Assembly: GCA_017501465.1 (NCBI GenBank)
Contig: JAFVWY010000009.1
Coordinates: 115,092-179,091, forward strand
DNA from: Bacilli bacterium
GTDB lineage: Bacteria > Bacillota_I > Bacilli_A > ML615J-28 > CAG-313
Length of the DNA: 64,000 nucleotides
Direction of reading: 5' to 3'
The translations under genes and the position numbers were made by a program. The notes beneath the pieces were generated by a model. The model was not told where the DNA came from. It searched no databases and was given only the letters and a program-made list of their open reading frames with translations. Shown here piece by piece: positions 1-64,000 of this stretch (the first letter of the stretch is position 1; each line of letters begins with the position of its first letter).

Positions 1-468
1 GCTGAAGTTATTAAAGAACACTTCCCAACATGTGAGGTTGTGATGGGAACTTCAACTGCAGGTATTCCACATGCTGCATATGTTTCTGAAATCTTAAACT
101 TACCGATGGGTTATGTTAGAGGTGGAGCTAAAGATCATGGTAGAGGAAATCAAATTGAAGGGATTGTTCCTGTTGGAAAAGATGTCGTAGTAATTGAAGA
201 TTTAATTTCAACTGCCGGATCATCAATTGAAGTTGTTGATGTTTTAAGAAATGCCGGTTGTAATGTTTTAGGTATTGCATCTATTTTTACTTATAACTTA
301 CAAAAAGGAATTGATAGATTAAAAGAAGCCAATGTTATCAACCATTCATTATCTAACTTTGAAACATTAGTAGAAGTAGCGGCTGAAGAAAATTATATTT
401 CCAAAGAAGATATTAATAAAGTTTTAAAATTCCAAAAGAATCCTAGTGATCCTAGTTGGATGGAATAA
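1..468 (+). CDS. pyrE: orotate phosphoribosyltransferase, C-terminal part (5' end outside window)
   Basis: Frame is open from base 1. PRTase PRPP-binding motif VVVIEDLISTAGSS. A hairpin plus T-run terminator follows. Confidence 0.8.
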   Translation, partial: AEVIKEHFPTCEVVMGTSTAGIPHAAYVSEILNLPMGYVRGGAKDHGRGNQIEGIVPVGKDVVVIEDLISTAGSSIEVVDVLRNAGCNVLGIASIFTYNLQKGIDRLKEANVINHSLSNFETLVEVAAEENYISKEDINKVLKFQKNPSDPSWME

Positions 469-496
469 AAGGTTACATATGTAACCTTTTTTATTT
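468..496 (+). terminator. rho-independent terminator after pyrE
   Basis: aaaggttacatatgtaaccttt hairpin followed by tttttattt. Confidence 0.6.
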
Positions 497-561
497 AAAT
501 ATATATATTTTTCCATAAAATGTAGTATAATATTTATAACTTTTATGATAGAGGTTTAAAT

Positions 562-1587
562 ATGAAATATAGTTTTAGAAATGATTATAATCAAGTAGGA
601 CATCCAAGAATAATTCAAACACTTCTAGATCATGCAAACTGTGTAAATGTTGGATATGGCGAGGATATAGTTACAAAAGAATTAGAAAATATGGTTTCTA
701 ATTTAGTAGATGGCGATGTTAAGATATATTTATTAGTAGGTGGTACTTTAGCTAACAAACTAGTATTATCTAAAATTCTTGCTCCATACGAAGCTGTTAT
801 TGCATGTGAAACAGGACACATTAATGTACATGAAACTGGGGCTGTTGAACAAACAGGTCACAAGATATTAACTGTTAAAAAAGAAAATGGCAAACTATCA
901 TCAAAAGATATTCATGAAGTTATGAATATTCACAATGAAGTACACCGTGTTTTACCAAGAGTAGTCTATATTTCTAATTCAACAGAAGTTGGTACAATTT
1001 ATAAAAAAGAAGAATTAATGGATTTATATCACACATGTAAACAATATGGCCTATATTTATTCTTAGATGGTGCAAGACTACCTATTGCATTAACTTCTAG
1101 TGCAAATGATTTAAACCTTAAAGACATTTATAATTATACTGATGTTTTTTATATTAGTGGTACTAAAAACGGGATGCCACTTGGGGAAATGGTTGTGGTT
1201 AAAAATGAATTAATTAATAGTAATTTTTTGTATCATTTAAAAAATCAAGGTGGAATGGTATCTAAAACATTTACTCTATCTTATATGTTTAAAGAATATT
1301 TAAAAGATGATTTCTATTTAGAACTTGCAAGAAATGCTAATAAAATGGCAGAGTATTTAAAAGAAGAATTAATTAAATTAAATGTCAATATTAAGTACTT
1401 AAATGATACTAATCAAATTTTTGTCGAATTAAATAACGACATTATAGATACACTATCTAAAGAATATGATTTTGAGGTTTGGGAATCAAATTCTAATAGT
1501 ACTGTTATTCGTTTAGTTACATGTTTTAATACTACCTTAGATGGATGTAACATGTTAATTGAAGATTTAAAAAAATTGCTTAATTAA
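562..1587 (+). CDS. PLP-dependent threonine aldolase-like / beta-eliminating lyase family protein
   Basis: 341 aa. GGTLANKLVL-type fold-type I PLP segment. Overall similarity to low-specificity L-threonine aldolases. Confidence 0.55.
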   Translation: MKYSFRNDYNQVGHPRIIQTLLDHANCVNVGYGEDIVTKELENMVSNLVDGDVKIYLLVGGTLANKLVLSKILAPYEAVIACETGHINVHETGAVEQTGHKILTVKKENGKLSSKDIHEVMNIHNEVHRVLPRVVYISNSTEVGTIYKKEELMDLYHTCKQYGLYLFLDGARLPIALTSSANDLNLKDIYNYTDVFYISGTKNGMPLGEMVVVKNELINSNFLYHLKNQGGMVSKTFTLSYMFKEYLKDDFYLELARNANKMAEYLKEELIKLNVNIKYLNDTNQIFVELNNDIIDTLSKEYDFEVWESNSNSTVIRLVTCFNTTLDGCNMLIEDLKKLLN

Positions 1588-1604
1588 ATTACTTATAATA
1601 AAAA

Positions 1605-1636
1605 AGATTGTAATACTTAATTACAATCTTTTTTTA
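1605..1636 (+). terminator. rho-independent terminator
   Basis: agattgtaat..attacaatct hairpin followed by ttttttt. Confidence 0.6.
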
Positions 1637-1708
1637 TGAGTTTGACAATTCTGGTAATTTTTGGTATTATATAATAGATTTAATATACTAATCAAAAGGA
1701 GGAACTAA

Positions 1709-2575
1709 ATGTTTAAGTTTTTAACAGAAGCAACTACAGAAGCAGTCGATACTGCTAAACTTTCATTTAGTGAAATTTTAGAAAATGTTGTTAATTGGTT
1801 AGCAACAGAAGGTGTAAAACTTCTAATAGGTGTAGTTGTTTTATTAATATCATTTTATATTATAAATGTGTTTTCTAAAGGCATTCGAAAAAGAATGACT
1901 AAGAAAGGACGAGACAAAACTATAACAAGTGTTGTATTTCAATTAACTAGAAAGGGTCTAAAAATTGCAGTATTTATTTTATTCTTAGGCTATGTCGGAA
2001 TTGATACAGCCGGGATTGGAAGTATTATTGCCTCAGTCGGTGTTGGTGTTGGTTTAGCATTACAAGGATCATTAAGTAATTTAGCTGGTGGAGTAATTAT
2101 TTTATTAATGAGACCATTTAAAATTGGTGATTATATTAGTGCCCAAGGTGAAAGTGGAACAGTAGAAGATATTAGAATTTTTTATACATATCTTAATACT
2201 CCAGATAACAAAGTAGTAATGATTCCAAATGGAACCCTTGCTAATGGAACTATGGTAAACTATTCAGCTAAAGAACTTAGAAGAGTTGATTTGGAATTTG
2301 GTATTAGTTATGATGAAGACTTTGAAAAAGCTAAAGCTGTTATTTGGGAAGTTATTGATAACACTGAAAATATTTTAATGGATCCAAAACCATTGGTTAG
2401 AGTTTCTAGCCATGGTGATAGCAGTATTAATATAGCTGTTAAAGTATGGACTAAAAATAGCGACTATTGGAATGTATATTTTGATTTAATGGAATCAATG
2501 AAGAAAGAGTTTGATCATTCTGGTATCGAAATTCCATATAACACTATGGATATAAATATTAAAAAAGAAAAATAA
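1709..2575 (+). CDS. mscS: small-conductance mechanosensitive channel (MscS family)
   Basis: Three TM helices, then the MscS beta-domain LLMRPFKIGDYISAQGESGTVEDI and MIPNGTLANGTMVNYS. A TTGACA / TATTAT promoter lies upstream. Confidence 0.85.
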   Translation: MFKFLTEATTEAVDTAKLSFSEILENVVNWLATEGVKLLIGVVVLLISFYIINVFSKGIRKRMTKKGRDKTITSVVFQLTRKGLKIAVFILFLGYVGIDTAGIGSIIASVGVGVGLALQGSLSNLAGGVIILLMRPFKIGDYISAQGESGTVEDIRIFYTYLNTPDNKVVMIPNGTLANGTMVNYSAKELRRVDLEFGISYDEDFEKAKAVIWEVIDNTENILMDPKPLVRVSSHGDSSINIAVKVWTKNSDYWNVYFDLMESMKKEFDHSGIEIPYNTMDINIKKEK

Positions 2576-2596
2576 AGTTAGAAAGAAGGTAATATT

Positions 2597-3157
2597 ATGT
2601 TATTAGATTTATTCATCACTTTCTTTAAACTAGGACTATTTACTTTTGGTGGTGGATATGCAATGATATCTAATATTAAAGAAATAATCGTAGAAAAGAA
2701 ACAATGGATAACTGAAGATGAACTAATAGAAATGATTACAATAGCTGAGTCTACTCCAGGGCCAATTGCTATTAATATGGCAACTTATGTTGGTTATCAT
2801 AAAGCCAAAATCCTAGGCAGTATTCTATCAACTTTAGGTGTAGTTTTACCATCATTTATAATAATATTTATTATTTCTTTATTTCTAGAACAATTTATGA
2901 CAATTAAATATGTTCAATATGCTTTCTATGGAATTAATGCATGTGTATCATTTTTAATTTGTCGAACAGGTTTTAACTTAGTTAAAAAAATTGAAAAGAA
3001 AAAACTACCAATTATTACTTTTATAATTGTATTTACCCTTTTAATGTTATTTGAAATTTTATCAATTTCATTCTCATCAATATTATTTATTATTTTTGGA
3101 GGATTACTAGGTATTATATACTACGGTGTAATTACTGGAAAAGGAGGATCAAAATAA
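2597..3157 (+). CDS. chrA: chromate transporter ChrA family, N-terminal half-size paralog
   Basis: FGGGYAMI, ESTPGPIAINMATYVG motifs. Paired with the adjacent half-size paralog. Confidence 0.75.
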   Translation: MLLDLFITFFKLGLFTFGGGYAMISNIKEIIVEKKQWITEDELIEMITIAESTPGPIAINMATYVGYHKAKILGSILSTLGVVLPSFIIIFIISLFLEQFMTIKYVQYAFYGINACVSFLICRTGFNLVKKIEKKKLPIITFIIVFTLLMLFEILSISFSSILFIIFGGLLGIIYYGVITGKGGSK

Positions 3158-3729
3158 TGATTTATTTAGAATTATTTTTTGAATTCTTTAAAATTGGTCT
3201 ATTCACATTTGGTGGTGGATTTGCAATGATACCTTTAGTAAAAGATTTAGTAGTAACAAAAGGTTGGCTTGGTGTTGAAGAATTTACTAACCTTATTGGT
3301 GTATGTGAATCTACGCCAGGTCCAATTGCTATTAATATGGCTACATATGTTGGTTCAATACAAGCAGGATTTTTTGGTAGTGTTTGTGCAACTATTGGTG
3401 TTGTTTTACCATCAGTTATTATAATAATTTTAATTGCTGCAATTTTGAAAAACCTAACTACAAATATTTATTTTAGATCATTTATAAAAGGGGTTAAACC
3501 AATTATTTCAGCTCTTATTTTATCAACAGGTCTAATTTTACTTGCAAAATGTTTTGGCTATGAAAATATACATACTATATCATTTAAAATTGTGCCAATA
3601 ATAGTATTTGCAATTATTGCTTTAGTATATTTTTTAAGCACAAAAGTTTTAAAGAAGAAAGTGTCTTCAATTCAATTAATTATTTTATCAGCAATCTTAG
3701 GTATTGGTATATCTTTAATAATGGAGTAA
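3157..3729 (+). CDS. chrA: chromate transporter ChrA family, second half-size paralog
   Basis: FGGGFAMIPL, CESTPGPIAINMATYVG motifs. Its start is coupled to the stop of the upstream half (ATAATG). Confidence 0.75.
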   Translation: MIYLELFFEFFKIGLFTFGGGFAMIPLVKDLVVTKGWLGVEEFTNLIGVCESTPGPIAINMATYVGSIQAGFFGSVCATIGVVLPSVIIIILIAAILKNLTTNIYFRSFIKGVKPIISALILSTGLILLAKCFGYENIHTISFKIVPIIVFAIIALVYFLSTKVLKKKVSSIQLIILSAILGIGISLIME

Positions 3730-3732
3730 AAA

Positions 3733-4545
3733 ATGGAAATCATTAAATACAATAATGGAATTGATTTTTATAATGATAATTTAGAAATATTAAATACACA
3801 TTTAATTGAAACTGCTTTCTTTAAATTGAATTACCCATTTATAAATACTTATGAAAAAGAAAATTACGCAATAAAAATAAAAGATAAAGACAAATATTTA
3901 ATTGCTCTTCAAAGAACACCTTATAATTTATTAATATTTGGTAATCATTTACTAACAAAGAATTTAGTTGAAATAATTAAAAAAGATGATTTAAAAGTAA
4001 ATGGTATTTTAACTAATAAATTAATAAGTAACGAATTCTTAAAAGAAGCTTCTAGATCATTTGACGGATTCTTTACTCTTAGAAATGATATGAGTATTTT
4101 AACTTGTAATAAATTTAATCAATTAAATCATTCATATGAAATATTAACTCCAACTGAACTTGATTTAAATGAATTAAAAGAATTACATGAACTATTTCAT
4201 GAAGAAATCTATCATGAAAAAGCTACTTATGAAATTGATGATATTTTACCTGATTTAAACAGCTATCAAATAATAAAACTAGACAATAAAATTGTTTCAA
4301 TGGTTAAAAAAGTTAGAGATGAGTTAACAATTTGTAGTATTTCTTTTGTATATACTAGAATTAATTATCGTTCTAAAGGGCTTGCAAGAATTTTAGTAAC
4401 TAATCTAACTAATGAAATAGTTTCTAATAATAAAACAGCATATTTATTTGTAGATAACTTAAATCCTATTTCTAACCATTTATATACTTCAATTGGATAT
4501 TGTTTAAAAGAAGAAAGAATTGAATATATTTATAATAAAAAATAA
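3733..4545 (+). CDS. hypothetical protein with C-terminal GNAT acetyltransferase-like domain
   Basis: C-terminal RINYRSKGLARILVTNL resembles the GNAT motif A region. The N-terminal 150 aa have no recognised motif. Confidence 0.45.
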   Translation: MEIIKYNNGIDFYNDNLEILNTHLIETAFFKLNYPFINTYEKENYAIKIKDKDKYLIALQRTPYNLLIFGNHLLTKNLVEIIKKDDLKVNGILTNKLISNEFLKEASRSFDGFFTLRNDMSILTCNKFNQLNHSYEILTPTELDLNELKELHELFHEEIYHEKATYEIDDILPDLNSYQIIKLDNKIVSMVKKVRDELTICSISFVYTRINYRSKGLARILVTNLTNEIVSNNKTAYLFVDNLNPISNHLYTSIGYCLKEERIEYIYNKK

Positions 4546-4627
4546 GACTAATCAAGTCTTATTTTTTTATTATTGACTATTCTTATACACTAGTGTATAA
4601 TTTAATAAGGATAAAGGAAAAACTTAT

Positions 4628-5824
4628 ATGAATTTTTTAAAAAAAATATATTGTCGTACATTTCAATTTTGTTTTAAGATAGCATACCCTTTTTTACCAT
4701 ATAAAGAACCCGTGATATTAAATAGTTTAAAAGAACTTTGTTTAAATATCAAAGAACACAACTATCAAAATGTCTTATTAATTACTGATAAAGGTATTAG
4801 ATGCCATGGTATTACCAAACCCTTAGAAGAAGAATTAAAAAACAATGATATTAATTGTATTGTCTTTGATGAAACGGTTGCTAATCCAACTACTTTGAAT
4901 GTAAGTACTGCGAAAGATTTATACATAAAAAATCAATGTCAATGTTTAATTGCTTTTGGTGGTGGATCTGCAATGGATTGTACAAAGGCTGTTGGGGCTT
5001 TAATTGCAAGACCAAATAAAAGTTTAGATAAACTTAAAGGGTTATTAAAGATTAGAAAGAAAACTCCGTTAATTTATGCTATACCTACTACTGCTGGTAC
5101 TGGTAGCGAGGTTACAATTGCTAGTGTTATAACTAATGAAGTAACACATCATAAATATACTTTAATGGATTTTAATTTAATTCCTAGTTGTGCAGTACTT
5201 GATCCTAGCGTTACTTACAGTTTGCCAAAACACTTAACTGCAACAACTGGTATGGATGCTTTAACTCATGCAATTGAAGCATATATTGGTAAGAGTAATA
5301 CTAAATACACAAGAAAAGTAGCGATTGATGCTATTAGATTAATCTTGGATAATATTGAAGTAGCTTATAATGAACCGAATAATTATGAAGCTAGAAAAAA
5401 CATGTTATATGCATCATATTTAGCAGGCATTGCTTTTACTAGATCTTATGTTGGTTATGTTCATGCCATAGCTCATTCCTTAGGGGGACAATATAATTTA
5501 CCACATGGACTTTTAAATGCAATAATTCTACCTAAAGTATTAAAAGTATATGATAAAAGTATTTATAAACAAATTCATAAATTATGTGTAATGTTAAATA
5601 TATCTAAGAAAAATGATTTAAAGCATGACAGTTTTAATAAGTTTATTAATAAAATTATACAATTAAATCATAACTTAGGTATTAAAGATCATATAGAAGA
5701 AATAAATACTAACGATATTTTGTTAATGGCAACTCATGCAGATAAAGAAGCTAATCCATTATATCCAGTGCCTAAACTGATGGATAAAAAGGAACTCATG
5801 AAAATATATCGAATATTAAAATAA
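4628..5824 (+). CDS. iron-containing alcohol dehydrogenase
   Basis: GGGSAMDCTKAV and GMDALTHAIEAY Fe-ADH signatures. A TTGACT-17-TATAAT promoter lies upstream. Confidence 0.8.
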   Translation: MNFLKKIYCRTFQFCFKIAYPFLPYKEPVILNSLKELCLNIKEHNYQNVLLITDKGIRCHGITKPLEEELKNNDINCIVFDETVANPTTLNVSTAKDLYIKNQCQCLIAFGGGSAMDCTKAVGALIARPNKSLDKLKGLLKIRKKTPLIYAIPTTAGTGSEVTIASVITNEVTHHKYTLMDFNLIPSCAVLDPSVTYSLPKHLTATTGMDALTHAIEAYIGKSNTKYTRKVAIDAIRLILDNIEVAYNEPNNYEARKNMLYASYLAGIAFTRSYVGYVHAIAHSLGGQYNLPHGLLNAIILPKVLKVYDKSIYKQIHKLCVMLNISKKNDLKHDSFNKFINKIIQLNHNLGIKDHIEEINTNDILLMATHADKEANPLYPVPKLMDKKELMKIYRILK

Positions 5825-5827
5825 AAA

Positions 5828-5856
5828 TAGGACAAAAATTTGTCCTATTTTTTTCT
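5828..5856. terminator. bidirectional terminator between the ADH (+) and the XRE regulator (-)
   Basis: taggacaaaaatttgtccta hairpin with T-runs on both sides. Confidence 0.6.
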
Positions 5857-6462
5857 TCTTATTAAGATGATAAAAAATATAAAAGCCATTACTTGAAGAG
5901 GAATACAAACGATATAGATTAAATAAATTTTATTAACTACATTTAATAAAGATAAATGAATTGATAATGCACAAGTCCATAATAAAACAGATGTAGTTGC
6001 AAATCTTGTATATTTGTTCCCCCACATACTAGCATATACTAAAAGTACAATGCTAGATACTGGCAAAGCATATATAAATGATAACCAAATTTTTAAATTT
6101 GGATGATTATCTTTTAAGATGCCAAGGATTAAGCAAACAATAGTTGCCACAAGCCAAACAATGCCTAGCGATAAACTAACAATAGAAAAGACTGTTCTTT
6201 TGCTTTTTCCTTTCTCCATTTTTTTAGGAATAAAATTAGTATCTTCATTTAGTAGTTGATCTACAGTAATTCCAAATAAATCTGCCATTTGTTTTAAAGT
6301 TATAACATCTGGTATTGATTCAGCTCTTTCCCACTTAGATAATGTCTTATCTGAGTAACTTAATTTATCAGCAAGTTCTAATTGTGTTAGTCCTAATTCT
6401 TTGCGATATTTAATTATATTTTTTGAAATTGTTTCTTTTAATTCTTCGTAATTGTTTTCCAT
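5845..6462 (-). CDS. membrane-anchored XRE-family HTH transcriptional regulator
   Basis: N-terminal LGLTQLELADKLSYSDKTLSKWERAESIP helix-turn-helix, followed by about four TM helices. Confidence 0.7.
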   Translation of the reverse strand: MENNYEELKETISKNIIKYRKELGLTQLELADKLSYSDKTLSKWERAESIPDVITLKQMADLFGITVDQLLNEDTNFIPKKMEKGKSKRTVFSIVSLSLGIVWLVATIVCLILGILKDNHPNLKIWLSFIYALPVSSIVLLVYASMWGNKYTRFATTSVLLWTCALSIHLSLLNVVNKIYLIYIVCIPLQVMAFIFFIILIRRKK

Positions 6463-6668
6463 ACATTATAATTATAACACAAAAATGGTTAAAATTGGTT
6501 AAATTTGACTATTTTTTTATAACTCTCTAAAAAGGAGAGTTCTATTCTACCAAAACAAGAAAAGAGAGTCTCTAATTAGGATAGTTACTTTAATAACATT
6601 CTATTGTATTTTCAAATTAATATATGTATAATTACTTGAAATTGATATTTTGAAAGGATGTATTAAAT

Positions 6669-7595
6669 ATGAAAAAACAAATTCCAATCTTTTTTGCGGT
6701 GGATAATAATTATGCACCCAATCTATCTGTTGTAATTGAATCAATAAAAGAAAATAGTTCAAAAGAGTATGAATATGATATTTATGTCCTGAATGAAAAT
6801 ATTTCTATTGATTATATGAATAAACTTAATAAATATAATAAGGATAATGTTAAATTAACGTTTGTTGATGTTTCTATAAAACTTTCTGAAATTTCAGAAA
6901 AACTGCCAACAAGAGATTATTATTCAAATGCTATTTTTTATCGTTTATTAATTCCTGAGTTATTTAAAGATATTGATAAAGCTTTATACTTAGATGCTGA
7001 CATTATTATTTTAGGCGATGTTTCTGAATTATATAATCATAATGTTGATGATTATTATTTGGGTGTTGTAAAAGATGATGTTGCTTCTAGTTGTAGTGAG
7101 TTTAGAACTTATACCAAAGAAGCACTAGGAGTTGATTCATCAAAATACTTTAATTCAGGCATTTTAGTTATGAACTTAAAAAAATTTAGAGACGATTTAA
7201 TGTTGGATAAATTTATTAATTTATTGAAAAAAGTAAAATTCTTTATCGCACCTGACCAAGATTATTTAAATGTTTTATGTTTAGATAAGGTTTTATATGT
7301 TAGTGAACTTTGGAACATGGCTCCTCTTCATGGCGTTATCCTTCCTGATGATGTGAAGTTAGTACATTTTAAGTTAACTGCAAAACCATGGCATTATAAT
7401 GATATTCAAAAATCAGATGAATTTTGGAAATATGCTAAAAGAACAGAATTCTTTAGTCAACTTCATTCAGCATTAATTAACTATTCAGATGAAAGAAAAG
7501 AAAAAGACTCTCATATTGAAGAAAACTTAATTAAGTTTGCAATTGAAGAAACTAAAAGAATTAAAGACTTAAATAATAATCATCAAATATTCTAG
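6669..7595 (+). CDS. glycosyltransferase family 8 (LPS 1,3-galactosyl/glucosyltransferase-like)
   Basis: IFFAVDNNYAPNLSV, DxD YLDADIIILGDV, FNSGILVMNLKKFR. Confidence 0.75.
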   Translation: MKKQIPIFFAVDNNYAPNLSVVIESIKENSSKEYEYDIYVLNENISIDYMNKLNKYNKDNVKLTFVDVSIKLSEISEKLPTRDYYSNAIFYRLLIPELFKDIDKALYLDADIIILGDVSELYNHNVDDYYLGVVKDDVASSCSEFRTYTKEALGVDSSKYFNSGILVMNLKKFRDDLMLDKFINLLKKVKFFIAPDQDYLNVLCLDKVLYVSELWNMAPLHGVILPDDVKLVHFKLTAKPWHYNDIQKSDEFWKYAKRTEFFSQLHSALINYSDERKEKDSHIEENLIKFAIEETKRIKDLNNNHQIF

Positions 7596-7597
7596 AG

Positions 7598-8434
7598 GTG
7601 TTTATGTCTAGAGAATATAAATTACAGTTATTAAATAAAATTAAAGACTATGAATTATTAAAAAAATTTAATGAGGATATTGAATCTGATCCGCCATATA
7701 AAACATTAAAACCAGAAGATGTTAGATACATAAACAAAAAGAAGATCCATATCTTTAAAACATATGTGGCTAATAGGATTGCTATTAATCACATTAATAA
7801 ATTAATTAAAAAAAAGCAATTGATCATAGAAGATGTTATAGGACTGGAAAATTTAATGAATGTTTGTACTAAACAAGGTTGTATTCTAACTTGTAATCAT
7901 TTTAATCCTTTTGATAATTTTGCATTACATGCTATCTTACAAGATTATTTGTTTGGTCAACATAAACACTTATATAAAGTGATTAGAGAAGGTAACTATA
8001 GTTTTAAAGGATTATACGGATTCTTTTTTAGAAATTGTAATACTCTTCCTCTTAGTTCTAATTTTGATACAATGAAAAAATTCACAAGAAGCATAAAAGA
8101 AGTATTACTTGAAGAAAAAGAAATTGTTTTAATATATCCAGAACAATCAATGTGGTGGAACTATAAACTACCAAGACCTTTAAAGATTGGAGCGTTTAAA
8201 TATGCTAAGAATTTTAATGTCCCTATCGTTCCATGTTTTATTACAATGAGAGATTCAGATATTTTAGATCCAGATGGATTCTACATACAAAAATATACAA
8301 TACATTTCTTAGAACCAATATTTCCCAATAAAGAATCTACACCGGAAGATTTAATGAATCAAAACTATAATGTTTGGAAAAAAACATACGAAGAGTTTTA
8401 TAATGTTCCACTTCAATATAAAAGCTTAGAATAA
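7598..8434 (+). CDS. lysophospholipid / 1-acyl-sn-glycerol-3-phosphate acyltransferase family protein
   Basis: H-x4-D catalytic motif NHFNPFD and a downstream IYPEQS box. Start is coupled to the GT8 stop. Confidence 0.6.
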   Translation: MFMSREYKLQLLNKIKDYELLKKFNEDIESDPPYKTLKPEDVRYINKKKIHIFKTYVANRIAINHINKLIKKKQLIIEDVIGLENLMNVCTKQGCILTCNHFNPFDNFALHAILQDYLFGQHKHLYKVIREGNYSFKGLYGFFFRNCNTLPLSSNFDTMKKFTRSIKEVLLEEKEIVLIYPEQSMWWNYKLPRPLKIGAFKYAKNFNVPIVPCFITMRDSDILDPDGFYIQKYTIHFLEPIFPNKESTPEDLMNQNYNVWKKTYEEFYNVPLQYKSLE

Positions 8435-9012
8435 TGTTAATCTACTTATTCTTAATTAGTATTACAATCTTAATAATGTTAGTTTTGAATATTTTTATTG
8501 GTATTGATAAATATAATTATTCAACTAGTTATATTATCGGTATGATTGTAATACATATTGTTGCTGTATTTATAATTGATGCAATAGTTGCATTCGTTAT
8601 TAATAAATTACCTAAAAAGTGGTTTAATTATAAAAGTAGTGTTTTTAAAATTTATAATTGGGAGAATAGTTTCTACAATCATTTAAAGATTAGAAAATGG
8701 AAAGAACATATACCAGAACTAGGTATGTTAGCTGGTTTTAGAAAAAATAAAATAAAAGAACCTAATAATAATGATTATTTATCTGTTTATTTAGAACAAA
8801 GTTGTATAGGAATTACAGTGCATTCATACTCAATACTATTAGGATTCTTAATCTTTTTAATCAAACCTAAATATTTTTTCTTTTTTGCATTACCAGTATC
8901 AATAACTAATGGTATTATTCATTTCCTATCTTTGAGTATTTTAAGATATAATGTGCCTAAATTAATTAGATTATTTGAAAGAAATAAAAAGAGGGTGTTG
9001 AAAAGTGAATAA
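8434..9012 (+). CDS. hypothetical polytopic membrane protein
   Basis: Four or five hydrophobic helices. Translationally coupled to both neighbours. No motif recognised. Confidence 0.4.
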   Translation: MLIYLFLISITILIMLVLNIFIGIDKYNYSTSYIIGMIVIHIVAVFIIDAIVAFVINKLPKKWFNYKSSVFKIYNWENSFYNHLKIRKWKEHIPELGMLAGFRKNKIKEPNNNDYLSVYLEQSCIGITVHSYSILLGFLIFLIKPKYFFFFALPVSITNGIIHFLSLSILRYNVPKLIRLFERNKKRVLKSE

Positions 9013-9859
9013 AGTAAATACTGTAATTATACCAGTTGCTGGGAAAGGAACTCGCTTTTTGCCAGTAACTAAAAGTGTGACAAAAACTATGTTTCCTATC
9101 ATTAATAAACCAGTTCTTCATTATTTAATTGAAGAAGGTATTAAAGCTGGTATTAAACGATTTATTATAGTTATTAATGATGAACAGGACATGATTAAAG
9201 ATTATCTTGACTTAAATAGTGATTATTATAATAATTTACATAAAGAATATCTAGAGCTTAATCAATTAGATGATATTATAAGACAAATTGAAATTAATTT
9301 CGTACATCAAGAAAAACCCTTAGGGTTAGGTCATGCAATACTTTGTTGTAAAGAATTAATTAAAAATGAACCATTTGGTGTAATGCTTGGAGATGATTTA
9401 GTCTTAAGCGATCAAACTAAATATGGAATTAGTGATTTAATTAAAGAATATAATAAAAATGCTGTTAACTATTTAGGCGTTCAAGAGGTTGAAATTGAAA
9501 ATACTAAAAAATATGGTATCGTAAAAACCCATAATAAAAAAGTAGTTGGAATTGTCGAAAAACCTCAAAGTAATCCACCATCAAATCTTGCTGTTGTTGG
9601 TAGATATGTTTTTAATCCATCAATTTTTGATTATTTGGAAACTTTAACAACTGATGGTGTTAAAGAGATTCAACTTACTGATGCTATTGAACTGGCTTTA
9701 TCAAAAGAAGTAGTGAACGCAATTCAGTTTAGTGGTATTAGATTTGATATAGGTGATCACTCTGGTTATATTGAAGCAGTAATTTATGCTGCATTACTTG
9801 ATAAAACGACTAAACAAAATGTTTTAAAATATATCGATAAATATCAACTAGTGTGTTAA
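9005..9859 (+). CDS. galU: UTP--glucose-1-phosphate uridylyltransferase
   Basis: IPVAGKGTRFLPVTKSVTKTMFPIINKPVLHYLIEE nucleotidyltransferase N-terminus. Terminator follows. Confidence 0.85.
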   Translation: MNKVNTVIIPVAGKGTRFLPVTKSVTKTMFPIINKPVLHYLIEEGIKAGIKRFIIVINDEQDMIKDYLDLNSDYYNNLHKEYLELNQLDDIIRQIEINFVHQEKPLGLGHAILCCKELIKNEPFGVMLGDDLVLSDQTKYGISDLIKEYNKNAVNYLGVQEVEIENTKKYGIVKTHNKKVVGIVEKPQSNPPSNLAVVGRYVFNPSIFDYLETLTTDGVKEIQLTDAIELALSKEVVNAIQFSGIRFDIGDHSGYIEAVIYAALLDKTTKQNVLKYIDKYQLVC

Positions 9860-9861
9860 AA

Positions 9862-9894
9862 AAGTCTTAGTATTAATTACTAAGACTTTTTTTA
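9862..9894 (+). terminator. rho-independent terminator after galU
   Basis: aagtcttagta..tactaagactt hairpin followed by ttttttt. Confidence 0.65.
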
Positions 9895-9937
9895 GTCTTT
9901 TTTGAATTTTTAGTTCATAAAATTAATGAGGTATGTT

Positions 9938-11023
9938 ATGAGAAATAAAATTGATTTTAAACTATTATTTTTAATAATTACTTTGGTTATATTTGGTATA
10001 GTAATGGTTTATTCATCAAGTAATGTGGTAGCTAGATTTCGATACAATGATGAATTATACTATTTTAAAAGACAATTGCTTTTTAGTGTTGTAGGAGTAA
10101 TTTTAATGTTATTAATTAGTAAGATCAACATTAATAAAATTAAAAAATACTCAAAGTTTTTTTTCTTAATATGTATAGTATTATTAGTTGCAGTATTAAT
10201 TTTCTCTAAAGCGATTGGAGGAGCTAAGTCTTGGCTTCAATTTGGCAGTTTTAGTTTACAACCTTCAGAGTTTATGAAAATTGCCTTAATACTTTTACTT
10301 AGCAATTATTTATCAAAATACCACCAAGATATAAAAAAATTTAAATACTTTATTTTACTATTATCGATTATTATATTTGTTTTTGGCTTAATTATGTTAC
10401 AGCCTGATTTTGGAACGGGTTTAGTTATTGTATTAAGCGGAATTACTTTATTGTTTATTGCTGGGACACCATTTAAATATTTCTTAATGTTATTTGGTAT
10501 TGGCATAATTGGTTTAGTAGGTTTAATTTTATCCGCTCCTTATAGACTAGATAGAATTTTAGCTTTTATTAATCCTTGGAGTGATCCACTAGGAAGTGGC
10601 TTTCAAGGGATACAATCGATACTAGCAGTTGCACCTAGCGGATTATTTGGACTTGGTTTTAATAAGAGTATCCAAAAACAATTCTTTTTACCGGAACCCC
10701 AAAATGATTTTATTTTTGCCATCATATGTGAAGAACTCGGATTAATTGGTGCGGTATTTTTAATTTTATTATATTTTTTATTTTTATATAAAACTATTAG
10801 ATTAAGTGTTAGAGTAGAAGATAAATATAAGTCTTTTGTAGCTTTAGGAATTGGCATTAGTATTTTTATTCAAGCAATTATTAATATAAGTGTCGTAATC
10901 GGTCTATTACCAATAACAGGAATAACTCTTCCTTTTATTAGTTATGGAGGATCTAGTTTAGTAATTACTTTAATTGGCTGTGGAATTATTTTAAATATTT
11001 CTAAATATGAGGAGGTTGTATGA
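9938..11023 (+). CDS. ftsW: SEDS-family peptidoglycan glycosyltransferase (FtsW/RodA)
   Basis: About 10 TM helices. C-terminal PITGITLPFISYGGSSL SEDS signature. GAGGT RBS before the ATG at 9938. TGA stop overlaps the murG ATG. Confidence 0.85.
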   Translation: MRNKIDFKLLFLIITLVIFGIVMVYSSSNVVARFRYNDELYYFKRQLLFSVVGVILMLLISKININKIKKYSKFFFLICIVLLVAVLIFSKAIGGAKSWLQFGSFSLQPSEFMKIALILLLSNYLSKYHQDIKKFKYFILLLSIIIFVFGLIMLQPDFGTGLVIVLSGITLLFIAGTPFKYFLMLFGIGIIGLVGLILSAPYRLDRILAFINPWSDPLGSGFQGIQSILAVAPSGLFGLGFNKSIQKQFFLPEPQNDFIFAIICEELGLIGAVFLILLYFLFLYKTIRLSVRVEDKYKSFVALGIGISIFIQAIINISVVIGLLPITGITLPFISYGGSSLVITLIGCGIILNISKYEEVV

Positions 11024-12015
11024 AAACAATTGTTATAATTGGGGGAAATACTTTAGGCCATGTAATTCCTGGAATAAGTATCGTTAATGGCCTTAGAAAT
11101 AAATATCCTCAAAATAGAATTATTTATGTTACTAATAGTAAACAAATGAATCTAAAAATTATTAAAGAATCAAACGCTGATATAAAAGAGTTTATTGATA
11201 TTAAGAGCCTTTCAAGACTTAATGAAATTAAAGAGTTTTTTAAGCTAAGAAAATACTTTATTAATTTATATAAAAAGTATAAGGTTGATTTAGTAATTGG
11301 ATTTGGTTCTTTTATATCTAGTGTTGGTATAATTACAGCCCAAATGCTAAATATTGATACAATAATTCATGAACAAAATAAAGTATTGGGACTTGGTAAT
11401 AAGTTATGTTATTTTAAAACAAAGAAATTACTATTGAATTATCCGTTAAATAAAAAACATAGAAAGAGTGTTGTTGTTGGTAATCCAATCCTAGTAAGTA
11501 ATCAAAGTAAAACAAAAAAAGAAAAATTAGTAATTACTAGTGGTAGCGGAGGAGCAAAATTTTTTAATGATATAATGGTAGATTTCTTAAATAATTACGA
11601 AGACAATTTAGAAATTACTTTTATTACAGGAAAAAAATATTACGATGAGATAAATTCAAAAATTAATAATAAAAAAATACAAATAGTTGACTTCATTGAT
11701 GATTTAGGTAGTTATTTACAAGATGTTAAATATATAATTACAAGAGCTGGTGCGACTACTTTATCAGAGATTTTTGAACTTGGTATTAAACCTATCATTA
11801 TTCCATCGCCTAATGTTTCTAATAATCATCAAGTATTAAACGCTTTAGAATATAAAGATTACAGTATAATTTTATATGAAAAAAATTTAACACCTGATGT
11901 GTTACTAACTTCTTTAAAAAAATTAAAGGATTTAAACCCCTTTAAAAAAGACTGTTTGGTAAGTCCTGTCTATCAATTTATAGAGGAAGTAAATGATGTT
12001 AAAAGACTATATTAG
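11020..12015 (+). CDS. murG: undecaprenyldiphospho-muramoylpentapeptide beta-N-acetylglucosaminyltransferase
   Basis: N-terminal IVIIGGNTLGHVIPGISI G-loop. C-terminal TRAGATTLSE. Confidence 0.85.
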   Translation: MKTIVIIGGNTLGHVIPGISIVNGLRNKYPQNRIIYVTNSKQMNLKIIKESNADIKEFIDIKSLSRLNEIKEFFKLRKYFINLYKKYKVDLVIGFGSFISSVGIITAQMLNIDTIIHEQNKVLGLGNKLCYFKTKKLLLNYPLNKKHRKSVVVGNPILVSNQSKTKKEKLVITSGSGGAKFFNDIMVDFLNNYEDNLEITFITGKKYYDEINSKINNKKIQIVDFIDDLGSYLQDVKYIITRAGATTLSEIFELGIKPIIIPSPNVSNNHQVLNALEYKDYSIILYEKNLTPDVLLTSLKKLKDLNPFKKDCLVSPVYQFIEEVNDVKRLY

Positions 12016-12952
12016 TAAAAATCATATAGGTACTTTGTATGAATATCACGAGTTAAAACAATATACGACATTTAAAATTGGTGGAATTTGTAGGTATTAT
12101 ATAGAGGTTAGTTCAATAGTAAAATTAAGCTTATTGATTAAATACTTAAAAAAAATTAATTATTTATATTATATTTTGGGAAATGGCTCTAATTTATTAA
12201 TAGATGATTGTTTTTTAGATTGTGTTTTTATAAGTTTAAAAAAGCTTAATAAAATTACAAAATTAGCTGAAAACATATATATGTTAGATGCAGGACTTAA
12301 ACCTAATCTATTAGGAATCAAGCTAGTAAAAGATGGTTTTATTGATGCGATACCATTTTGTTTAATTCCAGGAACAATTGGTGGTTTAACTTATATGAAT
12401 GCATCTTGTTTTAAAAAAAGTATTCAAAATATTGTCAAGTCTGTAATTTGTATGGACCATTTTGGTAATATCATATTCTTAAAAGATTGTCAGTTTAGTT
12501 ACCGAAAAAGTATATTCCAAGAGTTGAACTTAATAATATTAAAGGTAATATTTGAGTTTAAAGAAAAAAAAGAAGATGCCTATTCTACTTTAAAAAAGTA
12601 TCAAAATATTAAAAAAACAACCCAACCAATGTTAGTAAATACTAGTGGTAGTATGTTTATGAATGATTTAAATTATCATGCTTGGGAGCTAATAGATAAA
12701 TTAAAATTAAGAGGTTTTTCAATAAATGATGCTTGTATTAGTATGATTCATACTAACTTTTTTCTTAATAAAGGAAATGCTAAATTCAAAGAAATGATAG
12801 CTTTAATCTATTATGTTAAAACTAAAATATTTTTAGAATTTAATATCAAATTAAAATTAGAAGTAAAAATAATTACTATTCAATCTATTGCCTATTCAAA
12901 GAATAATTTGAGGAATAAGATAGATTGGGAGGGGAATTATGAATCATTTTAA
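11993..12952 (+). CDS. murB: UDP-N-acetylenolpyruvoylglucosamine reductase
   Basis: TTFKIGG and LGNGSNLLIDD FAD-binding motifs. Position after murG. Confidence 0.7.
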   Translation: MMLKDYISKNHIGTLYEYHELKQYTTFKIGGICRYYIEVSSIVKLSLLIKYLKKINYLYYILGNGSNLLIDDCFLDCVFISLKKLNKITKLAENIYMLDAGLKPNLLGIKLVKDGFIDAIPFCLIPGTIGGLTYMNASCFKKSIQNIVKSVICMDHFGNIIFLKDCQFSYRKSIFQELNLIILKVIFEFKEKKEDAYSTLKKYQNIKKTTQPMLVNTSGSMFMNDLNYHAWELIDKLKLRGFSINDACISMIHTNFFLNKGNAKFKEMIALIYYVKTKIFLEFNIKLKLEVKIITIQSIAYSKNNLRNKIDWEGNYESF

Positions 12953-13337
12953 TTATTTTAAAAATTACAAGAATAATAATACTTTAGTTTCTTTAGCTAC
13001 ACCTACAACTGGTTTTAAAAGAGGAAATATGTTTAATAATCTTTATAAACCCTATAGGAATTATTCGGTTAGCGACTTAACATTTAAAACTGATAAAGAA
13101 CGTTTAATGTATGAAATTCAAATGCATTCGTTTGTGGTGAATGATTTAGTTTTATATTTAGATGTTAATCCAACTGATCAAGAAGCTTTAAGAAGTTTTA
13201 AAGAATATAATCAAAAGTATAATTTACTTGTAAATGAGTTTGAACGAAAGTATCATCCTTTATGTATCAATTCAGAACAGTTTAATCAAAACTATTTTGA
13301 ATGGGTTAATAATTGGCCTAAAGGGGTGATGATGTAA
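12939..13337 (+). CDS. cotJB: CotJA-like / CotJB fusion protein
   Basis: N-terminal GNMFNNLYKPY resembles the CotJA core. The C-terminal 85 aa, LMYEIQMHSFVVNDLVLYLDVNPTDQEALRSFKEYNQKYNLLVNEFERKYHPL, match the CotJB domain. Coupled to cotJC. Confidence 0.6.
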   Translation: MNHFNYFKNYKNNNTLVSLATPTTGFKRGNMFNNLYKPYRNYSVSDLTFKTDKERLMYEIQMHSFVVNDLVLYLDVNPTDQEALRSFKEYNQKYNLLVNEFERKYHPLCINSEQFNQNYFEWVNNWPKGVMM

Positions 13338-13897
13338 TGTGGAAATATGAAAAGATTTTAGCATTTCCAATGAACATTAAAAAGAAAGACTTAAGGCTTG
13401 CAAAAGTAATATTAAGTCAATATGGTGGTCCACAAGGTGAATTAGGAGCTGCTTTAAGATATTTAAATCAAAGCTATACTATGCCTGATGATTATGGTAA
13501 AGCATTACTTAAAGATATTGGTACAGAAGAACTATCTCACGTTGAAATGCTTTGTGAAATGGTAGTTCAACTAACAAAAGATGCAACCATTAAGGAAATT
13601 AAAGAAGCTCATTTAGAGGATTACTTTACAGAACATGGTTTAGATTTATATGCACAAAATGCTTCAGGTGTTAGCTTTGATACAAAAGTCTTTTCATCTG
13701 TTGGTGATGTAATTGCAAATATTCATGAAGACATGGCGGCTGAAGAAAAAGCAAGAGCAGTATATGAACATTTAATTGACTTAACCGATGATGAAGAAGT
13801 CTTAAGACCACTACTTTTCTTAAGACAAAGAGAAATTGTTCATTATGCAAGATTTAAAGAATTATTAGAACATTATCAATCAAAAATGAATGAGTAA
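13337..13897 (+). CDS. cotJC: manganese catalase-family protein CotJC
   Basis: 186 aa. LRYLNQSYTMP and EELSHVEML di-metal ligand regions typical of CotJC / Mn-catalase. Confidence 0.8.
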   Translation: MWKYEKILAFPMNIKKKDLRLAKVILSQYGGPQGELGAALRYLNQSYTMPDDYGKALLKDIGTEELSHVEMLCEMVVQLTKDATIKEIKEAHLEDYFTEHGLDLYAQNASGVSFDTKVFSSVGDVIANIHEDMAAEEKARAVYEHLIDLTDDEEVLRPLLFLRQREIVHYARFKELLEHYQSKMNE

Positions 13898-14010
13898 ACT
13901 CATTCATTTTTTCTTTTTAAAAAAATATTTTTTTTATTTATGTGTAAAAAAAACCCATTAGTGTTATAATACGTTTACTAAAGATAGAAAAAAAATAAGT
14001 GGAGGATAAT

Positions 14011-15132
14011 ATGAACAGAACAATTGATGATATGTTAAGTTCTAGCCCAGTTATAAAAGTTGTTGGTGTTGGTGGTGGTGGTTGTAACGCCGTTAACCGT
14101 ATGATTTTAAATGATGTAATTGGTGTAGATTTTGTTGCAATTAATACTGACTGTCAAGCATTAAAAATGTCAAGAGCAGCAACTAAATTACAAATTGGTC
14201 GCCAAATCACTAAAGGATGGGGAGCTGGTGCAGAACCTGAAATTGGCCAAAGAGCTGCTGAAGAATCTGAAGATGAAATTAGAGAAGTTTTAAAAGATGC
14301 TGATATGATCTTTATTACTGCTGGTATGGGTGGAGGAACTGGTACTGGTGCCGCTCATATAGTTGCGAAAATCGCTAAAGAAATGGGAAGTTTAGTTATT
14401 GCTGTTGTTACTAAGCCATTCTCATTTGAAGGTAATAAACGTATGAAAGATGCTCTTATGGGTATCGAAAAGATTCGTCCTCATGTTGACTCACTAGTAA
14501 TTATTCCTAACGATAAACTTTTAGATGGTGGACCTGACGTTACTTATCTAGAAGCTGTTAGAGAAGCTGACAATGTTTTAAGAAGAGCTGTACAAGGTAT
14601 CTCAGAGATTATTACATTACCTGCTATGATTAACGTAGACTTTGCGGATGTAAGACATGTATTAAAAGATAGTGGTACTGCCTTAATGGGTATTGGTGCT
14701 GCTACTGGTCCTAATCGTGCAATTGAAGCTGCAAGACATGCTGTTTGTAGTCCCCTTCTTGAAATTGATATAAATGGTGCAACTGATGCTATTGTACAAA
14801 TTACAAGTGATACTGAAATTAAGATGAAAGAAGTTCAAGATATTGTTGATGAAATTAAAAATGCATCAACTACTGAAATCAATGTTATCTTCGGTACTGG
14901 ATTTAATACAGGTTTAGAAGGCGCAATCGTTGTAACTGTTATTGCAACTGGTTTTGACAAAACACAAAAAGAAAGACAACTTAATGTTTTAGATACTGAA
15001 TCAGAAGCTGAAGTTGTTGGTCTTGGTGGTGGCGAAACTACATCTAATGATCCTGTTGAAGACCCTAGAAATTCAGAAAAAGAACAAATTAGAGGACAAA
15101 TGCCTAAATGGCTAACTGATCGTTTTAAATAA
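14011..15132 (+). CDS. ftsZ: cell division GTPase FtsZ
   Basis: GVGGGGCNAVNRM and GGGTGTG tubulin signature. GGAGG RBS before the ATG at 14011. The 13999 GTG start in the ORF track is an N-terminal over-extension. Confidence 0.95.
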   Translation: MNRTIDDMLSSSPVIKVVGVGGGGCNAVNRMILNDVIGVDFVAINTDCQALKMSRAATKLQIGRQITKGWGAGAEPEIGQRAAEESEDEIREVLKDADMIFITAGMGGGTGTGAAHIVAKIAKEMGSLVIAVVTKPFSFEGNKRMKDALMGIEKIRPHVDSLVIIPNDKLLDGGPDVTYLEAVREADNVLRRAVQGISEIITLPAMINVDFADVRHVLKDSGTALMGIGAATGPNRAIEAARHAVCSPLLEIDINGATDAIVQITSDTEIKMKEVQDIVDEIKNASTTEINVIFGTGFNTGLEGAIVVTVIATGFDKTQKERQLNVLDTESEAEVVGLGGGETTSNDPVEDPRNSEKEQIRGQMPKWLTDRFK

Positions 15133-15232
15133 TTCAATTGTTTAAAACGTTAAAATATTTGTCATATGCTGAAATTCGACAAAGAAGATATGTTTACATA
15201 TCTTCTTTTTTTAAAAAAGAAAGGAAATTATT

Positions 15233-15667
15233 ATGAAAATTGTAATTGGTTCTGATCATGCTGGATTTGAATTAAAAGAACAACTTGTTAATTATTTACA
15301 AGAAAAATATAAAGTAGTAAATTGTGGAACATACTCTAAAGATTCTGTTGATTATCCTGATTATGCCAAAGCTGTATGTCTTGAAATGAATGAAAATACT
15401 GTTGGCATTTTAGTTTGTTTTACAGGAATTGGTATGAGTATTGCTGCAAATAAATTTAAAGGTGTTAGAGCTGCTTTGGTTGGTAGTGTTGAAGATGCAA
15501 AACTTACAAGAGAACACAACAACGCAAACGTTTTATGTTTAAGTAGTAAAAATACTCCATTTGAACTTGCTAAAAAAATAGTTGATACTTTTTTAACAAC
15601 TGAATTCACTTATGGTAGACATGAAAATAGAGTTAATAAAATATTAAAAATTGAAGAAGAAAATTAA
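15233..15667 (+). CDS. rpiB: ribose-5-phosphate isomerase B
   Basis: MKIVIGSDHAGFELKE, RpiB/LacAB family, 144 aa. Confidence 0.85.
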   Translation: MKIVIGSDHAGFELKEQLVNYLQEKYKVVNCGTYSKDSVDYPDYAKAVCLEMNENTVGILVCFTGIGMSIAANKFKGVRAALVGSVEDAKLTREHNNANVLCLSSKNTPFELAKKIVDTFLTTEFTYGRHENRVNKILKIEEEN

Positions 15668-15698
15668 AAGTCCTGTATTAATTTACAGGACTTTTTTC
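15667..15698 (+). terminator. rho-independent terminator after rpiB
   Basis: aagtcctgta..tacaggactt hairpin followed by ttttc. Confidence 0.65.
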
Positions 15699-16105
15699 AA
15701 TAATATTAAAATAAATAAAAGAAAAGATATTATTTAAAATCTAAAAAAATATTATGTTAGAATTAAAACATGAGAAATATAATTAACTTATTTACTTTAA
15801 AAAAAATTTATAATTATGAAATTATTTATATTGGAAGTGTGTTATTATTTATCACTAAATATGTTGATTTAAATCAATTAAAAGCTCTTGTAAATTATAG
15901 TATAGTAGGTGGTGTTATTCTAATAATTTTAGACAATTTAAATGAAATTTATATGATACACGAATCAATATTTGACATATGTGAACAATATATCATAATT
16001 TATTTAGATTAATTTCAAAAAAAATCTTGACTTGAGTAGGTATTAATATGGTATAATATAAGTGTAAATAGAAGTATTTACAAAATTATATTGGAGGTAT
16101 TATAT

Positions 16106-16642
16106 ATGAAGATTAACATTCATGGAAAAAACAAATTCGTGGTAAAGCCAGCATTAAAAGAGTACATTGAAGAACAACTTTTACCAATTGAAAAGATGTT
16201 TAGAATGGCTGAAAGTGTGACTGCTAATGTCGTATGTAAAGAATATGGTGATACCAAGACAGTGGAGGTTACCATACCAACAAAATACCTTATTATGAGA
16301 GCTGAAAGTAAAGCCGATGATATGTTCAAGGCTGTAGATTTAGCTTTAGAAAAACTTGAAAAACAATTACTAAGACATAAGAAAAAGATTAATTCTATCA
16401 TTAGAAAACGTGATGGTGTAGGAAATTACTTTAGTGAACTTGTTCAAGGTGAAGAAGTAGAACATAAACCGGTTGTTAAAGAAAAAACTGTCGATCTACC
16501 TATTATGAGCGTTGAAGAAGCAATTACTCAATTAGAATTATTAGATCATGATTTCTTTATGTTTATCAATGAGGAAAATCATAAACCTACAACTTTATAT
16601 TTGAGAAATGATGGAAATTATGCAGTAATTAAATCTAAATAA
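16106..16642 (+). CDS. hpf: ribosome hibernation promoting factor (long HPF)
   Basis: MKINIHGKN start after GGAGG. RaiA/HPF N-terminal domain plus C-terminal dimerisation domain. TTGACT..TATAAT promoter upstream. Terminator 16647..16673. Confidence 0.85.
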   Translation: MKINIHGKNKFVVKPALKEYIEEQLLPIEKMFRMAESVTANVVCKEYGDTKTVEVTIPTKYLIMRAESKADDMFKAVDLALEKLEKQLLRHKKKINSIIRKRDGVGNYFSELVQGEEVEHKPVVKEKTVDLPIMSVEEAITQLELLDHDFFMFINEENHKPTTLYLRNDGNYAVIKSK

Positions 16643-16748
16643 TTAATTAAGCCTTCGGGCTTAATTTTTTTAAATTTTAAAGTTTGACATTAATTACTTG
16701 ATAAAATATTCAAAAAGTGGTATCATATGTAAGAAAGAGGTAATTAGC

Positions 16749-19262
16749 ATGTTTAAAAAATTATTTGATTCAGGATATAAAGAACTAAAGAAATGTGAAA
16801 AACTTGCAGATAAAGTTTTAGCTTTAGAATCTAAATATCGTGAAATGACTGACGATGAATTAAAGAATAAAACTATTGAGTTTAAAGAAAGACTAAGTAA
16901 AGGTGAAACTCTAGATGATATTTTAGTAGAAGCTTTCGCAACCTCACGTGAAGCTGCATATAGAGTATTAGGTTTACTAGCATTTAAAGTTCAAATTATT
17001 GGTGCGGCAACAATGCATTATGGTAATATTGCCGAAATGAAAACTGGTGAAGGTAAAACATTAACTTCAGTTTTAGTTGCTTATCTTAATGCTTTATCAG
17101 GTAAGGGTGTTCATATCGTTACTGTTAATGAATACTTAGCTCATCGTGATGCTACTGAAATGGGTATGGTTCATAAATTCTTAGGTTTAACTGTCGGGTT
17201 AAATGTTAGAGAACTTACTAAAGAAGAAAAGAAAGAAGCATACAATTGTGATATTACTTACTCTACTAATAATGAATTAGGGTTTGACTACTTAAGAGAC
17301 CACATGGTAGTAAGACTTGAAGATATGGTACAAAGAGAATTAAATTTTGCCATCGTCGATGAAGTTGACTCTATTTTAATTGATGAAGCAAGAACACCTT
17401 TAATCATCTCTGGTGGTGCAAAGGGTGGACCAAATTTATATGAATCTGCTAATACTTTTGTTAGAAGTCTTCGTGAAGATGAATATGAAAAAGATGTTAA
17501 GTCTAAACACGTTACTTTAACAGAAAAAGGTATGGAGAGAGCTCAAAATTACTTTAGAATTGATAACTTATATGATGTTCAATATGTAACATTAGTACAT
17601 AGAATTAATAATGCCTTAAAAGCAAATTATGGAATGGATCGCGATGTTGACTATGTTGTTCAAGATAATACAGTTATTATCGTTGACCCATTTACAGGTC
17701 GTTTAATGCATGGAAGACAATTTAGCGAAGGATTACATCAAGCATTAGAAGCTAAAGAAAGAGTAGAAATTAAGAAAGAAACTAGAACATTAGCAACAAT
17801 TACATTCCAAAATTATTTTAGACTTTATAATAAACTTGCTGGGATGACAGGTACTGCTAAAACAGAAGAAGAAGAATTTAGAAATATTTATAATATGTTT
17901 GTAGTTGAAATTCCAACTAATGTTCCAGTTGTTAGAATTGATGATAATGATAGAATTTTCCAAACTATGAAGGGAAAATACAATGCACTAGCTAAAGATA
18001 TTGCTGAAAGACATAAAAAAGGTCAACCAGTTTTAGTTGGTACAATTTCAATTGAATCAAGTGAATTATTATCAGAATTACTTAGAAAACGTGGTATTCC
18101 ACATAAGGTTTTAAATGCTAAACAACATGAAAGAGAAGCAGAAATTGTTGCTCATGCTGGTGAAATTGGTGCAGTTACCATTGCAACAAATATGGCAGGT
18201 CGTGGTACCGATATTAAACTTGGTGAAGGTGTTGTTGAGCTTGGCGGTCTTGCTGTTATTGGTACTGAACGTCATGAGTCACGTCGTATTGATAATCAGT
18301 TAAGAGGTCGTAGTGGACGTCAAGGAGACCCAGGATATAGCTGTTTTTACTTATCATGTGAAGATGATTTACTAGTAAGATTTGGTAGTGATAGATTTAA
18401 AACAATTGTAAAACTTGGTACTAGCGGTGAAGTTGATGAAGAAGGTAATGAATTACCACTTACAATGAAGATTATGAGTAATTTTATTGAAGGTGCTCAA
18501 AAAAGAGTTGAAGGTGCTAACTACGACAGACGTAAAAATGTCGTTGAATATGATGAAGTATTAAGATTACAAAGAGAAGTTATTTATCAACAAAGACATG
18601 ATATTTTAACAATGGATGATATGGAACCAGTAATTGTTAAAATGATGAAAAGTGTGGTAGAAAGATCTGTTAACAAATTTGTAGTTTACGAAGGTAAAAA
18701 AGAATCATTTGATACAGAAAGATTCTATAAAGAATTTGTTCAACTATATTTTAATGCTGAAAGCTTTGAATATGATGCTTTTGATGAGTTAAAAACAGAT
18801 GAAATTAAAGAGAAAATCTATAATAAGTTTATCAGTAACCTAGAAGATAAAAAGAATACTTTACCTGCTGAGGTTGTTCAAGAATTTATGAAAGTAATTC
18901 TATTAAAAGTTGTTGATAGATACTGGATGAATCATATTGACCAAATGAGTAGTCTAAGACAAAGTATTGGCTTAAAATCATATTCTCAAGAAAACCCACT
19001 TAGAGAATATCGTGAAATAGGTTTCCAAATGTTCGATGAAATGATTATGCATATTGAAAATGATGTTGTAATCAATATTAATAGAGCACAAATTAGGGAT
19101 AACTTAGAAAGAGAACAAGTAGCAAAACCAACAGGAACAAGTGGTGGTGGAAGTGAAGAAACTCTTAAGAGAAAACCAGTAACTTCAAATAAAAAACCTG
19201 GTAGAAATGAACCATGTCCTTGTGGTAGTGGTAAAAAATATAAAAACTGTTGTGGGAAGTAG
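16749..19262 (+). CDS. secA: preprotein translocase ATPase SecA
   Basis: MFKKLFDSGYKELKK start after AAGAGG. Walker A GEGKT. DEVDSILIDEARTPLIISG. C-terminal zinc finger CPCGSGKKYKNCCG. Confidence 0.95.
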   Translation: MFKKLFDSGYKELKKCEKLADKVLALESKYREMTDDELKNKTIEFKERLSKGETLDDILVEAFATSREAAYRVLGLLAFKVQIIGAATMHYGNIAEMKTGEGKTLTSVLVAYLNALSGKGVHIVTVNEYLAHRDATEMGMVHKFLGLTVGLNVRELTKEEKKEAYNCDITYSTNNELGFDYLRDHMVVRLEDMVQRELNFAIVDEVDSILIDEARTPLIISGGAKGGPNLYESANTFVRSLREDEYEKDVKSKHVTLTEKGMERAQNYFRIDNLYDVQYVTLVHRINNALKANYGMDRDVDYVVQDNTVIIVDPFTGRLMHGRQFSEGLHQALEAKERVEIKKETRTLATITFQNYFRLYNKLAGMTGTAKTEEEEFRNIYNMFVVEIPTNVPVVRIDDNDRIFQTMKGKYNALAKDIAERHKKGQPVLVGTISIESSELLSELLRKRGIPHKVLNAKQHEREAEIVAHAGEIGAVTIATNMAGRGTDIKLGEGVVELGGLAVIGTERHESRRIDNQLRGRSGRQGDPGYSCFYLSCEDDLLVRFGSDRFKTIVKLGTSGEVDEEGNELPLTMKIMSNFIEGAQKRVEGANYDRRKNVVEYDEVLRLQREVIYQQRHDILTMDDMEPVIVKMMKSVVERSVNKFVVYEGKKESFDTERFYKEFVQLYFNAESFEYDAFDELKTDEIKEKIYNKFISNLEDKKNTLPAEVVQEFMKVILLKVVDRYWMNHIDQMSSLRQSIGLKSYSQENPLREYREIGFQMFDEMIMHIENDVVININRAQIRDNLEREQVAKPTGTSGGGSEETLKRKPVTSNKKPGRNEPCPCGSGKKYKNCCGK

Positions 19263-19309
19263 TTAATTAAGACCAAACATTGTTTGGTCTTGTTTAATAG
19301 GAGGAGCTT

Positions 19310-20404
19310 ATGGAAAAGTTTGAAATACTTAAGCATCATGAAGATTTTAAAAGAAGAATTAATGAATTAAAACAGGTGTTAAATATTGAAAAACTTATAC
19401 AGGAAATTCAAGAATTTGATAGTGTAATGCAACAAGATGGTTTTTGGAATGATACAAGACATGCTAAGTCCCTTATTAATAAATTAAATACTTTAAAGAA
19501 TAAATATAACTTATATGTTGAATTAGAAAAATATCAAGAAGAATTAACAACAATTATTGAATTTAATGATGATGAATTATTTGTTGAAGCCACAAGTTTA
19601 ATTGATACAATTATAAAAAAATTAGATAATTTTGAAGAATTATTATTACTTAATGAAGAATATGATAGTAATAACTGTATTTTAGAAATACATCCTGGTG
19701 CAGGGGGTACAGAATCACAAGATTGGGCTTTAATGTTATTTAGAATGTATAAAAGATTTGCCGAAATTAAAGGTTTTAAATTTAGCGTGCTAGATTATTT
19801 AGAAGCAATTGATGCTGGAATTAAAAGTGTTACTTGTTTAGTAGAAGGTGTTAATGCTTATGGATTATTAAAGTCAGAAAAAGGAGTACACCGATTGGTT
19901 CGTATTTCACCATTTGACTCAAACGCTAGAAGACACACAAGTTTTGCAGGTGTTAACATTACCCCAGAAGTTAGTGATGATATTGACATTGAGATTAATG
20001 TTGATGATTTAAGAGTAGATACTTATAGATCAAGTGGTGCAGGAGGTCAATATGTTAATACTACTGACTCTGCTGTAAGAATTACACATATTCCAACCGG
20101 TATTGTCGTTTCTTGTCAAAATGAAAGAAGTCAAATTCAAAATAGAGAAAGGGCAATGCAAGTTTTAAAAGCAAAGTTATATGAACACGAAAAAGAAATT
20201 GAGAAGGCAAAACTTTCTAAAATTGAAGGAGATATTACTGATAACGCTTTTGGCAGTCAAATCAGAAGTTATGTTCTTCATCCATATTCACTAGTTAAAG
20301 ATCACAGAACAAATTATGAATCAATGAATCCACAAAAAGTTTTAGATGGTGATTTGATGGGATTTATTAATGCATATTTAAAAAATAAAAAGACGGTGAT
20401 ATAG
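19310..20404 (+). CDS. prfB: peptide chain release factor 2, single uninterrupted ORF
   Basis: GGQ motif SGAGGQYVNTTDSAVRITH. SPF tripeptide at RISPFDS, which marks RF2 rather than RF1. Confidence 0.85.
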   Translation: MEKFEILKHHEDFKRRINELKQVLNIEKLIQEIQEFDSVMQQDGFWNDTRHAKSLINKLNTLKNKYNLYVELEKYQEELTTIIEFNDDELFVEATSLIDTIIKKLDNFEELLLLNEEYDSNNCILEIHPGAGGTESQDWALMLFRMYKRFAEIKGFKFSVLDYLEAIDAGIKSVTCLVEGVNAYGLLKSEKGVHRLVRISPFDSNARRHTSFAGVNITPEVSDDIDIEINVDDLRVDTYRSSGAGGQYVNTTDSAVRITHIPTGIVVSCQNERSQIQNRERAMQVLKAKLYEHEKEIEKAKLSKIEGDITDNAFGSQIRSYVLHPYSLVKDHRTNYESMNPQKVLDGDLMGFINAYLKNKKTVI

Positions 20405-20405
20405 T

Positions 20406-21320
20406 ATGAATAAAAATAGTATTAAAAGAAAAATAAAAGATTTTATTTATTTGAATTTAGGAGTTATTTTAATTACAATTCCATTTGTTTTTATTATGAC
20501 ACCAAATAATGCAGTATATGGTGGGGTTCAAGGTATTTCCATCATTATTAATAGCTTATTACCTGGATTTGAAAGAGTTTCTTACATTTTACTGGCCTTA
20601 AATATCATCCTTTTATTATTAGGTTGGCTATGTATTGGTAAAGAGTTTTTCTTAAAAACATTATATTGTTCAATAGCCTCATTTGTATATGCGTGGATTT
20701 TTGAATGGGCATTAACTGAAGAAGTAATTAAAACTGCTGTTGGAATATTTGAATCGAATGGCTTTTTGGTTGTTACTATTTGTGGTATTTTGATGGGGGC
20801 AGGCCTTGGTCTTGCTTTAAAAACCGGCGCATCAACAGGTGGAGTGGATATCTTACAAGCAATGTGTTATAAATATTTTAAGATGTCTTACTCTAAAAGT
20901 TTAATATTTATTGATGGCACTATTGTGTTAATCGGTTCAATTTTATTACATAAAGATATTGCTTTAGTAGAAAATATTTTGTATGCATTAGTTTTAATAT
21001 TATTATCAGGTTATGTAACTGATTCGATTGTCTTTAGTGGATTTAATGTAAGAGCAATGTATATTATTACAAAAGAACCTGAACAAGTTAAAAAATATAT
21101 TTTAGAGAAATTAAGAAGAGGTGTAACAGAAGTTCCAGCCAAAGGTGGTTATACTGGGGATGATAAAGTACTGCTACTTTGTGTATTATCATCAAGAGAA
21201 TATTTTGTTTTAAAGGATTTAATTGAAACAATAGATGATGGTGCGTTTATTTATGCTGCTAGAGCTTCAGAAGTACATGGGGAAGGCTTTAGTTATGACT
21301 CATTTGATGAACGATGGTAA
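20406..21320 (+). CDS. YitT-family membrane protein (DUF161 + DUF2179)
   Basis: Five TM helices, then a C-terminal soluble domain. Architecture matches YitT/YpjC family. Confidence 0.55.
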   Translation: MNKNSIKRKIKDFIYLNLGVILITIPFVFIMTPNNAVYGGVQGISIIINSLLPGFERVSYILLALNIILLLLGWLCIGKEFFLKTLYCSIASFVYAWIFEWALTEEVIKTAVGIFESNGFLVVTICGILMGAGLGLALKTGASTGGVDILQAMCYKYFKMSYSKSLIFIDGTIVLIGSILLHKDIALVENILYALVLILLSGYVTDSIVFSGFNVRAMYIITKEPEQVKKYILEKLRRGVTEVPAKGGYTGDDKVLLLCVLSSREYFVLKDLIETIDDGAFIYAARASEVHGEGFSYDSFDERW

Positions 21321-21933
21321 ATTAATTTCGGTTTTAAAAATTATTCAAAAAGGATATAATTATCAAGTTATATTTGACAATGATTTAAAATTAGAGTTAT
21401 CACTTGATCAATTAGTTGAATTTAGAATCAGTTTAGATAAAAAATTTAGTGAACTTGAAATAAAGAACCTAATAGAAGAATCTAAAATTTTATTTTGGTA
21501 CAATAAGACCATTAAATTTATTAGTCGAAAACTAAGAACAAAAAAAGAAATTTTAGATTATTTAAAAAATACTAACTTAGATGAAATACAAATTTCTAAT
21601 ATTTTAACTAAGTTAACAAAAAACAATTATATTAATGATTTGCTATATTCTAAATATTTTATGGAAGATTGTATTAACAAATTAAAAGGTAAAGTTTATT
21701 TTGTTTACATTTTAAAAAATAAAGGGATTCCAGATTTTATCATTAATGAGGTAGTAGATAGTTTTGATGAAGAAATAGTAATAGATAGGCTTGTCATTAA
21801 ATTTCAAAAGTATCAACAATCTATTAAAGAATATTCTAAATCTATCCAAATACAAAAGATTAAAAATAATTTATTACGTAGTGGTTTTACTTCTAATACA
21901 ATTGAAAAGGTAATAGGTAAGATTAATTTTTAA
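21295..21933 (+). CDS. recX: RecA regulator RecX-like protein
   Basis: KLISVLKIIQKGYNYQVIFDNDLKLELSLDQLVEFRI matches the RecX N-terminal pattern, followed by three helical repeats. Start chosen at the ATG after GGAAGG. The track start at 21235 overlaps yitT. Confidence 0.5.
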   Translation: MTHLMNDGKLISVLKIIQKGYNYQVIFDNDLKLELSLDQLVEFRISLDKKFSELEIKNLIEESKILFWYNKTIKFISRKLRTKKEILDYLKNTNLDEIQISNILTKLTKNNYINDLLYSKYFMEDCINKLKGKVYFVYILKNKGIPDFIINEVVDSFDEEIVIDRLVIKFQKYQQSIKEYSKSIQIQKIKNNLLRSGFTSNTIEKVIGKINF

Positions 21934-21953
21934 GTAAATGTTTAATGTATATA

Positions 21954-21982
21954 AATGTCAGTTTTACTGACATTTTTTTTAT
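21954..21982 (+). terminator. rho-independent terminator after recX
   Basis: aatgtcagtttt actgacatt hairpin followed by ttttttttattttt. Confidence 0.65.
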
Positions 21983-22214
21983 TTTTATACATATATTTTA
22001 TTGGAGTGATATAGTGAATAGAAATGAATTTAAAAAACCAAAAATTAAAGATGGATTAAGAGAAATTAAAAAAGGGTTTTTAAAAGATGTAGATTTAGAA
22101 CCATCTATTAAATTAGAAATTAGTAAAGATTTTAATCATAATAAAAAAAAGAATATTAAATAATTGATTATTATTAAAAAAAATAGTATAGTATAAATAT
22201 AACTTGGAGGAAAT

Positions 22215-23648
22215 ATGAAAAAAATACTTGTACTATTTATAATGTTGACTTCTATTTTTATGTTAGCATCTTGTGAATTTGGTGGAACAGGAAGTGGTGG
22301 TCAAACTGGCGGTAATAACAAGCCAACAGAATATACTATTACATATGAACTTGATGGCGGTGAGTTTGAAGAAGAAGCTGTTACTAAGTTTACTGATGGT
22401 AGTAAAATAGAATTAATTGAACCTGTTAAAGAAGATCACATTTTTATTGGTTGGTACAATGAAGATGATGAATTAGTATCTAATTTAGCTGGTGTTTATG
22501 AAAATGTCGTTTTATATGCTAAATGGGAATCATTTATCCCTGGTGTTGAATATCAGATTGAATATGTAACTAATGGTGGAGAACTACCAAGTGATACAGA
22601 ATATAAATATACATCTGGTAAGGAATATGTTTTACCAATCCCTAGAAAAGCTAGCTATGAATTTGTTGGTTGGTATGATTATGAAACTGATGAAGAAATG
22701 ACTAAAGTTAGCGCTACAACTAGCGGTGATGTTAAAGTTTATGCAATGTATCGCAAAACTGTTATCGTTAATAATATTACATATCATACTGATGGCGGTG
22801 TATTACCAGAAAATACTAAGTATACTTACACAGAAGGTGTAGGTCAAGCGCTACCTAAACCAACTAAAGATGGTTACTATTTTAGAGGTTGGTATACAAC
22901 TAGTTCATTCGAAAAGGTTGTAACTGCTATTACTGTTAATTATTATGGTGAATTAGAGTTTTATGCTTTATTTGTTGAAGCAACAGTAGAAAATTCTAAT
23001 TTCGCTATTCTTGGCGATAGTATTTCAACATTCTATTCACCAACATCATCTTTTAATAGTTTATTTGGTGGTGAAAATCAATTCTATTATCCAAGATATA
23101 GTGCAACTGTTAATAGTGTCCAAAAGACTTGGTGGTATAAAACAATCGAAGCTATTGGTGGAAAGTTATTCGTTAATAATTCTTACTCTGGTGGAACAGT
23201 TTGTGGTAGCGGTATGAGTGCTGCAATTTCTAATGAAAGACTTGCTAAATTTAACTATAAAGGCCAATCACCAGATGTTATCATTATTTATTTAGGCATT
23301 AACGATGCAGTTGGTAAAACACCAAGAGAAACATTTAAACAAACATATCAAGAAGTAATTAATAAGATTCATAATATGTATCATGATGTTCAAATCTTCA
23401 TATGTAACCTTCCTTATGAAACTTACACAGATGGTGTACATAGAGAACAGTATAATGAGGTTTTATCTGAACTTGCTAGTGAAAATGAATTACCATTAAT
23501 TAATTTTAAAAATGCTTGGTCAAGTAATACTGAGATTAAAAATAATTGGTATTACCTTGGTGATAATATACATCCAAGTGCTAATGGTATGAATATTTTG
23601 GCTCAAATTGCTACTAAAGCTATTAAGGAATTTTACGGTATTGAATAA
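22215..23648 (+). CDS. lipoprotein with Listeria-Bacteroides-type repeat domain and C-terminal SGNH/GDSL hydrolase
   Basis: Signal peptide with lipobox LASC. Three GWY-containing ~70-aa repeats. SGNH blocks FAILGDSISTF, LGINDA, DNIHP. Paralog of the 59076..60860 lipoprotein. Confidence 0.7.
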   Translation: MKKILVLFIMLTSIFMLASCEFGGTGSGGQTGGNNKPTEYTITYELDGGEFEEEAVTKFTDGSKIELIEPVKEDHIFIGWYNEDDELVSNLAGVYENVVLYAKWESFIPGVEYQIEYVTNGGELPSDTEYKYTSGKEYVLPIPRKASYEFVGWYDYETDEEMTKVSATTSGDVKVYAMYRKTVIVNNITYHTDGGVLPENTKYTYTEGVGQALPKPTKDGYYFRGWYTTSSFEKVVTAITVNYYGELEFYALFVEATVENSNFAILGDSISTFYSPTSSFNSLFGGENQFYYPRYSATVNSVQKTWWYKTIEAIGGKLFVNNSYSGGTVCGSGMSAAISNERLAKFNYKGQSPDVIIIYLGINDAVGKTPRETFKQTYQEVINKIHNMYHDVQIFICNLPYETYTDGVHREQYNEVLSELASENELPLINFKNAWSSNTEIKNNWYYLGDNIHPSANGMNILAQIATKAIKEFYGIE

Positions 23649-23721
23649 ATAAAAAAACACATTAGAATTTCTAATGTGTTTTTAATTTGTAAAAATATTC
23701 TTTTTGATATATAATAATAGT

Positions 23722-23876
23722 GTTCTTCAGGGCAGGGTGTAATTCCCGACCGGCAGTAAAGTCTGCGAAATCTAAATGATTTGATGAGGTTAGATTCCTC
23801 AACCGATAGTATAGTCTAGATGAAAGAAGAAATCCATTTCTTTTTTTGTCGCTCTGTAGCGGCTTTTTATTTTATT
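23722..23876 (+). promoter_or_regulatory. FMN riboswitch (RFN element) with intrinsic terminator expression platform
   Basis: ttcttcagggcagggtgtaattcccgaccggcagtaaagtctgcgaaa...ggttagattcctcaaccgatagtatagtctagatgaaagaagaa matches the conserved RFN core. Followed by gtcgctctgtagcggc hairpin plus T-run. Confidence 0.8.
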
Positions 23877-23889
23877 TAAAGGATGGTTT

Positions 23890-24522
23890 ATGTATATGAA
23901 AAAAAGAAAAGTAACAACAGCGTGGGAAGTTCAAGTAGCAATCCTTTCTGCACTTGCCATTATTTTATACAATTTTCCTAAGTTTCAACTTCCGTTTTTT
24001 CCTGGTATGTTAAGTGTGCAATTTTCTATGTTACCTACTATTATTGGTGGTTTTGCTTTAGGTCCAGTTGGCGGAATCTATATTGTATTAATTAAGTTTA
24101 TTTTTAAATTACTAACAACAAGATCAGCTGGGGTTGGAGAATTTGTTGATTTAATTATAGGAGTTTGTGTAGTACTTGTTACTTCACTAATTTATAAATA
24201 TATTAAAAGTAAAAAAGGAGCCATTATTGCCTTAATTATGGGATCTATTACTTGGGTAGTAGTTGCGGTTATTTTAAACTGGCTTTGGGCAATACCATTT
24301 TATTGTAATACTTTTGGTATGGATAAAGTAATTGGTATGATAATGGTAATACCTGGCGTTAATGAAAGCAATTATATGAGTAAATATTTATTATTTGGAT
24401 GTTTACCATTTAATCTTATGTTAGCAAGTGTAGTAAGTATAGTCACATATATTATATATAAAAGAGTTTCTTGGTTATTTGAGAAAATGACTAATAAAAT
24501 AGAAAAGAAAAATAGAGTTTAA
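23890..24522 (+). CDS. ribU: riboflavin transporter RibU (ECF S-component)
   Basis: Sits downstream of the FMN riboswitch. About six TM helices, 210 aa. LPTIIGGFALGPVGG segment typical of RibU/YpaA. Confidence 0.75.
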   Translation: MYMKKRKVTTAWEVQVAILSALAIILYNFPKFQLPFFPGMLSVQFSMLPTIIGGFALGPVGGIYIVLIKFIFKLLTTRSAGVGEFVDLIIGVCVVLVTSLIYKYIKSKKGAIIALIMGSITWVVVAVILNWLWAIPFYCNTFGMDKVIGMIMVIPGVNESNYMSKYLLFGCLPFNLMLASVVSIVTYIIYKRVSWLFEKMTNKIEKKNRV

Positions 24523-24536
24523 AAAACTCTATTTTT

Positions 24537-25346
24537 TTATATTTTAAAATAATCTTTTAAAAATAAATAAACCCCTTTTTCTTTATTAGACTTAGTAATA
24601 ACATTAGCATGAGGTAGTAGCTCTTTATGAGAATTCGCCATAGCAACTTTGGTATGTGCTAAGTTAAACATCTCGATGTCGTTGTGACCATCGCCTATTG
24701 CAATTACACACTTAGGATCAATTTTGTAATATTCAATGGCACTTTTCAAACCTTCGCCTTTATTAACATTGATGTTATATACTTCAACAATTTGAAATAA
24801 ATCGTCCTCTCCCCAATATCTACTTCTTAAAATACCATTATATTTTTTATCGATATATTCTTGTAGTTGTTCAACAAATCCATCTTTAACAAATAAGATT
24901 AAACCATTAGGATCATCAGGAAGAGTTTGATCAAGAGAACCAACATGTAAGAATCCGTTATCAACATGTAAGTATGGATGGATGGCTTCATTATAATCTA
25001 AAACATATATATCATCATGGATTTCGGAAAAGACATTAACTAGATTATCACCAATAAAATTAATAATATCTATAATATATTCTTTTTTAACTCTTAAATC
25101 AGTTTTTGGAAAACAATCATCAAAAGGGTTAGAAACTAATGCACCATTATAATTGATAATTGGTGTATTTAATCCAATTGCTTGATGAACAAAAAAACTT
25201 GATCTAAAAGGTCTTCCAGTAGCAATTAAAATAATATGTCCAAGTTCATTTAATTTTTTTAAATATTCAACAGCACATTGTTCGTATTCACCAAAGTTCA
25301 ACATTAATGTACCATCTAAATCAATTATAATAAGATGTTTATCCAT
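24537..25346 (-). CDS. Cof-type HAD-IIB family hydrolase
   Basis: N-terminal IIIDLDGTLM motif I. GDGHNDIEMF motif IV. Confidence 0.75.
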   Translation of the reverse strand: MDKHLIIIDLDGTLMLNFGEYEQCAVEYLKKLNELGHIILIATGRPFRSSFFVHQAIGLNTPIINYNGALVSNPFDDCFPKTDLRVKKEYIIDIINFIGDNLVNVFSEIHDDIYVLDYNEAIHPYLHVDNGFLHVGSLDQTLPDDPNGLILFVKDGFVEQLQEYIDKKYNGILRSRYWGEDDLFQIVEVYNINVNKGEGLKSAIEYYKIDPKCVIAIGDGHNDIEMFNLAHTKVAMANSHKELLPHANVITKSNKEKGVYLFLKDYFKI

Positions 25347-25465
25347 AAGTGTTCTCCTTTTTGTTAATTATATCAAAAAGTTAGTAAGAAAGAAATTATT
25401 TTAATAATTGTTTTACAAATTCTTTTAATTGGTGTAAAATAGATATACAAGAAAGAGAGCTAAAA

Positions 25466-26254
25466 ATGTTTTTAAGTAAAGTAGATGATTTTTTTAACTG
25501 GATCTTTAAAGATTTAAATGGTAAGTTTGATTTTAGAATATTCGTGACTTTATTAATTGGTATCTTATTGGGTATTATAATTACTATTTCGATATATGGT
25601 ATTGTATTATTAATATCTTTAAAACAATCTGAAAAGAAACAAAAAAGCCATATTATTGAATCTAATTTAACTGAAGATGAATTAGAAAAATTAGTAAAAC
25701 AAATAAAGAATGAATTCCTAGATACAACATCTACTTTTACCCCGAGTGAAAAAGTTAAAGTTTTAGGTACTACTTTACTAAATACTATTAAAACAATTGC
25801 TGCATCTTTTTATCCTAACTCTAAGTATCCTTTATTTGAATTAAATATTGAGGAACTATTGGTGTTGTGTCACTATATTAGCAATAGGGTGGAAACTATT
25901 TTTGACAAAAGAGTTTTAAAGCCTTTTAAAACAATGAGTATCAGTCAAATATTTAAAATGTTAGATGAATATAAAAGAGTACAAGAAAATAAAGCGGTTA
26001 AAGGATTTAAAAAGACCTCATCTGCTAGAAATATTGTGTTTACAATATTGAATTATGCTAATCCTGTATATTGGTTTAAAAAATTAATTATTAATGGAAC
26101 TATCAATTCAGCATTAACTAAAATGTGTTTAATAGTAATTGATATTACATCTAGTGAAACAATTAAAGTATATAGTAAAAGAGTTTTCAACAAAGAGTTA
26201 GAACTACTAGATGAAATAGTAGAAAAAGAAATTAATGAAATGGAGGAATTATAA
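25466..26254 (+). CDS. hypothetical single-pass membrane protein, translationally coupled to ftsK
   Basis: One strong TM helix (IFVTLLIGILLGIIITISIYGIVLLISL). Its stop overlaps the ftsK start (ATAATG). No motif recognised. Confidence 0.4.
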   Translation: MFLSKVDDFFNWIFKDLNGKFDFRIFVTLLIGILLGIIITISIYGIVLLISLKQSEKKQKSHIIESNLTEDELEKLVKQIKNEFLDTTSTFTPSEKVKVLGTTLLNTIKTIAASFYPNSKYPLFELNIEELLVLCHYISNRVETIFDKRVLKPFKTMSISQIFKMLDEYKRVQENKAVKGFKKTSSARNIVFTILNYANPVYWFKKLIINGTINSALTKMCLIVIDITSSETIKVYSKRVFNKELELLDEIVEKEINEMEEL

Positions 26255-28362
26255 TGAAAAAGAAAAATCAAGAAATAGTTTTTAATCTTAAGTTTATTGA
26301 TGAGAATTCTAAAGATACTAGGGATGATTTTCCTAATGTGTTAAAACATGTTGATCCAATTACTCCATTAGATAGTTTTCCGATTTGTTATTTTAAAGAT
26401 GAAAAACATGTGGAAAAACCAATAGAAGAAACTATTGTTATTAATGAACCTAATAAATTTGTATCACCAATTATTGGAGAACAAAATAATGATTTAGTAA
26501 GTGGAGAACATAGTAACAGACCTAAAGAAGTTTATGAAAAGTTTATGGGAGATGAAAAAAAGCCCCAAACTATTAGCGAAATTAAAAAGAGTTTTGATTT
26601 ATTAGACTCTAAAGATTATCGAAACATTTTAATTAATGGTGTGGCTCCGGTGGATTATGATGAGTCAACTGGTTATGAATATGAAATAGATGATACATAC
26701 GAAGAGGAAGTTAAAGAAGTAGAAATTCCAGAAGTAAAACATACTAATTATGAGTATTATGTTGAAGAAGATACTAAACCTAAAGAAGAAAATAAATTTG
26801 AAGATATTGAAGAATTCACTTTAGAAGATGATTTGGAAGAAGAAGTTGAATTAGAAGAAGAAGTTATAGAAAAACCGATTAAAAAAGAAGTTGTAATTAA
26901 AGAAGTAGAAAAACCCGCTTATCATAAACCTAGTAAAAGAAGTAAATATGTTGCTCCGCCTTTAAAATTCTTAAAGAAGAATGAAGGTAGAGTTGAGGTT
27001 GATAATGAGTGGGCACTTGAAAAACAAAATGCAATTAATAGAGTATTTAGTGAATTTAATTATGGTGCCAAAGCTGTAGGCTACAAGGTAGGTCCTACTG
27101 TTACATTGTTTTTAATTGATATTGAACCAGGAACAGATGTTGGTAAAATAAATTCCTTCACTAAAACATTACAAATGAGACTATGCGTTAAGAGTTTAAG
27201 AATTCATTCGCCAATTCCTGGAATGGATTGTGCTGGTATTGAAGTGCCTAATGCCAAACGTACAACCGTTTTAGCAGGAACTTTAATTAATAATCCTGAA
27301 TATTTACAAGATGAAAAAAAATTAAAGTTTGCTTTAGGGTTAAATTTAAGTGGCGATATGGTATATGCTGATATTGAAAAGATGCCACATGGATTAATTG
27401 CCGGAGCAACTGGTAGTGGTAAGAGTGTATGTATTAATACTATGATTATTAGTTTAATATATCACAATACTCCAGATGAATTAAGAATGATTATGGTAGA
27501 CCCTAAAATGGTAGAACTATCTATTTATAATGATATTCCTCATCTTGCAATGCCAGTAATTACTGAGGCTAAAAAAGCAGCTCCTGCTTTTAAATGGCTT
27601 TGTGAAGAAATGGATCGTAGATTTATGATCTTCTCTCAATATCATGTCAGAGATATTAGTAAGTTTAATAAATTAATGGAAGCTCAAGGAAACAAGATTT
27701 TCCCTCGTATTGTTTTAATTATAGATGAATTAGCTGACTTAATGTTAGTTGCTGGTAACGAAATTGATGGTTACATTCAACGTTTAGGTGGTAAAGCTAG
27801 AGCAGCGGGTATTCACGTTATTTTAGCAACCCAAAGACCTTCTACTGATGTTATTAAAGGTACAATGAAAAATAATGTGCCTGCCAGAATCGCGTTTGCA
27901 GTTACGAGCCCTGTGGATTCTACTACTATCTTAGACCATGGCGGTGCTGAAAAATTACTTGGTATGGGTGATATGTTGTTCTCTAATGCTCAAGGGGAAG
28001 AACGTGTTCAAGGTGCTTTAGTAACTGATGATGAAATTAGTGATATTGTAGAATTCTTAGTTGAACATAATGAGGTATCATTCTTACTAGATTCTAATCA
28101 ATTACAAGAAAGAATTGTAAGTGAAGAAGTAGAAGAAGGTGACGATGAATTACTTGAAGAAGTTGCTTTATATATGGTAAGAAATAAGAATGGTTCATCC
28201 AATATTATTCAGACAAAATTTGGTGTTTCCTTTAATAGAGCAAAACGAATGTTGTCTAAAATGGAAAAACTAGGTATTTTATCTGAAACAGTGGCTGGTA
28301 AACCTAGAGAAGTTTTAGTAAATGAAGAAGAATTATTAAGAATTCTTGATGAAAATAAGTAG
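26254..28362 (+). CDS. ftsK: FtsK/SpoIIIE-family DNA translocase lacking a membrane domain (SftA-like)
   Basis: Acidic low-complexity linker. Walker A GATGSGKSVCINT. ILATQRPS. C-terminal winged-helix gamma domain. No TM helices are predicted. Confidence 0.85.
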   Translation: MKKKNQEIVFNLKFIDENSKDTRDDFPNVLKHVDPITPLDSFPICYFKDEKHVEKPIEETIVINEPNKFVSPIIGEQNNDLVSGEHSNRPKEVYEKFMGDEKKPQTISEIKKSFDLLDSKDYRNILINGVAPVDYDESTGYEYEIDDTYEEEVKEVEIPEVKHTNYEYYVEEDTKPKEENKFEDIEEFTLEDDLEEEVELEEEVIEKPIKKEVVIKEVEKPAYHKPSKRSKYVAPPLKFLKKNEGRVEVDNEWALEKQNAINRVFSEFNYGAKAVGYKVGPTVTLFLIDIEPGTDVGKINSFTKTLQMRLCVKSLRIHSPIPGMDCAGIEVPNAKRTTVLAGTLINNPEYLQDEKKLKFALGLNLSGDMVYADIEKMPHGLIAGATGSGKSVCINTMIISLIYHNTPDELRMIMVDPKMVELSIYNDIPHLAMPVITEAKKAAPAFKWLCEEMDRRFMIFSQYHVRDISKFNKLMEAQGNKIFPRIVLIIDELADLMLVAGNEIDGYIQRLGGKARAAGIHVILATQRPSTDVIKGTMKNNVPARIAFAVTSPVDSTTILDHGGAEKLLGMGDMLFSNAQGEERVQGALVTDDEISDIVEFLVEHNEVSFLLDSNQLQERIVSEEVEEGDDELLEEVALYMVRNKNGSSNIIQTKFGVSFNRAKRMLSKMEKLGILSETVAGKPREVLVNEEELLRILDENK

Positions 28363-29329
28363 GATCGATATGGAAAATAATGAATTTAAAGAAGAACTTA
28401 ATGAAGAGTTAGTAGAGGATACAAATCTTGAATCTTTAGAAATCTTGCCAACTATAGAAGTTGAATATACAAAAGAGGACATTAAAAAAAGTAAAAGAAG
28501 ATTTTTAGTTTTACTATTATCGTTTTTGATTAGTGTTGTTGTTTATTATATTAGTAAAGCTTTTGATCCTTTTAAAGGAGTCGAAGTTGGGACAAGATTT
28601 CAATCATCTAACTTAGGTTTGATTGTTAATGTTGTCATGATTTGTTCAATTTTTGTTACTATATTTGGAATTATTGTTTGTTTTATTAATCGATTTAAAC
28701 ATAATCTAAAGATCAAAAAGAAACAATTAACTAAGATTTTTGATATATTAGAATGGGTAGTAATTTTTCCTGTTTGTATAGCTGTTGCTAGTTTTTGTTT
28801 TTCATTTATTTTTACTTTAACAGTTGTTGAAGGCGAGTCAATGGAACCCAATTATTTTGATAATGAAGAATTATTTTTACTATATACTAACAACTTTGAT
28901 AGATTTGATGTGGTAGTAATTGATGTTAATAATAAATATGGTTTAACTAATGAAAAATTATTTATCAAAAGAGTAATTGGTTTACCAGGAGAACACATTG
29001 AATATATTGAAGAAGAAGTTAATGGGAAACTTGTAACTAATTTATATGTTAATGGGGAATTTGTTGAAGAAGATTTTTATACAGATTTTCTAAAAAGTAT
29101 TTATTTAACTTATACTCATACAGAAAAGAGTTTTGATACAGAGAAAGTGTATAGTTTAAATGGATTAGAATTAAAGTATGTGGATGGGAAAGTTGTTATA
29201 CCAGATGATTATTATTTAGTTCTTGGTGATAATAGAATTAATAGTACTGATAGTAGAGTTATTGGTTTAGTTCACAAAGATGACATTATTGGTGAAATTA
29301 AATTTAAAGTAAAAAGTCTTATAGATTAA
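28346..29329 (+). CDS. lepB: signal peptidase I with extended three-TM N-terminal region
   Basis: S26 catalytic Ser box EGESMEP. VLGDNRINSTDSR box E. Preceded by about 150 aa carrying three hydrophobic helices. Confidence 0.7.
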   Translation: MMKISRIDMENNEFKEELNEELVEDTNLESLEILPTIEVEYTKEDIKKSKRRFLVLLLSFLISVVVYYISKAFDPFKGVEVGTRFQSSNLGLIVNVVMICSIFVTIFGIIVCFINRFKHNLKIKKKQLTKIFDILEWVVIFPVCIAVASFCFSFIFTLTVVEGESMEPNYFDNEELFLLYTNNFDRFDVVVIDVNNKYGLTNEKLFIKRVIGLPGEHIEYIEEEVNGKLVTNLYVNGEFVEEDFYTDFLKSIYLTYTHTEKSFDTEKVYSLNGLELKYVDGKVVIPDDYYLVLGDNRINSTDSRVIGLVHKDDIIGEIKFKVKSLID

Positions 29330-29342
29330 GAAGGAGGTAAAC

Positions 29343-30182
29343 ATGGTTCAATGGTATCCTGGTCATATGGCCAAGGCATTTAGAGAAATGGATGAAAAAA
29401 TTAAATTTGTTGATTTAGTAATTGTGCTTTTAGATGCAAGAGTACCTGAATCATCTTTAAATCCGGAAGTTGTTAAAAAGTTTCAAAATAAACAAATATT
29501 ATATGTGTTAACAAAAGCTGATAAAGCTGATAGTGAACAAACAAAAAAGTGGTGTAAACATTATGAATCTAATAACGCTATTGTTATTAGCGTAAATTCT
29601 AAAGACTCATCTACTAAAAAAATAGTTATGAAAGCTATTCAAAAAGTTTTAGAAGAAAAAAGAAAAAAAGATGCCTTAAAAGGCTTAAGACCAAGAGCTA
29701 TTAAAGCGATGGTTGTAGGCATTCCTAATGTTGGTAAATCCACACTTATTAATAATTTATCAGGTAAAAAGGTGGCAAGCGTGGGCGATAAACCTGGCGT
29801 AACGAAAGCTCAACAATGGATTAAGCTTAATCAAGATTTAGAACTTTTAGATACACCGGGAGTTTTATGGCCTAAGTTTGAAAGCCCTCATGTTGGACTT
29901 AATCTTGCGTTAACTGGTGCTATTAAAGATGATATTTTAAGACTAGAAGATATAGTTGAATATGGTGTTAAATTATTACATGAATTATATCCTGGGATTT
30001 TAGAAAAACGCTATAATGTTAAAGAAGATTTTATTAATGATTATGCAACACATGTCGCTAAAGAAAAGAAGTTTTATGCTAATGGTGAAATTGATTATAA
30101 CCGAGTATGTATGTTAATTCTTAATGACTTAAGAAATGGTGCCCTTGGTAATATTACTTTAGATAGGATTAATCATGAATAA
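29343..30182 (+). CDS. rbgA: ribosome biogenesis GTPase A (YlqF/RbgA)
   Basis: MVQWYPGHMAKA hallmark. Circularly permuted GTPase motifs. GIPNVGKST. Confidence 0.85.
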   Translation: MVQWYPGHMAKAFREMDEKIKFVDLVIVLLDARVPESSLNPEVVKKFQNKQILYVLTKADKADSEQTKKWCKHYESNNAIVISVNSKDSSTKKIVMKAIQKVLEEKRKKDALKGLRPRAIKAMVVGIPNVGKSTLINNLSGKKVASVGDKPGVTKAQQWIKLNQDLELLDTPGVLWPKFESPHVGLNLALTGAIKDDILRLEDIVEYGVKLLHELYPGILEKRYNVKEDFINDYATHVAKEKKFYANGEIDYNRVCMLILNDLRNGALGNITLDRINHE

Positions 30183-30789
30183 TTTTGAATTTGAAGAAAA
30201 ACTATATCTTGAAGGTTGTAAATACATTGCAGGATGTGATGAGGTAGGAAGAGGCTGTATTGCAGGTCCAGTTTATGCTTGCTGTGTAATTATGAAACCA
30301 ACTAGTAAGATAGAAGGCGTTAATGATTCTAAAAAATTAACTGATAAAAAAAGAAGAGAACTATTACCTAAAATTTTACAAGATGCGGTATGTTATAAAG
30401 TTATTGCGATTGATAATGATGAGATTGACAAAATTAATATTTTAGAGGCTTCTAGAAAAGCAATGGAATTAGCTTTAGAAGGTTTAGAAGTAAAGCCTGA
30501 TTATGTATTAACTGATGCTATGAAGTTACATACTACTATTCCTTATCAAGACATTATTAAAGGTGATCTTAGAAGTTATACAATAGGCTGTGCTTCGATT
30601 ATTGCAAAAGTTTTTAGGGATGATTATATGATTGCGTTATCTAAGGAATTTCCTGGATATGACTGGGATAAGAATAAAGGATATCCAACTAAAAGACATA
30701 AACAATCTTTATATGAATTAGGTGTGACTAAGTATCACAGAAAAAGCTATGATCCCGTTCGAATTTGTTTAGAAAAGTCTAATTTATGA
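30175..30789 (+). CDS. rnhB: ribonuclease HII
   Basis: GCDEVGRGCIAGPV active-site motif. Follows rbgA, as in Bacillus. Confidence 0.85.
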   Translation: MNNFEFEEKLYLEGCKYIAGCDEVGRGCIAGPVYACCVIMKPTSKIEGVNDSKKLTDKKRRELLPKILQDAVCYKVIAIDNDEIDKINILEASRKAMELALEGLEVKPDYVLTDAMKLHTTIPYQDIIKGDLRSYTIGCASIIAKVFRDDYMIALSKEFPGYDWDKNKGYPTKRHKQSLYELGVTKYHRKSYDPVRICLEKSNL

Positions 30790-30971
30790 TATATATATAA
30801 AAGTAAAATCAAAGAATAGATTCTTTGATTTTTTTTCTTTTTGGTTTACAATTTAAATTTTGTTTGATAAAATGAAAAGCACAAAAGTTTCGAAAAAAAT
30901 TAAATTGCGAAAAGTTTATTGCATTAAATTTATAATGCGTGATATAATTAATTTGAAAAGGAATGATATAA

Positions 30972-33083
30972 ATGAAATTACTTATTGTTGAATCTCCATC
31001 AAAGTCTAAAACAATTGAAAATTATTTAGGTCAAGACTATAAAGTTGTTGCCTCTCTTGGTCATATTAGAGATTTAAGAATAAAGGGGAAAGGCGGCTTT
31101 GGTGTTGATGTTGAAAACAACTTTCAACCCGAATATAGCATCTTGCCTGAGAAAAAAGAAGTAGTAGATCAATTGATTGAACTTGCAAATGAGGCAGAAC
31201 ATATATATCTTGCAACCGACCCGGATAGAGAAGGGGAAGCAATTAGTTGGCATTTACAAGAAGTATTAGAACAAGAACCAGAAAAAGTTTCACGAATTGT
31301 TTTTAACGAAATTACAAAAACAGCTGTTACTAATGCGATAAAAAATGATCGTCAAATTGATATGGGTCTAGTTCATTCTCAAGAATCTAGAAGAATTATT
31401 GATAGAATTATTGGCTTTAGATTATCAAGTTTGCTTCAACAAAAATTAGGTTCTAAATCAGCTGGACGTGTTCAATCTGTTGCGTTAAAACTTATTGTTG
31501 ATAGAGAAAAAGAGATTGAGGCTTTCGATAAAGAAGAATATTGGGATGTTTTTTCAATTATAAATAAAGAAGATCAAGAATATAAATTAAAGCTAGTACG
31601 TTTTAATGATGAAAAGATTGAACTTACAAATGAAGAATCAGCAAAAAAAGTATTAAATGATTTACATAAAGCAAACTTTAAAGTTGAATCTATTGAAACT
31701 AAAGAAAGAAAAAGAATCGCAAAAGCACCTTTTATAACAAGTACCCTTCAACAAGATGCTGGTGTTAGATTTAAATATAATGCGAAAAGAACAATGTTAA
31801 TTGCTCAAAAACTATATGAAGGTATTGATGTAGGCAAAGAAAGAGTTGGTTTAATAACTTATATGCGTACTGACTCAGTAAGACTTTCTGATGATTTTAT
31901 TAATGAAGCGAAGAAGTATGTTAAATCTAATTTTGGTGATAAATATTATAAAGGGTATAAAGTAAAAAATAAAAAGAACCAAAAAATTCAAGATGCCCAC
32001 GAAGCGATAAGACCTACATCACTTGAAAGAACACCCGAAAAAATGAAAAAATATTTATCAAGTGATGAATTAAAAATTTATACAATTATTTATCAAAGAG
32101 CATTATCTAGTGTAATGAGTGATGCTTTAGTAGAAGATACAATCGTTACAGTTGATGCTGCTAATTATAAGTTTGAACTTAGTGGTGAAAAAACACTATT
32201 TGATGGCTTCCAAAGAGTCTATAAAGAAATGGTTGAAGATGAAACAGAAATTAGTGGTCTTCCTGACTTTTTACAAGATGAAAAATTAAATGTTATAGAC
32301 GTAAAGAGCGAACAAAAATATACTAATCCTCCATATCGTTATACGGAAGTTAGATTAATTAAGAAGATGGAAGATTTAGGTATTGGACGTCCATCTACTT
32401 ACGCTCTTACAATGGAAACTTTAAGAGTTAGAAGTTATGTTACAATGGATAAGAGAACTTTCGTTCCATCTGAACAAGGTCGTCTTACAAGTGATCAATT
32501 AGATATTTATTTTAAAGATATTATCAATGTTAAATATACTGCTGAAATGGAAAATACTTTAGACTCTATTAGTGAAGGTCATGCAGTATGGTATGAAGAA
32601 ATTAGAAAATTCTATGACACATTTATGCCATTAATAGAAAATGCTAGGGATAATATGATAAAAATTTATCCAAAACCTACCGATGAATTTTGTCCAGAAT
32701 GTGGATTACCATTATTCATTAGAAGGGGTCCATTTGGTGAATTTACTGCTTGTAGTGGTTACCCTCATTGTAAATATATTAAGAAAAAACCTAAACCTGA
32801 ACCAGTTCATACAGGTATTAGTTGTCCGCTTTGTAAAGAAGGCGAACTTGTAGAAAGAATTAATGTACGTGGTAGAACAAAGGGTTCTTTATTTTATGCA
32901 TGTAGTCGATTCCCAGATTGTAGAGCAACTTACTCTGGTCTTCCTAATGGTGAAATTTGTGCTGTTTGTGGTGGACCAATGATTACTGTAAATGATGAAA
33001 TTGTTTGTGGAAATGAAAAGTGTAAAACCAATAAAGAAAGAAGAGCAAAAGAAAGAGAACTTCAAAAAAAGGTAATTTCTTAA
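30972..33083 (+). CDS. topA: DNA topoisomerase I
   Basis: MKLLIVESPSKSKTIENYLG Toprim N-terminus. C-terminal Cys4 zinc ribbons. Confidence 0.9.
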   Translation: MKLLIVESPSKSKTIENYLGQDYKVVASLGHIRDLRIKGKGGFGVDVENNFQPEYSILPEKKEVVDQLIELANEAEHIYLATDPDREGEAISWHLQEVLEQEPEKVSRIVFNEITKTAVTNAIKNDRQIDMGLVHSQESRRIIDRIIGFRLSSLLQQKLGSKSAGRVQSVALKLIVDREKEIEAFDKEEYWDVFSIINKEDQEYKLKLVRFNDEKIELTNEESAKKVLNDLHKANFKVESIETKERKRIAKAPFITSTLQQDAGVRFKYNAKRTMLIAQKLYEGIDVGKERVGLITYMRTDSVRLSDDFINEAKKYVKSNFGDKYYKGYKVKNKKNQKIQDAHEAIRPTSLERTPEKMKKYLSSDELKIYTIIYQRALSSVMSDALVEDTIVTVDAANYKFELSGEKTLFDGFQRVYKEMVEDETEISGLPDFLQDEKLNVIDVKSEQKYTNPPYRYTEVRLIKKMEDLGIGRPSTYALTMETLRVRSYVTMDKRTFVPSEQGRLTSDQLDIYFKDIINVKYTAEMENTLDSISEGHAVWYEEIRKFYDTFMPLIENARDNMIKIYPKPTDEFCPECGLPLFIRRGPFGEFTACSGYPHCKYIKKKPKPEPVHTGISCPLCKEGELVERINVRGRTKGSLFYACSRFPDCRATYSGLPNGEICAVCGGPMITVNDEIVCGNEKCKTNKERRAKERELQKKVIS

Positions 33084-33111
33084 AAAAAATTGTAAAATCA
33101 AATAGAAATAC

Positions 33112-33141
33112 TTGACAAAATGTCGAAGTTTATGATACAAT
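33112..33141 (+). promoter_or_regulatory. sigma70-like promoter (TTGACA-18-TGaTACAAT) with no adjacent ORF
   Basis: TTGACA at 33112..33117, extended -10 tgatacaat at 33133..33141. It precedes a palindrome and an intrinsic terminator, not a CDS. Confidence 0.5.
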
Positions 33142-33208
33142 AATCTTGTCCTAGGAATTCTAGGACATTACATATCCCCTACATTATATGTTAATATATT
33201 ATTAGCAT

Positions 33209-33246
33209 ATGGCCATCTTTCCCCTAGATGGCCACTTTTTTTTATT
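33209..33246 (+). terminator. intrinsic terminator closing a ~100-nt orphan transcript
   Basis: Perfect 10-bp inverted repeat atggccatct / agatggccac with a 7-nt loop, followed by tttttttttatttt. Confidence 0.65.
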
Positions 33247-33302
33247 TTAGTTGCCTAAAAGTTAAAAATGTAGTATAATACACAAAGAAAGGTGGGAATA
33301 CT

Positions 33303-34286
33303 ATGGGTTTATTTTCAATCTTTAAAAAGAAAAAAAGTCAAGATAATAAAGCTTTGGAAAAAGCTAATAAATATAAATTAGGTATGGCTAAGACTAGAAA
33401 TGGTCTTATGAATAAGTTAAAAGGTTTATTTACAAGTTATAATGAAGTTACAGAAGATTTATTTGATGATCTTACTGATATCTTCATTATGGCAGATATT
33501 GGTGTGGAAACAACTCTGGATTTCATTGAAGAATTAAAAGAAGATGAAAGAGTAGAAGATGTTACTACTCCTGAAGAATTACATCCAATAATAGTTGATA
33601 AGATGTTTGAGCTTTATTTAAAAAATGAAATTGTTGATACGTCTCTTAACATAAAAGAAGATGATTTAAGTGTTTTATTATTTGTTGGTGTTAATGGTGT
33701 TGGAAAAACAACAACAATTGCTAAAATTGCTCATCGCTTAGTAGAAGAAGGCAAAAAGGTTTTACTTGCTGCTGGGGACACTTTTAGAGCTGGAGCAATT
33801 GATCAATTAAAAGTTTGGGGAGAACGCTTAGGCCTTAATGTTGTCTGTAAGGCTGAAGGTAGCGATCCTTCTAGTGTAATTTTTGATGCAATACAAATTG
33901 CAAAAGAAGAAAAATATGATGTTCTTTTATGTGATACTGCCGGAAGACTACAAAATAAAACTAATCTAATGGCAGAACTTGAAAAAATGAATCGTGTAAT
34001 CAAGAAAGAAATTCCTGATGGTCCACATGAGACTTTACTAGTTATTGATGCTACAACTGGCCAAAATGGGTTATCCCAAGCAGAAGCATTTAAAGAAATT
34101 ACTGATGTTACAGGGGTAGTTCTAACTAAACTTGATGGCACTAGTAAAGGCGGTATTGTTTTAGCAATTCGTGATAAATATAATCTACCTATTAAATTTG
34201 TTGGTCTTGGTGAAAAAATGGAAGACTTAGAATACTTTGATTTAGAAGATTATATATATGGATTATTTGGAGACGACGATGAATAA
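33303..34286 (+). CDS. ftsY: signal recognition particle receptor FtsY
   Basis: GVNGVGKTTTIAKIA P-loop. DTAGR. SRP-GTPase NG domain. Confidence 0.9.
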   Translation: MGLFSIFKKKKSQDNKALEKANKYKLGMAKTRNGLMNKLKGLFTSYNEVTEDLFDDLTDIFIMADIGVETTLDFIEELKEDERVEDVTTPEELHPIIVDKMFELYLKNEIVDTSLNIKEDDLSVLLFVGVNGVGKTTTIAKIAHRLVEEGKKVLLAAGDTFRAGAIDQLKVWGERLGLNVVCKAEGSDPSSVIFDAIQIAKEEKYDVLLCDTAGRLQNKTNLMAELEKMNRVIKKEIPDGPHETLLVIDATTGQNGLSQAEAFKEITDVTGVVLTKLDGTSKGGIVLAIRDKYNLPIKFVGLGEKMEDLEYFDLEDYIYGLFGDDDE

Positions 34287-34593
34287 TCTAATTGAGAAGA
34301 AAACTTACTATAATATTCTATATAGTTATTATGGAGAGTTATTAACAGATAAACAAAAAGAAGTTTTTGTCGCATATTATGAAGAAGATTTTAGTTTAAA
34401 AGAAATTGCTGATAGTTTAGGTATTTCTAGAAACGCTGTTCATGATGCTTTAAAAACATGTATAAAAAATTTAGAACATTTTGAAAATGTTTTAAAACTT
34501 TATGAAAAAAATACAAAAAGATCAATTCTTTATCAAGAATATGAAAACAATGAAACAAAAGAATTAATTAACAAACTTAAAGAAATGGAGTGA
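34258..34593 (+). CDS. ylxM: YlxM (UPF0122) putative DNA-binding protein of the ffh operon
   Basis: LTDKQKEVFVAYYEEDFSLKEIADSLGISRNAVHDALK sigma-70 region-4-like HTH. Position between ftsY and ffh. Confidence 0.7.
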   Translation: MDYLETTMNNLIEKKTYYNILYSYYGELLTDKQKEVFVAYYEEDFSLKEIADSLGISRNAVHDALKTCIKNLEHFENVLKLYEKNTKRSILYQEYENNETKELINKLKEME

Positions 34594-34598
34594 GCTAA

Positions 34599-36005
34599 AT
34601 GCCTTTTGAAAGTTTATCAGAGCGTTTAGGAATGGCCCTTAGAAGATTAACGGGTCGAGGAAGAATAAACGAAAATGATATCGATGAAATGATGAAAGAA
34701 GTTAGGGTTTCATTGCTTGAGGCCGATGTTAACTATAAAGTAGTTAAAGCTTTCATCAAAGATGTAAAAGAAAAATCTTTAGGCGAACGTGTAATGAAAT
34801 CACTTACTCCTGGAGATCAAGTATTAAAAATAGTAGATGAAGAATTAAAAATGTTAATGGGTGAAGAAGCTACGCCTATTAATATGAATCCAAATGGTAC
34901 AACAGTTATTTTACTTGCTGGTCTTCAAGGTAGTGGTAAAACAACACATGCTGGTAAATTAGCATCTTATCTTAGAAAGCATTATAATTCTAAACCTTTA
35001 TTAGTTGCAGCTGATATTTACAGACCAGCTGCTGTTAATCAATTAGTTACTCTTGGTAAACAACTAAATATTGATGTTTATGAACAAGGTACCTCAAAAA
35101 AACCTGAGGATATTGTTAAGGAAGCTTTAGCTTATGCTAAAGCCAAAAGTAACAACGTTGTGATTATTGATACTGCTGGTCGTTTATCAATTGATGAAGC
35201 TTTGATGCAAGAGTTAGTTAATATTAAAAACATTGCCAAACCTCATGAAATCTTACTTGCAGTTGATGCAATGACTGGTCAAGATGCTGTGAATGTTGCT
35301 ATTCAGTTTAATAATGCTTTAAGTGTTACTGGTTGTATTTTAACCAAATTAGATAGTGACACAAGAGGTGGGGCTGCTTTGTCAATTAGATACATGACAA
35401 ACATTCCAATTAAGTTCTGTGGTATGGGAGAAAAATTAGATCAAATTGAAGTATTCCATCCTGATAGAATGGCAAGTAGAATTCTTGGTATGGGGGATGT
35501 GTTAACCTTAATTGATAAAGCAACTGAAAATATTGATGAAACTGAAGCTATGAATATTGCGGAAAGATTACAAAAAGGTTACTTTAATTATTATGATTTT
35601 TTAAAACAACTGAAGATGATTAAAAGGATGGGTTCTTTAAAAGGAATCTTAAGTTTATTACCAGGCATGGGTAAACAATTAAAAAATATTGATATAGATG
35701 ATAAAAAATTTGTTTATATTGAATCAATCATTGGATCAATGACTAATGAAGAAAGAAAAAATCCAGAACTTGTTAATACAAGTCGTTCAAGAAAAGAACG
35801 TATCGCAAAAGGTTCTGGTAGAAGTTATCCTGAAGTTAACAATCTTACTCAACAATTTGAAACTATGAAAAAACAAATGAAACAAATGATGGGTTTATCA
35901 GAAGATGAAATGGAAAAAATGTCGAAAGGTCAATATGTTCCTAATATGCCTAAACAAAAAGCTAAAAAAGGTAAAGGCAAGAATAAAGGAGGATTTAGAT
36001 TCTAG
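34599..36005 (+). CDS. ffh: signal recognition particle protein Ffh (SRP54)
   Basis: GLQGSGKTT P-loop. NG domain. Methionine-rich M domain. Basic C-terminus. Confidence 0.95.
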   Translation: MPFESLSERLGMALRRLTGRGRINENDIDEMMKEVRVSLLEADVNYKVVKAFIKDVKEKSLGERVMKSLTPGDQVLKIVDEELKMLMGEEATPINMNPNGTTVILLAGLQGSGKTTHAGKLASYLRKHYNSKPLLVAADIYRPAAVNQLVTLGKQLNIDVYEQGTSKKPEDIVKEALAYAKAKSNNVVIIDTAGRLSIDEALMQELVNIKNIAKPHEILLAVDAMTGQDAVNVAIQFNNALSVTGCILTKLDSDTRGGAALSIRYMTNIPIKFCGMGEKLDQIEVFHPDRMASRILGMGDVLTLIDKATENIDETEAMNIAERLQKGYFNYYDFLKQLKMIKRMGSLKGILSLLPGMGKQLKNIDIDDKKFVYIESIIGSMTNEERKNPELVNTSRSRKERIAKGSGRSYPEVNNLTQQFETMKKQMKQMMGLSEDEMEKMSKGQYVPNMPKQKAKKGKGKNKGGFRF

Positions 36006-36412
36006 TGAGTAATGATCGTTGGTATAAACGCTTGGGTTGGTTCTTATTATTTTCTTGTATTACTTTATTAATATTTTTTGTTTTAGATTATGCTTTTAAC
36101 GCATTTACAGAAAAATATACATCAACAAGATTTACTGCATTTTATGTTGAAGCTGAATATAAATATAAAGAAAGCGACACCATTGTTTTAACTTTGGATA
36201 CAGATGCAACAAGTTTTACTGTTGATTTATGGATTGATGAAGAAAATACTGGACTTACTTTTGAAAATGAAAAAACCATTTCATTTAAACTTAGCGAATT
36301 AAGTATAGATTTAGAACCAGGAACTTACACTGTGAAGTCTTCAGTGTTTGGTAAAAAAGGATTAAGTAGGGAAAGAGAAGTATTAATTACTACTACTTTA
36401 ATAATTGAATAA
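36005..36412 (+). CDS. hypothetical membrane-anchored protein
   Basis: GTG start overlaps the ffh stop. One N-terminal TM helix. No motif. It occupies the rpsP position found in Bacillus. Confidence 0.35.
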   Translation: MSNDRWYKRLGWFLLFSCITLLIFFVLDYAFNAFTEKYTSTRFTAFYVEAEYKYKESDTIVLTLDTDATSFTVDLWIDEENTGLTFENEKTISFKLSELSIDLEPGTYTVKSSVFGKKGLSREREVLITTTLIIE

Positions 36413-36454
36413 AAATGATTTTTATTTATTCATTGGATGAATAGAGGGTTAATT

Positions 36455-37453
36455 ATGTACATTAAAGAAAATTATCAAAGCAAGTTAACAATTTATGAAA
36501 CACAAGTTGCTATTGGTTTACTTAAAAAAAGCTTTGAAAAACATTTAAGTGAAGCATTAAATATTAAAAGAGTATCCGCACCTTTATTTGTAGAGGCAAC
36601 TAGCGGGTTAAATGATGATTTAAATGGTGTTGAAAAAGCAGTTTCTTTTACTTTAAAAAATAAAGATCAAGAATTACAAATAGTTCATTCTTTAGCCAAA
36701 TGGAAACGTCTTGCTTTATATGAATATAAGTTCCCTGTTGGGGAGGGTTTATATACCGATATGAATGCGATTAGAAAAGAAGAAGATCTAGATAACATTC
36801 ATTCTATTTATGTTGACCAATGGGATTGGGAAAAAGTAATTACAAAAAAAGATCGTACACTATCATATCTAAAAGAAATAGTTAGAAAAATAGTTCACGC
36901 CATTTATCTTACAAATTTAGAAATGAATAGCTTATTTCCTAAGCTTTCATATCTAATTCAAGACGAAGTATCATTTATAACTAGTGAAGAGTTAAGATGT
37001 ATGTATCCTTCTTTAACTCCTAAAGAAAGAGAAAATATATATGTTAAAGAACATCCAGTGACATTTTTAATGCAGATTGGGAAAATCTTATCTGATGGAA
37101 CTAAACACGATGGCCGCGCTCCTGATTATGATGATTGGGATTTAAATGGCGACATTTTAGTTTATAATCCTATCTTAGATCAAGCTTTTGAGTTATCTTC
37201 AATGGGTATTAGAGTAGATCAAGAATCTTTATTAAAACAATTAAAAATATCAAATAAAGAAGAACGTAAAAATTTGTATTTTCATAAGATGTTGCTTAAT
37301 GGGTATCTTCCATTAACTATTGGTGGTGGGATTGGTCAGTCTAGACTATCAATGTTGTTACTAGAAAAAGCTCATATTGGTGAGGTTCAAGTATCAATTT
37401 GGGATGAAGAAACGAAAAAGTATTGTCTGGAAAAAGGGATTACTTTATTATAG
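36455..37453 (+). CDS. asnA: aspartate--ammonia ligase (asparagine synthetase A)
   Basis: MYIKENYQSKLTIYETQVAIGLLK N-terminus typical of AsnA. Class II aaRS-like core. GAGGG RBS before the ATG at 36455. Confidence 0.8.
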   Translation: MYIKENYQSKLTIYETQVAIGLLKKSFEKHLSEALNIKRVSAPLFVEATSGLNDDLNGVEKAVSFTLKNKDQELQIVHSLAKWKRLALYEYKFPVGEGLYTDMNAIRKEEDLDNIHSIYVDQWDWEKVITKKDRTLSYLKEIVRKIVHAIYLTNLEMNSLFPKLSYLIQDEVSFITSEELRCMYPSLTPKERENIYVKEHPVTFLMQIGKILSDGTKHDGRAPDYDDWDLNGDILVYNPILDQAFELSSMGIRVDQESLLKQLKISNKEERKNLYFHKMLLNGYLPLTIGGGIGQSRLSMLLLEKAHIGEVQVSIWDEETKKYCLEKGITLL

Positions 37454-37467
37454 AAAAAAAGACTAGG

Positions 37468-38352
37468 TTATTTACCTAGTCTTTTATTTACATTATAAAA
37501 ATAATTAATATCATCTATATTATCATATATATTAATTGAATGATCAACATACTCTAAATATTCTAAAATGTTAATATTTTTTGTTTTGACAATAAGTTTA
37601 TCTTTATCTTCAATTATTTTTTTGAAAACTTTAATTTTATTAGTATTAAAGTAAATCTCTTCAAAATCCAAATAATTTATATCCCCATCATAATTATTAA
37701 TTAAAATAATACCTTTATTAATATCTAAATTTAATAAATACTCATTAATACTAATTGAATCTATAGAAATGATTGAATCGGTTGTATTTTCTAAAGAAGA
37801 TACTTTATATGTCTTATCAATTATTTTTTTATCAAATAATTCATTAGTAATTTTTAAATATTCATCGAAGTTTTTTAAGTTATTAATTTTATTTGTGTTA
37901 TTAAAAGGTTTATTTGTTACAATAAAACGTGATGCATAAATAGTATCATGAGGTGGGATTTTCGAAAAGTGGGCGTATTTTGGTAAATAGTAATAATCAT
38001 AAATATAACGATATAATTCTTCTTCTGTTATATTTTCTTTAGCAACACTTAATAAATAATCAATAAAATCATCATTTAAATAAGCTTTTAATTTTTTTAA
38101 ATATGAACGTTCTTGTTTTTCTTTTCTTGTTAGTTTAACTGGATAATATCTTCTTTTTGCGAATGCATTACATCTTAAGATTCTAAAACCCACTAATATA
38201 GTTGCATAAAAGAAATTAAACTTTTTATAAGTTTCTAAGGCATAGTCAGAACAAGTTGGGTAAAATTTGCAATGTCCTACACCTATTAAAGATTTATTTT
38301 TTTGATATGATTTTATTAATTTAACTGCAAACTTATTTTTACATTTATGCAT
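37468..38352 (-). CDS. yidD: YidD (membrane protein insertion efficiency factor) domain fused to ~220-aa C-terminal extension
   Basis: GHCKFYPTCSDYALETYKKFNFFYATILVGFRILRCNAF matches the YidD hallmark. Followed by an Asn/Ile/Asp-rich domain of unknown function. Start placed at the ATG after GGTGA. The track start is TTG with no RBS. Confidence 0.55.
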   Translation of the reverse strand: MHKCKNKFAVKLIKSYQKNKSLIGVGHCKFYPTCSDYALETYKKFNFFYATILVGFRILRCNAFAKRRYYPVKLTRKEKQERSYLKKLKAYLNDDFIDYLLSVAKENITEEELYRYIYDYYYLPKYAHFSKIPPHDTIYASRFIVTNKPFNNTNKINNLKNFDEYLKITNELFDKKIIDKTYKVSSLENTTDSIISIDSISINEYLLNLDINKGIILINNYDGDINYLDFEEIYFNTNKIKVFKKIIEDKDKLIVKTKNINILEYLEYVDHSINIYDNIDDINYFYNVNKRLGK

Positions 38353-38421
38353 AACATCACCATTTTTAATTATCTCAAAAAAGATAGTATAAATCAAGAA
38401 TTTAAGTTAAAAATATTACTG

Positions 38422-38961
38422 ATGAATACTTTAATAATAATTACCTTAATACTTTTATTGATATATTATATTTTTTCTTTAAAGATTACTCTATATTTAA
38501 ATAAAGATGAAAAACTTCATATTTGGTTTAAAATAGGCAAAATTTTTAGATTTAGAGTCAATGAATCAAAACTTATTAAAAAACTGTTAGATGATATTAA
38601 TCTAAAAGATATATCGAAAATACAATATGATAGTTTCATGATTAATAATCTTTTAAAATATATTACTGTAGAAAAAATCACCGTTATTGAAAAATCTAAT
38701 ATTTTAAGTGATACTTGGAATATTTATTCAAGTTTTATTTTAAACTATATGAATAGTTATCTTCATAGTTTACTAAATCAACATTTTTATAAAGTAAATG
38801 ATGTGTATTATTCTATTAGTTATGATACAGTAGGATCGTTTGGTATTTATTTTGAATTAGTATTAAGTCTTAAAATAACTAAATTACTAAAGTATTTAAT
38901 AAGGAGGAAAAGATATAATGAACAAAGAAACGAGCGAAATTATAAAAGATTCATTAAATGA
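38422..38961 (+). CDS. YtfI-like (DUF2953) sporulation-associated membrane protein
   Basis: N-terminal TM helix, then a K/I-rich body as in DUF2953. Immediately upstream of and overlapping ytfJ, as in the Bacillus ytfI-ytfJ operon. Confidence 0.4.
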   Translation: MNTLIIITLILLLIYYIFSLKITLYLNKDEKLHIWFKIGKIFRFRVNESKLIKKLLDDINLKDISKIQYDSFMINNLLKYITVEKITVIEKSNILSDTWNIYSSFILNYMNSYLHSLLNQHFYKVNDVYYSISYDTVGSFGIYFELVLSLKITKLLKYLIRRKRYNEQRNERNYKRFIK

Positions 38962-39295
38962 GGTAAAAAGTTTAATTGATGTTAATGTTGTGATTGGGAA
39001 GCCAATGTTTTTAGATGAAGCATTAGTAGTACCTATCTCAAAAGTAAAGTGTGCATATATTAGTGGAGGAATCGATCAAAAAAAAGAAAACTATAAAGGT
39101 AATATGCCTCAATCTAGTTTATTAGCTTCTAACCAAACAATCACTCCGGTTGGGTTTTTAGTTAAAGAAAAAGATAGTGTAAAAGTATTACACTTAGAAA
39201 ATGATGTACATATTTTAGAATATATTTTAGATTCTGGTATTGATGTTATTAAGACATTTATCGATTTATTTAAAAAGAAAGAAAAACCTGAATAA
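38918..39295 (+). CDS. ytfJ: sporulation protein YtfJ/GerW family
   Basis: VIGKPMFLDEALVVPISKVKCAYISGGIDQKK and TPVGFLVKEKDSVKVLHLEND match the YtfJ/GerW core. Confidence 0.65.
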   Translation: MNKETSEIIKDSLNEVKSLIDVNVVIGKPMFLDEALVVPISKVKCAYISGGIDQKKENYKGNMPQSSLLASNQTITPVGFLVKEKDSVKVLHLENDVHILEYILDSGIDVIKTFIDLFKKKEKPE

Positions 39296-39464
39296 ATTAA
39301 AAACTACTCTAATATAATATAGTGAATATATTATAAAGGAGTAGTATATGAGGTTTATCGTAATTGAATTACCTAAGTTTTTATCTGGAATAGTAGGTTT
39401 TTTTAAAAACCTATTTAAGAAATAAAAAAAACAAGACATTTGTCTTGTATTTTTTTAGTTTGTT

Positions 39465-39656
39465 TTACGCTCTTGTAACTAAACCAGAACGTAATGCTCT
39501 AGTTGATACTAATACTTTCTTAGTGTGACCTTTTTCATCAACGATTCTAACTTTTTGTAAGTTAGCTTTGAAAGTACGACGAGTTGCGTGCCAAGAGTGA
39601 GAACGATTGTTACCTGCTGTAGAACCTAAACCAGTAACATAACATTTACGAGCCAT
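39465..39656 (-). CDS. rpmB: 50S ribosomal protein L28
   Basis: [36 protein letters not shown], 63 aa. Bidirectional terminator at 39424..39458. Confidence 0.9.
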
Positions 39657-39833
39657 AATGCTTCCTCCTTAATTACTCTTTTAAAATCTACATTATTATA
39701 TCACAAAATATACTCTATTGCAAGGAAATACAAAAAAAATTTAAAATGAAGCTGTTAAAAAAGGGCATAAAATAATATTACTTGCATTTTTTTACAAAAT
39801 GTGGTATATTATACAAGTATTAGGAGGTAACTA

Positions 39834-41507
39834 ATGAGTACAATTAAAGTTAATGGTGAATTATACAAAATAATTGTTAAGAATGGCGCAGTCTCTTTAC
39901 GAAATGATTATAAACGAATCGATGCACTTAATGTATTCCCTGTTCCTGATGGGGATACTGGTACTAATATGTCTATGACAATAGAAGCTGGTGTTTCAGC
40001 TTTAGAAAACGAAAATGAAACTTCTATTTATTTAATGTCTAAAAAATTCTCTCGTGGTATGTTAATGGGAGCAAGAGGTAACTCTGGTGTAATTTTATCA
40101 CAATTTTTTAGAGGTATTTATAAAGGTTTAGAAGGCTTTGATGAAGTGGGAGCAAAAGAATTTGCTAAAGCATTCAAACGTGGGGTAGAACAAGCTTATA
40201 AAGCTGTTATGAAACCAGTTGAAGGTACAATTCTTACTGTATGTAGAGAAGCTAGTGAATATGCTTTTAAAAATGTTTCAAAAAAATCATCTATTGAAGA
40301 TTTCTTTGAATTATTCTTAAAAGAAGCGTATGCATCACTTGAAAGAACTCCTGATTTATTACCTGCTTTAAAAGACGCTTGTGTAGTAGATAGTGGTGCA
40401 GCCGGCTTTATTCAAATTATTGAAGGTATGTATAAAGCTGTCAAAGGAGAAATTCTAGAACACATTGATGCTTCTAGTGTTAGTACAAATTCTGTTAATC
40501 GTGGCTCATTTAATGCTCATAGCGAATTAACATATGGATATTGTACAGAGTTCATTCTTCAATTACAACATAGTAAAGTTGATGTTGCAAATTTTGATGA
40601 AAAAGTTATTACTGATGAATTACAAGTTCTAGGTGATTCTATCGTATGCTTCAAAGATGAAGACATTATTAAAGTCCATGTTCATACTAAGACTCCTGGA
40701 ATCGTACTTGGTATTGGTCAAAAATATGGAGAATTTATCACATTAAAGATTGAAAATATGTCAATTCAACATAATGAATCAGAAGAAGTTCAAGAACAAT
40801 GTAATTGTGAACAATGTGTAGAAATGCGTAGTAAACAAGAAAGAAAAAAATATGCAGTAGTTGCTGTAGCATCTGGAACAGGTCTTGTTAATATGTTCAA
40901 ATCTATGGGTGTTGATTATGTTGTTTCTGGTGGTCAAACAATGAATCCATCATCAGAAGATTTTGTTACTGCATTTGATTCAATTAATGCAGAAAATATT
41001 ATTGTCTTCCCAAATAATAGTAATATTGTAATGGCTGCACAACAAGCTGGTAAATATTATGATAAAGCCAATGTTGTTGTTATTAAAACTAAGTCACTTG
41101 CACAAGGATATAGTGCCCTTACTGTATTAGATTTATCTAGTGATAATTTAGAAGAAATCCAAGAATCAATTCAAGAAGTTATCACAAACGTTACTACAGG
41201 TTTAGTAACTTATTCAATTAGAGATGCATCTATTGATGGTATCGAAATTAAAAAAGATGATTATATTGGTATTATTAATGGTAGAATGGTTGCTTCAACT
41301 GCTAGTAGAGTTGAAACTGTAAAAGAAATGTTAAAGGCAACTGATTTATCTGAAAAATACATTGTAACTATTATTACAGGCTGTGATGCAAATCCTGCTG
41401 AAACTGAAGAAATTATAGCTCACATAGCTGAAAACTATCCTGATATTGAAACTGATGTAGTAGAAGGAAATCAAGAAGTTTACAGTTATATCTTATCTTT
41501 AGAATAA
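39834..41507 (+). CDS. yloV: DAK2 domain fusion protein YloV
   Basis: N-terminal Dak2 domain (VFPVPDGDTGTNM). C-terminal DegV-like domain. Position between rpmB and recG. Confidence 0.85.
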   Translation: MSTIKVNGELYKIIVKNGAVSLRNDYKRIDALNVFPVPDGDTGTNMSMTIEAGVSALENENETSIYLMSKKFSRGMLMGARGNSGVILSQFFRGIYKGLEGFDEVGAKEFAKAFKRGVEQAYKAVMKPVEGTILTVCREASEYAFKNVSKKSSIEDFFELFLKEAYASLERTPDLLPALKDACVVDSGAAGFIQIIEGMYKAVKGEILEHIDASSVSTNSVNRGSFNAHSELTYGYCTEFILQLQHSKVDVANFDEKVITDELQVLGDSIVCFKDEDIIKVHVHTKTPGIVLGIGQKYGEFITLKIENMSIQHNESEEVQEQCNCEQCVEMRSKQERKKYAVVAVASGTGLVNMFKSMGVDYVVSGGQTMNPSSEDFVTAFDSINAENIIVFPNNSNIVMAAQQAGKYYDKANVVVIKTKSLAQGYSALTVLDLSSDNLEEIQESIQEVITNVTTGLVTYSIRDASIDGIEIKKDDYIGIINGRMVASTASRVETVKEMLKATDLSEKYIVTIITGCDANPAETEEIIAHIAENYPDIETDVVEGNQEVYSYILSLE

Positions 41508-41570
41508 AAATAACAAAAGTGAAGGAGGCTTATAATGCTTACTTCACTTTATATTTGAAAAGGGATCATT

Positions 41571-43604
41571 ATGAAATCAATATTGTTAGAAAATGAAGAA
41601 TACATTTTAGCAAGATATCGTAATGCTTTAAAAAAACAAGGGATAGAAACAATAGAACAATTACTAAAAGAGTATCCTACTAGATATGAAAATTTTAAAG
41701 TTAGTAGTATTAAAAATGCTAAACTTGATGAACAAATAGTGCTAGAAGGGAGTATTCAAAGTAAAGTTACTGTTACTTACCTTAAAGCAAAACTATCTGC
41801 GTTAAATTTCTTACTAGAAGTTGAAGGACGAATAGTAAGAGCTACTATTTTTAATAGAACTTTCTTAAAAACAAAACTAGACTATGGAACTGTCATTAGA
41901 GCAAGCGGTAAGTTCGTTAAAACAATGAACAATTTTACTATTTCTGAGCTTATCTTTTGTGATGAAATTGACCGCGAAATTGTTCCAATTTATAAGACTA
42001 AAGATATAAGTGAAGCTAAATACATTGAACTTGTTGATAAAGTTCAAAGAAAGTATTTAGATTTATTAGATGAAGAATTACCAAAAAAATATGTAGACAA
42101 ACATCATTTAGTTGATATTTATACATTAACTAAATATTTACATAAACCGGAATCAGAAGAACAAATTAATGTTGCTAGAAAGCGTCTTAAGTATGAAGAA
42201 TTATTAAAATATCAAGTGTCAATGAAATATCTTCATTATATGAGAGAAAAAACTCATAATTGTCCGGTTATTGAATATGATAAAGACTTATTAAAAAAAT
42301 TAGAATTAACTTTGCCTTATGAATTAACAAGTGATCAAAGACAAGTAATTAATGAAATTTTAAATGATTTAAAAGCTCCATATACTATGAATAGATTATT
42401 ACAAGGAGAAGTTGGTAGTGGTAAAACAATTGTTGCGATTATGGCTATCTTAGCTGTTGTTAGTGGTGGTTATCAAGCTGCTTTAATGTGTCCTACTGAA
42501 ATCTTATCTAAACAACATTTTGATACACTATCTTCAATGTTAGAACCTTTTAATATTTCCATTGGACTTCTTACAGGTTCTACTTCATTAAAGGTTAAAA
42601 AACAAATCATTGAAGATTTAAAAACAGGTAAAATTCAAGTAATTGTTGGTACTCATGCGTTATTTCAAAAAGGCGTTGAATATGAAAAATTAGGTATTGT
42701 TATTGCAGATGAAGAACATCGCTTTGGTGTTAAACAAAGAGTAATGATTAGGAATAAAGGTGAGGATGTTAATTATTTAAAAATGAGTGCAACTCCAATT
42801 CCTAGAACTTTATCTATTTCTGCATATGGTGATATGGATATTTCGATTATTAAAGAAATGCCAAAGAATAGAAAACCAGTTAATACTTTCTATGTTGATA
42901 ACAAGAATAAAAATAGTGTTATGAAACATATGAAAGAAGAATTAAAAAAGAAGCACCAAATATATGTAGTGACACCACTTATTAATGAATCTGAGTCACT
43001 TGACACTGCTAATGCTACAGAGATTTATCAAAATATGGTTAGATATTTTAAAGATAAAGCTGTTGTTGGATTGATTCATGGTAAACTTCCAAGTAATGAA
43101 AAAGAACAAGTAATGAAAGATTTTTTAGATAAAAAGATTGATATCTTAGTTGCTACTTCAGTAATTGAGGTTGGGGTTAATGTTATTAATGCAACTACAA
43201 TTGTTATACTTGGAGCAGAACGTTTTGGGGTGGCAACACTACATCAATTAAGAGGTCGTGTTATGAGAAGTGATGCGGAGCCTTATTGTTTCTTACTTGC
43301 TGAACATAAAACAGAAGCTAGTGAAAAACGATTAAAAATGTTAGAATATACAACTGATGGTTTTGAACTAGCAGAGTATGATTTAGTAAATAGAGGACCT
43401 GGTGAATTCTTTGGTGAAAAACAAAGTGGTTCTATGAATTTTAAATATGTTGATTTAAGAGTTGATAATGAGTTATTGCTTTTAGCGAATGAAGATTCTG
43501 AAGAAATTTTAGAATCTGGTGAATTATTTAATAATGAAGAGTATAAGGTATTATTTGAAACTGCCAAACATAATTATCAATTAAAATTAGAAGAATTAGA
43601 CTAA
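41571..43604 (+). CDS. recG: ATP-dependent DNA helicase RecG
   Basis: Wedge domain. GEVGSGKT Walker A. DEEHRFG (DEEH box). HQLRGRVMR. Confidence 0.9.
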   Translation: MKSILLENEEYILARYRNALKKQGIETIEQLLKEYPTRYENFKVSSIKNAKLDEQIVLEGSIQSKVTVTYLKAKLSALNFLLEVEGRIVRATIFNRTFLKTKLDYGTVIRASGKFVKTMNNFTISELIFCDEIDREIVPIYKTKDISEAKYIELVDKVQRKYLDLLDEELPKKYVDKHHLVDIYTLTKYLHKPESEEQINVARKRLKYEELLKYQVSMKYLHYMREKTHNCPVIEYDKDLLKKLELTLPYELTSDQRQVINEILNDLKAPYTMNRLLQGEVGSGKTIVAIMAILAVVSGGYQAALMCPTEILSKQHFDTLSSMLEPFNISIGLLTGSTSLKVKKQIIEDLKTGKIQVIVGTHALFQKGVEYEKLGIVIADEEHRFGVKQRVMIRNKGEDVNYLKMSATPIPRTLSISAYGDMDISIIKEMPKNRKPVNTFYVDNKNKNSVMKHMKEELKKKHQIYVVTPLINESESLDTANATEIYQNMVRYFKDKAVVGLIHGKLPSNEKEQVMKDFLDKKIDILVATSVIEVGVNVINATTIVILGAERFGVATLHQLRGRVMRSDAEPYCFLLAEHKTEASEKRLKMLEYTTDGFELAEYDLVNRGPGEFFGEKQSGSMNFKYVDLRVDNELLLLANEDSEEILESGELFNNEEYKVLFETAKHNYQLKLEELD

Positions 43605-43618
43605 AAGGAGTGATATTT

Positions 43619-44296
43619 ATGAGTAATTTAGATGCTTTTTTAAAAAAGTACAAAATTGATTCATCAAGAATGGATATCATTGAAGAAGCTTTAACACATT
43701 CTAGTTATGCTAATGAACATCAAACTACTTGTTATGAAAGATTAGAATTTTTAGGTGATGCAGTGCTAGGTATTTTAGTAGCTGAATTTATCTACAAAAA
43801 CTATCCTGATTTACCAGAAGGTAAAATGACTAAATTAAGAGCGACTTATGTTTGTGAAGATGCCAACTATAAATACGCTCAAGAACTTGAGATTGGTTCG
43901 ATGATTAGACTTGGCCATGGCGAAGAAATGAGTGGAGGAAGAACTAGACCTACGGTTTTAAATGATGTGTTTGAAGCTTTACTAGGGGCAATATATTTAA
44001 CAAATGGACTTGAAAAGGTAAGAGAAATTTTGAGTGATGTTGTATTCCCTCATATTGGTAAAGACATTGTTAAACCTTTTGTTGATTATAAGAGTAAATT
44101 ACAAGAATATATTCAAACTGAAACAAGAAGTGTTTTACAATACCGCTTAGATGATGTTGTTGGTCCACCACACGATCGAACATTTACTATGAGTGTTAGT
44201 CTTGATGGTATTAAATTAGGGGTTGGTATTGGTAAATCGAAAAAAGATGCAGAACAACTTGCAGCTAAAGCTGCCCTTGATAAAATGGTACAATAA
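43619..44296 (+). CDS. rnc: ribonuclease III
   Basis: ERLEFLGDAVLG RNase III signature. C-terminal dsRBD. AAGGAG RBS before the ATG at 43619. Confidence 0.9.
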   Translation: MSNLDAFLKKYKIDSSRMDIIEEALTHSSYANEHQTTCYERLEFLGDAVLGILVAEFIYKNYPDLPEGKMTKLRATYVCEDANYKYAQELEIGSMIRLGHGEEMSGGRTRPTVLNDVFEALLGAIYLTNGLEKVREILSDVVFPHIGKDIVKPFVDYKSKLQEYIQTETRSVLQYRLDDVVGPPHDRTFTMSVSLDGIKLGVGIGKSKKDAEQLAAKAALDKMVQ

Positions 44297-44345
44297 AAAG
44301 CATAGTAATATCTTTTTTATTGGAAATTTTAAAATATAAATTATT

Positions 44346-44377
44346 AAACTCGACTTTTAAACAGTCGAGTTTTTTTA
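44346..44377 (+). terminator. rho-independent terminator after rnc
   Basis: aaactcgact..agtcgagttt hairpin followed by tttttt. Confidence 0.65.
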
Positions 44378-44458
44378 TACAAATAATGTTGAATTCATAT
44401 ATTTTTTTTGATATAATAAAATCATAGATTAGTAAAAAAATATCAAAGGAGAAATATA

Positions 44459-45391
44459 ATGCGTCGAATAAATTTACAATTTGTACTTTTATCTTTCATT
44501 TTTTGTATGATAATATTAACATTATCATCTTGTTCTTCAAAAAAATATGAAACAAACACTCATGATATTTCTGAAGAATTCAACAACATTGCTATTAAAA
44601 CAGATACAGCAGATATTAATATTGTTTTGTCTGAAAGTGGAGAATGCAAAGTAGTTTGCTATGAGGAGTCAAAGAAAAGTCATTCTGTTGTAGTTCAAAA
44701 TAGTACTCTTACAGTTAATGTGATTAATGATAAAAAATGGTATGACTATATTGGATTTAATTTCGACTCTCCGAAGATAACAGTTTATCTACCTAAATCT
44801 GAATATTCATCGCTTATAATTGAAGAAAGCACTGGTGATATTGAGATATCGAAAGAATTTCAATTTAAAGACATCGATATTTCTCTAAGTACTGGCGATG
44901 TTAAGTGTTATGCTTCTGCTTTAGGGGATATTAAAATAGCAGCTAGTACTGGTTCTGTTTGTGTTGAAAGCAAATTGGTAAGTTCACTTGATATTACTGT
45001 TTCCACTGGTAAAGTAACAGTTTCCAATATGATGTGTGATGGCAACATATCAATCGCTGTTTCAACGGGAAAAACTTATCTTACTAATATTGTGTGTAAA
45101 AATCTTTCATCAACTGGAAGTACTGGTGATATATCATTAAGAGGTGTCATTTCTTCAGAAAAGATCATCATAGAAAGAAGTACTGGGGATGTAATGTTTG
45201 ATGGCTCGGATGCTTCAGAACTTTTTATAACAACAGATACAGGTGATGTTGAAGGTAGTTTACTTACTGAAAAAGTATTTATTGTTAGAACAGATACAGG
45301 TGATATCCATGTTCCAAATTCTATCACTGGAGGAAGATGCGAGATTACCACTGACACAGGTGATATAAAAATCTCGATTTTAATTAGTTAA
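44459..45391 (+). CDS. DUF4097-family beta-helical repeat lipoprotein
   Basis: Lipobox LSSC. About ten S/T-TGD-I/V repeat units (STGDIEIS, STGDVKCY, TDTGDIHVP, etc.), typical of DUF4097 putative adhesins. Confidence 0.6.
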   Translation: MRRINLQFVLLSFIFCMIILTLSSCSSKKYETNTHDISEEFNNIAIKTDTADINIVLSESGECKVVCYEESKKSHSVVVQNSTLTVNVINDKKWYDYIGFNFDSPKITVYLPKSEYSSLIIEESTGDIEISKEFQFKDIDISLSTGDVKCYASALGDIKIAASTGSVCVESKLVSSLDITVSTGKVTVSNMMCDGNISIAVSTGKTYLTNIVCKNLSSTGSTGDISLRGVISSEKIIIERSTGDVMFDGSDASELFITTDTGDVEGSLLTEKVFIVRTDTGDIHVPNSITGGRCEITTDTGDIKISILIS

Positions 45392-45432
45392 TTTTGATTA
45401 AAAAAAAGAGTAGCTCAAAAAAGCTACTTTTT

Positions 45433-47679
45433 TTATTGAATCTCTTTATTAAAGTGACCTCTAGTGTCTTTTTGATTATCAAAGAATTTTGTAACACTAT
45501 TAATATTATTTAGTTTATATTGGAATTGTTTAATAATATTAATGACTTGATCTTTACTTTCATCAGTAAATACTAATCTGTAACTTGATATTCCATTTAT
45601 TAAGTGTAAATCATCAACTAGATTTAGTGTTTTACTATTTAAAATAGTAATTGTACAATCGTTATTAAATTTAATTGGGAATTCTGCAATGTCGTCTTTA
45701 ATTGTATATTGATTCTTTTTACAATCACCACACATGTTAAGTTTTCTTAAAGGACAATATTTTGTTACCATTAGATTTAATCTACCGTATGCAATAACTT
45801 CTATGTTAGGATAAGTATCGAATTCCTTTAGATAATTATCGACTAAATCATTGATGCTATCTTTATTTATTTCGTATGATAAAGTAACTTTATCTACACC
45901 AAGTGAGTGAAGTAAAGCAACACTTTTAGAATTAACTACATTTAAAGAATAATCTGTAGTTATTGTATTAGTATCTTTATAGTGGTATACGCCATTTAAT
46001 CCGCCAACTAGTAAATTCCCATATAAATCACGGTAATTGACATTATTTCTTGGAACAATATTGTCATAATAAATATCAGTAATACCCATTTTTAAACAAG
46101 CGTCATATTGTTCATCATTTGATACTTGTACACTAATCGTAGGATATGGTTTATCGTAACTTGGTACAATTAATTTTTTTGAATCTTTTTTCACAAAACT
46201 AAACTTTAGTCTTTCATTGTTGAGCTTGTTTATGGCATCTCGTTTTAAACTACTAATGATTTTCAAAGGAACAAAAGCGTTACTTTCGAAATCAATAAAG
46301 ATATTATCAAGATAATATGGTGTATCATTTAACTTAGATAGTAAGTCTTTAAAGTTTTCATCAGTTATCCCTTTAGATTTTGCAGGTTCGATAATATAAT
46401 TACTTTCTACTTTTATACTATAAGTTTCATATTTAATATATAAAATAAGAGGTTTACCAACACTACCTTGAACTATTATGTCAATTGGAAGACGTTTAAA
46501 TTCTTTTGGATATGTTTTATTAATCTCATTTAGATATTTAATATCTTTAGTTTTGTAAACTAAATTACCCACTTCTACTTTTTCTTTAATTTCAATATTG
46601 ATAATGTTGTCTGATTCATTAATAAGACGACCTTGTTGATCATATATTTTAACTAGTGGAAAAGAAACTTCTTCCCCTACTTTATTAGTTTCAATACGTA
46701 TTTGATCGTTTTGGCAAACTGGTTTGTTTAATTTAATTGTTACCTTTTTACCGGCCACTCTTATAACTTTTCCAATTAAATAACCATAATTGTTTGGTTT
46801 TAAAGAGTTAACTATGTCTTTAGGATCTTCTCCCAAAATATAACCTTTAGTAAATGTTCTTTGGAAGTTTTTATATATATGTTCAGTGTTAGTTTTGTTG
46901 CCATCTAGAATATCTCGGTAATATCTTACAATTCCTGCAACATAGCTAGGCTCTTTCATTCTACCTTCAATTTTAAAAGAGTCAACCATCTTAAGTTTAT
47001 TAATATCATTACTTACATTCAAATCTTTCATACTAAAAAGATAGCTAGCAGGATATGTCTTATTGGTTGTTTTATTATTTAAAGTATAGATTTTTCTACA
47101 ACATCCAACGCATCTACCACGGTTTCCACTTCGCATTCCTAATAATCCACTCATAAAACAGTTGCCTGAATATGATACACAAAGAGCGCCGTGAATAAAA
47201 GTTTCTAGTTGAATCTTACAATTTTTCTTAAATTCTTTTATTTTTTCAACATTAACTTCACGAGCAAGAACTACTCTTTTTGCACCAAGGGATTTAACAA
47301 GTTTAATGCCATCTAAATCATCGATTCCAACTTGAGTTGAAATGTGTGCTTCTATTGTATTATAGTGAGAAGTTATATAATTTAGTAAAGCAAGATCTTG
47401 AACAATTATAGCATCTATATTAATTGATGCTAATAAATCCACGGTTTTAAATGCCATATTAAGTTCATGTTCAAAAAGAATTGTATTCATTGCAACAAAA
47501 ACTTTTACATTTCTTAAATGTGCATATTCAGTGATTAATTTTAATGTATCAATATCAAAGTTATTAGCATATGCTCTAGCACTAAATGAATTAAGGCCAA
47601 CATAGATAGCATCAGCACCATTAGATATTGCTGCATAAAAAGCATCTATATTACCAGCAGGAGCAAGTAATTCACTCAT
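45433..47679 (-). CDS. peptidase U32 family protein, double-domain long form
   Basis: MSELLAPAGN start after AGAGGTGA. TIM-barrel U32 core with Cys cluster CVGCCR. The ~740 aa correspond to a fused YrrN+YrrO-type architecture. Confidence 0.8.
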   Translation of the reverse strand: MSELLAPAGNIDAFYAAISNGADAIYVGLNSFSARAYANNFDIDTLKLITEYAHLRNVKVFVAMNTILFEHELNMAFKTVDLLASINIDAIIVQDLALLNYITSHYNTIEAHISTQVGIDDLDGIKLVKSLGAKRVVLAREVNVEKIKEFKKNCKIQLETFIHGALCVSYSGNCFMSGLLGMRSGNRGRCVGCCRKIYTLNNKTTNKTYPASYLFSMKDLNVSNDINKLKMVDSFKIEGRMKEPSYVAGIVRYYRDILDGNKTNTEHIYKNFQRTFTKGYILGEDPKDIVNSLKPNNYGYLIGKVIRVAGKKVTIKLNKPVCQNDQIRIETNKVGEEVSFPLVKIYDQQGRLINESDNIINIEIKEKVEVGNLVYKTKDIKYLNEINKTYPKEFKRLPIDIIVQGSVGKPLILYIKYETYSIKVESNYIIEPAKSKGITDENFKDLLSKLNDTPYYLDNIFIDFESNAFVPLKIISSLKRDAINKLNNERLKFSFVKKDSKKLIVPSYDKPYPTISVQVSNDEQYDACLKMGITDIYYDNIVPRNNVNYRDLYGNLLVGGLNGVYHYKDTNTITTDYSLNVVNSKSVALLHSLGVDKVTLSYEINKDSINDLVDNYLKEFDTYPNIEVIAYGRLNLMVTKYCPLRKLNMCGDCKKNQYTIKDDIAEFPIKFNNDCTITILNSKTLNLVDDLHLINGISSYRLVFTDESKDQVINIIKQFQYKLNNINSVTKFFDNQKDTRGHFNKEIQ

Positions 47680-47820
47680 AATATCACCTCTATTTTGTAA
47701 TTTTATCATATTTTTTAAAAAATAACTACTATTTACAAAAGTTATTTATCCAATTGCTTTATTTTAAAAACTATTATATAATATATTTAATGATAGAAAA
47801 ATTTAGAAAAGGAGAAAAAT

Positions 47821-48690
47821 ATGTCAAATGTAGTTATACTTACAGATTCTACTTGTGATTTATCACAAGAATTATTAAAAGAATATGATATACATGTACT
47901 ACCACTTTATGTAACAATTAATGGTAAATCTTATAAAGACTTTGTTGAACTAACTGCAAAGGATATGTATGAGTTAGCTGAAAAAGAAAATGCTCATCCT
48001 AAAACATCAGCTGCTTCAGTTCAAGACTATTACGATTTCTTTTCACAATTTTTAAAGGAAGGTAAAGAAATTGTTTACTGTGGAATTGGTAAAAACTTAT
48101 CAAGTAGTTACCAAAATGCTTTTTTAGTAATCAATATGTTAGAAGAAAATCATCCAGAATATACTGGTAAAGTACATTTAGTTGATAGTATGAGTTTATC
48201 TACTGGTATTGCTTTAACTTTGTTAAAAATGTGTAAAGCAAGAGATGAAGGTAAAACAGCTATAGAAATTGCCAAAATTGGTGAGGAAGTTTCTCAAAAA
48301 GTTGTTGCTCAATTTTGCGTAGAAGGATTAGATTATATTCACAAAGGCGGAAGATGCTCTAATTCAGCAAAATTTTTTGGTACACTTTTATCTATTAAAC
48401 CAATGTTAAAGGTTGAAGGCGGAAAACTTAATGTTTGGAAAAAATCAATTGGTTCTTTCAAAAAAGCTTTAAATATTATGATTGATGAATTTAAACAATC
48501 ACTGCCAAATTTAGATAAAGACTTCATTTTTGTCACTCATTCTGAGGGTGATGAATATGCTAAATACATTTGGGATAAAATAAGTGAAGAAAGCAAAGAG
48601 TTTGCTAACGCTTATGAGACTAAAGCTGGTTGTGTTATTTCTGGTCACTGTGGAAAAAATACAATTGGTATTTTGTATATTGAAAAATAA
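47821..48690 (+). CDS. degV: DegV-family fatty-acid-binding protein
   Basis: VVILTDSTCDLSQELLKEYDIHVLPLYV N-terminus typical of DegV, 289 aa. Confidence 0.85.
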   Translation: MSNVVILTDSTCDLSQELLKEYDIHVLPLYVTINGKSYKDFVELTAKDMYELAEKENAHPKTSAASVQDYYDFFSQFLKEGKEIVYCGIGKNLSSSYQNAFLVINMLEENHPEYTGKVHLVDSMSLSTGIALTLLKMCKARDEGKTAIEIAKIGEEVSQKVVAQFCVEGLDYIHKGGRCSNSAKFFGTLLSIKPMLKVEGGKLNVWKKSIGSFKKALNIMIDEFKQSLPNLDKDFIFVTHSEGDEYAKYIWDKISEESKEFANAYETKAGCVISGHCGKNTIGILYIEK

Positions 48691-48717
48691 TAAAGATATT
48701 TTATAATATCTTTAAAT

Positions 48718-49078
48718 GGGCTAGTATTGGTTTCGACGGGATGTTAGAAGGTTGATAAGCATACCGTGGTCATGCACGTTAAAACATCTAGGTTTAAAAT
48801 AACCGGAAATCAAAATTTAGCTTTCTGCTAGGCTTAAATAGCAGATCCTAATAATTAGGGTAACTCCTTTGTGTCTTGCCTATGTGATACAAAAGGATTC
48901 AGAGAATAGGCTATGATGATCATATTAGCTTCGGTATAGGATTCGAGATTTAGAGCTGGTAGTAATTATGTTTTGTTTATTTTCATAATTACTATGAGAC
49001 CAAATTAATAAACTAAGTATGTAGAAAATTGATTAGATAATGTTTCGGACGCGGTTTCGACTACCGCCTAGTCCACCA
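48718..49078 (+). ncRNA. ssrA: transfer-messenger RNA (tmRNA, ssrA)
   Basis: 5' GGGCUAG pairs with 3' CUAGUCC, then discriminator A plus encoded CCA. GGUUUCGACGGG D-analog. T-arm GCGGUUUCGACUACCGC with UUCGACU loop. 361 nt. Internal tag ORF ends with UAG. Another frame ends with UAA UAA. Confidence 0.85.
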
Positions 49079-49176
49079 TTAGAATACACGCCACTTTGTT
49101 GAAAAATGAAGTGGTTTTTTTATTTTATAGAAATTTGGTTTTTGTATTGACAATGTAGTGACATTTTGGTATAATG
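49047..49176 (+). repeat. att-like module copy A: tmRNA 3' end, terminator hairpin, TTGACA-17-TATAAT promoter
   Basis: Core tagtccaccattagaatacacgccactttgttgaaaaatgaagtg (49070..49114) recurs at 52146..52190 with 3 mismatches. A more degenerate copy lies at 50996..51044. All three are followed by a promoter. Confidence 0.75.
49089..49122 (+). terminator. intrinsic terminator downstream of tmRNA
   Basis: ccactt..aagtgg hairpin followed by ttttttt. Confidence 0.6.
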
Positions 49177-49198
49177 AAAGTGTTATGGAGGTATTTTT

Positions 49199-49831
49199 AT
49201 GAGTTATATACAAATTAGAATTGATGATGAATTAAAAGAAGAAGCTGTAAAATTGTTTAATGAATTAGGTTTAGATTTATCTACAGCTATTCGTCTTTTT
49301 CTAAAGAAAAGTATTGATGATAAAAAAATGCCCTTTAAATTAAAAGGCAAGGGACGTGACGATTCTAAAGATGTTAAATACCGATTAAGAGCAGATGTAA
49401 TGGTACCACCTAATACTAACCCGTTTGAAGTAATGGATGAATTTATCCGAGTTTGTAATGAGAATGAATGGTACTGTTTAGGTGGTGGTGTACAATATCC
49501 TAATAAAGTCTTGACACTTTCAAAACCGGATGATGACATATATTATCACGGTTCACCATTTAAAATTGAAACTTTAAAAGAAGGGTTTGATTTTACGCCA
49601 TTTAAAGAACTTGCAATTTCATTTGGAAGTAAGCCATCACATATATCTATTAATGAGGGGAAAGTTAGCCATGATGGGATTAAATATCCTGTATATTTAT
49701 ATCAAATTGATGAAGACATAAAACTTGAAAAAGATTTTATTAATCATCCAAATTCAGCATTTGATAAAGGAATGGAATTCCGTTCTAAACGTGATTTAAA
49801 ATTAAAGTTGATAGATGTTATTAATGAGTAG
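49199..49831 (+). CDS. RelB/DinJ-type ribbon-helix-helix antitoxin-like domain fused to ~160-aa domain of unknown function
   Basis: N-terminal MSYIQIRIDDELKEEAVKLFNELGLDLSTAIRLFLKKSI matches the DinJ/RelB antitoxin family. The C-terminal domain has no recognised motif. Promoter 49147..49175 upstream. Confidence 0.55.
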   Translation: MSYIQIRIDDELKEEAVKLFNELGLDLSTAIRLFLKKSIDDKKMPFKLKGKGRDDSKDVKYRLRADVMVPPNTNPFEVMDEFIRVCNENEWYCLGGGVQYPNKVLTLSKPDDDIYYHGSPFKIETLKEGFDFTPFKELAISFGSKPSHISINEGKVSHDGIKYPVYLYQIDEDIKLEKDFINHPNSAFDKGMEFRSKRDLKLKLIDVINE

Positions 49832-49840
49832 GTGAATATT

Positions 49841-50839
49841 ATGGAAAAACAATATGGTCAAATCATTATATATAAGACACCTGATGGCAACACAAAATTA
49901 GAAGTTAAATTTTATGAAGATACTGTTTGGTTATCACAAGAACAACTTGTAGAACTTTACGGGTCTAGTAAATCCAATATTAGTGAACATATTAAACACA
50001 TATTTGAAGAAGGTGAACTAGATGAAAATTCAACTGTTCGGAATTTCCGAACAGTTGCTAGTAACGGAAGAACATATAATATAAAGTATTATAATCTAAA
50101 AATGATTATTGCTATTGGATATAGAGTTAGAAGTAATATCGGAACAAATTTTAGAAAATGGGCTACAACAACTTTAGAAGAATATATAGTTAAAGGATTT
50201 TCTATAAACGATGATTTACTAAAACGTGCAGGTGGCGGAAGATATTTTAAAGAACTACTTGCAAGAATAAGAGATATTAGATCTAGCGAAAGAGTGTTTT
50301 GGCGACAAGTTCTGGATATATTTGCAACATCAATAGATTATGATCCTAAACTTGAATTATCACAAGAGTTTTTTAAAACTGTACAAAACAAAATGCACTG
50401 GGCAACTCATGGTCATACTGCTGCTGAGATAATAGTAGAAAGAGCAAATGCTAAAAGAGATTTTATGGGTTTGACTTCATTTGATGGGGATTACCCAACA
50501 AAAGAAGATGCTGAAATTGCTAAAAACTATTTATCAAAAGATGAACTTGATACACTAAATAGAATTGTTTCATTATATTTAGATTTTGATGAACTTATGG
50601 CAAAAGAAGAAAAGCCAATGACGATGAAGGATTGGATAAAACAGCTTGATTATTTTCTAAAAATGAGTAGAAAAGATATATTGACTGGAAGTGGAACTAT
50701 ATCACATATTAAAGCATTAGAACATGCTAGAAAAGAATATAATGATTTTAGTAAGAGAATTTTAACAAATCCAACTGAAAATGAAAAATTATATTTTGAT
50801 AAATTACAACAGTTAATGTTAATAGATAAAAAAGAATAG
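49841..50839 (+). CDS. RhuM-family (virulence protein RhuM-like) protein
   Basis: IIIYKTPDGNTKLEVKFYEDTVWLSQEQLVELYG and KYYNLKMIIAIGYRVRSNIGTNFRKWATTTLEEYIVKGF match the RhuM family N-terminal and central core. AGGTGA RBS before ATG 49841. Starts 10 nt after the upstream stop. Confidence 0.7.
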   Translation: MEKQYGQIIIYKTPDGNTKLEVKFYEDTVWLSQEQLVELYGSSKSNISEHIKHIFEEGELDENSTVRNFRTVASNGRTYNIKYYNLKMIIAIGYRVRSNIGTNFRKWATTTLEEYIVKGFSINDDLLKRAGGGRYFKELLARIRDIRSSERVFWRQVLDIFATSIDYDPKLELSQEFFKTVQNKMHWATHGHTAAEIIVERANAKRDFMGLTSFDGDYPTKEDAEIAKNYLSKDELDTLNRIVSLYLDFDELMAKEEKPMTMKDWIKQLDYFLKMSRKDILTGSGTISHIKALEHARKEYNDFSKRILTNPTENEKLYFDKLQQLMLIDKKE

Positions 50840-50917
50840 TTTTCAGGTTTTTAAATATTTATGCTAATCTCATCAGAGTTTTTGCATTATGGTATAGCTT
50901 TCCGTTTCAATAATTTA

Positions 50918-50962
50918 AATTCCCGGTTTTTACTTAGATGCCGGGAATTATTTGTAATTTTA
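50918..50962 (+). terminator. intrinsic terminator after the RhuM gene
   Basis: aattcccgg / ccgggaatt 9-bp inverted repeat with 14-nt loop, followed by atttgtaatttt. Confidence 0.55.
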
Positions 50963-50992
50963 ATAAAAATAACACGCATACAGTCAGAAACT

Positions 50993-51099
50993 CCCCTGGT
51001 CCACTAAAAATAATTTCGTCTGGTTTGTTGAAATAACAATCCAGTTGTTAATTTAATTTTGATCTTGATTTTGCAAACAAAATTCTTATATGCTATAAT
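50993..51099 (+). repeat. att-like module copy C (degenerate): tmRNA-3'-end-like core, ctgg..ccag hairpin, TTGCAA-17-TGcTATAAT promoter
   Basis: cctggtccactaaaaataatttcgtctggtttgttgaaataacaatccag aligns to copy A (cctagtccaccattagaatacacgccactttgttgaaaaatgaagtgg). Promoter at 51071..51099. Confidence 0.55.
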
Positions 51100-51132
51100 T
51101 TCAATGAAATGATATTCATAGGAGGTAAAATT

Positions 51133-51999
51133 ATGAAAATAATACATATGATTGATGATTACAAAATATTATGTAAAGATATAGAATCTATGGGTAAATA
51201 TGAAGCATATAAAGCATATATAAAAAAATATCCTTATTTCTTTGAAGGTGTATTAAAATATTTATATTGCCAACCAATAGAGAATTTAAAAGAAATGATT
51301 GAGAATGTTAATTTTCATTTATTATTAAAAACAGCAGAAGAAAATTATGAAACTGGTAAAGTGGATTATATTATTGAGTTTATGAATAAATTTATCAAAA
51401 AAATGAATGTTGATTTTGATTTTTCATTTCTTATAGGTATAGAAATGGGGAATATTGGAGGATGTGCAACTCCGTGTGATACAGGGGACCCTCATTTGTA
51501 TATAGGAATAGATAAACCGTTAGATAAACAAAAGATTGGTATGCTTATTTCGCATGAACTATATCATATGTTAAGGGCATATATGACTCAAGGGAGTACA
51601 GCGGATACGGTGTTTTCTAGAATGGTAGAAGAAGGATTAGCATCATATTCATCATTATGGGCTCATGATATGGAATGGAACACGGTTAATATTGCAAAGA
51701 CATTGGGCGTATCTGAAAAACAAGCAAATAATTTATTAAATAATACAAATGCCCTATTAGAAAGAATTGTTAATGATGGTGAAAAACCGATCTCAGTAGA
51801 GACAATGACTGAATATTTTATTGCTGATATGAATGATGTGGAGTTTCCAGTTATAGGATACTATGTTGGATTATATCTTGCACATTTATCTATAGAGCAA
51901 GGGATAGATTTTGAAAGTTTTATTTCAATGTCACAAAATGATATAATTGACATGTGGTTAAAACAAATACTGACACTTAAATGTATAAAAAATAATTAA
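51133..51999 (+). CDS. putative zinc metallopeptidase (HExxH; DUF2268-like)
   Basis: SHELYHML HExxH motif in a helical context. GGAGG RBS before ATG 51133. Own promoter embedded in repeat copy C. Confidence 0.5.
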   Translation: MKIIHMIDDYKILCKDIESMGKYEAYKAYIKKYPYFFEGVLKYLYCQPIENLKEMIENVNFHLLLKTAEENYETGKVDYIIEFMNKFIKKMNVDFDFSFLIGIEMGNIGGCATPCDTGDPHLYIGIDKPLDKQKIGMLISHELYHMLRAYMTQGSTADTVFSRMVEEGLASYSSLWAHDMEWNTVNIAKTLGVSEKQANNLLNNTNALLERIVNDGEKPISVETMTEYFIADMNDVEFPVIGYYVGLYLAHLSIEQGIDFESFISMSQNDIIDMWLKQILTLKCIKNN

Positions 52000-52118
52000 A
52001 TATTAAACGTTTAAGATTTCGTACAAAAACGAGAATTTTTTGCACTATTGATATTTCAAGGGTATAAATTAATGAAAAACGTTAAAAACCATATAAAAGG
52101 ATAAGTTATTATCAAATT

Positions 52119-52233
52119 GGACGCGGGTGGAAACAAGTAGCCACCTAGTCCACCATTAGAACACACGGCACTTTGTTGAAAAATAAAGTGTCTTTTTATA
52201 TTTGTAGTCAATATGAATTTTATATGTTATAAT
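52119..52233 (+). repeat. att-like module copy B: displaced tmRNA 3'-end fragment, hairpin, promoter
   Basis: ggacgcgg...tagtccaccattagaacacacggcactttgttgaaaaataaagtg, then T-run and TAGTCA-17-TGtTATAAT promoter. It has no 5' tRNA-like half and its T-arm is degenerate. Confidence 0.75.
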
Positions 52234-52273
52234 AAAACAAAAGAATTTATTTTTGATTATAAGAGGTAATTAA

Positions 52274-52972
52274 ATGAACCCACAAGTTTTTGGAAAAGAA
52301 CATTTGATTTATATTTTTGTTAGTATAATAGTGGCTTTAGCTGTACTTATCTTAACAAAAAGATTTGCTAAAACAGAAAAGATAAAAAATATTGTAATGA
52401 AAGTTGCAGGTGCAATTTTATTTATAATTATATTTATTAATAGATTAGTGCTTGTTTTTGAATATAATCAAGTAGATTGGATTCAATTTGTACCTGATTC
52501 TATATGTAGCACTTCAAGCTTTGTTTTATCTTTAGCGATATTATTTGGGAAAAAAGATAATAAGGTTCTTCATTTTATTTGGCTTGTTTCTCTTGCGGGA
52601 GGAGTAATAACTACATTTTATCCTAATTTTATTGGACAAAACTCTAAGTTTATGTATCCACCTACAATTTTTGGAATGATGCATCATACTTGGGGTGCAA
52701 TAGTTGTAATACTATTATTTTTGTTGGGATACTTAAAACTTACATATAAAAAATGGTATTGTACTTTGATTGGATTTACATCATATTTATCATATGGCGC
52801 TTTTTTAATGTGTGTATTAAAAATAGGTAATCCTTTATATATGACAGGGCCAGCACTTGATGGCACAATATTTACGATTTGGGTACTAATTCCAATTTAT
52901 TTTGTTGTTTATGGGCTAATATTGGGTGTATTAGAATTAATAAGAAACAAAGATAAACTGTTAAAAAAATAA
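52274..52972 (+). CDS. YwaF-family integral membrane protein
   Basis: Seven TM helices, 232 aa. Overall match to the intramembrane YwaF (TIGR02206-type) family. Confidence 0.5.
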   Translation: MNPQVFGKEHLIYIFVSIIVALAVLILTKRFAKTEKIKNIVMKVAGAILFIIIFINRLVLVFEYNQVDWIQFVPDSICSTSSFVLSLAILFGKKDNKVLHFIWLVSLAGGVITTFYPNFIGQNSKFMYPPTIFGMMHHTWGAIVVILLFLLGYLKLTYKKWYCTLIGFTSYLSYGAFLMCVLKIGNPLYMTGPALDGTIFTIWVLIPIYFVVYGLILGVLELIRNKDKLLKK

Positions 52973-53009
52973 AATAAGTATATTATTAAGCATTATACAT
53001 GGAAGTGAT

Positions 53010-53762
53010 TTGATGAATAAAATTAGATTTTTGAGTGGGAATGCATTAAAAATCATAGGAGCTATCGCTATGTTAATAGATCATATTGGTTTTATGTTTT
53101 TTCCAGACGTTATAGTATTTAGACTTATTGGGCGTTTAGCTTTTCCTATTTTTGCTTTAATGATTTCAGAAGGGGCTAAATATACTAAAAATAAGTTAAG
53201 ATATTTTTTAACTATCTTTTTGTTAGGAGTTATATGTCAGGTTGTCTATTACTTTTTTGATAATCACAGTTTATATATGTCAATCCTTATTACTTTTTCA
53301 ATTTCTATTTTAATAATATATTTACTTCAATTTATAAAATATTTAATTTTTAAGACTACTTTAAATAAAATAATTAAAATTATTTTACCAATTGTATTAT
53401 TATCTATAACAATAACTGGTTTATATTATTTAAATTTATATGTTCAAATCGATTATGGTTTTTGGGGAATTTTAACACCGGTTTTTGCAAGTGTATTTGA
53501 TTTTAAAAATATTAATACTAAAAGTTTTATAAAAAAATTAGATAATTATTATATTAGAATTGCTTTAATGAGTATTGGACTAATCATGTTAACAATTTTT
53601 GGATTTGATTTCCAATGGGCTTGTTTATTATCAATTCCATTATTATTGTTATATTCTGAAAAAAGAGGAAGAATTAAATTAAAGTATTTTTTCTATATTT
53701 TTTATCCTCTTCATTTAGTTTTTTTACAAGGTATTCAAATGTTGTTAACGCTATTAAAATAG
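53010..53762 (+). CDS. TraX-family membrane protein
   Basis: LKIIGAIAMLIDHIGFMFFP and RLIGRLAFPIFALMISEG match the TraX family N-terminal signature. Confidence 0.6.
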   Translation: MMNKIRFLSGNALKIIGAIAMLIDHIGFMFFPDVIVFRLIGRLAFPIFALMISEGAKYTKNKLRYFLTIFLLGVICQVVYYFFDNHSLYMSILITFSISILIIYLLQFIKYLIFKTTLNKIIKIILPIVLLSITITGLYYLNLYVQIDYGFWGILTPVFASVFDFKNINTKSFIKKLDNYYIRIALMSIGLIMLTIFGFDFQWACLLSIPLLLLYSEKRGRIKLKYFFYIFYPLHLVFLQGIQMLLTLLK

Positions 53763-53769
53763 GTGATGT

Positions 53770-54315
53770 ATGAATAAAAATAAAGAAATATATAACATAG
53801 TTTTATCTTCCATTTTTCTTGGTATGGCTTTTGTGTTACCATTTTTAACTGGACAAATTCCAGAAATTGGATCAATGCTTTGTCCTATGCATATTCCTGT
53901 TATTCTTTGTGGATTTATATGTGGTTGGAAATATGGATTATTAGTAGGAGTTTGTTCTCCAATTTTAAGGTCTGTTATTTTAGGTATGCCACCAATGTTC
54001 CCTACAGCTTTTTCAATGTGTTTTGAACTTGGGACATATGGGTTAATATCAGGGTTATTATATAATCAATTATTAAATAAATTTATTAAAAGACGAGAAA
54101 GTTTAATAATCATAACTTTAATTATATCGATGCTTATTGGTAGAGGTGTTTATGGAAGTGTTATGTTTATTTTAATGGGCTTTGGAAAAATTCAATATAG
54201 TATTAAAATGTTTTGGATTGGATCTTTTGTTGAAACTTTACCAGGAATTATTATTCAGATTTTGTTCATACCTTTCATTGTGTTGATTTATGAAAAATAT
54301 AAAACATCAAGATAA
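53770..54315 (+). CDS. ECF-transporter S-component-like small membrane protein (ThiW/QueT-like)
   Basis: Five or six TM helices, 181 aa. PMHIPVIL...LLVGVCSPILRSV pattern like S components. Substrate not assignable. Confidence 0.4.
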   Translation: MNKNKEIYNIVLSSIFLGMAFVLPFLTGQIPEIGSMLCPMHIPVILCGFICGWKYGLLVGVCSPILRSVILGMPPMFPTAFSMCFELGTYGLISGLLYNQLLNKFIKRRESLIIITLIISMLIGRGVYGSVMFILMGFGKIQYSIKMFWIGSFVETLPGIIIQILFIPFIVLIYEKYKTSR

Positions 54316-54508
54316 ATTAGAATATATTTTTTGATTTATTTTGTAAAATAATGTATAACAAATGCGTAAATTTTAAAAATAATTAATATTGTTTTTTGGA
54401 TGAAGTCTGTCAAATTTACGTTTTTACTATGCTTAAAGAACAAGTAGAAATACTTGTTTTTTATTTTATTTCTTTGAAGACTCATAAAAAACTTTAGATG
54501 GAGGTTTT

Positions 54509-54883
54509 ATGGGCTTAGATTTATTACTTGACGGAATAGCGGCCATCACTTGGAAAGAAATCGTAATGTATTGTGTTGGGATTATTTTGATATATCTAGT
54601 AATTCTAAACAACTAGAACCAACTCTATTATTACCAATGGGATTTGGTGCAATTTTGGTTAACATTCCGTTTTCTTCTGTATTAACTCAAGGTAGTACAA
54701 TTGGTGCTATTGAGTGGTTATTTGATGTTGGTATTAATGTTAGTGAAATATTACCACTTTTACTATTTATAGGCATTGGAGTATTGCTTGATTTTGTACC
54801 ATTATTATCTAATCCAAAATTAATATTGCAGGTCAAGTTGCATCTGCAATTGCTGGTGGTGTTGTATTATCATTCTTTATGTA
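54509..54883 (+). pseudogene. frameshifted N-terminal remnant of a Na+-translocating decarboxylase beta subunit (OadB/GcdB/MmdB family)
   Basis: MGLDLLLDGIAAITWKEIVMYCVGIILIYL then stop. Next frame: LEPTLLLPMGFGAILVNIP...PLLLFIGIGVLLDFVPLLSNPK. A third frame reads GQVASAIAGGVV then stop. About 250 aa of the family are missing. GGAGG RBS retained. Confidence 0.5.
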
Positions 54884-55110
54884 GGAGGCAACTAATGTTT
54901 TTAAAAATTAACACTGAACAATTATTACAAGCTTTAGATATAAGTTGGAAATCATTAGTAGCACTTTTTGTCGCAATGCTTCTAATTTATGTTTCAATTA
55001 ATTTCTTGAGTAGTATTAAGAAAAATAAGTTTATTAATTAACTTCATAAGTTTTGCTTATGAAGTTTTTTTATGGTAAAATATTATATGTAAAATTAATC
55101 GAGGTATGAT

Positions 55111-55923
55111 ATGAAGAATGTATTAATAACAGGGGTATCATCTGGTATTGGAAAAGCAGTAAGTGATATCTATATAGAAAAGGGATTTAAAGTTATTGGA
55201 ATTGATAAGAATATTTGTCTAAATAATAATGTATTATTTTTTAACTGTGATATTACATCTACTAACGAACTAAATAATGTTGTTAGCTATTTAAAAGATA
55301 ATAAGATTAATCTAGATTTAATAATAAACATTGCTGGTATTCATAAAATGTTATCTCTTATTGAAGGTGATTTTAGTGATATCAAAAAAGTAATAGATAT
55401 TAATCTTTTAGGAACAATGCAGGTAATAAAGGTATTTCATCCTTTCTTAGTTAAAAAGGGTAGGGTAATAATTGTAACTAGTGAGGTGGCTTCCTTTGAA
55501 CCTTTACCTTTTAATGGCATATACAGTATTTCTAAAATTGCACTTGAATCATATGCTCAAAGTTTAAGACAAGAATTAAACTTACTAGGTCAAAAAGTTA
55601 TTACCTTTAGACCAGGTGCAGTTGAAACTCCACTTGCAAATAACTCAACTTTTGCAACAATGGAGCTTGCTGATAAGACGGTTTTATTTAAGGAACAATC
55701 AAAACATTTTTTAAATATCGTTAAAAAGTTTAGTGGAAAACCTATTAAACCTTCAAAGCTGGCATTAAAGATTTACCGAAAATCTATTAAAAAAAGAGTG
55801 AAATACACATATAAGGTTCATCAAAACTTTGGGTTAATGTTACTAGGTTTGTTACCAAAAAGAACTCAATGTTTTATAATAAAGATGTTACTTAATAGGA
55901 AGACAAAAAAAGGAGATTTATGA
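55111..55923 (+). CDS. short-chain dehydrogenase/reductase (SDR) family oxidoreductase
   Basis: TGVSSGIGKAV Rossmann motif. NIAG. YSISKIA (YxxxK). Confidence 0.8.
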   Translation: MKNVLITGVSSGIGKAVSDIYIEKGFKVIGIDKNICLNNNVLFFNCDITSTNELNNVVSYLKDNKINLDLIINIAGIHKMLSLIEGDFSDIKKVIDINLLGTMQVIKVFHPFLVKKGRVIIVTSEVASFEPLPFNGIYSISKIALESYAQSLRQELNLLGQKVITFRPGAVETPLANNSTFATMELADKTVLFKEQSKHFLNIVKKFSGKPIKPSKLALKIYRKSIKKRVKYTYKVHQNFGLMLLGLLPKRTQCFIIKMLLNRKTKKGDL

Positions 55924-56972
55924 AAAGAATAATTAAAATAGGCGAATATGAAACTGGTTTATTAAATAATATTTGTGATGTTGAAGGTGTTTCAGTTGGT
56001 CACTTTACCATTGATAAAGATAATATTCAAACTGGTTTAACTGTTATTTTGCCTCACCAAGATAATTTATTTCAAAATAAAGTCGTTTCAGCATCTTATG
56101 TTTATAATGGCTTTGGCAAATCTTTAGGTTTAGTTCAAATCGATGAATTGGGTATAATCGAAACTCCTATCGTTTTAACTAATACTTTATCAGTTGGAAA
56201 AGTTAGTGATGGTTTAATTAGTTATATGTTGAAGGATAACAAAGAAATTGGTAGATCAGCATCAACCGTTAATTCTGTTGTTTTGGAATGCAATGATGGT
56301 TCAATTAATGATATTCAAACAAGAGCAATTGAAGAAGAACATTTATTTAACGCTATTAATACTGCTACAAAAGACTTTGAATGTGGAAGTGTTGGCGCAG
56401 GTAGAGGAATGAAGTGCCATGGATTTAAAGGTGGTATTGGCTCAAGCTCTAGAATAATTAATATTGGTAGTGAAACTTATACAATAGGTGTATTGGTTAA
56501 TTCTAATTTTGGTAGTTCAAATGGCAGCGATTTGATTATAAAAGGTAGACAAATGGGACCTTTAATTAAAGACTATGAACTAGAAAAGTTAGAAGATCAA
56601 GGAAGCATAATTGTAGTGATTGCTACTGATTTACCACTAGATTCTAGACAATTAAAAAGAGTTTGTAAAAGAGCAGAACTTGGTATTGCAAGAACTGGAT
56701 CATATGCTGGCAATGGCAGTGGCGATATTATGGTTGCCTTTAGTACAAAAAATATTGTTACTAATAGTGCACCTTGTGAAAAAATTTTAAGATTTAGTGA
56801 TTCATATATAAATATAGTTTTTAAGGCTGTTGTTGATGCTACAGAAGAAGCTGTATTAAATTCAATGTTCTACGCAACAAAAGTCAAAGGATATAATAAT
56901 ATCACATATAAAACGTTAGATGAGTATATTAATTTATACAAAGATTTATTGTTAGACAATAAAGTTTTATAA
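55920..56972 (+). CDS. DmpA/P1-family aminopeptidase (S58)
   Basis: GVSVGHFT, GLTVILP N-terminal DmpA/OAT fold signatures. Coupled to the SDR gene. Confidence 0.65.
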   Translation: MKRIIKIGEYETGLLNNICDVEGVSVGHFTIDKDNIQTGLTVILPHQDNLFQNKVVSASYVYNGFGKSLGLVQIDELGIIETPIVLTNTLSVGKVSDGLISYMLKDNKEIGRSASTVNSVVLECNDGSINDIQTRAIEEEHLFNAINTATKDFECGSVGAGRGMKCHGFKGGIGSSSRIINIGSETYTIGVLVNSNFGSSNGSDLIIKGRQMGPLIKDYELEKLEDQGSIIVVIATDLPLDSRQLKRVCKRAELGIARTGSYAGNGSGDIMVAFSTKNIVTNSAPCEKILRFSDSYINIVFKAVVDATEEAVLNSMFYATKVKGYNNITYKTLDEYINLYKDLLLDNKVL

Positions 56973-57038
56973 TGTATTGACATATATATATAAACTATTG
57001 TAAACTATAGGTAATAAATCAAAAAAAGGAGTTTCAGC

Positions 57039-58451
57039 ATGGAAAAAGTAAAAAAACAATATGGTCTTTGGACCGGTATTGCGATGGTTGTAGGGATTGT
57101 TATAGGTTCAGGTGTATTTACTAAAGCGGGAGGAGTTTTACAAGAATCAAATGGTGACTTAAGATATGCCATTTTAGCATGGTTTGTCGGTGGCGTTATC
57201 ATGATTTGTTCTGGCTTTTGTTTTGCTACGTTTGCATCTCGTGTGACTAAATATAATGGAGTAATAGATTATGTAGAAGAATCTACTAATAAAAAAGTAG
57301 GTTATGGCTTAGCTTGGTTAATGACTACATTTTATTATCCTATTATTGCTTCAATTGTGTCTTTACTTGCAGGACAATATTTTTTCCAATTAATTAATCC
57401 ATCAGGTTCTTGGGGGATTACACTAGTTTCTTGGCAAAATTTTATTTTTGCAATAGTTATATTAGTAGCATTTGTGGCACTAAATTATTTTTCACCAATG
57501 TTAGCAGCAAAATTTCAAGTTTCAGCAACAGTAATTAAATTAGTACCAATTGCGGTTATTGCTTTTGCCGGCTTGTTTGCATCTTTAATTGTTGGTGATG
57601 GCTTTGGAATTATAAATGGTTTTCAAAATAATGCCCAAGGATATGCACTAAACTTTGGTGAAGCGGTAAAAAAGACGGCTTTTGCTTATGAAGGTTGGGT
57701 TTGTGCTACAGCTATTAATGCTGAATTAAAAGATTCTAAAAAGAATTTATCACGTGCATTAACATTTGGTACAATTGCTGTTTTAGTATTTTATATTATT
57801 TATTATGTTTCTTTATCAGCATTTTTAGGTAACGCTGGAACAATTGCTGAAGGCGGTAATGCTCCAATTGCTGTATTTACTAAACTTATGCCTGGCTTTG
57901 GTAGTTTATTATTTACATTCTTTATTATGATTTCATGCTTGGGTACTGTTAATGGTGTATCAATAAGTTGCTGTCGTGGGATGTATACTATGTCATGTAG
58001 AGGACAAGGGATTATGCCAGAAAAGTTCTCTAAACTTGGTAAGAATCAAAGCGTATCATTCTTATCTTGTGTATATGGCTTATGTTGTATGTTATTAATG
58101 TTATTAGTATGGTATTTGGCTTTCCACTCAGTTTGGATATTTGGATATCTTCAAACAATGGATGAAATTATATGTGCGATTATTTATGGCGTTTATATTA
58201 CTTTATACATTTACATTATTAGAAAATGTAGTGATGTTGGCATATTCTCAAGATACGTTATGCCTATTTTAGCAATCATTGGTTCTTTATTCTTTGTTAT
58301 ATGTGGTACAGGAATTTATCAATATATTGCAACAGGTAGTTTAGAAAGTATTAAAGCATTCGGTGTATTTATGCTATTATTTGCATTACTAATGTTCCCT
58401 TGTATTTTCTTCTATAATAAAGATAAATATATTCAATTAGAAAGTGAATAA
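57039..58451 (+). CDS. APC-family amino acid permease
   Basis: 12 TM helices. GSGVF segment in TM1. 470 aa. Confidence 0.8.
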   Translation: MEKVKKQYGLWTGIAMVVGIVIGSGVFTKAGGVLQESNGDLRYAILAWFVGGVIMICSGFCFATFASRVTKYNGVIDYVEESTNKKVGYGLAWLMTTFYYPIIASIVSLLAGQYFFQLINPSGSWGITLVSWQNFIFAIVILVAFVALNYFSPMLAAKFQVSATVIKLVPIAVIAFAGLFASLIVGDGFGIINGFQNNAQGYALNFGEAVKKTAFAYEGWVCATAINAELKDSKKNLSRALTFGTIAVLVFYIIYYVSLSAFLGNAGTIAEGGNAPIAVFTKLMPGFGSLLFTFFIMISCLGTVNGVSISCCRGMYTMSCRGQGIMPEKFSKLGKNQSVSFLSCVYGLCCMLLMLLVWYLAFHSVWIFGYLQTMDEIICAIIYGVYITLYIYIIRKCSDVGIFSRYVMPILAIIGSLFFVICGTGIYQYIATGSLESIKAFGVFMLLFALLMFPCIFFYNKDKYIQLESE

Positions 58452-58528
58452 AAAAAGATGGTTAAATCCATCTTTTCTTTTTCAAAAATATATATTTTAT
58501 GGTATAATAAAAATAGAAGGTGATAATT

Positions 58529-59062
58529 ATGAAATATTTAGTTTTTTCTGATATCCATGGTTCTTTTTATTATGCTAAAATTATGGAAAGTATAATAAAA
58601 AAAGAAAAACCTAATAAAATAATTTTACTTGGTGATTTATATTATCATGGCCCTAGAAACCCTCTTCCTGTAGAATATAATCCTAAAGAAGTTGCTAATT
58701 TACTAAATCAATATCAAGATAAAATTATAGCAATTAAAGGAAATTGTGATGCGGAAGTTGATCAAATGATATCTTTATTTAAAATAAAAAATCATTTAAA
58801 ACTTACTATTAATAACAAAAAAGTTATGTTCACTCATGGACATAAATATAATATAGATAATGTTCCAAGTGATGTTGATGTATTAGTTTATGGACATTTT
58901 CACACTTGTTTTATTAAAAAAACAGATGATAAAATATTTATTAATGCGGGGAGTATTACATATCCTAAAGATAATACACCTCATTCATATTTGATAATTG
59001 ATAAAAATATTTTAACTATTAAAGATATTGAAGGTCTAGCTATTGATCAAATTATTTTATAG
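58529..59062 (+). CDS. YfcE/MJ0936-family metallophosphoesterase
   Basis: MKYLVFSDIHGS, LGDL, GNCD, FTHGH, GHFH calcineurin-like motifs. AGAAGGTGA RBS before ATG 58529. Confidence 0.75.
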   Translation: MKYLVFSDIHGSFYYAKIMESIIKKEKPNKIILLGDLYYHGPRNPLPVEYNPKEVANLLNQYQDKIIAIKGNCDAEVDQMISLFKIKNHLKLTINNKKVMFTHGHKYNIDNVPSDVDVLVYGHFHTCFIKKTDDKIFINAGSITYPKDNTPHSYLIIDKNILTIKDIEGLAIDQIIL

Positions 59063-59075
59063 AAAGGAATAACAT

Positions 59076-60860
59076 ATGAAAAGATTTTTAAAGATATTTG
59101 CTATTTTATTTTGTGCAATGTATTTAGTATCATGTAATACAAGTGGAAATGATGAACCGGTAAAAAAAGCTCATATTACTTACTATATTGATGATGAACT
59201 TGTAAAAGAAGAGTTCCTTAATTTAGATAAAGTAAATGAAAGTATTAAACCAGATATGCCTGAAAAAGTAAAAAAAGGCGAATGGAAACTTACTATAACT
59301 GAAGATGAAAATCATGTAGATTATCGATATAATTTAGAATATACGGTTCATAGATATGTGGTTTATTTTATGGGCCCTGAAGGAGAAGTTTTAAAAAGCA
59401 TGCCAGTTAATCATGGCGAAGCTGCCATTCCACCTACTTTTTCAGATAGAGAAATTGTAACATGGGATAAGGATTTTTCTTGTATAACAAGCTCTACATC
59501 TATTAATGCATCTATCGAATATAAATATTATTATGTAGAATTTTATGATGACGGCCAAAAAGTTGATGTTGGTATTGATCGATATGTTCCAGGTGAAGTT
59601 ACAGAACTTCCTTCATATTCAAAAGAAGGTTACCAATTCCTAGGTTGGTATAATTCTAATATTTCCTTATATACTTACAAAGAAATATCTGCAGATATGA
59701 AAGGTGATTTAAAGTTTGTTTCAAAATTTAATCAATTGGAATATGATGAAGTTGTTTTACCTGATGCCAAATATCATTTTACAGGTATTAATAAAGTAGT
59801 TAGCGATAAGACAGTATATTATCAACCTATTTTGCCATCTGGCGCCCCTAGTGGTGTAAGTAATTACAAATGGACTACAAGTGATCCAAGTGTTGCAACA
59901 GTATCTAATTATTCATCTATTGCAGGATTGAAGTCAGGTTATTGTGTATTAACAGCAACGAACATAAATGATCCTAGTATTACTATTAATTGTTTCATTA
60001 AAGTTACTGACAAAGGTATTGAATATACAACCAGCGAAGAATTAAATAATAGAGAAGTTTATACTATTACATTTAAGGGATTTAATAATGAAATTATTGA
60101 ACAAATCGATGTTCTTGAAGGAGATAGTATATGTTTTCCAATGCCACCAGTTATTGAAGGTTATAAATTTATGGGTTGGGATCAAGAAATTTACACTGTT
60201 ACAGAAGATACTACTATGAGTGCTATTTATATTGAAGGAAATAGCCCATATAATGGTAAAACATTCTCAATTATTGGTGATAGCATTTCTACCTTCCTAA
60301 GCTATATTCCACAAGGATATGCTCATTTTTATCCATATCCTGCAACTGATATATTTAATGTTAATCAAACTTGGTGGATGAGAACTATTAATGCTTTAGG
60401 TGGCAGTTTGTTTATTAATAATTCATATTCGGGTAGTTGTGTATCAACTGGTGGAACAAGTGCTTCTACTAATATAGGCAGACTTAGCAAACTAGTAGTT
60501 GCTAATGATTATGCAGATTATGTAATAATATACATGGGTTCTAATGATTGTGCTGCCCAAATTAATACACCAGTTTTTAAAAAAGCATACAAACAAATGA
60601 TGAATTCAATTTTAGATTTAGCGCCAAATACAAAGATGATACTTTTAACTTTGCCTAACTCTAAACTTTATAGTAATGATTTAAGAAAAGTTTATAATCA
60701 AGCGATTAGAGAACTTGCAGAAGAGTTTAATCAACAATTAATCGAATTAGAAAACTTTGATTTAGTACCTAATTTAATGGATGGAGCACATCCAAATAAT
60801 AACGGTATGATTCAATTATCTAATTATCTTGTAGAAATTTTAAGAAAAAATGAAGCATAA
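59076..60860 (+). CDS. lipoprotein with repeat/Big_2 domains and C-terminal SGNH/GDSL hydrolase (paralog of 22215..23648)
   Basis: Lipobox LVSC. GWY repeat modules. Ig-like Big_2 segment (YKWTTSDPSVATVS). SGNH blocks FSIIGDSISTF, MGSNDC, DGAHP. Confidence 0.7.
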   Translation: MKRFLKIFAILFCAMYLVSCNTSGNDEPVKKAHITYYIDDELVKEEFLNLDKVNESIKPDMPEKVKKGEWKLTITEDENHVDYRYNLEYTVHRYVVYFMGPEGEVLKSMPVNHGEAAIPPTFSDREIVTWDKDFSCITSSTSINASIEYKYYYVEFYDDGQKVDVGIDRYVPGEVTELPSYSKEGYQFLGWYNSNISLYTYKEISADMKGDLKFVSKFNQLEYDEVVLPDAKYHFTGINKVVSDKTVYYQPILPSGAPSGVSNYKWTTSDPSVATVSNYSSIAGLKSGYCVLTATNINDPSITINCFIKVTDKGIEYTTSEELNNREVYTITFKGFNNEIIEQIDVLEGDSICFPMPPVIEGYKFMGWDQEIYTVTEDTTMSAIYIEGNSPYNGKTFSIIGDSISTFLSYIPQGYAHFYPYPATDIFNVNQTWWMRTINALGGSLFINNSYSGSCVSTGGTSASTNIGRLSKLVVANDYADYVIIYMGSNDCAAQINTPVFKKAYKQMMNSILDLAPNTKMILLTLPNSKLYSNDLRKVYNQAIRELAEEFNQQLIELENFDLVPNLMDGAHPNNNGMIQLSNYLVEILRKNEA

Positions 60861-60941
60861 TTTATGCTTCATTTTTATATTTCTTGAAAAAAATGTCGAA
60901 TAATGGTATAATAGTATAAAAATACTTAATAGAGGGTAATT

Positions 60942-61778
60942 ATGATTAAACTAATCGCAACCGATCTTGATGGTACTCTTTTTTATCCTAAAAAGAAAAT
61001 CAGATTGTTAGTAAACAAAAACAAAAAGTTTTTAAAGCGTTTTATTGATGAAGGTAATCGTGTTGTTTTAGTTTCTGGAAGAAACTTTCATATTGCAAGA
61101 AGAATTATTAGAAAACTAAAACATAATGTTGATATGATAGCATGTAATGGTTCAGCTTTATATCGCGAAAAAAATATTATTGAAGATTATCCGATGCCAC
61201 ATGATAAGGTTTTAAAAATGTATTTAGATAATCTAAATAACAGATCTATCATGTCTTGGATATATATGACTGACCAAGATAATATGATTATTGTTCCTAA
61301 TAAAATGGGTTTATTTTTAACTATTTGTTATCGAATTGGCTTAATATTCCAATTTAGATATCGTGGTAGTTATAAATTTGGTAAAAGACATTTTCTAAAA
61401 ATGATTAAAGACGAAAATGTTAGGATTTATAAAGCGATGTCAATATATGGTTTAGGACAAAAAGGGATTAAAAAAGCAAGTAATTCAATTGGTGAACTAC
61501 AGGCAAAATATGGTGATATATTTGAAGTGGTTCAATCGCATAGTTCATTAGAAATTATGAATAAGAATATTAATAAAGCTAGTTGTTTATTAAAATATAT
61601 TAAATCTTTATCAATTAGTAAAGAAGAGGTTGCAGTTGTTGGTGATTCAGGTAATGATGTTCCTTTGTTTGAGGCTTTCCCCAATAGTTTTGTTATGGCA
61701 CAAGCTCAAAAAGAAGTAATGGAAAAAGCAAAAACTGTTATCAATGGAGTATTTGAATTAGAAAAATATGTTGATTAA
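60942..61778 (+). CDS. Cof-type HAD-IIB family hydrolase
   Basis: LIATDLDGTLF motif I. GDSGNDVPLF motif IV. Confidence 0.75.
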   Translation: MIKLIATDLDGTLFYPKKKIRLLVNKNKKFLKRFIDEGNRVVLVSGRNFHIARRIIRKLKHNVDMIACNGSALYREKNIIEDYPMPHDKVLKMYLDNLNNRSIMSWIYMTDQDNMIIVPNKMGLFLTICYRIGLIFQFRYRGSYKFGKRHFLKMIKDENVRIYKAMSIYGLGQKGIKKASNSIGELQAKYGDIFEVVQSHSSLEIMNKNINKASCLLKYIKSLSISKEEVAVVGDSGNDVPLFEAFPNSFVMAQAQKEVMEKAKTVINGVFELEKYVD

Positions 61779-62007
61779 AAGGCATGATTTATTATGCCTT
61801 TTTTATATATATTTTTCTATGTTTATATCATAATAATTTTTAGGATTTTAATTTTTGATTATGATAGTTTAGTTGATTAATAAATAGAGTATACATATTT
61901 TTTGCTAAAATTTACAAAAAGTGATATAATAAGACGAATAAGTTGAGGCAGTTTTACAACTGTTCTATTGATTAATCATATTAATTTTTTTAAAAAGGAG
62001 ATATTTT

Positions 62008-63033
62008 ATGAAAGTGGAAGATTATAATTATGTCCTTCCGCAAGAGCTAATTGCGCAAACTCCCTTAAAAGATAGAAGCTCTTCTAGATTATTAGTGCTT
62101 GACAAAAAAAGTGGAGAGATGGAAGATTTACATTTTTATAATATCATTGATTTATTAGATGAAAATGATTGTCTAGTGTTTAATGATACTAAGGTAATTC
62201 CTTCTAGAATTTATGGTAAAAAAGAAGATACTTTAGCAAATATTGAAATACTTCTTTTAAAAGAAATTGAGGAAGATACTTGGGAGGCCTTAACAAGACC
62301 TGCTAAAAGAGTTCATTTAGGTACTGTGATATCATTTGGAGATGGTATTTTAAAAGCAACTTGTATTGGTCTTGGCGATGATGGTAAAAGAGTATTTAAA
62401 ATGGATTATGAGGGAATTTTTTTAGAAGTATTAGATCAGATTGGTGAGATGCCACTTCCTCCATATATTCATGAAAAATTGGAAGAACAAGATAGATATC
62501 AAACTGTTTATGCTAAAGATTATGGAAGTGCAGCAGCACCTACTGCTGGGCTTCATTTCACAGAAGAAATTTTAGAAAAATTAAAAGAAAAGAATATACA
62601 AACTGAGTATGTTACATTACATGTAGGACTTGGCACTTTTAGACCAGTAATGGTTGAAAATATTGAAGATCATGTGATGCATTCAGAATATTTTAAGATG
62701 AGCAAAGAAACGGCTTCAAGATTAAATGAGGCAAAAGCAAAAGGTAAAAGAATAATTAGTGTAGGCACAACATCAACTAGAACCTTAGAAGCTATTTATA
62801 ATAAGTATGGAAAATTCGTAGAATGTAGTGAAAATACTAATATTTTCATTTATCCTCCATATGAGTTTAAAGCAATTGATGCTTTAATCACTAATTTCCA
62901 TTTACCAAAATCAACACTGCTTATGTTAGTGTCAAGTTTATCAACAAAAGAAAATATATTAAAAGCATATCATCATGCAATCGAAGAAGGATATCGATTC
63001 TTTTCCTTTGGTGATGCGATGTTTATAAAGTAA
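62008..63033 (+). CDS. queA: S-adenosylmethionine:tRNA ribosyltransferase-isomerase
   Basis: [27 protein letters not shown]-terminus and overall QueA length. Confidence 0.9.
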
Positions 63034-63044
63034 AGGTGAAGAAT

Positions 63045-64000
63045 ATGAACAATTATAAAAAACTTGCGGATCTAATTTTCCCAGAAATAACAGAAACTAT
63101 TGAAGATTTAGAAAGAAGATATCCTAAGCGTGATTTACCAGCTGGTGCTAAAGTAACTAGATTTGCACCAAGTCCTACAGGATTTTTACATACAGGTAGC
63201 TTATTTGCTTCTATGATTTCTAGAAAAATGGCTAAAGATTCTAATGGAATTTTTTATACAAGATTAGAAGATACTGACCAAAAAAGAGAAGTAGCTGGTA
63301 GTGGTGATAGTTTAATTGATCAATTAAACAAATTTGGTGTTACTCCGGATGAAGGTTATCTTGGTACTGAAAAAGAATTAGGCAACTATGGACCATATGT
63401 TCAAAGCCAAAGAGCAGATATTTATAAAGTTGTTATTAAATATATGTTAGAAAATAATATGGCATATCCTTGTTTTTGTAGTCCCGAAGAATTAAGTGAA
63501 ATGCGTAAAGTTCAAGAAAGTAAAAAAGAAAACTTTGGATATTACGCTGACTACGCAAAATGTTCTAAATTAAGTGTAGAAGAAGCTATTGAACGAATTC
63601 AAAATGGTGAAAACTTTGTCATCAGATTTAGAAGTCAAGGTGATTATCATAATAAAGTTGCTATTGATGATGCTATTAGAGGTCATATTGAAATGGCTGA
63701 AAATGATCAACATTTAGTAATTTATAAAAGTGATGGGTTACCAACATATCACTTTGCACACCTTGTTGATGATCATTTTATGCGTACAACTCATGTTACT
63801 CGTGGTGAAGAATGGATGCCAAGTTTACCAATGCATATTGAATTATTTGCCTCTATGAACTGGGATGCACCAACTTATGCTCACTTACCAGTTATTATGA
63901 AACTAGATAATGGTAATAGAAGAAAACTATCTAAGCGTAAAGATTTAGAAGCAGCTGTATCGTTCTTCTTAGAACAAGGTTACCCAATTGAAGGATTTAT
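63045..64000 (+). CDS. gltX: glutamate--tRNA ligase (class I, GltX family), 3' end outside window
   Basis: HIGH-type motif RFAPSPTGFLHTG. RLEDTD. C-terminal KLSKR (KMSKS-like). Sequence is divergent. Confidence 0.65.
   Translation, partial: MNNYKKLADLIFPEITETIEDLERRYPKRDLPAGAKVTRFAPSPTGFLHTGSLFASMISRKMAKDSNGIFYTRLEDTDQKREVAGSGDSLIDQLNKFGVTPDEGYLGTEKELGNYGPYVQSQRADIYKVVIKYMLENNMAYPCFCSPEELSEMRKVQESKKENFGYYADYAKCSKLSVEEAIERIQNGENFVIRFRSQGDYHNKVAIDDAIRGHIEMAENDQHLVIYKSDGLPTYHFAHLVDDHFMRTTHVTRGEEWMPSLPMHIELFASMNWDAPTYAHLPVIMKLDNGNRRKLSKRKDLEAAVSFFLEQGYPIEGF

Follow-up and report, generated by a model that had tools for sequence, protein, structure and literature searches.

Why does the 3' end of a tmRNA gene recur downstream of that gene, with small blocks of accessory genes between the copies, and how did such an arrangement arise? 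The locus that raises this question lies in a 64,000-nt stretch of DNA from Bacilli bacterium (GCA_017501465.1), here called the window. An earlier note on this DNA had proposed serial site-specific insertions at the tmRNA gene, marked by decaying copies of one repeated module. We compared the window with its relatives across six genomes of an uncultured low-GC Bacilli clade from the animal gut, for which all data are metagenome assemblies.

An intact, full-length ssrA, detected by both ARAGORN and Rfam, lies at the proximal end of the array (Table 1) and is the only tmRNA gene in the window. Its 3' end (49064-49130) aligns with 52141-52207 over 67 nt at 85% identity, a segment made up of the 12-nt core plus the terminator, and the local alignment of this distal copy scores 96, whereas none of 2000 shuffles scores above 31; the 45-nt repeat with three mismatches reported earlier was figured correctly. 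The distal copy was also said to have no 5' tRNA-like half. The 5' acceptor strand is indeed absent, but the copy is more than a 3' tip, as it keeps GGACGCGG and a diverged T-arm-like stretch, with GGACGCGG starting at -25 from the core compared with -20 in ssrA. Rfam searches over the arrays gave no RNA family besides tmRNA, a lone mir-7961 match (E=0.14) being taken as chance.

Judged from the window alone, the middle copy does not rise above chance: 55 of 2000 shuffles reach its score against copy 1 and 17 of 2000 against copy 2, and unrelated window segments outscore it in the same test. Comparison with relatives nevertheless shows that it is real, because the strain contig L002 has a perfect CCTAGTCCACCA at this position (where the downstream sequence switches to trkH) and both arms are homologous to sequences at the tmRNA loci of other species. 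The left arm has homologues at L002 13175, at L022 14454, 15511 and 19586, and in L027 and L096, and the hairpin with right arm type B is homologous to the tmRNA terminator region of L024 (83%, 60 nt). Decay applies to this copy in the window strain only, where the core carries two substitutions; the outer cores are perfect, and at 15 secondary sites from six genomes the conservation per core position is 87-100%, with identity to tmRNA of 0-33% immediately to the left.

Table 1. Features of the array downstream of ssrA, numbered from the first nucleotide of the window
Feature	Position	Strand	Description
ssrA (tmRNA gene)	48718..49078	+	Target site and array anchor; ARAGORN; Rfam RF00023, 144.6 bits, model positions 1-374
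Core 1, CCTAGTCCACCA	49067..49078	+	Closing 12 nt of ssrA, made up of the 3' acceptor strand and ACCA
Right arm type A	49079..49135	+	Terminator hairpin 49090-49115, T-run, ATTTTATAGAAATTT motif
relB-rhuM operon promoter	49147..49175	+	TTGACA-17-TATAAT with TG; 12/12 consensus
Cargo 1a	49199..49831	+	N-terminal RelB/DinJ ribbon-helix-helix, followed in a fusion by a domain of ~150 aa whose fold is weakly ADP-ribosyltransferase-like; recombination crossover 49760-49779 inside gene
Cargo 1b	49841..50839	+	RhuM-family, candidate phage-defence family; Pfam PF13310 2e-106; PADLOC PDC-S05 5e-146
Left arm type 1	50918..50994	+	3' module of cassette 1; terminator-like hairpin 50918-50949 (-15.6 kcal/mol), decayed GACG..ATACAGTCA motif
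Core 3, CCTGGTCCACTA	50995..51006	+	Degenerate, 10/12; boundary of cassettes 1 and 2
Right arm type B	51007..51099	+	Weakened hairpin 51020-51044; promoter-like TTGCAA-17-TATAAT 51071-51099
Cargo 2	51133..51999	+	Putative zinc peptidase, HExxH motif, DUF5700/DUF2268; Pfam 2e-07 and 1.5e-05
Cassette 2 left arm	52119..52143	+	GGACGCGG plus diverged T-arm-like stretch
Core 2, CCTAGTCCACCA	52144..52155	+	Perfect; distal end of array
Distal right arm, type A	52156..52233	+	Terminator 52167-52192; promoter-like TAGTCA-17-TATAAT 52205-52233, towards YwaF/TMEM164-family gene
YwaF/TMEM164-family gene	52274-52972		Distal to array

A terminator consensus scan detects copies 1 and 2, which fold at -12.4 and -12.8 kcal/mol; the hairpin of the middle copy (copy 3) is weaker (-8.6 kcal/mol) and has no T-run. 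The promoters had been counted as part of one repeated module, an idea that we abandon: the promoters of copies 1 and 2 do not align as positional homologues, and that of copy 1 belongs to the relB-rhuM operon, with which it travels to a tRNA-Ser locus in another species (L032), homology beginning at 49141. The two other promoter-like sites match the consensus at 10 of 12 positions each, both with TG, and such sites are common in the region (36 found, 25.5 expected). The likeness of the three promoters is one of analogy, not of homology.

The window array consists of two cassettes, one with the relB fusion and rhuM and one with the DUF5700 peptidase. The RelB/DinJ match is limited to the N-terminal 50-60 aa of cargo 1a, and the fusion carries the extra 150-aa domain; it is paired with RhuM (in L028 with an LDcluster4 protein) and not with the RelE/YafQ-fold toxin of a type II RelBE/DinJ-YafQ pair. 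Cargo matches the candidate defence families PDC-S05, PDC-M03A and PDC-S01, which was counted in favour of reading the units as cassettes; PADLOC gave no match for the DUF5700/DUF2268 protein. BLAST of the whole array against plasmids and phages matched rhuM only. At the tRNA-Ser and tRNA-Gly loci where other species have the relB fusion, there are no repeated tRNA ends.

No recombinase was found among the genes scanned with Pfam (10 ORFs, the ~20-kb neighbourhood and the cargo), and the other ORFs of the window were judged to be housekeeping genes solely by their N-terminal sequences. As in islands of the Islander type (PMC4383910), the target gene is regenerated and its displaced 3' fragment forms a direct repeat at the far end; the island-internal integrase of that definition is missing, the cargo being a RelB fusion, RhuM and DUF5700. 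Two earlier claims are upheld: the 3' end of ssrA recurs in att-type copies, and these delimit two recombinase-free cargo units.

Five related genomes share the upstream order YidD...FakA-RecG-RNaseIII-U32-DegV-ssrA and differ wholly in what follows, which also counted for the cassette reading and bears out the suggestion of a hypervariable insertion hotspot. The same 12-mer, CCTAGTCCACCA, terminates ssrA in L022, L024, L027 and L096, and up to six cassettes of 0.95-2.1 kb stand behind it, with all genes on the ssrA strand. Five perfect and two near-perfect cores lie within 8.4 kb in L022/L023, three each in L027 and L096, and two in L024. The downstream flank is TrkH in L027 and PTS-EAL in L022. 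In the window species the DUF5700-YwaF junction is invariant in 20 of 20 contigs, and the empty site predicted earlier, joining ssrA directly to the gene at 52274, was not among them. Searches farther afield returned a single genome, the MAG Bacilli bacterium RGIG2093, for the 32-nt ssrA 3' end in a genome collection, zero relatives for the DegV protein in a genome-collection scan, and no match for a 26-nt ssrA end in JGI metagenomes or for the ssrA end or the left arm plus core in IMG/VR.

The joins between arms are precise. Five different right arms follow one and the same type of left arm, and seven different left sides precede right arm type A (also at 52156 and in L012, L022, L024, L027 and L096), with the join in every case at the core. 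Nine cassettes in four species have in common a conserved left-arm module of 40-90 nt, and two such modules in L022 are 94% identical despite different cargo. Relative to the core, the GGACGCGG-like motif begins at -20 in 6/6 ssrA genes, whereas 11 of the 15 secondary sites have it at -25, a displacement of 5 nt; in att sites of large serine recombinases, attP has its outer (zinc-ribbon) motif 5 bp farther out from the crossover than attB does (PMC3783163). The dyad symmetry of the arms is moderate (up to 9/12), and the arm of the one known phage is without the 5-bp shift.

That phage provides an insertion with its matching empty site. Between ssrA and the first cassette of a sister species lies a prophage of 46.6 kb that carries a large serine recombinase, and a prophage-free genome, otherwise identical, gives attB (L022), to be set beside attL (L021) and attR (L093); AGTCCACCATT is common to all. 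The array beyond the prophage is 99.98% identical to that of L022. The recombinase (502 aa; Resolvase, Recombinase and Zn_ribbon_recom domains) adjoins attR, and among the arrays compared a large serine recombinase is present only in this prophage, on the attR side. It is the sole enzyme demonstrated at the core in the clade. The left arm of the prophage is unlike those of the cassettes, and the phage enzyme is therefore only a candidate for moving them; in addition, attL/attR recombination by canonical large serine integrases requires a directionality factor (PMC3783163), which makes serial insertion by one such integrase awkward. The small cassettes were presumably moved by this recombinase or by another enzyme. 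The core occurs in none of 57 IMG/VR relatives of the reverse transcriptase of the L021 prophage. One of these relatives, L036, led to the serine recombinase.

Serial site-specific insertion, as first proposed for this locus, thus gains support from the occupied and empty pair at the core, but homologous recombination has also shaped the present arrangement. The relB-rhuM cassette of the window is a mosaic of two diverged copies present in another strain, agreeing with the allele of L002 as far as 49779 and with that of L012 from 49760 on; the same pair of alleles is combined in a second mosaic, L001, which has zero private sites. Between L002 and L027, identity is 96.7% in the trkH block compared with 78.8% in the DegV-ssrA flank, which points to a horizontal transfer ending at the core. 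A de Bruijn chimera in L002, possible in principle, was judged unlikely because its left arm differs from that of L027, which leaves just the 12-nt core in common where the two sequences join. Between species, the relB-rhuM cassette (82.4% identity) is about as diverged as the core flank (80.0%), which makes it a long-standing resident rather than a newcomer; descent, not movement, accounts for its presence in two species, a point against the cassette reading.

We consider it fairly probable that the ssrA 3' end served as an attB at which small units accumulated in tandem, moved in trans and further rearranged by homologous recombination. It counts against this reading that the sequences searched contained no circular cassette, empty ssrA-YwaF site or cassette-specific recombinase. 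Each unit would open with a core and its right arm, followed by a promoter and by one or two cargo genes read in the same direction as ssrA; a terminator hairpin and, last, a left arm would lead to the next core. A newcomer would recombine at the ssrA-proximal core, with a recombinase supplied in trans, regenerating ssrA and displacing older units outward, a step demonstrated in the sister species for the prophage; its right arm would give ssrA a new terminator, and its left arm would mimic the T-arm region of ssrA. With mutations in the core between them, the two cassettes of the window strain are probably now fixed as one block. Homologous recombination between a pair of diverged relB-rhuM cassettes may have deleted the trkH...fic segment found in another strain, or the difference may reflect insertion of that segment.

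The cassettes might instead be scars of full-size prophages or islands with integrases that inserted at ssrA and were mostly deleted, leaving near-end accessory genes and displaced att sites, so that the small units were never mobile. Insertion at this core is documented for a full-size prophage that carries a large serine recombinase, decay to integrase-less remnants is the standard CIME route (PMC5704250), and the relB-rhuM cassette appears vertically inherited. We nevertheless think this origin unlikely, if worth serious consideration: the cassettes are uniformly compact and on a single strand, the scanned cargo proteins (intact proteins, not pseudogene remnants) match no phage or recombinase family, and both the left-arm module common to the nine cassettes, unrelated to the phage arm, and the near-identity of two such modules with different cargo in L022 speak against it.

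Copying of the ssrA 3' flank by unequal crossing-over or slippage, with cargo arriving by unrelated routes and no site-specific recombination, is very improbable. Homologous recombination is active here, as the mosaic cassette attests, and copies 1 and 2 have the terminator as well as the core in common; yet the left arms form families of their own rather than copies of ssrA, with their motif shifted by exactly 5 nt at 11 of 15 sites, unrelated arms join at an identical 12 nt, and the prophage att pair occupies the same site. We give scarcely any credence to an assembly artefact, or to a role of the repeats as RNA processing or stability signals for cargo transcripts. Numerous contigs break in the region and the fragments are located at transcript ends, but independent assemblies from different samples (L003 and L013) are 100% identical over 11-13 kb spanning all three copies, ARAGORN and Rfam detect a single ssrA, and the secondary copies, without the 5' acceptor strand and T-loop, cannot adopt a tRNA-like fold. 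A Xer/dif-type module was rejected, the core having no 11-6-11 dif-like layout.

Accumulation of small units at ssrA would make the array a member of a class already described, for it is a further example of tandem ssrA islands and CIMEs, and the type of hotspot is known. In Dehalococcoides, tandem islands of strain-variable content lie downstream of a single-copy ssrA, bounded by short direct repeats of its 3' end, the integrase at ssrA is a large serine recombinase, and some islands without an integration module were proposed to be cis-mobilizable (McMurdie et al. 2011, PMC3146451). The arrays are alike in tandem position, ssrA-end repeats, variable content and a large serine recombinase at the target. 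In contrast, the units here, at 1-2 kb and 1-3 genes, have about one tenth the size of those islands, which fall within the typical size range of phage genomes; the cargo is defence or toxin-antitoxin-like instead of reductive dehalogenases, and the host is an uncultured lineage of gut Bacilli. The six-gene integration module is in none of the cassettes, nor is a module of that type (DsiB plus DsiA and others, by attL) present in the window or in the L022, L024, L027 and L096 arrays.

CIMEs keep attL and attR without integration or transfer genes, form tandem series where a conserved gene has its 3' end (Pavlovic 2004; Bellanger 2011; PMC5704250) and grow by accretion, in which a newly arriving element inserts itself at an att site already present (PMC5704250). 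The array likewise has perfect outer cores without recombinase or transfer genes (no conjugation or recombinase family among the cassette proteins scanned with Pfam), and the prophage beside the L021/L093 array represents such accretion. CIMEs have, however, been described in streptococci as decay products of ICEs or IMEs located at the ends of protein or tRNA genes, whereas the units here are single operons. SCC and pseudo-SCC arrays at rlmH (orfX) in staphylococci are also tandem and bounded by short direct repeats of a housekeeping-gene end, and members without ccr genes are moved in trans by CcrAB large serine recombinases. They differ in target gene and recombinase family and are far larger, and no Ccr-like pair was found here. 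Prochlorococcus tycheposon islands adjoin tRNA or tmRNA genes, newcomers push older elements inward, and the islands are dotted with degenerate remnants and with incomplete copies of tRNAs (Hackl et al., bioRxiv 2020.12.28.424599); those islands carry tyrosine recombinases and replication modules, whereas the present arrays are regular, compact and recombinase-free.

A bolder and rather doubtful reading is an integron-like, ssrA-anchored system of the gut Bacilli clade, in which an off-site recombinase captures, excises and reshuffles cassettes. The ssrA end would act as attI and the cassette ends as attC, with a serine instead of a tyrosine enzyme; the 3' module of 40-90 nt would comprise a hairpin, a GACGNGG motif 5 bp farther from the core than that of ssrA, and the 12-nt core, a displacement that would fit the attP-versus-attB geometry of large serine recombinases. 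Small cassettes in one orientation, a recurring site, accessory or defence cargo and proximal entry are common to both systems. However, the genes upstream are a U32 peptidase, DegV and ssrA instead of intI and attI, the boundary is a copy of the ssrA 3' end and not a folded attC (the left-arm hairpin is terminator-like), and each cassette has its own sigma-70-like site, whereas integron cassettes are mostly promoterless with a common Pc.

The zone directly downstream of ssrA is the region in which to seek accessory genes, candidate anti-phage genes among them, of a little-known, uncultured lineage of animal-gut Bacilli, and the 12-nt core offers a simple handle to delimit cassettes in metagenomes. 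The matched attB, attL and attR define a natural target of a large serine recombinase within an essential RNA gene. If the cassettes are mobile in trans, they would constitute a compact, integron-like platform for gene capture that uses a different recombination chemistry.

The window (G+C 27.9%) contains only one tmRNA gene, found concordantly by ARAGORN and Rfam, with the 3′ terminus CCTAGTCCACCA, which is here named the core. Within 48600–52400, a single strong direct repeat was reported by the repeat finder (67 nt, 85% identity), which takes in the last 15 nt of ssrA together with the terminator hairpin and T-run. The local alignment of copies 1 and 2 scored 96 versus 31 for the best of 2000 shuffles, which bears out the earlier note's claim that the ssrA end recurs distally, and 5′ of this distal copy lie, in addition, GGACGCGG and a stretch resembling a diverged T-arm. 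The middle copy that the same note described, CCTGGTCCACTA, is indefensible on the window alone, as its scores were reached by 55 and 17 of 2000 shuffles and unrelated window segments outscore it, but a divergent contig of the same species (L002) has a perfect CCTAGTCCACCA at this site.

The terminator and promoter that had been assigned to each copy fared differently. Terminators were detected by scan at copies 1 and 2 (folds of about −12.5 kcal/mol), while the hairpin at the middle copy is weaker (−8.6 kcal/mol) and lacks the T-run. Each of the three downstream genes has a sigma-70-like site 5′ of it, matching the consensus at 12/12, 10/12, and 10/12 positions and including TG; sites of this kind are common in the AT-rich DNA here. 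The relB-rhuM operon, promoter included, also occurs in other species downstream of a tRNA-Ser gene, and a relB-fusion with a different downstream gene occurs behind a tRNA cluster; no tmRNA-like cores are present at either locus. Since the operon carries its promoter to a core-free locus, the first promoter belongs to the operon and not to the att module. On contigs L032–L035, from another species, tRNA-Ser(GGA) and the relB-rhuM operon are followed by a run of small accessory genes in one orientation, among them genes for acetyltransferases, a nitroreductase, and a nucleotidyltransferase as well as Amidase_2 and HSP20; copies of the tRNA end do not recur at this locus.

Positions of features in the window and in contigs compared with it
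Feature	Contig	Positions	Description
ssrA	window	48718–49078	plus strand
Predicted tmRNA tag	window	48805–48831	
Direct repeat, copy 1	window	49064–49130	core starts at 49067
Direct repeat, copy 2 (distal)	window	52141–52207	core starts at 52144
Copy 3 (middle)	window	50995	start of core
relB-fusion and rhuM	window	49199–50839	between copies 1 and 3; 210-aa protein with RelB/DinJ ribbon-helix-helix domain (residues 1 to ~50–60), then RhuM-family protein matching PADLOC candidate defence family PDC-S05
Homology to operon at tRNA-Ser locus	window	49141–50841	operon and promoter
Stem-loop within rhuM	window	50031–50057	CAACTGTTCGGA AAT TCCGAACAGTTG
DUF5700/DUF2268-like gene	window	51133–51999	between copies 3 and 2; HExxH protein
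YwaF-family gene	window	52274–52972	TMEM164/YwaF-family membrane protein
Short ORF	window	54550–55041	between ECF S-component and short-chain dehydrogenase genes
trkH-trkA-histidine kinase block	L002	13187–18165	
Array boundaries	L026	11284–11490, 16730–17043, 19042–19135	
Prophage	L021	11265–20873	
Prophage	L093	1–11509	
Prophage	CBDTAL010000018.1 (same prophage as L021/L093)		
tRNA-Ser(GGA) locus	L032–L035	9300–20600	

The array is flanked by DegV and U32 peptidase genes 5′ of ssrA and by the YwaF-family, TraX, and ECF S-component genes on its 3′ side. No recombinase was found among the ten unassigned window ORFs scanned with Pfam or in the precomputed annotation of the neighbourhood, in agreement with the earlier claim that none is left; the remaining window ORFs are housekeeping-like as judged from N-terminal sequence alone. 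The short ORF beyond the ECF S-component gene is annotated in one assembly (L015) as a 134-aa oxaloacetate decarboxylase beta subunit fragment and is probably a gene remnant. The 27-nt stem-loop in the rhuM coding sequence has arms of 12 perfectly paired bases each and was flagged on the minus strand by the terminator scan. The tmRNA tags predicted for the window and contigs L021–L024, L026, and L094 all have a C-terminal Cys rather than the usual Ala-Ala, the peptides by species being GNQNLAFC, GNTNLAFC, GNQTLAFC, GNSNYAYC, and ANTNYAFAC.

About 20 contigs of the same species from independent metagenome assemblies were retrieved by exact-protein look-up, their samples including ERZ27256852 and SRR31077498. 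Several (L003, L013) are 100% identical to the window through all three copies over 11–13 kb, which rules out an assembly artefact as the source of the three-copy structure; many others end in or just past ssrA or within the first cassette. The empty site anticipated earlier, with ssrA joined directly to the YwaF-family gene, did not occur among these contigs, and the DUF5700–YwaF junction is constant in all of them. The array is polymorphic between strains, as seen in two divergent contigs from one sample: L002 is colinear with the window to 51004, its perfect middle core being followed by trkH-trkA-histidine kinase genes, and L012 is colinear from 49067 on, its core being preceded by a gene for a Fic-domain protein (HPFGDGNGRIAR motif) and by 32 nt of a decayed ssrA end. 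The relB-rhuM cassette of the window is a homologous-recombination mosaic, identical to L002 as far as 49779 and to L012 from 49760, and a further contig (L001) combines these two alleles in another mosaic, with zero private differences; two diverged copies of the cassette (119 differences over 1944 nt) therefore exist in the population. The window arrangement is a recombinant of the two copies with a crossover at 49760–49779; the difference would be due either to deletion of the trkH…fic segment by homologous recombination or to insertion of a circle bearing this segment via a single crossover in the cassette.

DegV homologues place the organism with uncultured Bacilli; the only named matches are MAGs that carry the labels Bacilli, Erysipelotrichaceae, or Anaeroplasmataceae. 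Within the species collection, the 32-nt ssrA end was matched in a single genome, a MAG from goat colon. Upstream, the genes from YidD through FakA-RecG-RNaseIII-U32-DegV to ssrA are kept in five related genomes, each of which has a different downstream side. The array of L022/L023 has five perfect and two near-perfect cores in 8.4 kb, with as cargo a HipA-like gene, relB-fusion and rhuM, a 261-aa protein, DUF3800 with one gene, three small genes, and a RhuM/LRR fragment. Three cores are present in L027 (two cassettes, then trkH) and L096 (cassettes including AAA_14/DUF4143 matching PDC-S01), and two in L024. Cassettes range from 0.95 to 2.1 kb, and every cassette gene lies on the ssrA strand. 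An array of the same kind is found in a more distant species (L026), but its ssrA end and boundary repeat differ. Its boundaries carry CAGAATAGTAGAATAGGTTT and several iteron-like GGTGCTAAAAATTTACACGATT motif copies that flank each junction on both sides, with a methyltransferase locus, an SLFN/AlbA protein, and a MazE-like gene among the cargo.

When 15 secondary sites from six genomes were aligned on the core, each core position was 87–100% conserved, and identity to the tmRNA dropped to 0–33% directly to the left. The left arms have not simply decayed at random: one module, consisting of a hairpin, AATAAAA, and TGACGTGGATACAGTCAAGTA, occurs at nine sites including the middle site of the window, and two such modules within L022 are 94% identical despite different cargo. 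There are few types of right arm: type A lies 3′ of the core at both window copies 1 and 2, with further instances in L012, L022, L024, L027, and L096, and type B is shared by the middle copy and the ssrA terminator of L024. The arm types are variously combined with joins that always fall at the core, the pattern expected for recombination at a specific site. In 6/6 ssrA genes, a GGACGCGG-like motif begins at −20; in 11 of the 15 secondary sites, it begins at −25. This 5-nt GACGNGG shift agrees with the difference in geometry between attP and attB that has been reported for large serine recombinases (PMC3783163) and could equally stem from common descent of the arms; it is absent from the phage's own arm.

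One recombinase-mediated insertion at the site is documented by a prophage. Contig L021, which belongs to the same species as L022 because its DegV protein is the same, has phage genes after ssrA, and its protein P0169 (GCA_965355605.1; 502 aa, with Resolvase, Recombinase, and Zn_ribbon_recom domains) is a homologue of the 535-aa large serine recombinase that adjoins CTCCACCATTT in the related IMG/VR phage L036. At the far prophage end, on L093, the recombinase is followed by TCAAGTCCACCATT and the first cassette, from which point the array matches that of L022 at 99.98% identity. As L021 and L093 hold the prophage ends and the array is that of L022, these contigs represent attL, attR, and attB, respectively, which have AGTCCACCATT in common. 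The prophage (~46.6 kb from contig coordinates) is inserted after ssrA and ahead of the first cassette; this shows that insertions enter beside ssrA and move the array outward. The recombinase reading frame of the prophage crosses attR and ends in host-derived DNA, so that integration alters the C-terminus of the enzyme. In the prophage, a diversity-generating-retroelement-type reverse transcriptase adjoins a 1965-aa tail-fibre-like protein.

The window and L022 share 82.4% identity over the relB-rhuM cassette with its arms versus 80.0% for the core flank, and this cassette was therefore probably inherited from a common ancestor. By contrast, L002 and L027 (reverse strand), which are different species, share 96.7% identity over the trkH-trkA-histidine kinase block versus 78.8% over DegV-ssrA, which points to an exchange that is recent and ends at the core, and implies that ordinary-looking potassium-uptake genes were recently transferred through the ssrA site.

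These data are best read as an array built up by accretion behind ssrA from recombinase-free cassettes with att boundaries. The small cassettes would be moved, formerly or still, by a recombinase acting in trans, where we infer both the movement and the identity of the enzyme. Under the main rival explanation, larger elements would have been reduced by deletion to the present cassettes. The closest known system is formed by the tandem ssrA islands of Dehalococcoides, which are bounded by 20-bp ssrA repeats and use a large serine recombinase, and some of which have no integration module and have been suggested to be cis-mobilizable (PMC3146451). The CIME and accretion concept (PMC5704250) fits the cassette array, as does the picture of tycheposon islands in which newcomers push older elements inward. 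The array differs from these systems in its scale, regularity, cargo, and host; tandem ssrA islands and CIMEs being already known, it is one more example, here with single-operon units.

Follow-up and report, generated by a model that had tools for sequence, protein, structure and literature searches.

A ribbon-helix-helix protein with a predicted ADP-ribosyltransferase-like domain and a RhuM-family protein form a co-mobile gene pair on a tmRNA islet

The tmRNA islet and its operon

The 64,000-nucleotide stretch of Bacilli DNA that was analysed here (the window) contains a tmRNA gene, ssrA, on the forward strand at positions 48718..49078, which was detected by ARAGORN and matches Rfam RF00023 over its full length with 144.6 bits. 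The gene is the integration target of a 3.1 kb islet that is bounded by direct repeats of 67 nt, 85% identical to each other, as found by a repeat search and a terminator scan. The left, attL-like repeat (49064..49130, +) consists of the tmRNA 3' end and a terminator hairpin at 49090-49115, and the right, attR-like repeat (52141..52207, +) consists of a displaced copy of the tmRNA 3' end, likewise with a terminator (52167-52192). Three genes lie in between, all on the forward strand. Gene 1 (49199-49831) encodes a protein of 210 residues that begins with MSYIQIRIDDELKEEAVKLFNELGLDLSTAIRLF, gene 2 (49841-50839 including the stop codon) encodes a RhuM-family protein of 332 residues, and the third gene (51109..51999) encodes a putative Zn-dependent peptidase of 296 residues (DUF5700/DUF2268, HExxH motif; Pfam 2.3e-07 and 1.6e-05). 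The peptidase-like gene has no PADLOC match and is missing from the other copies of the cassette, so it falls outside the conserved part. The cassette that is common to other genomes, composed of gene 1 and rhuM, is 1.94 kb long. Its right end (50918..51007, +) includes a hairpin, TTCCCGG...CCGGGAA (50920-50947), that can be read from the sequence, and homology to the related loci L011-L021 and L119 stops at 51004-51007.

The initial annotation had placed the pair on a mobile islet at the tmRNA gene, and this is borne out by the duplicated tmRNA 3' end at both boundaries and by the variable content of the site in related genomes. The same repeat of about 70 nt flanks the cassette in L011, L017, L018 and L119, and related genomes contain tandem arrays of different cassettes with this repeat between them. 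At the L119 site, for example, DegV and the tmRNA are followed by a Fic cassette, a rhuM gene that lacks gene 1, and another Fic gene. The base composition of the islet is unremarkable (28.4% GC versus 27.9% for the window). No integrase or recombinase is found among the three islet genes, and none is present among the Pfam annotations of the called genes within about 6 kb in those related loci for which annotations were listed, e.g. L011 and L119. CIME-like elements are integrase-less, att-flanked islets that can be mobilised in cis and that accrete at tRNA and tmRNA genes. The present islet is likewise bounded by direct repeats of the tmRNA 3' end and has no visible integrase, and the locus illustrates how, in uncultured gut Bacilli, cassettes without an integrase accrete at the tmRNA gene.

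Both open reading frames were found where the initial annotation had put them, and they form a tightly coupled operon whose members travel together. The most likely start of rhuM is the ATG at 49841, because its homologues are 332 residues long, and this start leaves a spacing of 9 nt between the two genes. The ribosome-binding site of rhuM, read as AGGTGA (49830-49835, +), overlaps the TAG stop of gene 1, an overlap by which RhuM appears to be translationally coupled to gene 1. The promoter scan identified a sigma-70-type promoter, TTGACA-17-TATAAT with an extended -10 TG (49147..49175, +), that matches the consensus in 12 out of 12 positions. It is the best site of the region and the only strong one, it is situated upstream of gene 1, and it is the promoter of the gene 1-rhuM operon.

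This promoter is overlapped, at its -35 hexamer and its spacer, by a tandem, operator-like repeat, TGTATTGACA-A-TGTAGTGACA (49143..49163, +). The repeat forms a conserved block in the alignment of 9 gene 1 loci whose proteins are 50-98% identical. The 19-nt tandem pattern occurs once in each of 22 of the gene 1-family loci analysed, among them L114 with its 51% relative, whereas the 80 loci that contain rhuM only (L027-L106) all lack it. Note that the tandem element is retained down to 51% protein identity, where the synonymous sites are saturated. The single 10-mer of the repeat is not enriched in the window. We consider the tandem element a putative binding site of the ribbon-helix-helix (RHH) domain described below.

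Domain composition of the two proteins

The N-terminal residues 1-50 of gene 1 (49199..49348, +) constitute a RelB/DinJ RHH domain of the kind responsible for DNA binding and dimerisation. The initial annotation had recognised this domain by eye and profile searches agree, as both Pfam RelB PF04221 (E 1.3e-11, 44.7 bits, cut-off 22.4, residues 1-49) and NCBIfam TIGR02384 RelB_DinJ (E 3.5e-18, 65.6 bits, cut-off 45.65, residues 3-63) are matched above their cut-offs. With plasmid RelB/DinJ antitoxins the domain shares 50-54% identity, and a Foldseek search of gene 1 against the PDB returned DinJ alone, for the N-terminus, and no ADP-ribosyltransferase (ART). The similarity is confined to one part of the profiles: gene 1 covers only positions 1-49 of 82 in the Pfam model and 5-65 of 85 in TIGR02384, which means that the C-terminal, toxin-binding segment of RelB/DinJ is absent. 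The score against the equivalog model NF008412 (40.8 bits) is below the cut-off of 96. Residues 64-210 are a different, globular module.

The region that follows the RHH domain, residues 51-112 (49349..49534, +), starts with a variable linker modelled with low confidence (51-72), which has the highest dN/dS of the protein, and continues with a helix and strand subdomain (pLDDT 58-82 for the whole region). According to the alignment this subdomain is confined to the RHH-fused family and contains two invariant cysteines, Cys86 and Cys93. The rest of the protein, residues 113-210 (49535..49828, +), is a globular domain that is modelled with high confidence and has an ART-like predicted fold; we refer to it as mini-ART. 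Its closest structural match is Arr, the rifampin ADP-ribosyltransferase, and other ARTs are also close, so the predicted fold is nearest to that of Arr and its ART relatives. The initial annotation saw no recognisable motif in this part, which is correct in as much as profile searches of Pfam, NCBIfam, PADLOC, PHROGs and the PDB gave nothing meaningful, but the final 95 or so residues do belong to a conserved and widespread domain family with a predicted ART-like fold. The family comprises 266 clusters at 50% identity and has neither a Pfam model nor a solved structure. No Pfam match was obtained with 11 members at E-values up to 10 or with 101 members at E-values up to 1, and there is no significant profile match to described ART families such as Arr-ms PF12120, PARP, RES or PTS_2-RNA. 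Gene 1 is a previously undescribed protein that combines an RHH domain with one of predicted ART shape.

The conserved residues of mini-ART are H117-G-S119, T133, H158, Y168, D179, E193 and R198. An hhalign comparison with Arr (E 0.05, low probability) aligns His117 with the first catalytic residue of Arr, and by the alignment either D179 or E193, both of which are conserved, could be the catalytic acid. About 40% of the RHH-fused proteins have Tyr or Phe in place of His117, the copy in the window retains H117-G-S119, and the His of the H-x-S/T motif is invariant in 34 mini-ART fusion proteins. The dN/dS of the whole gene 1 coding sequence against its homologues is 0.04-0.15, and that of the remainder of the mini-ART domain is about 0.06-0.14. 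As His117 is so often Tyr or Phe and the rest of the domain is constrained, a binding or sensor role would fit better than that of an indispensable enzyme. At the same time the invariant S119, T133, H158, Y168, D179, E193 and R198 look like an active site more than like a passive sensor. Fusion partners of mini-ART in the wider family are GNAT acetyltransferases (9 out of 34), the AadA C-terminal domain, methyltransferases, a nitroreductase, NUDIX, HAD and histidine phosphatase domains, and the nearest stand-alone mini-ART gene adjoins AbiTii and Abi_alpha genes. Full-length homologues of gene 1 are absent from 50,697 phage and 72,556 plasmid records. Two further candidates in the window were discarded. 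The weak mini-ART match at 58517-59059 is a YfcE-type metallophosphoesterase with a chance 'LYYHG', and the other open reading frame of 210 residues (23890-24522) encodes a membrane protein and is no paralogue of gene 1.

The assignment of gene 2 to the RhuM family, already made in the initial annotation, is confirmed (PF13310, E 2e-106, 355.3 bits, cut-off 33.7). The protein also matches the PADLOC model PDLC04843 of the candidate defence system PDC-S05 (E 4.7e-146, 484.2 bits, residues 1-326 of 332), it is 55-72% identical to family members from other phyla, and it is a full-length, typical member. Residues 1-125 (49841..50215, +) form a winged-helix-like N-terminal domain common to PDC-S23, where it is joined to Doc, and to other PDC-S05 variants. 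Residues 126-332 with the stop codon (50216..50839, +) correspond to a highly conserved, all-helical C-terminal domain, PF13310, that has many invariant residues and is represented by a low-confidence model. Genes of the RhuM family are typically embedded beside DNA methylases, specificity subunits and Cas9, and in 6 of 56 loci rhuM is immediately 3' of Cas9. A single PDC-S05 gene from another source reduced the plating of T7 and T5 about 1000-fold and that of T4 about 10-fold (bioRxiv 10.1101/2024.09.26.614923). The defence role proposed in the initial annotation is thus backed, for RhuM, by the PDC-S05 match and by a published phage challenge of another member, from which we infer that the copy in the window is probably anti-phage as well.

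Linkage of gene 1 and rhuM across genomes

The two genes remain adjacent in copies that range from 98% to as little as 75/78% identity, and the cassette occurs in at least 6 upstream and at least 8 downstream contexts. Gene 1 and rhuM are therefore inherited and moved as a unit, yet the association is not obligate on either side. In the loci L119-121 the same DegV-tmRNA hotspot is occupied by an intact RhuM, 86% identical to ours, that has a promoter of its own and no gene 1, and L122-125 also have rhuM alone. A survey of 80 further RhuM loci from metagenomes found a gene 1-like partner in none, the RelB family is not among the 25 most frequent families of 56 upstream neighbours of rhuM, and of the 10 small, tightly coupled open reading frames that were scanned upstream of rhuM only 2 encode HTH proteins. 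A conserved linkage of RhuM to RHH or antitoxin genes, the lack of which the initial annotation had named as speaking against its view, is thus absent at the level of the family and present as a lineage-restricted one. In the literature library that was searched, no paper mentions RhuM along with RelB, DinJ or ribbon-helix-helix.

Conversely, there are relatives of gene 1 without rhuM (L001, L005, L025 and L112), and these are under strong purifying selection. Homology between loci ends with the stop codon of gene 1 (49830) or 16 nt short of it (49815), and the gene found 3' of the relatives is rhuM, a fusion of the RhuM N-domain with Doc (PDC-S23), a gene for a 228-residue unknown protein, or none. 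A LOG/SLOG gene situated 3' of an 82% homologue of gene 1 was considered as an alternative effector and rejected; it is followed by tRNA-synt_1b (a class Ib aminoacyl-tRNA synthetase) and resembles a core gene, so this homologue was counted as having no partner. The PADLOC candidates that adjoin gene 1 relatives are PDC-S05, PDC-S23, PDC-S04/SoFic and PDC-S01. The pairing with proteins containing the RhuM N-domain is seen at three levels, i.e. full RhuM downstream, the RhuM-N + Doc fusion downstream (of a 51% identical relative), and a PDC-S05 variant upstream, and it covers about 10 of 14 distinct contexts.

A putative regulator and its candidate defence effector

The explanation we lean towards, at a little under an even chance, is that the locus is a mobile two-gene defence cassette in which gene 1 is the regulator module and RhuM the effector; a regulator with a defence effector is what the locus looks more like than a toxin-antitoxin pair. 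The RelB/DinJ-type RHH dimer of gene 1 would bind the tandem TGTAnTGACA repeat at the -35 hexamer and spacer, and through this binding it would control the very strong promoter from which both gene 1 itself and rhuM, coupled to it in translation, are transcribed. The mini-ART domain, which takes the place of the RelB/DinJ toxin-binding tail, would act as an input module. Its ligand may be NAD+, a compound of the ADP-ribose type, another small molecule or a protein partner, and ligand binding would modulate the repression; some copies may also have kept an ADP-ribosylating activity. RhuM, i.e. PDC-S05, with its winged-helix N-domain and conserved helical C-domain, would be the anti-phage effector. 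RhuM is among the most abundant candidate defence genes. A natural variant with a dedicated regulator or partner offers an entry to its mechanism, and the input or target of mini-ART could reveal how RhuM is controlled or triggered.

The initial annotation regarded the order of the genes as the standard type II toxin-antitoxin layout. In an addiction module of this kind RhuM would be a growth-arresting toxin and gene 1 its antitoxin, with an autoregulatory RHH domain and a mini-ART that binds RhuM (type II-like) or ADP-ribosylates it (type VII-like), and RhuM would be set free when phage attack or the loss of the cassette leads to the degradation or inactivation of the gene 1 protein. The resemblance of the RHH domain to plasmid antitoxins fits this scheme, as do the antitoxin-first, tightly coupled order, the persistence of the pair over its range of identities and contexts, the RhuM-N + Doc fusion preceded by the 51% relative (Doc is an established toxin domain), and the proposal, made from its position in R-M loci, that RhuM is a toxin domain (PMC3710099). 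We nevertheless hold the scheme to be rather unlikely, and the claim of a standard layout is not supported by the comparison. Gene 1 lacks the toxin-binding part, which in E. coli RelB is essential for RelE neutralisation to go by the title of PMC12301738, and RhuM is not of the RelE/YafQ type. The 86% identical RhuM at the same hotspot does without gene 1, neither the 80 RhuM loci nor the frequent upstream families supply a comparable partner, and HTH proteins are rare among the coupled upstream frames. The RhuM-less relatives of gene 1 persist under strong selection, and one PDC-S05 gene could be cloned into E. coli and worked there without a partner, which is evidence that this member is not strongly toxic (bioRxiv 10.1101/2024.09.26.614923).

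The operon might instead join two independent functions, gene 1 being an autoregulated Arr-like enzyme that ADP-ribosylates a small molecule (e.g. an antibiotic or xenobiotic) and RhuM an unrelated defence gene on the same promoter. That Arr is the top structural match, that mini-ART is fused, in the wider family, to typical small-molecule-modifying enzymes, that each gene is found alone and that recombination breaks exactly at their junction all speak for it, but the association with the RhuM N-domain is far above chance adjacency, the neighbourhoods are rich in defence candidates and not in resistance genes, and the putative catalytic His is often lost; we find this quite unlikely. Unlikely, too, is that the two proteins make up a genuine immune system with two components, of a type not seen before. 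An NAD+-using Arr-like domain, tethered to the operator of its own operon, would then sense infection, or use RhuM, DNA or a phage factor as a substrate for ADP-ribosylation, and would in this way switch RhuM on. If it were true, the pairing with effectors that share the RhuM N-domain and differ in what follows (RhuM-C, Doc or a third C-domain) would reflect a specific interaction with that domain, and the ART superfamily would gain a new branch, the mini-ART family, that serves both defence and the modification of small molecules. Gene 1 could also be an effector itself, either an RHH-tethered ART that modifies DNA or a DNA-bound protein (cf. DarT, Scabin) or a self-regulating anti-defence protein (cf. 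the ART AcrIF11 fused to its own Aca-type repressor). The copy in the window keeps H117-G-S119, Y168, D179 and E193, the DNA-binding domain would put the enzyme on DNA, and rhuM follows Cas9 directly in some loci. We judge this improbable in view of the absence of full-length homologues from phage and plasmid records, the chromosomal location of the family, in islets of gut Bacilli with defence candidates as neighbours, the replacement of the His in many copies, and the lack of a macrodomain or ADP-ribosylhydrolase partner.

It is useful to compare the regulator and effector reading with known systems. Like other RhuM (PF13310, PDC-S05) proteins, gene 2 is a full-length, defence-associated member of a family found beside R-M genes and Cas9, but PDC-S05 is catalogued as a single-gene candidate, whereas here it is second in an operon behind an RHH-mini-ART gene, and it resides on a tmRNA islet instead of within an R-M system. 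As a counterpoint to the regulator reading, RhuM works elsewhere without such a regulator, so that no added value of gene 1 is apparent. With RelBE and DinJ-YafQ, gene 1 shares the RHH family, the first position and an operator-like repeat in its own promoter, which suggests relBE-like autoregulation; the differences are that a globular module of about 150 residues replaces the toxin-wrapping tail and that the partner is not obligate in either direction. No RelE-like open reading frame is present in 48600-52400, and the downstream neighbour of gene 1 is RhuM, without a RelE/YafQ fold. As compared to the minimal ARTs, i.e. Arr, AcrIF11, the Tpt1 C-domain and CC0527/DUF952, mini-ART is shorter than Arr and its His is not conserved in the RHH-fused branch. 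If mini-ART is active, it would add a new branch of small ARTs, with a bearing on the modification of antibiotics or on NAD+-based signalling. BrxR and CapW are wHTH-WYL repressors that lie upstream of varied defence systems. Their layout, a DNA-binding and a sensor-type domain with an own promoter and operator and with exchangeable defence cargo downstream, is like that of our cassette, where the regulation is putative, but the folds, wHTH + WYL in one case and RHH + mini-ART in the other, are unrelated.

Layout of the cassette and its tmRNA islet

Gene 1 (49199-49831, plus strand, 210 aa) and the RhuM gene that follows it lie where the initial annotation placed them. The ATG at 49841 (plus strand) is the most likely RhuM start because database homologues measure 332 aa; it is 9 nt from the TAG stop of gene 1, and its ribosome-binding site (AGGTGA, 49830-49835, plus strand) overlaps that stop codon. 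A promoter and terminator scan found neither a terminator nor a good promoter between the two genes, and the sole strong promoter is upstream of gene 1 (49147-49175, plus strand; a perfect TTGACA-17-TATAAT with an extended -10 TG), so the two genes constitute a single operon. Within the RhuM coding sequence there is a perfect palindrome with a 12-bp stem, CAACTGTTCGGAAATTCCGAACAGTTG (50031-50057), which scored as terminator-like on the minus strand and codes for the conserved peptide TVRNFRTV.

Directly upstream of the operon is a full-length tmRNA gene (48718-49078; ARAGORN; Rfam RF00023, 144.6 bits). Its 3' end and terminator hairpin form a 67-nt direct repeat (49064-49130 and 52141-52207, copies 85% identical) enclosing a 3.1-kb insert with three genes, gene 1, RhuM and a 296-aa putative Zn peptidase of the DUF5700/DUF2268 type (HELYH, 51109-51999). 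The last has no PADLOC match and is missing from all other cassette copies compared. None of the three genes is an integrase, and the GC content of the islet equals that of its flanks. The relatives are gut MAGs (animal and human) that carry the labels Bacilli, 'Staphylococcaceae' or Coprobacillus sp. CAG:698, and their homology to the window is limited to the 1.94-kb gene 1-RhuM cassette (49066-51007), which in these genomes is often flanked by ~70-nt copies of the tmRNA end and has at least six different upstream and at least eight different downstream contexts. The proposal of a mobile islet is thus borne out by the direct repeats and the varied contexts.

Copies of this kind (~70 nt, tmRNA 3' end and terminator) were also located in the homologous loci L011 (735-931, 5844-5938), L017 (838-945, 2800-2881), L018 (3673-3745) and L119 (1127-1194, 4155-4209), where they partition successive small cassettes of Fic genes, unknown genes and gene 1-RhuM. 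Since tmRNA ends recur between cassettes and no integrase is among the genes called within ~6 kb in L011 and L119, the pattern suggests that integrase-less cassettes accrete in tandem at ssrA of these gut Bacilli. The tag peptide given by ARAGORN (GNQNLAFC*) is unusually short and Cys-terminated; tmRNA tag peptides usually end in Ala-Ala, and the resume codon may have been mispredicted.

Domains of gene 1 and of RhuM

The RelB/DinJ ribbon-helix-helix (RHH) domain first noted at the N-terminus of gene 1 is real: residues 1-63 match Pfam RelB (E 1.3e-11) and, over its cut-off, TIGR02384 (E 3.5e-18), and are 50-54% identical to annotated plasmid RelB/DinJ antitoxins. These profiles are matched over the DNA-binding part only; the toxin-binding C-terminus is absent. 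A variable linker (residues 51-72) leads to a short helix and strand unit in which Cys86 and Cys93 are invariant in the alignment. All parts of gene 1 are under strong purifying selection (dN/dS 0.04-0.15), in RhuM-linked copies and in copies without RhuM alike.

Residues 113-210 form a ~95-residue domain, mini-ART, with the aligned motif YYHGSP...TPxKELAIxF..KP...H.G...YLYxIDE...D..HPNSAF..G.E.R.KR.LKLKLI. The profile search collected 266 clusters (50% identity representatives) at E <=1e-3, most members being stand-alone proteins of 100-150 aa. The 34 longer proteins are fusions, to GNAT acetyltransferases in nine, and otherwise to histidine phosphatase, methyltransferases, the AadA C-terminal domain, HAD, nitroreductase, NUDIX and alpha/beta hydrolases. 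No match was found among Pfam, NCBIfam, PADLOC and PDB sequence models, and a Foldseek search of the PDB with the gene 1 model returned no ADP-ribosyltransferase (ART). Profile-profile comparison with Arr reference sequences taken from the PDB placed YHGS on YHGT and GYLYxVDE on GYIYIVEP (E 0.05, low probability). We consider it likely that mini-ART has an Arr-like minimal ART fold, although no sequence model places it in a described ART family. The His aligned with the first catalytic residue of Arr is invariant in the fusion proteins (34/34); in the RHH-fused family it is replaced by Tyr or Phe in ~40% of members.

In gene 1 this residue is His117 (codon 49547-49549), and the His of YYHGS changes to Tyr or Phe several times among the homologues P0010-P0037. 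A RhuM-type gene follows in 4/4 distinct contexts of His copies and 1/6 of Tyr copies (raw counts that ignore kinship). P0176, a protein of 1515 aa, has 15 partial repeats matching mini-ART profile positions 11-66, an odd arrangement for a domain of an enzyme.

Gene 2 encodes a full-length and typical RhuM protein (PF13310, E 2e-106; PADLOC candidate PDC-S05, E 4.7e-146), a member of a very large and very conserved family with 55-72% identity to Bacteroidota, Proteobacteria and Thermodesulfobacteriota proteins. The confident model covers only the N-terminal ~120 residues, which resemble winged-helix DNA-binding domains; the C-domain is conserved and helical. Anantharaman et al. (PMC3710099) suggested that RhuM is a toxin domain, found within R-M loci and in many cases fused to Doc, and one PDC-S05 gene, cloned alone, is reported to have reduced plating in E. 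coli B ~1000-fold for T7/T5 and ~10-fold for T4 (bioRxiv 10.1101/2024.09.26.614923).

Separability of gene 1 and RhuM

RhuM lies downstream of all gene 1 copies that are at least 93% identical, of an 85% copy (L110) and of a 75% copy (L107-109), where RhuM itself is 78% identical. In a 51% relative the gene downstream encodes a RhuM-N plus Doc fusion (PADLOC PDC-S23), and the 78-80% relatives in L023 and L024 have immediately upstream a PDC-S05 variant with nothing but the N-domain in common with RhuM, L024 carrying an additional Fic gene (PDC-S04/SoFic-like) downstream. No RhuM-type gene adjoins the relatives at 89%, 82%, 78% and 50%; the 82% copy adjoins a PDC-S01 gene, and the closest stand-alone mini-ART gene adjoins AbiTii and Abi_alpha genes. 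The linkage in the initial annotation is therefore partly kept when viewed from gene 1, but it is absent from the RhuM side: in 80 metagenome loci whose RhuM is 54-66% identical, no gene 1-like RHH or mini-ART lies within 4 kb. The genes upstream in these loci encode DNA methylases, specificity subunits, Type III and Eco57I enzymes, Cas9 (in six loci) and, in a few cases, HTH proteins. L119-121 provide the decisive case: an intact RhuM, 86% identical to the one here, occupies the same DegV-tmRNA hotspot and has a promoter of its own but lacks gene 1, and its locus becomes homologous to the window at 49815, 16 nt before the gene 1 stop. As each gene occurs without the other, they are separable modules which, once joined, have been retained and mobilised as a pair in one lineage.

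Upstream of RhuM in L119 (2727-2890) there is a promoter-like site and then a pair of almost identical hairpins, GGTGCGAGGGTAGCACC and CAGTGTGAGGGTAACACTG, both with AAAAAGAAAT(C/T)CC after them; next comes a terminator-like hairpin, CCTTGCGTTAGGCAAGG, with a T run. This region could be a leader, riboregulator or small RNA in place of gene 1. Regarding the Cas9 neighbours, a Cas9-sized gene with RuvC_III and HNH_4 immediately precedes RhuM in 6/56 metagenome loci, with a gap of 14 nt in L070, L079, L089, L090 and L106 and 62 nt in L078, RhuM being at about 4001 in most; RhuM thus appears to be embedded in type II CRISPR-Cas loci besides R-M loci.

Possible roles of the cassette

A tandem repeat, TGTATTGACA-A-TGTAGTGACA (49143-49163, plus strand), spans the -35 hexamer and spacer of the gene 1 promoter and is kept across aligned gene 1 loci from 98% to 50% identity. 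The 19-nt tandem pattern occurs once each in 22 gene 1-family loci among those compared and in 0/80 RhuM-only loci. Since synonymous sites are saturated at this divergence (dN/dS analysis), the element is under selection, and we infer a putative RHH operator.

The best-supported reading, which we put forward tentatively, is that gene 1 encodes an autoregulated RHH transcription factor in which the Arr-like mini-ART, in place of an antitoxin tail, would serve as a sensor or enzymatic input, while the gene 1 unit would supply promoter and control to the co-transcribed RhuM, the presumed defence effector. The layout resembles that of regulators upstream of varied defence systems, with a conserved regulator-promoter unit, stop-codon breakpoints and exchangeable defence cargo. 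The toxin-antitoxin reading of the initial annotation finds only partial support. A module in which mini-ART would neutralise RhuM is favoured by the RelB ancestry of gene 1, its close coupling to RhuM and a relative's Doc-fusion partner, but both genes occur without a partner and gene 1 lacks the toxin-binding tail, and we regard it as doubtful. It is unlikely that the cassette unites two independent functions, gene 1 being an Arr-like small-molecule modifier, and quite improbable that gene 1 is a DNA-tethered ART effector or an AcrIF11-like self-regulated anti-defence protein. RhuM/PDC-S05, RelB-type RHH domains and tmRNA islets are already known; the mini-ART family, its RHH fusion and the recurrent pairing of that fusion with RhuM N-domain proteins appear to be undescribed in the literature searched.
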